From positions 1 through 13,972 of IMG/VR virus record IMGVR_UViG_3300013105_000004: a stretch of DNA of 13,972 nt; one strand, 5' to 3'. The notes beneath the pieces are model-generated. The model had not been told where the DNA came from, did not search any database, and saw only the letters and a list, made by a program, of their open reading frames with translations. Both the position numbers and the translations under genes were made by a program. Of this stretch, positions 1-13,972 are shown one piece after another (the first letter of the stretch is position 1; each line of letters opens with the position of its first letter). This DNA comes from a virus. Lineage: Duplodnaviria > Heunggongvirae > Uroviricota > Caudoviricetes.

Positions 1-445
1 CGTATGCGGCGGATGCTGCGCAATCCTGTACGTAAGAAATCAGGTAGACTTCATTATCGTCAGCCATTTTGCGGATAGCGTCTGCGGTTTGGAAACAGTT
101 GAATGCTTCTCCACCGCCAGAGCTGATGTCGAATACAATCTTCTTGCATCCCATTCCAATCAGCTCGTCCATCTGATTCAACAGCCCTGCGTAACTTGTG
201 CCAGTTGCTCCGCATAGCGATTCGACTGGTTTGTTTGTCAGGCTTCCGTGAATGTTGATTAGGCCGATCTTCCCTACGTTCGAGGGTTTATCCAGATCGA
301 CGGAAACAGTTTCTACTTGTGCCAGCATCCCAGTATTGCGGAGGTCCAGATACGATGTGATCGCTCCGAATGCCTCCGCTGAAATGAGATGCGGCTTGTT
401 GTACAGATCAGCAGTCAATCTGCGAACAGGCCGTTGCATTGTCAT
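1..445 (-). CDS. S49 (SppA-like) family prohead/head maturation protease, N-terminal part; runs off the left window edge
   Basis: Not in the ORF track (no stop in window). Manual translation from ATG at 445, with an AAGGA RBS overlapping the portal stop: MTMQRPVRRLTADLYNKPHLIS...IGLINIHGSL...KIVFDISSGGGEAF...YVQDCAASAAY. The DxxSxGG and AASAAY motifs are typical of S49 peptidases, and it lies directly after the portal. Confidence 0.88.
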   Translation of the reverse strand, partial: MTMQRPVRRLTADLYNKPHLISAEAFGAITSYLDLRNTGMLAQVETVSVDLDKPSNVGKIGLINIHGSLTNKPVESLCGATGTSYAGLLNQMDELIGMGCKKIVFDISSGGGEAFNCFQTADAIRKMADDNEVYLISYVQDCAASAAY

Positions 446-455
446 GTTGGATTCC

Positions 456-1913
456 TTATCCTGTGTTATCTCGATTTCTCGCTGACTTATCCTGTTTGCT
501 GGACTTACCACCGATACTTGCCGTACCTTCGCCGGACTTGCCTGCTGCCATTCCATCTCCGGAACGACTTGCGTTACCAGTCAGGTTTTCTTTATCAACA
601 GGCTGATCGACAGGTAGTGGTTCCACGCCAAGGACTTCACGAGTTTTGTTCAGGATAGGACGGTCGATTTCAACCAGACCAACCGATGCCGCACGTTGCA
701 GAGCTTTCGACCATGCCTCGCTGTCCACTTCATTAACGTCACCAAACTCGAATGTCGGAAGACGGTCTTGACTCCAACCGTTCAGCGCAAAGAGTTGTGC
801 GATAAGGTCGTTGTTGAGGACATCGCGGATTTCGTTCAACCTGTGTTCGATAGCCATCTTGCAGAGAACGCCTGCTTCCTCTTGCTCAGCCGTCAGCACT
901 TTCGTGGACAGGGCTGTGAGGATGTCGTTTTGCAATGCTGCCATGATCGCCGGGATGTCGAATTTGTTGTGGCCTTTTGCTTCCATCAACGTAAATTCGA
1001 ATTGCTTGTTACCACCTTCATCCAACACCAGCGGCATCACTAGGGAGCGCTGCTTACCGTCCGCGATTGCTTGAGCGGCATTCAGGTACGCTTGGTACAC
1101 TGCACGCTCGGAGTCGCTGGCGCCGTTCGCCATGAACTTCGGCGGAATGTAGATGACCGGCACAGAGGCAATGTCCTTTGACACGCCAAGCATCAACTGG
1201 TCTTTAAGCAGTGTTAGCTGCTTATATGGCAGGTACACCGACTTCAGGATCGATTTACCTTCTGGGTTGCCTTTTACGCTGTCCGCAGAGAACAACATGA
1301 ACTTGGAACGGTCGATTGTAATCAGTCCGTTCTGATCGGCCAGATTCATAAAGCGGGCCGAGTTTTCCATGTTCTTAATGCTCTGTCCTACGCTAAGAAG
1401 TTGGCGTCCGTCTTCTGAGAAGTTCCAGTGACGAATCGTATCCTGTGGGCGTGTGGCGAGCTTACGTAGTCCTACCAAACCATCATCGTATTTGCTACCG
1501 TTCCTTGGGAGGCGGCGACGGAATACTTTTTCTTGAATGGAGAAGCCGTATTCGAGATACGTTACTACTTCTGCCATGAATTGTTGCCATGACCCATCCA
1601 TGTCCGCCATACAGCTTTCAATGAATGCTGCACGCGTCTTGTCAGTCTCAGTAGCGTTTTCGGGCGGAGCCACGTGCCACTGAACGCCAGTAATCATCAT
1701 GCGGTAGATACCGAGAGATGCGGCGATTGTCGGGTCGGTCTTCATTTCCGTAACAGTTTTTAGGAATTCTGGGAATCGGAAGACTCGATTCTGTTCCTCT
1801 AGGATTCGACCGCTCATGGTCGTCAGGCCGGAGAAACCAACCTCACTCAAACTGATACGCGGGATTACTGCATTTGGATCGGCTCCAAGGCCGCTGTTTT
1901 CTTTGTCAGCCAT
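456..1913 (-). CDS. Phage portal protein (DUF935-like), 485 aa
   Basis: Long ORF between terL and the head protease. Portal-like motifs: YLEYGFSIQEKVF, GLVGLRKLATRPQ, GNPEGKSILKSVY, LIAQLFALNGW. RBS GGAAGG upstream. Confidence 0.9.
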   Translation of the reverse strand: MADKENSGLGADPNAVIPRISLSEVGFSGLTTMSGRILEEQNRVFRFPEFLKTVTEMKTDPTIAASLGIYRMMITGVQWHVAPPENATETDKTRAAFIESCMADMDGSWQQFMAEVVTYLEYGFSIQEKVFRRRLPRNGSKYDDGLVGLRKLATRPQDTIRHWNFSEDGRQLLSVGQSIKNMENSARFMNLADQNGLITIDRSKFMLFSADSVKGNPEGKSILKSVYLPYKQLTLLKDQLMLGVSKDIASVPVIYIPPKFMANGASDSERAVYQAYLNAAQAIADGKQRSLVMPLVLDEGGNKQFEFTLMEAKGHNKFDIPAIMAALQNDILTALSTKVLTAEQEEAGVLCKMAIEHRLNEIRDVLNNDLIAQLFALNGWSQDRLPTFEFGDVNEVDSEAWSKALQRAASVGLVEIDRPILNKTREVLGVEPLPVDQPVDKENLTGNASRSGDGMAAGKSGEGTASIGGKSSKQDKSARNRDNTG

Positions 1914-2086
1914 TAGTTACCTTCCATTTCATGTAGTCGGAGTCCTCTGACGGAACCCAACCAGATTTAAATTTATCTGTTATGGTGCGTGAAGCGTTTC
2001 GACGCTGTTGTGTTGCTTACACCTACGTAGCCTTGGGAAGCAATATCAGTGTGCTCCGGTAAATGAATCCAGTACACGACTGCCAT
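1906..2086 (-). pseudogene. Internally deleted GIY-YIG homing endonuclease remnant
   Basis: AAGGAG RBS, then ATG at 2086 reads MAVVYWIHLPEHTDIASQGYVGVSNTTASKRFTHHNR* (stop 1973-1975), a GIY-YIG-like N-terminus (VYWI...GYVG...R). A different frame reads ...DKFKSGWVPSEDSDYMKWKVTNG* with its TGA (1906-1908) overlapping the portal start. Confidence 0.7.
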
Positions 2087-2114
2087 AGTGCTCCTTCTTT
2101 ACTGTATATGCGTG

Positions 2115-2143
2115 ATTGTACACTACGTACCCTTATTTGTCAA
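2115..2143 (-). promoter_or_regulatory. Sigma70-type promoter upstream of the GIY-YIG remnant/portal operon
   Basis: TTGACA-N17-TACAAT on the minus strand, preceded by an A tract. Confidence 0.8.
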
Positions 2144-2195
2144 CTTTTTGCCACACTACCTATTTACGGAAGATAGATAGTGTGGTAGGAAGCGT

Positions 2196-3692
2196 TTAAA
2201 CGAACGTCGGTACAGGGCTTGGCCTTGACAAATCCGGAACAACGAAGTCAGGGATGTTCCCGTTCTTCGCTAGGTAGTTGAATGCGTCCGCACAGGCGTC
2301 AACCTGATCGTTTTTCTCCGCACGAATACCTTGGAAGTGTTCAAGCTCCACGAAGAAGTCCTCGTTCCAGTCCCCGCGTACCACGTCCACAAGCCCAGCT
2401 TCGGCCAGCGAACAGAACGGCAGGAAGCGTTGCATCTTGCTGTTGTGCCCAGAAATCGGGATGCCCTTGACCGTGATGCCCTCTTCGGCCAGCTCTTTCG
2501 TGAAGAACTGGGTAGCAGCCTTGCCGCCTCCGTTATCCTTCGGGATCGTGACAGGAACGCCCAGTCCGTCTTCCTGTTGCGCTGTGTCGATAATCATCTT
2601 GACAACGCCATCGGTCAACTTCTGGTCCCGCTTCACATGCTCCACTACGTACCGGCCCGTTTTCGTACGGCTCATCCGGACGCCAGCGGTCCAGTCAGGG
2701 TCCGGATACGTCTCACTCGGAACGGAGTGTGCCAAGTCCCACGAGCGCACACGGCCAGTCACTTCGACAGGCGCATGTTCCACCATCGTGACCCAGCTAC
2801 GGTTGAAGTTACTGTTACCTTCCGGAACAGCGGTCCACGAGCCATGTAGGAATCGCAACTGCGACACACGCGTACCAGACAACAGGTTAGCGAGGTAGTC
2901 GGGGTTGTTCTTCAGCAGCACCGGATTCGAGTAGATGTCCATCGGGATAAACCGGAAGGACGTAGGCTTGAACGTAACACGCCCTTTGTTTGGATCGCGG
3001 TTCAGTCCAAACCCGTGTTTCTCGTACAGCTCATCGTGTGTATCGCCCCATAGAACCTTGCCACCGCGTACGATGAAGTAGCGGGTGCGGTTTTCTGTTC
3101 CTTCCACCGGCACGCCAGTTTCTGGATCGAGGCAGTATTGTACGAACGGGTACAGCCAGCTATTACGGTTCGGGTTGCAGGTAATAATCATACCCAGCTT
3201 CCCTTTGTATCGTGCACCACGGATACGCTCTTTCAGCGCAAGGATGTCTTCCAGTTGGAATTCAGCCCCTTCGTCCACGATAATGTTCGTTGCCTGCCAA
3301 CCTTGAACCTCTTGTCGGTCCGCTGGCATCGCCACGAATTTAACGACAGCTCCGTTCGGGAAGTGCCATTCGAGCGGTTGCAGTTTGAAATCTGCACCGA
3401 ACTGTTTGTAGAGGTATTTCGATTCGTCCACAAGACCGCCGACAGCTTTCAGCACTGGGTACGTCAGACGTACGATCAGCACACGAGCTGCCGGGTCTGT
3501 CATGCAGAAGTTCAGGGCTTTAAGCAGTGCCAGATACGATTTACCGCCTCCAGCTCCGCCACCGATCAGCAGCATATCGGTTGTGTTGTCCGTGAGGACC
3601 ATTCGCTGCTTTTCAGAGCACGGCCCCAGAACCATTTGTTCTACCTCGTACGCCTGCTCTACGCTTTCAGGGATTGGCTTCTTTTTCGCCAT
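2196..3692 (-). CDS. terL: Terminase large subunit, 498 aa
   Basis: Walker A GGGAGGGKS, Walker B IIVDE, TCNP motif III, and C-terminal nuclease motifs RSWDLA and KNDQVDA. AAGGAG RBS. Confidence 0.96.
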   Translation of the reverse strand: MAKKKPIPESVEQAYEVEQMVLGPCSEKQRMVLTDNTTDMLLIGGGAGGGKSYLALLKALNFCMTDPAARVLIVRLTYPVLKAVGGLVDESKYLYKQFGADFKLQPLEWHFPNGAVVKFVAMPADRQEVQGWQATNIIVDEGAEFQLEDILALKERIRGARYKGKLGMIITCNPNRNSWLYPFVQYCLDPETGVPVEGTENRTRYFIVRGGKVLWGDTHDELYEKHGFGLNRDPNKGRVTFKPTSFRFIPMDIYSNPVLLKNNPDYLANLLSGTRVSQLRFLHGSWTAVPEGNSNFNRSWVTMVEHAPVEVTGRVRSWDLAHSVPSETYPDPDWTAGVRMSRTKTGRYVVEHVKRDQKLTDGVVKMIIDTAQQEDGLGVPVTIPKDNGGGKAATQFFTKELAEEGITVKGIPISGHNSKMQRFLPFCSLAEAGLVDVVRGDWNEDFFVELEHFQGIRAEKNDQVDACADAFNYLAKNGNIPDFVVPDLSRPSPVPTFV

Positions 3693-3703
3693 GCTCTTAC
3701 TCC

Positions 3704-4033
3704 TTATTTGGTAATGTCCTGCGTGAACAGGTACACATCCTTATCTAATGTCAGGATACGTCCGTACGAATCCGTCATCTGGATATCGTAGTAGAAGTAC
3801 CCCACTTGGTTTGCTTGGGCCGCTGTCGGGGAGAATTCAACAATCCCCGTTGCCGGGGCGTTAATTACTCCGTCCACCTGATAAACCTGAGTGGTGTTAT
3901 CAACTGGGTCCGGAACGGTACTGATTGTCATTTTGAATGAGCACCCGGTAAGGTTCACTGCTGCACGCGTTTTTGCGTTTGTGACAGTGAAACTATCCGG
4001 GGCTGTATCTCCACGCGTACGTGTGATTTGCAT
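3704..4033 (-). CDS. Putative virion protein, BppU N-terminal-like beta-sandwich domain, 109 aa
   Basis: RGDT...VNLTG...GIVEF...G.FYYDIQMTD pattern resembles BppU_N/minor tail-type domains. Tightly packed with its neighbours. Confidence 0.65.
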   Translation of the reverse strand: MQITRTRGDTAPDSFTVTNAKTRAAVNLTGCSFKMTISTVPDPVDNTTQVYQVDGVINAPATGIVEFSPTAAQANQVGYFYYDIQMTDSYGRILTLDKDVYLFTQDITK

Positions 4034-4040
4034 TTCGTCC

Positions 4041-5744
4041 TCAATCGTTGTAATTCATTTTGAACGGTACAGCATTAAGCTTCAGTTTGTACGGAGACAG
4101 CGTTAGCGTAATCGAGAACTTATCTCCCGATGCCGTGTAGTGCAGTCCACCTTCCGTAACGCCAGACACCGTTGAGCGGCCTTCAGCATTTGCGAATGCG
4201 GATGCCACAGATGCCGCGATTGCCTGTACCTGAGCTGCCGATACCGAAATACCATCTGCTCCATAAATAGCGACAGACAGTCCTCCGACGTTGGCAAGTC
4301 CCGTGGCTGCACCTGAAGCGCATGCCAGAATCACGCCGCCGCCACCGGCTTCAGACGTTCCCGACGTTGTTCCGCTCGCCGCTACGCGTGCTACGCCGTT
4401 ACCTAGTCCTGAAGCTGAACCTGATGCGTTAGCTGTTGTGCTGTTTGTCGAGGCTCCACTTCCAGAAGCCGATGCACTGCCTACGGCGGATGCAATAGCG
4501 TTGTAGAATGCACTGGCAATAGCTGCTGCACTCGACGTACCGACTGCTGTGCCACTTGATGTTCCGGATGCCGGGGTAAGTGCTGAACCTTCTCCAGCCA
4601 CAGACGACGTTCCTGCCGTTCCCCCGGATACCGGAACTAGTGCTGCGCTGCTTCCTGCTCCATCGCTAGAGCCTGCCGTGTTCGCCTGAACGCTCCAGAC
4701 GGAGTAGGCGTTACCGGATACCGTAGCCGTGCTAGTGCTTGATCCGCTCGTCAGGTACACCGATATACCGTTTGCGGCGTTTGTAGCGCTCCCTGATGCA
4801 TTCCCACTCGTGTAGAACAGACTAAGCGTCGAGCTAGATAACGTAGACGTTCCTCCTGAGCTGCCAAAGGCGTTGTAAACCGCCGCTGCCAGTGACGACA
4901 GACTTGCCGTTCCTGTAGAACTACCTGCTGCCGATACTACAGTGACGCCCGACTGATCGCTGTATGCTACAAGCATACGACGCTGTGGAGGTTTAAACAA
5001 CTGCCACGGGTTGTCACTCAAGCTAACCATCTCTGCGTCCGCTATAGCGCGTGTCCACACCACCACGAGCATCAGCCCTCCGGTATTCCACAACTGTGTA
5101 CCAGTCTGTCGAGAACCGATCCGTAACGCGATGTCTACGCCGGGGGTAACTGGGGCTCCCGTTAATGCGACGCCCGGAATAAGAACCCCGTTTTGGAAGG
5201 CTACCGTCCTCGTTGGAGAAACCACCCCGCCCATCGTGAAACCACGAGACATTTCCGATAGGGTCATGGCCACGGGGGAGGTTGCCCGACCTGTATTCGC
5301 CTTACTGGAGTTGAACGGGATTAGGTCGACTTTGCCGCTGTCTATCCGAAACTGAAAATACCGGCCCGCCGAGTTGTCCATGTCCATTGCGGACTGGATG
5401 GCAGACGTAGAGAGGCAGCTTCCTACGGCAAACAGGGAGTAGCTCGGAGAATTCACCGTCCCCTTGGAGGGAAGGTCGTATATTGCGCCTGTTCCAGCGG
5501 CGATTCGGGCGCCTGTGCCGAGCGACGTGTTGGATTGGATAACGTTCGGTGAGGCATATGGGACTGTGGGGGCTGTAACCACAGTCCCGGTGCCATCAAC
5601 GTATGAGACATAACCATACGCCTGATCCGCGTGCATGAGGCACACGGTCATGTCCTTGGTGATTGGATTGTCCCAGTCGATGAACAACGCTTCCCCCGGC
5701 GAGGGTTGCGTTGTTCTAACTCGACGTTTAACGGTCAATGCCAT
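4041..5744 (-). CDS. Putative fibre/adhesin virion protein: LamG/concanavalin-like N-terminal domain plus Ser/Ala/Gly/Thr repeat shaft, 567 aa
   Basis: The N-terminal ~260 aa end in the LamG-like motif LRIGSR...GGLMLVVVWTRAIADAEMVSLSDNPWQLF. About 13 repeats of 20 aa follow. The start overlaps the upstream stop. Confidence 0.7.
   Translation of the reverse strand: MALTVKRRVRTTQPSPGEALFIDWDNPITKDMTVCLMHADQAYGYVSYVDGTGTVVTAPTVPYASPNVIQSNTSLGTGARIAAGTGAIYDLPSKGTVNSPSYSLFAVGSCLSTSAIQSAMDMDNSAGRYFQFRIDSGKVDLIPFNSSKANTGRATSPVAMTLSEMSRGFTMGGVVSPTRTVAFQNGVLIPGVALTGAPVTPGVDIALRIGSRQTGTQLWNTGGLMLVVVWTRAIADAEMVSLSDNPWQLFKPPQRRMLVAYSDQSGVTVVSAAGSSTGTASLSSLAAAVYNAFGSSGGTSTLSSSTLSLFYTSGNASGSATNAANGISVYLTSGSSTSTATVSGNAYSVWSVQANTAGSSDGAGSSAALVPVSGGTAGTSSVAGEGSALTPASGTSSGTAVGTSSAAAIASAFYNAIASAVGSASASGSGASTNSTTANASGSASGLGNGVARVAASGTTSGTSEAGGGGVILACASGAATGLANVGGLSVAIYGADGISVSAAQVQAIAASVASAFANAEGRSTVSGVTEGGLHYTASGDKFSITLTLSPYKLKLNAVPFKMNYND
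4140..4931 (-). repeat. About 13 degenerate 20-aa (60-nt) coding repeats
   Basis: For example AAGSSTGTASLSSLAAAVYN / AFGSSGGTSTLSSSTLSLFY / TSGNASGSATNAANGISVYL / VSGGTAGTSSVAGEGSALTP / ASGTTSGTSEAGGGGVILAC. One unit is 24 aa. Confidence 0.75.
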
Positions 5745-6211
5745 TATGTATATTGCGCCGCTGCTGCTAGCGCCTTCACTGTCCAGTTAGCCGAAATCGT
5801 CTGACCGGAACGGTTTTGTAGGTACACGTTATACAGTACTGGCATCAATTCCGACACGCCGGATTGGAATAGATAGTTCTGATTGGCTGTCAACGCTTTC
5901 GGGCTGACGAATGTACCTGCCCGCATTGTAAACGGGATATAAGAAGCAGCACTTGTATCGATATCCGGAAAGTTAACTCCGTCGATAGCTGGAACAAGAT
6001 ACAAGTCGGCGATAGTGGTACCTGCTGCGATGCCTGTTGTTGTTGCCCACTGAGCTGTCAGCGAAAATAGTGCTGCAAACATGTCAGCAGCATTTCCACC
6101 TACCCGGCAGTCAAGAGTTCCAACGAGAGATGCAGCTCCACTCACAGTGGACGCACCTGTGGATGTTAGTGTTACGATTGCCTGCTCTTTTAGCAGAATA
6201 TTCCCGGCCAT
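5744..6211 (-). CDS. Hypothetical (probably virion) protein, 155 aa
   Basis: ORF with 1-nt overlaps to both neighbours. Beta-rich composition, DLYLVPAIDG motif. Confidence 0.8.
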   Translation of the reverse strand: MAGNILLKEQAIVTLTSTGASTVSGAASLVGTLDCRVGGNAADMFAALFSLTAQWATTTGIAAGTTIADLYLVPAIDGVNFPDIDTSAASYIPFTMRAGTFVSPKALTANQNYLFQSGVSELMPVLYNVYLQNRSGQTISANWTVKALAAAAQYT

Positions 6212-6657
6212 TATTCATTCTCCCATGCGTCTAGCACATCTCTTGCGGTCGGGTTAGGGAACCCGATAAACTCTGCACGACTAGCTGGTTGTTTTGCCCT
6301 GTTTACAAGGTCATCAACTTCGGTTTGTGTGCAGATTCCAGTTTGTACCCAAGCGGCCAACATCCCTTGGATGTCAGCCTCTTCGATGTGAATAGGATCA
6401 CCGGATGCAAATACGTCGCGTACAACCAAACAAGATGCCCTGCAAGGATGTTCTGTATCGTTACTAGCATCCACGATTTTTGCGTAAGGGCCAGCAGCGG
6501 CCCATGCTTTAGCCGTAGTAGAGCGCAGAGGGCGTACCATCATCTCTGTCAGCTCATTAAGCATCCCAACTACTTTTGCAGGGTCATGCGGGAGGTACTC
6601 TGCGTATCCGTTCCCTTTAGGGTCGTTTTCCAACTCCGCTTTCAAGTTGCTCAACAT
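6211..6657 (-). CDS. Hypothetical phage protein, 148 aa
   Basis: ORF in a tightly coupled operon. ELxxDPxGxGY N-terminus and SRAExxG C-terminus resemble proteins that accompany such virion modules. Confidence 0.8.
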   Translation of the reverse strand: MLSNLKAELENDPKGNGYAEYLPHDPAKVVGMLNELTEMMVRPLRSTTAKAWAAAGPYAKIVDASNDTEHPCRASCLVVRDVFASGDPIHIEEADIQGMLAAWVQTGICTQTEVDDLVNRAKQPASRAEFIGFPNPTARDVLDAWENE

Positions 6658-6672
6658 ACTTGCACCCTCTTA

Positions 6673-7116
6673 TCAGTCTTCAGTTACGAGATTTGGAGCT
6701 GTCGTAATGCGAGGCTGTACGCCGACGTTCATTACGATGTTCGGTGTCAGCGTGCCACTGTACAGAAGCTTTCCTGCGCCGGATGCGGATGTACCGATAC
6801 CGAAGTGTGTTAGGGCAGCTCCCGGCGCGGCTGTGCACTGGCCGAAGTCAGCGTTGGCTACGAGGTTCACTGCATTGGCAGTGACGGTAAAGCCAGCAGA
6901 CGAGCGTGCTACTGCAAGACGTGCGTAGCCTGTGTAAGCCGTCTCGTTGGTAGCCTGCGAGCCTGTGTCGCCCGGATCAGCCGTGTGCAGCGACAGGTAC
7001 AGGTTGCCAGTCGTGCCTGCTGGCAGAAGCCCGGTTGCGTCCCCGATAAGGGCTACTCCGACGTTATTGAAGACCAGCTTCAGCAGGTCGTTTTCCCATG
7101 TATCTGATTTGCTCAT
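6673..7116 (-). CDS. Putative minor virion/tail protein (Gp80-like, LHTADP...NE..Y.GYAR family), 147 aa
   Basis: Start reassigned to ATG 7116 (AAGGAA RBS), because the track start 7194 lies in the terminator hairpin. Motif NLYLSLHTADPGDTGSQATNETAYTGYARLAV. Confidence 0.75.
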   Translation of the reverse strand: MSKSDTWENDLLKLVFNNVGVALIGDATGLLPAGTTGNLYLSLHTADPGDTGSQATNETAYTGYARLAVARSSAGFTVTANAVNLVANADFGQCTAAPGAALTHFGIGTSASGAGKLLYSGTLTPNIVMNVGVQPRITTAPNLVTED

Positions 7117-7159
7117 TTGTAGTTCCTTTTGGTTAGATTCGGGGCAGAAGCCCCATGCG

Positions 7160-7192
7160 AAAAAGCCGCCCCAGCATCGAGGCGGGAGCGGC
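7160..7192 (-). terminator. Putative intrinsic terminator at the end of the tRNA array
   Basis: GCCGCTCC-12 nt-GGGGCGGC stem followed by TTTTT, starting 6 nt after the tRNA-Trp CCA. Confidence 0.6.
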
Positions 7193-7198
7193 ATTTAT

Positions 7199-7275
7199 TG
7201 GCATGCCCGGAATCGAATCGAACGTTCCGCAGTCAGGTTTGGAGCCCAACTCGCCGCCTTGGTACATGCGGGCAT
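7199..7275 (-). tRNA. trnW: tRNA-Trp (CCA)
   Basis: ATGCCCG/CGGGCAT acceptor, loop CTCCAAA, TTCGATT T-loop, encoded CCA. Confidence 0.88.
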
Positions 7276-7431
7276 ATTGTGTTATACTGTCCGTGGGCCT
7301 GCTCTACGGTTTGGCTCGTAGGCAACAAAACTCATTCAATCCAACTGGACGATTGAGCGCTGTTCGATCCTTGTTCCTGAGTTCTTACAGGAGGCTCCCG
7401 GAGGGCTGCATTCGTGCAGCCCTCCGTCATT
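7276..7431 (-). ncRNA. Candidate structured spacer RNA (four hairpins)
   Basis: Perfect 12-bp stem 7399-7410/7415-7426 plus three further stems. No credible ORF. Confidence 0.4.
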
Positions 7432-7506
7432 TGGCACCCAGCCTTGGTAACGCTCCAAGCCACCCACTTTCAAAGAGTGGTATCTGCCCTTGTCGATTTG
7501 CCGGGA
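7432..7506 (-). tRNA. trnQ: tRNA-Gln (TTG), non-canonical T-loop
   Basis: CCACT-CTTTGAA-AGTGG anticodon arm, CTTGG-AGCGTTA-CCAAG T-arm, T1:T72 mismatch, CCA. Confidence 0.85.
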
Positions 7507-7515
7507 ATTGTTCTG

Positions 7516-7589
7516 TGGTACTGAATGATGGTAACGATCCACCGTCTATCGCTTATCAAGCGAGTGCTCTGCCATTGAGCTAATCCAGT
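7516..7589 (-). tRNA. trnI: tRNA-Ile (GAT)
   Basis: ACTGGAT/ATTCAGT acceptor, GCTC/GAGC D-stem, loop TTGATAA, T-loop ATCGTTA, ACCA. Confidence 0.92.
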
Positions 7590-7682
7590 AACGAGCGGCA
7601 GTTATCCTTCACTGCCAGATATGTACCGTTAGTACCATCACGCCGTTCTTCGCTGCGCAGCAAATTTACGGCCAACCTATTT

Positions 7683-7771
7683 TGGCGAAGGGTGAAGGAA
7701 TCGAACCATTACCTGTTCCTCACAAGTACCAAGGATTTCAAGTCCTCTTTGCGTCCTACGCGGCACCCTCC
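7683..7771 (-). tRNA. trnS: tRNA-Ser (TGA)
   Basis: GGAGGGT/ACCCTTC acceptor, G73, loop CTTGAAA, long variable arm, TTCGATT, CCA. Confidence 0.88.
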
Positions 7772-7782
7772 ATATTCAATTT

Positions 7783-7872
7783 TGGCGGAAGACTGACATC
7801 CCGACTGCCATACGCTCGACACGTACCAAAGGCTTAGCAAGCCCCGCCAGCGCCCCGGCTGGTTAATCTTCC
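7783..7872 (-). tRNA. trnS: tRNA-Ser (GCT), non-canonical T-loop
   Basis: GGAAGAT/GTCTTCC acceptor, G73, loop TTGCTAA, long variable arm, T-loop GTCGGGA, CCA. Confidence 0.85.
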
Positions 7873-7877
7873 ATATC

Positions 7878-7950
7878 TGGAACCAAACCATAGAATCGAA
7901 CTATGTATCTGCGGTTCGTAGCCGCTGAGCGGGAATCCACCCGGTCTGGT
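7878..7950 (-). tRNA. trnR: tRNA-Arg (ACG)
   Basis: ACCAGAC/GTTTGGT acceptor, GCGG-CTACGAA-CCGC, CATAG-TTCGATT-CTATG, CCA. Confidence 0.88.
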
Positions 7951-7954
7951 ATTG

Positions 7955-8368
7955 TTACTTGCCTGTACGTTCGTACTGAGCTTTTCGCTGCTCTGGCGTA
8001 CGCTTCTTCTTACTAGCGTACATCGCTTTATAAGCAGCAGTGCATTCATCGCATCTGCAACCTTTCGCGTAGGCGTTCGTCGTTCCGCATTTTGACGGGA
8101 GCCGACTTCTTGACGCTGCATAGTTGCAGACCTTGTGACTGAAGGAGATGTTGTCCATCGAGAAGAACAGGTTTACAGGGTCTTCGCTATCGAGCCAATC
8201 TTCCTTATGTTCAATCGAGAACGTTTCACGACTCATCGGCTTTCCGCACCTGTAGCACGCATTTTGCCCAGTCGTTAGTACAAAGTGGTACAGAATGTCT
8301 TTACCTAGTTTCGCATGCGCTTTACTTGCGCTCATTCCGAGTTGTTTCGATTTCTTGTCTTCAGTCAT
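7955..8368 (-). CDS. HNH endonuclease with zinc-binding CxxC motifs, 137 aa, inserted in the tRNA array
   Basis: CYRC...SIEHKEDW...NISFSHKVCN HNH-type pattern and C-terminal CGT..AY..GCRCDEC motif. Fills the whole Cys-Arg spacer. Confidence 0.78.
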   Translation of the reverse strand: MTEDKKSKQLGMSASKAHAKLGKDILYHFVLTTGQNACYRCGKPMSRETFSIEHKEDWLDSEDPVNLFFSMDNISFSHKVCNYAASRSRLPSKCGTTNAYAKGCRCDECTAAYKAMYASKKKRTPEQRKAQYERTGK

Positions 8369-8374
8369 AATATC

Positions 8375-8450
8375 TGGATACGCTAACCGGAGTTGAACCG
8401 GCCTATCTCGTTTTGCAGACGAGTACCTACATCCGCTCGGCCATAGCGTA
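8375..8450 (-). tRNA. trnC: tRNA-Cys (GCA)
   Basis: TACGCTA/TAGCGTA acceptor, U73, CTCGT-CTGCAAA-ACGAG, TTCAACT, CCA. Confidence 0.93.
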
Positions 8451-8455
8451 CTTTC

Positions 8456-8529
8456 TGGTGGACCTGTGGGTAATCGAAACCCAGCATCGCTCCGTGCAAG
8501 GGAGGACGACGTAACCTACGCTCAAGCCC
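8456..8529 (-). tRNA. trnA: tRNA-Ala (TGC)
   Basis: GGGCTTG/CAGGTCC acceptor with the G3:U70 Ala determinant, loop CTTGCAC, TTCGATT, ACCA. Confidence 0.92.
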
Positions 8530-8579
8530 AATGTTCGTCACGTTAATTTATGTAGACGCTGCGTGTCAGCGCCGTTGGA

Positions 8580-8654
8580 TGGTAGTCAGTGAGTATTTCG
8601 AAAACTCGACCTTCGCCTTGTAAGGGCGCTGCTCTTCCTCTGAGCTAACCGACC
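8580..8654 (-). tRNA. trnV: tRNA-Val (TAC)
   Basis: GGTCGGT/ACTGACT acceptor, GCTC/GAGC D-stem, loop CTTACAA, ACCA. Confidence 0.92.
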
Positions 8655-8660
8655 GTTGTT

Positions 8661-8737
8661 TGGTATTCCCAGCGGGATTCAAACCCGCGTCCAAGGATTG
8701 AAAGTCCGAGTGTCCTAGATCGCTAGACGATGAGAAT
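8661..8737 (-). tRNA. trnE: tRNA-Glu (TTC)
   Basis: ATTCTCA/TGGGAAT acceptor, loop CTTTCAA on a weak stem (3 pairs), GCGGG-TTTGAAT-CCCGC, ACCA. Confidence 0.83.
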
Positions 8738-8738
8738 A

Positions 8739-8830
8739 TGGTGCGTGCAGAAGGAATTGAACCTCCACCGGGTCGTGCCCACCACTGTTTTACAGACAGC
8801 GCCGACTTAACCAATATTCGGCTTACACGC
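8739..8830 (-). tRNA. trnY: tRNA-Tyr (GTA)
   Basis: GCGTGTA/TGCACGC acceptor, CTGT-CTGTAAA-ACAG, long variable arm, TTCAATT, ACCA. Confidence 0.92.
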
Positions 8831-8836
8831 GTTGTT

Positions 8837-8911
8837 TGGTGCGCCCCGATGGTAACGATCCATCCTCGAATGCTTTTCAGGCAAACGCTAATCCATCTCA
8901 GCTAGAGGCAC
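8837..8911 (-). tRNA. trnF: tRNA-Phe (GAA)
   Basis: GTGCCTC/GGGGCGC acceptor, loop CTGAAAA, GATGG-ATCGTTA-CCATC, ACCA. Confidence 0.92.
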
Positions 8912-9084
8912 AAATTCACTTACGCCAAAGCCCGGAGGGGCTAGTCCCGGTATTTCGTGGTTCATGAGGCCACGGTAGCCATGTAGGATAGCAGCCTCAC
9001 CAGAGCTTGGGAATCGAACCATCTGCTATCGTTGTGCGTGAGCGGTACATAACCGGGCCTCACTACTTTGGAGTAAATAAATTT
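8912..9084 (-). ncRNA. Candidate novel 173-nt structured ncRNA between tRNA-His and tRNA-Phe
   Basis: A 19-position terminal helix (9084-9066 with 8930-8912; 2 G.U, 1 mismatch) spans the spacer exactly. Internal helices GATAGCAG/CTGCTATC, CCCGG/CCGGG and CGTGG/CCACG, plus a TTCGATT T-loop. Confidence 0.65.
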
Positions 9085-9158
9085 TGGTGTGACGTTGAGT
9101 TTCGATCTCTATCCACCTGTTTCACAGACAGGTATGCTCCCATTACACTATCGTCACC
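9085..9158 (-). tRNA. trnH: tRNA-His (GTG), genomic G-1 with A73
   Basis: CCTGT-CTGTGAA-ACAGG anticodon arm, GTGACG/CGTCAC acceptor, T-loop ATCGAAA, ACCA. Confidence 0.86.
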
Positions 9159-9163
9159 ACTGT

Positions 9164-9240
9164 TGGTACGGACTGTGGGAGTCGAACCCACAAAATCTTG
9201 CTTCTAAGGCAAGCACGTAAACCAGTTCCGTCAAGTCCGC
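9164..9240 (-). tRNA. trnL: tRNA-Leu (TAG) with short variable loop
   Basis: GCGGACT/AGTCCGT acceptor, CTTGC-CTTAGAA-GCAAG, 5-nt variable loop ATTTT, GTGGG-TTCGACT-CCCAC, ACCA. Confidence 0.9.
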
Positions 9241-9330
9241 ATTGTTCGTGGCCGATTTTCTTTACGGGTACGGACCAACCCGCCTAAGGTAGCGATTCTC
9301 AGGGTACTCTGCCCTGCACGGGCCGAGACT

Positions 9331-9404
9331 TGGAGCAGGATGCCGGGATCGAACCGGCCTCAACGACTTGGAAGGACGCGGCACAGCCACTATACCAATC
9401 CTGC
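9331..9404 (-). tRNA. trnG: tRNA-Gly (TCC)
   Basis: GCAGGAT/ATCCTGC acceptor, U73, loop CTTCCAA, GCCGG-TTCGATC-CCGGC, CCA. Confidence 0.92.
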
Positions 9405-9474
9405 TTTGTTGGTTTCAGGCGCAAGATTCACTTGCCTTGGAACTGCCAGCTTTGTACGCTGACAACCCTACTTC

Positions 9475-9550
9475 TGGCGCGATGTATCGGTTTCGATCCG
9501 ATTACCCTCTGCTCGACAGGCAGACGCTCTCCCGATTGAGCTAACACCGC
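9475..9550 (-). tRNA. trnD: tRNA-Asp (GTC)
   Basis: GCGGTGT/ACATCGC acceptor, G73, TCTGC-CTGTCGA-GCAGA, ATCGG-ATCGAAA-CCGAT, CCA. Confidence 0.93.
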
Positions 9551-9556
9551 ATATTC

Positions 9557-9838
9557 TTACATTAGCTTCCGCATCAGGCGGAAGTTGTTTGCTACCACTA
9601 CGACGTACACTGCGCAAACAGCACCCAGCAGCCACGGGAACGGCAGCAGGAATGTGCAGGCTAGAGCTAGTAGCACAGCCTTCGGTACAGCGAGGCCAGC
9701 AAACGTACCTAGATGCTTAATGAACAACGACATCAGCGGGTTTGCCTCGGAGGCTACGCCTGCATCGATCAAACTTTTTGTAGAGTACCCGTCACACATC
9801 TGAAGCACACAGAGGACTACAAACAAAATGGCTGACAT
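9557..9838 (-). CDS. Small membrane protein, DUF5658-like, 93 aa
   Basis: AAAGGAA RBS, three hydrophobic stretches, and a D..ST.....G...EANP.M motif that I associate with DUF5658. Confidence 0.72.
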   Translation of the reverse strand: MSAILFVVLCVLQMCDGYSTKSLIDAGVASEANPLMSLFIKHLGTFAGLAVPKAVLLALACTFLLPFPWLLGAVCAVYVVVVANNFRLMRKLM

Positions 9839-9853
9839 GCTATTCCTTTATCT

Positions 9854-9932
9854 TGGCTCCGTACCTTGGAATCGAACCAAGCTAAACTCTGCTTAACAGG
9901 CAGGCCCATGCGCCATGCTCGGGTTGTACGAA
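9854..9932 (-). tRNA. trnN: tRNA-Asn (GTT)
   Basis: TTCGTAC/GTACGGA acceptor, G73, CTGC-CTGTTAA-GCAG, CTTGG-TTCGATT-CCAAG, CCA. Confidence 0.92.
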
Positions 9933-10003
9933 ATTGTAAGTTACCTCTGTGTCCAACTCTCGGCCGTATAGGAAGGATGTGGTTGGCGACACTGAGGCGG
10001 TAT

Positions 10004-10076
10004 TGGTTGCGGATGAGGGATTTGAACCCTTCTTTCGGGTTATGAGCCCATTGTGCTACCGTTACACCACACCGCA
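10004..10076 (-). tRNA. trnfM: tRNA-Met (CAT), initiator (fMet)-like
   Basis: GGG-CTCATAA-CCC, with the three consecutive G-C pairs that mark initiators. TTCAAAT T-loop and CCGCAACCA end as in bacterial tRNA-fMet. T1-A72. Confidence 0.87.
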
Positions 10077-10202
10077 ATTGTTCGGAACTACACTTAAAGG
10101 CTGTAGGCACCTGTAATTTCCTGTTTCTTGGTATTACTACCTCAGTGAGAGTAGATTAACTCACGCCGCTTCTGCGATTGCTCTGCTACAGCGACAAGTA
10201 GG

Positions 10203-10231
10203 ATATTACCATACGAAGCACTACTTGTCAA
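10203..10231 (-). promoter_or_regulatory. Sigma70-type internal promoter of the tRNA array
   Basis: TTGACA-N17-TAATAT. A 9-bp inverted repeat GACAAGTAG/CTACTTGTC (10193-10201, 10221-10229) overlaps it. Confidence 0.78.
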
Positions 10232-10255
10232 GCTTTGCGCTAACGCGCTGAATTC

Positions 10256-10330
10256 TGGTCAGGGATGCAAGACTCGAACTTGCGTCTCAGGCATCCAAGG
10301 CCCGCCGATTAACCGCTATCCTAATCCCTG
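10256..10330 (-). tRNA. trnP: tRNA-Pro (TGG)
   Basis: CAGGGAT/ATCCCTG acceptor, CGGGC-CTTGGAT-GCCTG, GCAAG-TTCGAGT-CTTGC, ACCA. Confidence 0.93.
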
Positions 10331-10419
10331 AAAAGAGTTTAACGACATACGTTTGTTGGTCGGGACATTCTCGGATTCCGCTACGCCAGTTCATCACGAG
10401 TCTCAACTGGAAAGCGTTC

Positions 10420-10503
10420 TGGTGCCGCCTGTAGGATTTGAACCTACGTGGATTTCTCGCCGGGTTACAAAGCCGGTGCTTTCGACCTCTCAGCCAAAGC
10501 GGC
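10420..10503 (-). tRNA. trnT: tRNA-Thr (TGT) with an unusually long variable region
   Basis: GCCGCTT/AGGCGGC acceptor (G1-C72, C2-G71), loop TTTGTAA with C31.C39 mismatch, 12-nt variable region, GTAGG-TTCAAAT-CCTAC, ACCA. Confidence 0.82.
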
Positions 10504-10815
10504 AAATTCGTCCCGGTTACACCCTCCGGGGCTACACTTAAAGCCGGTAGCTGCCTAGCTGTTAGTCCCGCTTACTTTTACGGGGACGCCGAAGCGCCAG
10601 CGGGCAACCAACCCAAGGAGAACATCGGAAGAGTAGTCGCCTACGACAACACTGGAGCAATCCGTAGCGTGTCGTTTCGGGGACAGGTGTACGCCGGGAG
10701 AACATGCAACGAGTTCTCCTTCGAGATATGGATCAACCTCCTTTCGGAATTGAAACAGTGGCGACTACTCTAATTCTGCAACCAGCGGTTTGTTCTGGAT
10801 GCTTTATCTGTTACG
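10504..10815 (-). ncRNA. Candidate novel ~310-nt structured RNA/leader between the promoter and tRNA-Thr
   Basis: Perfect 12-bp long-range helix (10760-10771/10630-10641), several nested hairpins, and GAAA and cUUCGg tetraloops on the minus strand. No convincing ORF. Confidence 0.6.
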
Positions 10816-10822
10816 TACTGAG

Positions 10823-10851
10823 AGTATACAGTACGCAGCTCTACTTGTCAA
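10823..10851 (-). promoter_or_regulatory. Sigma70-type promoter at the head of the ncRNA/tRNA array
   Basis: TTGACA-N17-TATACT with TG before the -10, immediately after the HNH stop codon. Confidence 0.82.
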
Positions 10852-10854
10852 GTT

Positions 10855-11589
10855 TTACGCACTTACGTGGTTCCACGTGATACCCTTCGCAATGCTGTAC
10901 ACAGTGTAATACTTAAAACCTGTAGCCTTTGCTACCTCGCCGGGTGTTGCACCTGTCGCGAGTGCTTGCTTGATCCTGCGGGCATCGTCGTTTGTGAGCA
11001 CAGCATTCTTACGCTGCTCTCCGAGCTTGTGAAGCCCGTTTTCAATCGAATGCGCAACGTTGTCTTTGTAATCGAGCCATTCCAGATTGCTTACGTTGTT
11101 GTTGAGCTTGTTTCCGTCCTTGTGGTTCACTGTCGGCAGGTCATCCGGGTTTGGAATGAAGGCTGTAGCAACGATGCGGTGAATGTACACTTTCTTGTTC
11201 CCGACCTTGTTCAATGCCAAGTACCCAGAGCTGATGATACCCGGACGAAGCCAGCGACAGTGCATGTGGGACCACACCTTGCCATCCCGTGTCACGGACC
11301 ACGCGCCATTAGATTCTAGCACCGGGCGGGATTCAAGCGCTTCGAACTCCGCTATACGCTCCTTGCGCGCGATCTTCTTCTGCTCTGCCGCATCAACAAC
11401 TTCTTTACCAACTTTAGCGACTCGCTTCTCACGCTTCAGGGTCTTACGTACGAGACGAAGTTGCTCTACGATATCATCCCGTCCGCTTGCTGCGTACGTT
11501 TTGATAGCAATGTGAAGGGCTTGACGCGAAACGCCTTTGGCCCGTTCTACAGCTTCGTCCAAGGTTAATTCACTCCAGCTCTTCGCCAT
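10855..11589 (-). CDS. HNH homing endonuclease (I-HmuI-like) with N-terminal helical extension and C-terminal HTH-like region, 244 aa
   Basis: WSVTRDGKVWS (NUMOD4-like), YIHRIVATAFIPNPDDLPTVNHKDGNKLNNNVSNLEW canonical HNH motif, AAGGAG RBS. Confidence 0.92.
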   Translation of the reverse strand: MAKSWSELTLDEAVERAKGVSRQALHIAIKTYAASGRDDIVEQLRLVRKTLKREKRVAKVGKEVVDAAEQKKIARKERIAEFEALESRPVLESNGAWSVTRDGKVWSHMHCRWLRPGIISSGYLALNKVGNKKVYIHRIVATAFIPNPDDLPTVNHKDGNKLNNNVSNLEWLDYKDNVAHSIENGLHKLGEQRKNAVLTNDDARRIKQALATGATPGEVAKATGFKYYTVYSIAKGITWNHVSA

Positions 11590-11613
11590 TTTCTACTCCT
11601 TGGGTTAATGTGT

Positions 11614-11955
11614 TCATGCTTCTTGGATGGTGTGCATATCAAGGCGAGGGGCGGAAGGCTTCTTCGCTACGTCTCCGGGGACGAGCGGAGTGCTAACACC
11701 CTTCGCCTTGATTTCTGCGATCTGACGGTTCAGTTCGTCCTTGTTGATCTGGTCCGTGATACGAATCTTCAGATCGAGGATCGTTTCTGCCAGCTTCAAT
11801 CGCTCCTTCAGCGTCAGCTTGTTTTCTGCGTCAGCCAGCGACTCAGCCATCAGGTCAATCGCATCGATTGTTACCTTGTCCAGTGATTTTGCGAGGTCAG
11901 CAAGTTCATGCTTCTTCTTCACGAAGATTTGCCCCTCTCGTAGTGCTACTGCCAT
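11614..11955 (-). CDS. Helical hypothetical protein, 113 aa; candidate terminase small subunit (function inferred only)
   Basis: CAGGAG RBS and its own consensus promoter. Size, helical character and position at the head of the late-strand block fit terS, but there is no diagnostic motif. Confidence 0.7.
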   Translation of the reverse strand: MAVALREGQIFVKKKHELADLAKSLDKVTIDAIDLMAESLADAENKLTLKERLKLAETILDLKIRITDQINKDELNRQIAEIKAKGVSTPLVPGDVAKKPSAPRLDMHTIQEA

Positions 11956-11976
11956 GTGTTACTCCTGAAAGTTCCT

Positions 11977-12005
11977 ATTATAATTCACGATCCCATTTTT
12001 GTCAA
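11977..12005 (-). promoter_or_regulatory. Consensus sigma70 promoter
   Basis: TTGACA-N17-TATAAT upstream of ORF 11614-11955. Confidence 0.85.
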
Positions 12006-12164
12006 CTTTAAGCAACACTGCTATTGACTTTACTTTAGTTATATCTATAGTAGTACTTAACTACCTATTTATTGTTCCCCTTCAGGGAACATATAGTAGT
12101 AGTTTATAAATATTACTTCTTTATTGTTTCTTTACTCCCTCACTCGCTGCGCTCGTTCGGTCGT

Positions 12165-12193
12165 ATGTTACACTACGTACCTTCGTTTGTCAA
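12165..12193 (-). promoter_or_regulatory. Sigma70-type promoter (leftward member of the divergent pair)
   Basis: TTGACA-N17-TAACAT. Shares the 11-mer GGTACGTAGTG with the promoter at 2115-2143. Confidence 0.72.
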
Positions 12194-12196
12194 GAC

Positions 12197-12225
12197 TTGA
12201 CAGGTAGGAAGAAGTAATATATAAT
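12197..12225 (+). promoter_or_regulatory. Consensus sigma70 promoter (rightward member of the divergent pair)
   Basis: TTGACA-N17-TATAAT upstream of the plus-strand genes. Confidence 0.85.
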
Positions 12226-12253
12226 GTTTCTTACTAATGTAAAGGAGGTAGTA

Positions 12254-12466
12254 ATGAACAACACCGTAACACAGGAAGTAGCAGTACCTACCGCACCGAC
12301 CTTCAAGGTCTACTTCCGCAATGCGGACGGATCGCTGGGTCAGGTCAACGCGATCAAGAAGGATCACAAGGATGCAATCCTCGCTGTCAAGGAACTCTTG
12401 GTAGCAGAAGGGGATTGTCTTACAAACAAGGCGGTACTCGCCGTAATCGAAGGAGGAATGCAATGA
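12254..12466 (+). CDS. Hypothetical protein, 70 aa
   Basis: Start reassigned to ATG 12254 (AAAGGAGGT RBS), because the track start 12224 overlaps the -10 box. The stop overlaps the next start (ATGA). Confidence 0.82.
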   Translation: MNNTVTQEVAVPTAPTFKVYFRNADGSLGQVNAIKKDHKDAILAVKELLVAEGDCLTNKAVLAVIEGGMQ

Positions 12467-12750
12467 GCGACATCATCTATCAAGACATCACCGAAACCAA
12501 CATCGTCACGTTCCTGAAGGAACTGGAACTGAAGATCATGGATGGCTGGGCCATCAGCAAGTCGAATCCGGGCGATGTCGTAGGGCTCTGGGGTGGCACC
12601 TACACCGTGACGATGGAGCGCAGCAACGATACCGTACAGCGCCTTCGCACGAACGTGGGCAGTGTGCAGGAACAGACGCCGAAGCAGTCGAAAGCTGACA
12701 GTTTGGCAAAAGCTCGTCAAGCTCGCTGGGGCAAGCCAGAAGGAAAATAA
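12463..12750 (+). CDS. Hypothetical protein, 95 aa
   Basis: AAGGAGG RBS, ATGA overlap with the upstream gene, C/G-ending codon bias, basic C-terminus LAKARQARWGK. Confidence 0.82.
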   Translation: MSDIIYQDITETNIVTFLKELELKIMDGWAISKSNPGDVVGLWGGTYTVTMERSNDTVQRLRTNVGSVQEQTPKQSKADSLAKARQARWGKPEGK

Positions 12751-12875
12751 ACGGTTGATGTGCGGAAACAACACAGCAATAAAAATTCCTGTTCCGTTTC
12801 CGCACGGATACGGCATAATTCTTCCTGTCGGCAACACGCCGAGAACAAATAACCTACACTTGGAGAAGTAAAGAG

Positions 12876-13271
12876 ATGAGCAACCTGTCGATCCTGCGCA
12901 ATTCGCTGAAACTGAACGCCGATGTCATCACCCTGCTGCACTGCGCCATCAAAGAGTTCAAGACCGAAGCAGCAGCATGGAAGAATCAAGGCGAGACGGC
13001 GTATTTCGTGGAAGCATGCGTGGATCGCCAGAAACATGAGCGGAAACTGGAGAAGGCTGTCGAGATGCAACGCCGCATCAAGGCCGAGGTTTCCACGATC
13101 TTCCGCAAAGAGCGCATCCGCCGCAAGTACCTGAAGGTGTTCGGCAAACTGCCGGAACAGAACCTCCACACGACGCAAGAGCAGGAAGCCATGCTCGACA
13201 CGCTGCTGGCGGAACAGAAGGTGGACTTGGCCCTCGTGTTCGCAGATACGCAAGTTGTAAAAACTGCTTGA
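12876..13271 (+). CDS. Hypothetical helical protein, 131 aa
   Basis: GGAG upstream, strong C/G-ending codon bias, co-oriented with its neighbours. Confidence 0.75.
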   Translation: MSNLSILRNSLKLNADVITLLHCAIKEFKTEAAAWKNQGETAYFVEACVDRQKHERKLEKAVEMQRRIKAEVSTIFRKERIRRKYLKVFGKLPEQNLHTTQEQEAMLDTLLAEQKVDLALVFADTQVVKTA

Positions 13272-13296
13272 CCGTCTAGGTTTTATACGTGATAAT
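13268..13296 (+). promoter_or_regulatory. Sigma70-type promoter for the serine recombinase
   Basis: TTGACC-N17-GATAAT overlapping the upstream stop codon. Confidence 0.62.
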
Positions 13297-13330
13297 CCTT
13301 CCATCGCAACTCAACGCATGGAAGGACATC

Positions 13331-13972
13331 ATGAAAAAGCTCATCGGATATACCCGCGTATCGACCAAGGAACAGGGCAAGACCAAAAACGGTCTGGAAG
13401 CACAGGCAGAGGCAATCCGCCTGTTCGCCCACTACAACGGCTACGAGCTGATCGAGATCGTTCAGGAAGTTCGTACGGGTGCCGACGACGAGCGCCCTGT
13501 GCTGGCCGAAATCACGAAGCGGGCCAAGAAGATCGGCGCATACGTCGTCGTCAACAAGCTTGACCGCCTCTCCCGTGACGCCGTGTTCATCCTCACGTAC
13601 GTCCGCGACAATCCCCGCACGATCGTGACCCAACTGGGTGAGGACGTTGACCCGTTCACGCTGCACATCTACGCCGGTTTGGCGGAGAAAGAGCGCACGA
13701 TGATCGCAGAGCGCACCAAGGCCGGTTTGCAGGCCAAGAAAGCCCGTGGCGAGACGCTTGGGGCTACCGCCGCTGTCCGTGCGAAAGCTGTGGCATCGGC
13801 CGCTGTCGCCGTCAAGGAACAGGCCGACGCGTTCGCTGACAAGCTCCGGCCGATGGTTCAGCGAATGATCCTCGCCGGGATGTCGTACAGGGCGATGGCG
13901 AACGAACTGAACTCCATGAAGGTAAAGACCGCCCGTGGCGGCGATTGGCACGCCATGACCGTCAAAAACCTC
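13331..13972 (+). CDS. Serine recombinase (resolvase/invertase, Pin-like); runs off the right window edge
   Basis: Not in the ORF track. GAAGGA RBS and ATG 13331 give MKKLIGYTRVSTKEQ (catalytic Ser motif)...RPVL...KLDRLSRD...AEKERTMIAERTKAGL...RGETLG...MANELN..KVKTARGGDW. Confidence 0.93.
   Translation, partial: MKKLIGYTRVSTKEQGKTKNGLEAQAEAIRLFAHYNGYELIEIVQEVRTGADDERPVLAEITKRAKKIGAYVVVNKLDRLSRDAVFILTYVRDNPRTIVTQLGEDVDPFTLHIYAGLAEKERTMIAERTKAGLQAKKARGETLGATAAVRAKAVASAAVAVKEQADAFADKLRPMVQRMILAGMSYRAMANELNSMKVKTARGGDWHAMTVKNL

What the first reader, a model, noticed from the sequence alone, without database searches (positions are those of the whole stretch)
7199..10815. tRNA array as a processing scaffold for several unknown small RNAs
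At least six non-coding spacers (7276-7431, 7590-7682, 8912-9084, 9241-9330, 9933-10003, 10504-10815) are hairpin-rich, while most other inter-tRNA gaps are only 1-11 nt. RNase P and tRNA 3' processing would release them as discrete RNAs. Phage tRNA clusters are known to host stable non-tRNA RNAs (T4 RNA C/D, GOLLD, ROOL, Y-RNA-like YrlA), but I recognise none of these sequences. Together they may be an undescribed phage ncRNA repertoire acting on host translation (inference).
Basis: partly seen in the sequence, partly recalled or inferred. Interest (0 to 1): 0.7.

Follow-up and report, generated by a model that had tools for sequence, protein, structure and literature searches.

The report
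Unknown RNA genes among phage tRNAs
The gaps between this phage's transfer-RNA genes hold at least six conserved, folded RNAs found in no RNA catalogue searched, and the first carries a near-perfect match to the ribosome's mRNA-binding tail without a conserved gene behind it, which suggests a phage RNA that binds host ribosomes.

Summary
Largely confirmed. The minus-strand operon of this 90.8-kb uncultured phage has 20 tRNAs, two sigma70 promoters and a terminator. Comparison with 22 related arrays shows structured RNA modules with compensatory changes and no Rfam match:
- leader RNA A (10630-10771) and leader module B
- pseudoknot D
- long-stem, T-loop RNA E
- module F.
G and the Met-Asn hairpin rest on only 1-2 homologues. 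C, E and F move between tRNA neighbours, as separate genes would.

A carries a complement of the 16S rRNA 3' tail (15 bp here) in 21 of 22 arrays, in two very different scaffolds. It is the strongest such site in the genome (-25 vs -17 kcal/mol), lies in a weak hairpin and precedes no conserved ORF. The same core recurs in PAK_P1/PAK_P3 arrays and, followed by AUCU and a pseudoknot, in dozens of unrelated phage contigs.

Corrections: 10504-10815 is the 5' leader, not a spacer; RNase III probably also excises E. Release as stable RNAs and any effect on translation are inferred; no expression data were available. First-stage notes flagged this leader in four other genomes.

The parts
10823..10851 (-). 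sigma70-type promoter P1 of the tRNA operon
   Evidence: 11/12 consensus match; TTGACA at the same place in relatives
10630..10771 (-). RNA A: 12-bp closing stem enclosing a weak GAAA-capped hairpin with the 16S-tail complement and two covarying arms with invariant UUGC loops
   Evidence: fold z -5.15; 13 of 35 pairs with two-sided change, 0/500 shuffles; CM hits only within the clade
10730..10745 (-). extended complement of the 16S rRNA 3' tail (15 bp, one bulged U), followed by AUCUC and no start codon
   Evidence: strongest such site in the 90.8-kb genome; present in 21 of 22 arrays
10566..10622 (-). module B: anti-SD-like UUCUCCUUG, two hairpins, and a third hairpin with an A...GUAA loop
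   Evidence: UUCUCCUUG in 21 of 22 arrays; stem covariation
10510..10550 (-). extra hairpins before tRNA-Thr, including a second GUAA-loop hairpin
   Evidence: sequence; a similar duplication in G002
10331..10362 (-). module H: conserved 32-nt element just 5' of tRNA-Pro
   Evidence: 13 arrays; sequence conservation only, little covariation
10203..10231 (-). internal sigma70-type promoter P2
   Evidence: conserved in relatives
10113..10184 (-).
   Evidence: 16 genomes, 14 distinct stem-2 versions; cognate -6.1 vs non-cognate -1.5 kcal/mol, 0 of 100000 permutations
9933..10003 (-). Met-Asn interrupted hairpin, a variable cassette
   Evidence: z about -2.1; one homologue, L506, with compensatory changes
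9557..9838 (-). ORF for a DUF5658 membrane protein inside the array
9405..9474 (-). Asp-Gly structured insert, no sequence homologue found
9250..9282 (-). module D: H-type pseudoknot ending 9 nt before tRNA-Leu(UAG)
   Evidence: 8 genomes; P=0.033 on 5 distinct versions
8912..9084 (-). RNA E: 19-bp closing stem, internal tRNA T-loop, two covarying hairpins, invariant GCUA/UAGC pseudoknot; mature form predicted at about 8924-9070
   Evidence: 15 of 31 pairs with two-sided change, 0/500 shuffles; 11-12 genomes; closing stem like that of T5 RNAIV
7955..8368 (-). HNH endonuclease ORF inside the array
   Evidence: PHROG 23251
7622..7680 (-). module F: three-stem RNA always 5' of tRNA-Ile, followed by a variable hairpin
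   Evidence: 18 arrays; covariation in three stems, P=0.04, 0.0014, 0.006
7279..7431 (-). module G: Gln-Trp multi-stem insert
   Evidence: z -5.25; homologues only in L001 and L009
7199..10503 (-). array of 20 tRNA genes (Thr to Trp)
7166..7185 (-). intrinsic terminator

Best explanation
The operon is a mixed tRNA and small-RNA gene cassette read by host sigma70 polymerase.

SHOWN: the gaps carry conserved RNA folds (A, B, C, D, E, F; G and the Met-Asn hairpin weakly) that are gained, lost and shuffled as whole modules.

INFERRED (about 0.7): host tRNA processing (RNase P at tRNA 5' ends, 3' trimming to the encoded CCA) and RNase III on long closing stems such as E's free several of them as stable RNAs. 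Closing stems and 3' pseudoknots would protect them from exonucleases.

INFERRED (about 0.7): RNA A pairs with the 16S 3' tail. Its weak, wobble-rich hairpin (-4 to -9 kcal/mol) would be opened by the tail (-20 to -23 kcal/mol). With no usable start codon the bound 30S would be parked rather than initiate.

Most likely purpose: to hold small subunits and shift translation during infection; shielding the precursor in cis is the main rival. E most likely works as a tRNA-elbow mimic or decoy. C, D and F have no assignable activity yet.
For: - Covariation: A 13/35 pairs and E 15/31 pairs, 0/500 shuffles each; C pseudoknot, B hairpin and E stems 0-0.0006 in strand-swap permutations.
- Mobility: E lies between His-Phe or Glu-Val; C between Pro-Met, Ala-Gly or Pro-Cys; F after Ser, Arg or His.
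- 16S complement kept in 21 of 22 arrays although long and short scaffolds differ and the bulged U moves; L505 has an unbroken match.
- Same core in the tRNA leader of PAK_P3 and in the PAK_P1 array.
- In an unselected sample of 102 viral extended-SD sites, 21 have AUCU at the start-codon position (p 2e-12) with more downstream structure than the AUG class (p 0.017).
- Precedent: T5 has eight annotated non-tRNA RNAs in its tRNA region, two with 2-nt 3' overhangs in closing stems; PAK_P3 ncRNA2 is a processed, Northern-confirmed spacer RNA (bioRxiv 10.1101/2023.10.13.562163).
Against: - No RNA data for this phage; host unknown, so the exact 16S tail is assumed (the UUUC ending is common).
- The hairpin hiding the SD shows only one-sided changes (helix 2; P=0.2).
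- L502 lacks the leader SD and L496 lacks B, so neither is universal.
- Short-scaffold relatives have UUG/GUG/AUG 2-6 nt after the motif.
- B, D and F keep a fixed downstream tRNA, which fits cis elements.
- Several genomes are close kin (L003/4/5/7), so counts overstate independence.
- Structures were drawn from these same sequences.
Confidence: 0.58

Rival explanations
1. The modules are cis-acting parts of the long untranslated precursor. A is a STAB-SD-like ribosome parking site that blocks decay or Rho loading; pseudoknots and hairpins just 5' of tRNAs guide or pace processing; the released pieces are by-products.
For: A is always first after the promoter; B, D, F and H keep the same downstream tRNA; pseudoknots usually end 5-10 nt before a tRNA; the widespread SD-AUCU-pseudoknot often sits right after a stop codon (17 of 44 within -9..+6 nt). 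STAB-SD: Agaisse and Lereclus 1996, seen only as a citation in PMC5737220.
Against: C and E change neighbours; many tRNAs in the same arrays need only 1-11 nt linkers; the SD is folded away rather than open; PAK_P1 carries it mid-array; conserved interior loops exceed what a roadblock needs.
Confidence: 0.26
2. The 16S complement is a true ribosome-binding site for a tiny peptide with a near-cognate start (AUC or UUG), that is a uORF-type sensor.
For: AUC or UUG lies at start-codon spacing; short-scaffold relatives could encode 4-14 codon peptides.
Against: Long-scaffold genomes have no AUG/GUG/UUG in range; indels in the next arm break the frame; no peptide is conserved; the UUG lies in a stem.
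Confidence: 0.06
3. The spacers are Y RNAs or Y-RNA-like partners of Ro60, or decayed tRNAs.
For: E has a long terminal stem and a T-loop; five relatives carry Ro60; the phage has RtcB.
Against: [quoted passage not shown]
Confidence: 0.05
4. One or more modules are self-cleaving ribozymes that help cut the precursor, like theta ribozymes.
For: Compact pseudoknots with invariant single-stranded nucleotides next to tRNAs; RtcB present; theta ribozymes set the precedent (PMC10879173).
Against: No hammerhead, pistol or hairpin core in the spacers, and the loose HDV and twister pattern hits do not fit those topologies on inspection; no Rfam ribozyme hit; the pseudoknots lie 5' of tRNAs, not at their 3' ends; the tRNAs encode CCA.
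Confidence: 0.04
5. The folds are neutral leftovers or chance hairpins.
For: Three spacers do not fold better than shuffles as single sequences; Asp-Gly and Val-Ala have no homologue.
Against: Compensatory changes across up to 21 genomes.
Confidence: 0.01

Closest known systems
T5 stable RNAs RNAI, RNAIII, RNAIV, RNA1, RNA2, RNA2H (NC_005859 annotation) and T4 band C/D RNAs
   Same: Non-tRNA RNAs inside a phage tRNA cluster, function unknown, several with long closing stems. The outer stem of E resembles the T5 RNAIV precursor stem.
   Different: No shared interior sequence cores. The CM hit to RNAIV covers the closing stem only (24 bits, lower than antisense self-hits at 28).
PAK_P3 sRNA2/ncRNA2 (PMC4933390; bioRxiv 10.1101/2023.10.13.562163)
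   Same: Processed, abundant, late RNA from a tRNA spacer of a related phage lineage, with a T-loop.
   Different: It ends in a T-arm and acceptor-like stem; in E the T-loop is internal. No CM hit. The unannotated SD-AUCUC-pseudoknot upstream of PAK_P3 tRNA-Asn is the piece that resembles A.
YrlA/YrlB bacterial Y RNAs (Rfam RF02553; PMC4201824)
   Same: Terminal stem plus T-loop module (E); Ro60 present in some relatives.
   Different: No Ro-binding motif, no Ro60 in this genome, no Rfam hit, different helix order.
STAB-SD elements (Bacillus thuringiensis cry3A; from memory, citation in PMC5737220)
   Same: Strong SD without a start codon near a transcript 5' end.
   Different: Here the match extends to 15 bp, is folded into a conserved multi-stem RNA and leads a tRNA operon, not an mRNA.
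Theta (minimal HDV-like) ribozymes (PMC10879173)
   Same: Pseudoknotted RNAs next to phage tRNAs.
   Different: Theta ribozymes start at the tRNA 3' end with HDV topology; these pseudoknots are simple H-type and lie 5' of tRNAs.
GOLLD and ROOL RNAs
   Same: Phage tRNA-array context.
   Different: Modules here are 30-170 nt; no Rfam hit.

Membership tests
YrlA/Y RNA | Ro60 (TROVE) gene within 4 kb on the same strand | tested here: not met
   no TROVE in the complete genome
YrlA/Y RNA | GNCGAAN0-1G motif near the 5' end | tested here: not met
   absent from E (alignment; definition)
YrlA/Y RNA | T stem-loop | tested here: met
   GGUUCGANUCC in all 11 E copies
YrlA/Y RNA | RF02553 score at the gathering threshold | tested here: not met
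   only a 20-bit hit on tRNAs; one search hits a different RNA in G002
T5 stable RNAs (RNAI-IV, RNA1-3, RNA2H) | sequence or structure homology | tested here: inconclusive
   closing stem of E matches RNAIV, interior does not
Phage tRNA-cluster stable RNAs (kind) | accumulates as a discrete RNA in infected cells | not testable with these tools
Phage tRNA-cluster stable RNAs (kind) | self-contained conserved fold between tRNA genes | tested here: met
Known self-cleaving ribozymes (hammerhead, HDV/theta, twister, pistol, hairpin, hatchet) | catalytic core and topology | tested here: not met
   Rfam and rough pattern scan (hatchet by Rfam only)
tmRNA | tag-peptide ORF and tRNA-like domain | tested here: not met
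   ARAGORN; no tag pattern in the array
GOLLD/ROOL | large RNA with an Rfam match | tested here: not met
STAB-SD | strong SD with no start codon near the 5' end | tested here: met
   (met in this genome)
STAB-SD | 30S binding stabilises downstream RNA | not testable with these tools
   needs toeprinting and half-life assays

The most novel reading that the evidence does not exclude
RNA A is a trans-acting phage RNA that captures host 30S subunits, or the maturing 16S tail, through a 15-bp duplex. It is one branch of an unrecognised, widespread phage element (extended SD, AUCU, pseudoknot). The operon would then deliver a whole set of translation-directed RNAs: tRNAs, a ribosome decoy, an anti-SD-bearing RNA and a tRNA-elbow decoy.
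Probability: 0.28. Interest if true: 0.88.

Novelty: new variant of a known kind. Interest (0 to 1): 0.7.

Why it matters
Non-tRNA RNAs in phage tRNA clusters have been known since the T4 work of the 1970s without an assigned function. This clade supplies six new covariation-backed families and, for one of them, a direct sequence clue to a target: the 16S tail. The same core sits in the tRNA arrays of cultured phages PAK_P1 and PAK_P3, so the hypothesis can be tested now. A phage RNA that parks ribosomes would be a new route of translational takeover; even the cis reading would explain how long untranslated phage operons survive decay.

Tried and rejected
- blastn of the array and of the leader against 50,697 phage records: only tRNA hits or chance.
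- CMs for A and C in PAK_P1, PAK_P3, T5, phiK7A1, Mushroom and X1: no hit; CM for E: only the T5 stem hit.
- Pattern scan for E outside the clade: chance hits only.
- Metagenome scan with the terminase added no array.
- Long-range pairing of the A arm loop with the 5' end of C (8 bp here): rejected, it does not co-vary or co-occur across genomes. B loop with H: inconclusive for the same reason.
- Anti-SD reading of the Met-Asn loop: rejected, not kept in L506.
- Hammerhead or hairpin-ribozyme readings of C and E: cores incomplete.
- Literature searches for the SD motif found no relevant paper. Supplements of Fremin 2023 and Weinberg 2017 were not held, so a listing among bulk candidates is not excluded.
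- Host not identified.
Full report
Setting. The window is the first 13,972 bases of a complete 90,837-bp virus record. Terminase and portal are about 40% identical to those of Pakpunavirus-type Pseudomonas phages, so this is an uncultured clade of unknown host. The minus strand from 10816 to 7166 is one operon: promoter P1 at 10851-10823, an internal promoter at 10231-10203 and a terminator at 7185-7166. It holds 20 tRNAs, an HNH gene and a DUF5658 gene. The genome also encodes RtcB but no Ro60.

Observation. The six segments are there. Single-sequence folding is clearly above shuffles for Gln-Trp, leader A and His-Phe, borderline for Met-Asn and Ser-Ile, and not above chance for Gly-Leu and leader B. 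Rfam finds only tRNAs.

Homologues. Terminase, motif and RtcB searches gave 22 arrays with a leader, plus fragments. The order of tRNAs is largely kept while the gap contents are exchanged as modules. Some genomes are near-identical, so tests used distinct sequences only.

Module A (10630-10771). A closing stem encloses a GAAA-capped hairpin and two arms. On nine sequences 92% of cells pair and 13 of 35 pairs change on both sides; none of 500 shuffles reaches this. The hairpin contains GAAAGGAGGUUGAUCC, complementary to the 16S tail over 15 bp with one bulged U. It is the best such site in the genome, -25.0 against -17.2 kcal/mol for the next. A complement of -21.6 to -28.5 kcal/mol is present in 21 of 22 leaders, including a short scaffold that the A model does not detect. 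The bulge moves between lineages and L505 has an unbroken match, which is what selection for pairing, rather than shared ancestry alone, predicts. The hairpin hiding it is weak (-3.9 to -8.9 kcal/mol) and shows only one-sided changes. No start codon follows in the long form and no peptide is conserved.

Wider family. The same core followed by AUCUC lies upstream of tRNA-Asn behind a promoter in PAK_P3 and mid-array in PAK_P1, and a variant lies in Felixounavirus Mushroom. A pattern scan returned more than 100 viral contigs. In 48 non-coding hits a pseudoknot starts right after AUCU far more often than in shuffles (p 1e-9), and 17 of 44 sit within -9 to +6 nt of a stop codon. Because AUCUC was part of that pattern, I drew an unselected sample of extended-SD sites: 21 of 102 have AUCU 1-5 nt downstream (p 2e-12), with more structure behind them than behind AUG sites (p 0.017). 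Rfam has no family for it and I found no paper. Whether A and this element share ancestry or only a target is not settled; the short scaffold lacks AUCU.

Module B (10566-10622). An anti-SD-like UUCUCCUUG is kept in 21 of 22 leaders, followed by hairpins, the last with an A...GUAA loop and freely covarying stems. L496 has A without B and L502 has B without the leader SD, so the two are separable even though they could pair.

It starts just behind promoter P2 and ends in an H-type pseudoknot whose second stem differs in 14 versions yet pairs in each (0 of 100,000 permutations). Module D (9250-9282) is another H-type pseudoknot 9 nt before tRNA-Leu (8 genomes; P=0.033). Module F (7622-7680) is in 18 arrays, always before tRNA-Ile, with covariation in three stems. 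H (10331-10362) is conserved in 13 arrays by sequence.

Module E (8912-9084). A 19-bp closing stem encloses a T-loop hairpin, two covarying hairpins and an invariant 4-bp pseudoknot; 15 of 31 pairs change on both sides. It sits between His-Phe or Glu-Val. Its outer stem aligns with the T5 RNAIV precursor stem. T5 RNAIII and RNA2H have annotated ends with 2-nt 3' overhangs inside such stems, the RNase III signature (established knowledge), so RNase III excision at about 9070/8924 is inferred. E is not YrlA: there is no Ro-binding motif and no co-occurrence with Ro60, and a separate YrlA-like RNA flanks Ro60 in G002.

Weaker cases. G (7279-7431) folds strongly but has two homologues. The Met-Asn hairpin has one, with compensatory changes. 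The Asp-Gly and Val-Ala inserts have none.

Mechanism. Shown: conserved folds, modular exchange, and selection for complementarity to the 16S tail. Inferred: release as stable RNAs, by analogy with T5 and with the Northern-confirmed PAK_P3 ncRNA2; opening of the A hairpin by the 16S tail; a parked, non-initiating 30S. Whether this acts in trans on host translation or in cis to protect the precursor cannot be decided from sequence.

Verdict. A real, uncatalogued set of RNA families of a known but unexplained kind, with one member giving a testable target. First-stage notes of this scan had flagged the same leader in other genomes; they are unchecked and were not counted as evidence. Interest 0.7.

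Noticed in passing
L056-L133, L363-L474 (IMG/VR); L255, L260, L285, L320 (Streptococcus genomes): Widespread uncatalogued element: extended SD, 0-5 nt, AUCU, then an H-type pseudoknot or hairpin, often right after the stop codon of holin-like and other phage genes. It deserves its own study.
   Followed up: partly
L476:4314-4972 (Salmonella phage Mushroom, Felixounavirus): Unannotated tmRNA-tag-like reading frame (ANDNVFLAVA*) in the tRNA array, possibly a two-piece tmRNA, plus a variant of the SD-AUCUC motif.
   Followed up: no
L495:2006-3388, L496:2977-4359, G002, G003, G025: Ro60/TROVE gene in five relatives, inside the tRNA array where the context was read, with repeated Y-RNA-like elements upstream; YrlA hit at L492:2317-2439 (43 bits).
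   Followed up: partly
genome 15079-16287, 33465-34622, 14069-14608, 59861-62570: The phage encodes RtcB and an HD-domain protein (Pfam-confirmed); by N-terminal sequence only, also an Rnl2-like RNA ligase and NAD-salvage-like genes.
   Followed up: partly
window 10566-10590 and 10510-10527: B hairpin loops end in NGUAA, like a tRNA-Thr anticodon plus A37-A38, next to tRNA-Thr; a possible ThrRS or t6A-enzyme decoy (speculation).
   Followed up: no
window 10083-10106, 10527-10550, 10902-10925: Three copies of a CUAC..UUUAAGU motif, two of them as small hairpins before tRNAs; the only copies in the genome.
   Followed up: partly
L004, L006, L053, L163, L237, L495-L500 spacers: Relatives carry many further structured cassettes absent from this window (tRNA-like RNAs with T-loops, more pseudoknots, a CCCGACAAGGA hairpin also seen in PAK_P1).
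   Followed up: no
L492 Gln-Ser spacer (G002): A second, SD-degenerate copy of the GUGAUCC-AUCUC-stem motif overlaps the stop codon of a 10-codon ORF.
   Followed up: no
window 7199-7275, 7432-7506, 7783-7872, 8456-8529: Four non-canonical tRNAs (Trp, Gln, Ser-GCT, Ala) missed by default ARAGORN and Rfam but conserved in relatives.
   Followed up: partly
window 10855-11589: HNH_3 endonuclease gene directly upstream of promoter P1.
   Followed up: no

What the first reader, a model, noticed from the sequence alone, without database searches (positions are those of the whole stretch)
10504..10815. ~310-nt ornate RNA at the head of the tRNA operon
It has its own promoter. A perfect 12-bp helix AGAGTAGTCGCC/GGCGACTACTCT encloses about 118 nt with TTCC-GAAA-GGAG, GGAGAAC/GTTCTCC and ACGACAC/GTGTTGT stems. 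The 3' domain has GCGC-UUCG-GCGU, GTCCC(C)G/CGGGAC and CCCGG/CCGGG. AAGGAGAAC (10721-10713) has two alternative partners (10703-10697 local, 10623-10615 distal), suggesting a switch or pseudoknot. I see no RNase P, tmRNA or group I core motifs, and it is shorter than ROOL or GOLLD.
Basis: partly seen in the sequence, partly recalled or inferred. Interest (0 to 1): 0.78.

Follow-up and report, generated by a model that had tools for sequence, protein, structure and literature searches.

The report
Phage RNA mirroring ribosome-binding sites
An uncultured 90-kb phage makes a conserved, folded RNA of about 260-310 bases at the start of its tRNA operon; it matches no described RNA family, and it carries one stretch complementary to the ribosome's mRNA-docking tail and another complementary to the ribosome-binding sites of the phage's own genes, so it probably controls translation start.

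Summary
On the minus strand, a near-consensus sigma-70 promoter (10851-10823) fires into about 313 nt that end one base before tRNA-Thr (10503).

Twelve relatives from about 90-kb uncultured phages carry the same element. Compensatory changes support helices P0, P1, P3, P4, P5a and P6. No Rfam family matches, no cultured phage has it, and the 47-codon ORF is not conserved. First readers noted the same RNA on four other genomes of this scan; none was followed up.

Two invariant sites stand out:
- **16S-tail site.** The 3' strand of the GAAA-capped hairpin P2 (GGAGGUUGAUCC) pairs with the whole free 3' tail of 16S rRNA at -20 to -24 kcal/mol.
- **Anti-RBS site.** The single-stranded linker plus the P5a loop (UUCUCCUU..UUGGUUG) is antisense to the phage's own recurrent ribosome-binding motif, CAACCAA followed by AAGGAGAA. 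That motif is enriched in six genomes whose RNA has this loop, weak in the one whose loop differs, and absent from two relatives without the RNA.

Best reading (confidence 0.4): a stable RNA released by RNase P that pairs in two parts with phage ribosome-binding sites, much like the C4 antisense RNA of phage P1. Function, host and expression are untested.

The parts
10823..10851 (-). sigma-70-type promoter (-35 TTGACA, 17-nt spacer, -10 TATACT); inferred start A10816
   Evidence: 11 of 12 matches. The -35 box, the spacing and a TAnnnT -10 box are conserved in all 12 homologues that include the 5' end.
10504..10816 (-). the whole RNA, from the inferred start site to the base before tRNA-Thr (the 3' end is presumably made by RNase P)
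   Evidence: The RNA and tRNA-Thr are adjacent in 12 of 13 homologues. In L009 a 106-codon ORF is inserted between them.
10778..10802 (-). P0 hairpin with a 9-nt loop holding an invariant ACC (AACCAAC-like in several relatives)
   Evidence: Per-sequence folds show different stem sequences in each lineage. P0 is absent in L032.
10760..10771 (-). P1, 5' strand
   Evidence: Eleven pairs are 100% paired in 13 sequences; 5 pairs show compensatory double changes.
10630..10641 (-). P1, 3' strand
10733..10753 (-). P2, an imperfect hairpin capped by a GAAA tetraloop (10745-10742). The 5' strand varies and the 3' strand is invariant.
   Evidence: P2 is the MFE fold of the local segment in essentially every homologue. 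The 5' strand changes to keep pairing in L007, L019 and L032.
10730..10745 (-). site complementary to the free 3' tail of 16S rRNA (13 bp with one bulged U; bulge-free in L032)
   Evidence: Duplex energy is -19 to -22 kcal/mol against the E. coli 16S tail; 0 of 500 shuffles reach this in four of the five RNAs tested and 3 of 500 in L007. It is -24.2 with a UUUC-type tail, and a perfect 13-nt SD gives -21.0. The site occurs once in the 90.8-kb genome.
10697..10719 (-). P3 hairpin: variable stem, loop with invariant GUUGC
   Evidence: All 6 pairs show double changes.
10676..10695 (-). junction J3/4: GGCG, a possible 4-bp mini-helix, then invariant GUCCCCGAA
   Evidence: Invariant columns. There is no covariation, so this pairing is unproven.
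10643..10675 (-). P4, a long hairpin with a bulged AC and a GGR-UUGC-UCC tip
   Evidence: 5 pairs with double changes; A-U alternates with G-U at the tip.
10615..10629 (-). pyrimidine-rich single-stranded linker. UCUCCUU (10621-10615) looks like the 16S anti-SD.
   Evidence: Invariant in 12 of 13 sequences. It is unpaired in folds of the isolated 3' domain and forms 7 bp with the AAGGAGG of P2.
10602..10614 (-). P5a mini-hairpin: covarying stem, loop UGGUU within UUGGUUG
   Evidence: stems GGGU/GCCC, CUUGGU/GCCAAG, GUGGU/GCCAC, GACC/GGUC and others. With the linker it is antisense to the phage's ribosome-binding motif.
10585..10598 (-). P5b, a hairpin of variable sequence and length (UUCG loop here)
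10567..10584 (-). P6 hairpin with a conserved A-rich loop (UAAA-N-GUAA)
   Evidence: Stems covary: CCCGU/GCGGG, CCCGC/GCGGG, CCCGG/CCGGG, GACGG/CCGUC.
10504..10564 (-). insertion found only in this phage, with a second P6-like hairpin (10530-10512) and the conserved GAAUUU spacer before the tRNA
   Evidence: Absent from all 12 relatives.
10420..10503 (-). tRNA-Thr(UGU), first tRNA of the 16-tRNA array. Its 5' end defines the 3' end of the RNA.

Best explanation
Shown: this is a genuine RNA gene. A host-type promoter drives a transcript of about 260-310 nt that folds into a 5' hairpin (P0), a four-helix domain closed by P1 (P2, P3, P4), a pyrimidine-rich single-stranded linker and three 3' hairpins (P5a, P5b, P6). 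It ends 5-10 nt before tRNA-Thr.

Inferred: RNase P cleavage at the tRNA releases it as a stable, abundant RNA that acts in trans on translation initiation. Its exposed linker (UUCUCCUU, an anti-Shine-Dalgarno look-alike) and the adjoining P5a loop (UUGGUUG) pair in two parts with the shared ribosome-binding region of some 25-45 phage mRNAs. Those regions carry a CAACCAA-type upstream element followed by AAGGAGAA and belong almost entirely to non-structural genes on the opposite strand. One part covers the Shine-Dalgarno sequence and the other supplies specificity. The likeliest outcome is dampened or timed translation of those genes.

The RNA also carries the mirror image: the P0 loop (AACCAAC-like) and the P2 strand (AAGGAGG, extended to a 13-nt complement of the 16S 3' tail). 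These either mask the seed within the molecule or let the RNA engage 30S subunits. Which of the two, and the direction of the effect, is open.
For: - **Real, selected RNA.** Thirteen homologues exist. Covariation: 94.5% of cells paired and 16 doubly changed pairs, with 0 of 500 shuffles reaching this. The core is as conserved as, or more conserved than, the terminase gene: 0.82-0.88 against 0.68-0.81 nt identity in four of five pairs. G-U pairs and the promoter fix the strand.
- **Antisense match to the phage's own ribosome-binding regions.** In this genome, 22 of 34 CAACCAA sites lie directly before an SD and a start codon. AACCAA is 19-fold enriched in the 28 nt before SDs. The best predicted duplexes have 17-19 pairs at -26 to -29 kcal/mol.
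- **More than composition.** When only the part 3' of CUCCUU is shuffled, the number of the phage's own sites bound at -20 kcal/mol or better, observed against shuffled mean, is 42/20, 33/8, 45/20, 38/8, 25/12 and 28/12 in the six genomes with the UUGGUUG loop; 0-1 of 100 shuffles reach the observed value. Contiguous Watson-Crick runs also exceed shuffles in four of the six.
- **Co-occurrence across genomes.** Sites with CAACCAA number 16, 15, 13, 8, 7 and 4 in the six genomes with the loop, 3 in G002 (loop changed, P0 missing, no duplex excess), and 1 and 0 in relatives lacking the RNA.
- **Seed accessibility.** The linker is unpaired and UGGUU is a hairpin loop in the 3'-domain folds.
- **Precedent.** The C4 antisense RNA of P1/P7 is cut out by RNase P. 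One loop occludes the ribosome-binding site and a second loop binds upstream for specificity (PMC5320573).
- **16S complementarity of P2.**
Against:
- Any CU-rich stretch pairs with SDs, and a GU-rich tail pairs with AC-rich leaders. The excess over shuffles is about 2- to 5-fold, not absolute, and by contiguous runs it is not significant in G011 and G013.
- Co-occurrence of the RNA and the motif follows phylogeny: the outgroups lack both. It therefore amounts to only one or two independent contrasts.
- Part of the seed sits in the P5a stem and must open.
- The same complementarities (P0 loop with P5a loop, P2 with linker) could be purely internal tertiary contacts.
- CA-rich leaders are known as general translation enhancers (from memory), so the motif could exist for reasons unrelated to the RNA.
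- The elaborate P1-P4 domain, with invariant loops and junctions, is not explained by a simple antisense role.
Confidence: 0.4

Rival explanations
1. Binder of the 30S subunit. The functional site is the hairpin-masked 13-nt complement of the 16S 3' tail in P2. The abundant RNA plugs the anti-Shine-Dalgarno tail of free 30S subunits, to sequester them, bias initiation or shield the tail. The internal UCUCCUU serves only as a lid. A milder version: bound 30S stabilises the RNA itself, as the STAB-SD element does for cry3A mRNA.
For: Duplex energy is -20 to -24 kcal/mol, equal to a perfect 13-nt SD. The 3' strand of P2 is invariant while its 5' partner drifts and compensates. The site is unique in the genome. 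No start codon or conserved ORF follows it. The GAAA loop offers a toehold. Precedent: STAB-SD binds 30S without starting translation (PMC4113751).
Against: The site is base-paired in the predicted fold (-7 to -10 kcal/mol). Most members have a bulged U, and L007 has a mismatch where perfect complementarity was available. Titrating ribosomes needs very high copy number. The phage's own genes use SDs, so a general block would hurt the phage too. This reading does not explain the UUGGUUG extension or its match to phage leaders.
Confidence: 0.2
2. A self-contained folded RNA with another job, such as a scaffold or decoy for a phage or host protein, an anti-defence decoy, or a catalytic RNA. The SD-like, anti-SD-like, ACC-loop and GGU-loop complementarities are internal tertiary contacts, and the likeness to phage ribosome-binding sites is descent or coincidence.
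For: Invariant nucleotides cluster in loops and junctions (GUUGC in the P3 loop, UUGC at the P4 tip, GUCCCCGAA, the P6 loop), as in RNAs with a tertiary fold or protein partners. UUGC-type loops recur three times. P0 loop with P5a loop, and P2 with linker, can pair within the molecule. L032 lost P0 and the GGUU loop together.
Against: No partner protein is evident. The conserved upstream 113-aa protein is acidic and helical with no RNA-binding family, and it also occurs in phages without the RNA. No ribozyme or other family matches. UGGU is kept in L032 although P0 is gone. The excess complementarity to the phage's own leaders is left unexplained.
Confidence: 0.2
3. A purely cis-acting leader of the tRNA operon: a processing or stability cassette for the polycistronic precursor, a processive antiterminator like put or EAR, or a riboswitch-like sensor that gates transcription into the tRNAs.
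For: It sits directly behind the promoter at the head of a 3.3-kb, mostly untranslated operon. The multi-helix junction closed by P1, with conserved junction bases, resembles an aptamer.
Against: There is no terminator or other expression platform between it and the tRNA. tRNA-Thr follows within 5-10 nt, so RNase P would sever it from the polymerase almost at once. A second promoter inside the array (10231-10203) has no such leader. A related phage drives its tRNAs from a promoter without this RNA. Conservation exceeds what a spacer needs. No EAR, T-box or riboswitch family matches.
Confidence: 0.1
4. It is the mRNA of the 47-codon ORF 10562-10705.
For: An AAGGAG lies 10 nt before the ATG.
Against: The ATG lies in the P3 loop and is absent from most relatives. 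Indels break the frame, substitutions follow base pairing rather than codons, and the product is an Arg-rich low-complexity string.
Confidence: 0.01

Closest known systems
C4 antisense RNA of phages P1 and P7 (Rfam C4 family)
   Same: A phage-encoded trans-acting RNA cut out of a longer transcript by host RNase P. Recognition is in two parts: one element occludes the ribosome-binding site and a second, loop-borne element pairs upstream and gives specificity (PMC5320573). The predicted mode here is the same: linker on the SD, P5a loop on CAACCAA.
   Different: C4 is about 77 nt with three hairpins and acts on one operon. This RNA is 260-310 nt with a four-helix domain and matches tens of leaders. 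It also carries a 16S-tail complement, and RNase P would define its 3' end, not its 5' end. No Rfam family, C4 included, matched here.
T4 stable RNAs rnaC and rnaD (species 1 and 2 RNA)
   Same: Non-tRNA RNAs encoded in a phage tRNA cluster beside homing-endonuclease genes and matured with the tRNAs. Their function is still unknown (PMC9697503).
   Different: They are 139 and 119 nt and lie at the distal end of the cluster. The covariance model of this family scores at most 8 bits on the T4 region, so they are not homologous.
STAB-SD 5' stabiliser of Bacillus thuringiensis cry3A mRNA
   Same: An SD-like sequence that pairs with the 16S 3' end yet starts no translation (PMC4113751).
   Different: STAB-SD lies within a few nt of the 5' end of the stabilised mRNA and is unstructured. 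Here the site lies about 70-90 nt in, inside a hairpin, in a non-coding RNA.
T4 RegA translational repressor (from memory, not checked here)
   Same: A phage product that acts on the ribosome-binding regions of many of the phage's own non-structural mRNAs.
   Different: RegA is a protein. Here the proposed effector is an RNA that acts by base pairing.
Large ornate RNAs near phage tRNAs (ROOL, GOLLD)
   Same: Phage-associated, elaborately folded, often beside tRNA genes (from memory).
   Different: They are two to three times longer. Rfam holds both families (from memory), and no Rfam family matches this RNA.

Membership tests
Any Rfam 15 family (4227 models, including C4, RNase P, tmRNA, T-box, riboswitches, ribozymes, ROOL, GOLLD, EAR, Y RNA/YrlA, 6S) | Covariance-model score at or near the family's gathering threshold | tested here: not met
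   Only tRNAs pass the gathering thresholds. At E up to 10 on 551 nt the best overlapping matches score 10-15 bits against thresholds of 33-75. Nothing overlaps the RNA in six homologues at E up to 5.
C4-type antisense RNA | Excised from its precursor by RNase P | not testable with these tools
   Inferred from a tRNA starting 5-10 nt after the RNA in 12 of 13 members.
C4-type antisense RNA | Two-part complementarity to a target: the ribosome-binding site plus an upstream specificity element | tested here: met
   The linker pairs with AAGGAGAA and the P5a loop with CAACCAA. The excess over shuffles is seen in six of seven genomes.
C4-type antisense RNA | The C4 fold (three hairpins, about 77 nt), i.e. 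sequence homology | tested here: not met
   No Rfam family, C4 included, matched, and the architecture differs.
T4 rnaC/rnaD | Encoded in a phage tRNA cluster and co-transcribed with the tRNAs | tested here: met
T4 rnaC/rnaD | Homology in sequence and structure | tested here: not met
   Model R1 scores at most 8.3 bits on T4 positions 70.5-73 kb with filters off.
STAB-SD 5' stabiliser | SD-like complement of the 16S 3' end with no start codon behind it | tested here: met
   no conserved ORF.
STAB-SD 5' stabiliser | Lies at the very 5' end of the stabilised transcript, single-stranded | tested here: not met
   The site lies about 70-90 nt from the inferred start and inside hairpin P2.
Riboswitch or T-box leader | Expression platform: a terminator/antiterminator, or sequestration of the SD of a downstream ORF | tested here: not met
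   No terminator-like site lies between the RNA and the tRNA, and a tRNA, not an ORF, lies downstream.
tmRNA / RNase P RNA | tRNA-like domain with a tag ORF; or the P4 pseudoknot core | tested here: not met
   ARAGORN finds no tmRNA, and no Rfam tmRNA or RNase P model matches.

The most novel reading that the evidence does not exclude
The RNA is an adaptor that re-aims the ribosome. Its P2 site plugs the native anti-Shine-Dalgarno tail of 16S rRNA. Its linker plus P5a then serve as a longer surrogate anti-SD (UUCUCCUU..UUGGUUG). 30S subunits carrying the RNA would then prefer phage mRNAs with the extended CAACCAA-AAGGAGAA leader and ignore host mRNAs. This would be a natural, trans-acting version of an engineered orthogonal ribosome.
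Probability: 0.07. Interest if true: 0.95.

Novelty: new variant of a known kind. Interest (0 to 1): 0.7.

Why it matters
- **New RNA class.** Structured RNAs of this size with clear covariation and no family assignment are rare.
- **A concrete lead for phage tRNA-cluster RNAs.** Stable non-tRNA RNAs in phage tRNA clusters have lacked a function since T4's rnaC and rnaD were found. Here the sequence itself points to a testable role: one molecule carries look-alikes of both halves of the Shine-Dalgarno interaction. One is tuned to the 16S tail and the other to a leader motif shared by the phage's own non-structural genes.
- **A new mode of gene control, if confirmed.** This would be a phage RNA that regulates a whole set of its own genes at translation start, an RNA counterpart of protein repressors such as T4 RegA. 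It would also explain the conserved CAACCAA leader element.
- **Practical use.** A two-part anti-RBS RNA with built-in masking could serve as a design template for synthetic translational control.

Tried and rejected
- **Known families.** Rfam at gathering and at permissive thresholds, on the window and six homologues: tRNAs only.
- **tmRNA.** ARAGORN finds none.
- **Cultured phages.** blastn of three divergent members against 50,697 phage records gave no match. The covariance model found nothing in PAK_P1, the nearest cultured relative at 40% terminase identity, nor in T4 rnaC/rnaD.
- **More distant uncultured relatives.** G003 (terminase 46% identical), G008 and other fragments lack it.
- **Pattern scans of metagenome and genome collections.** These gave two more true members and seven chance matches with no flanking similarity, among them an Acidobacteria MAG and Streptomyces griseus.
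- **Coding reading.** Rejected: the ATG is not conserved and the frame is broken by indels. A 4-codon AUC mini-ORF after the SD-like site is also broken by a 1-nt indel in three members.
- **Mimic of 16S helix 45.** A GUAACCGU resemblance occurs in only a few members.
- **CsrA sponge.** The GGA in the P4 tip is GGG in half the members.
- **rrn boxA or lambda nut.** No boxA-like U-rich element is present.
- **Long-range covarying pseudoknots.** A scan of all column pairs found none beyond P1, P3 and P4. The candidates involve invariant bases only.
- **First duplex test.** A 38-nt tail against 41-nt leaders was uninformative because large internal loops inflate the energies. It was replaced by shorter windows and by contiguous runs.
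- **Unavailable.** Host and expression therefore remain unknown.

Full report
**Setting.** The window is the first 13,972 nt of a complete 90.8-kb uncultured phage genome. The minus strand carries portal, large terminase, head genes, two HNH homing endonucleases and 16 tRNA genes between 7516 and 10503. The finding is the 313 nt upstream of the first tRNA, tRNA-Thr(UGU).

**Observation.**
- The promoter is TTGACA-17-TATACT at 10851-10823.
- The 12-bp helix pairs 10771-10760 with 10641-10630 and encloses 118 nt.
- The three inner hairpins and the 3' hairpins are where stated.
- The region folds better than all 100 shuffles (z = -4.17).

**Relatives.** I searched with the terminase, with two conserved RNA motifs and with a conserved upstream protein. 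This recovered the element in 12 further contigs, all from phages of about 80-92 kb whose terminases are 68-98% identical to this one.
- In every member that reaches the 5' end, the promoter is conserved.
- In 12 of 13 members tRNA-Thr starts 5-10 nt after the RNA. In L009 a 106-codon ORF has been inserted between them.
- More distant relatives lack the RNA: G003 (46% terminase identity), G008, PAK_P1 at 40% and T4. G003 drives its tRNAs from a promoter followed by a small protein gene.
- blastn of three divergent members against 50,697 phage records found nothing.
- First readers noted the same RNA in four other genomes of this scan, without follow-up.

**Structure.**
- On the 13-sequence core alignment, P1 is paired in every cell, with five doubly compensated pairs. 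All six P3 pairs are compensated. P4 is a long hairpin with a bulged AC and a GGR-UUGC-UCC tip.
- Overall, 94.5% of cells pair and 16 pairs change on both sides. Shuffles give 8.2 (0 of 500 reach the observed value) and slid partners give at most 8.
- P2 behaves differently. Its 3' strand is invariant, while the 5' strand drifts yet always refolds into the GAAA-capped hairpin.
- Outside P1, the hairpins P0, P5a and P6 keep their shape with different stem sequences in different lineages. P5b varies freely.
- The last 60 nt in this window are an insertion found in no relative.
- The core is at least as conserved as the terminase gene in four of five pairs.
- No ORF is conserved. The ATG of the 47-codon frame lies in the P3 loop and is missing elsewhere.

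**Known families.** Rfam 15 reports only tRNAs, even at E up to 5-10 on this window and six homologues. ARAGORN finds no tmRNA. A covariance model of the family (R1) retrieves all members at 114-179 bits and nothing else.

**First invariant site.** The P2 loop and 3' strand read GAAAGGAGGUUGAUCC.
- This pairs with the entire free 3' tail of 16S rRNA over 13 bp with one bulged U. L032 has the bulge-free form.
- The duplex is -19 to -22 kcal/mol; 0 of 500 shuffles reach it in four of the five RNAs tested and 3 of 500 in L007. It equals a perfect 13-nt SD at -21.0, and reaches -24.2 with a UUUC-type tail.
- The site occurs once in the genome, and no start codon follows it.
- P2 itself is worth only -7 to -10 kcal/mol.

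**Second invariant site.** The linker after P1 and the P5a loop read UUCUCCUU, then GG with or without 1-3 extra bases, then UUGGUUG.
- While looking for targets, I found that its reverse complement is the phage's own modal ribosome-binding region.
- In this genome, 22 of 34 CAACCAA sites sit directly before an SD and a start codon, almost all on the plus strand between 14 and 66 kb.
- AACCAA is enriched 19-fold in the 28 nt before SDs.
- Predicted duplexes with the best leaders have 17-19 pairs at -26 to -29 kcal/mol.
- The genes concerned are non-structural: SPFH protein, UvrD-like helicase, NAMPT-like enzyme, dNTP diphosphohydrolase and many small ORFs.

**Controls for the second site.**
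- I kept CUCCUU and shuffled only the 3' part of the tail. The number of the phage's own leaders bound at -20 kcal/mol or better then exceeds nearly all shuffles in each of the six genomes whose RNA has the UUGGUUG loop: 42 against 20, 33/8, 45/20, 38/8, 25/12 and 28/12.
- G002, whose loop reads GUGGUGG and which also lacks P0, shows no excess (24 against 31).
- The tail of this phage finds only five such leaders in each of the two relatives without the RNA.
- Contiguous Watson-Crick runs give the same answer in four genomes. In G010, for example, nine leaders have runs of 12 nt or more against 0.37 expected. G011, G013 and G002 are not significant.
- Leaders with CAACCAA number 16, 15, 13, 8, 7 and 4 in the six genomes, 3 in G002, and 1 and 0 in the outgroups.
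- This co-occurrence is confounded with phylogeny and amounts to one or two independent contrasts.

**Interpretation.** The RNA carries look-alikes of both halves of the initiation contact.
- The linker with P5a resembles an extended anti-SD aimed at phage leaders.
- The P0 loop (AACCAAC-like) with P2 (AAGGAGG) resembles such a leader, and P2 extends into a complement of the real 16S tail.
- The linker can form 7 bp with P2, and the P0 loop can form 4-7 bp with the P5a loop. Self-masking or a switch is therefore plausible, though unproven, because the bases involved never vary.
- I consider a trans-acting, two-part antisense role most likely. Its closest precedent is C4 RNA of P1/P7, which RNase P excises and which uses one loop on the ribosome-binding site and another upstream (PMC5320573).
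- A cis-acting antiterminator is unlikely, because RNase P would sever the RNA from the polymerase almost at once and no terminator follows.
- 30S binding in the manner of STAB-SD (PMC4113751) remains a serious rival or a second function.
- What the elaborate P1-P4 domain does is unexplained.

**Limits.** The host is unknown; the promoters and SD usage are of the ordinary bacterial type. There are no expression data. All mechanism statements are inferences from sequence.

Noticed in passing
G000 plus strand 14-66 kb, e.g. genome positions 30947, 45230, 45583, 46403, 52822, 57328 (outside the window): The phage's non-structural genes share an AC-rich element upstream of the SD (CAACCAA, often doubled as CAACCAACCAA). 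It is 10-20-fold enriched before SDs in five of the six RNA-bearing genomes with the UUGGUUG loop and absent from two related phages. It is a candidate translational enhancer or regulatory tag in its own right.
   Followed up: partly
window 10855-11589 (-), 7955-8368 (-); L009:3307-3627: The RNA locus is a hot spot for free-standing HNH homing endonucleases. One sits directly upstream of the promoter in 5 of 11 loci, in sizes of 122-244 aa; the L009 insert between the RNA and tRNA-Thr was not scanned against protein families. T4 likewise has segB inside its tRNA cluster. The leader of the window's HNH gene has 11 contiguous bases complementary to this phage's own tail variant.
   Followed up: partly
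window 10203-10231 (-): A second good sigma-70-type promoter (TTGACA-17-TAATAT with an extended TG) lies inside the tRNA array between tRNA-Pro and tRNA-Met. It has no structured leader behind it.
   Followed up: no
window 10420-10503 (-): tRNA-Thr(UGU) is 84 nt long, with a 9-nt insertion in the variable region. That is unusual for a class I tRNA. Relatives have either this long form (83-87 nt) or a normal 75-76-nt form.
   Followed up: no
window 11614-11955 (-): A 113-aa helical, acidic protein with no family match lies upstream of the RNA in all relatives. It also occurs in two more distant phages without the RNA; in one of them it directly precedes the tRNAs.
   Followed up: partly
G001 (IMG/VR contig ...037467_000284) ends 1-211 and 91587-91808: The 'direct terminal repeat' of this record runs through the RNA gene. 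It looks like an assembly overlap of a circularly closed contig rather than a physical genome end.
   Followed up: no
window 9557-9838 (-): A 93-aa DUF5658 protein gene sits among the tRNAs.
   Followed up: no
L032:1307-1693 (-): The most divergent member lacks P0 and has a ~90-nt insertion, with its own hairpins, between the linker's CUUCAG and the UUUCUCCUU element.
   Followed up: partly
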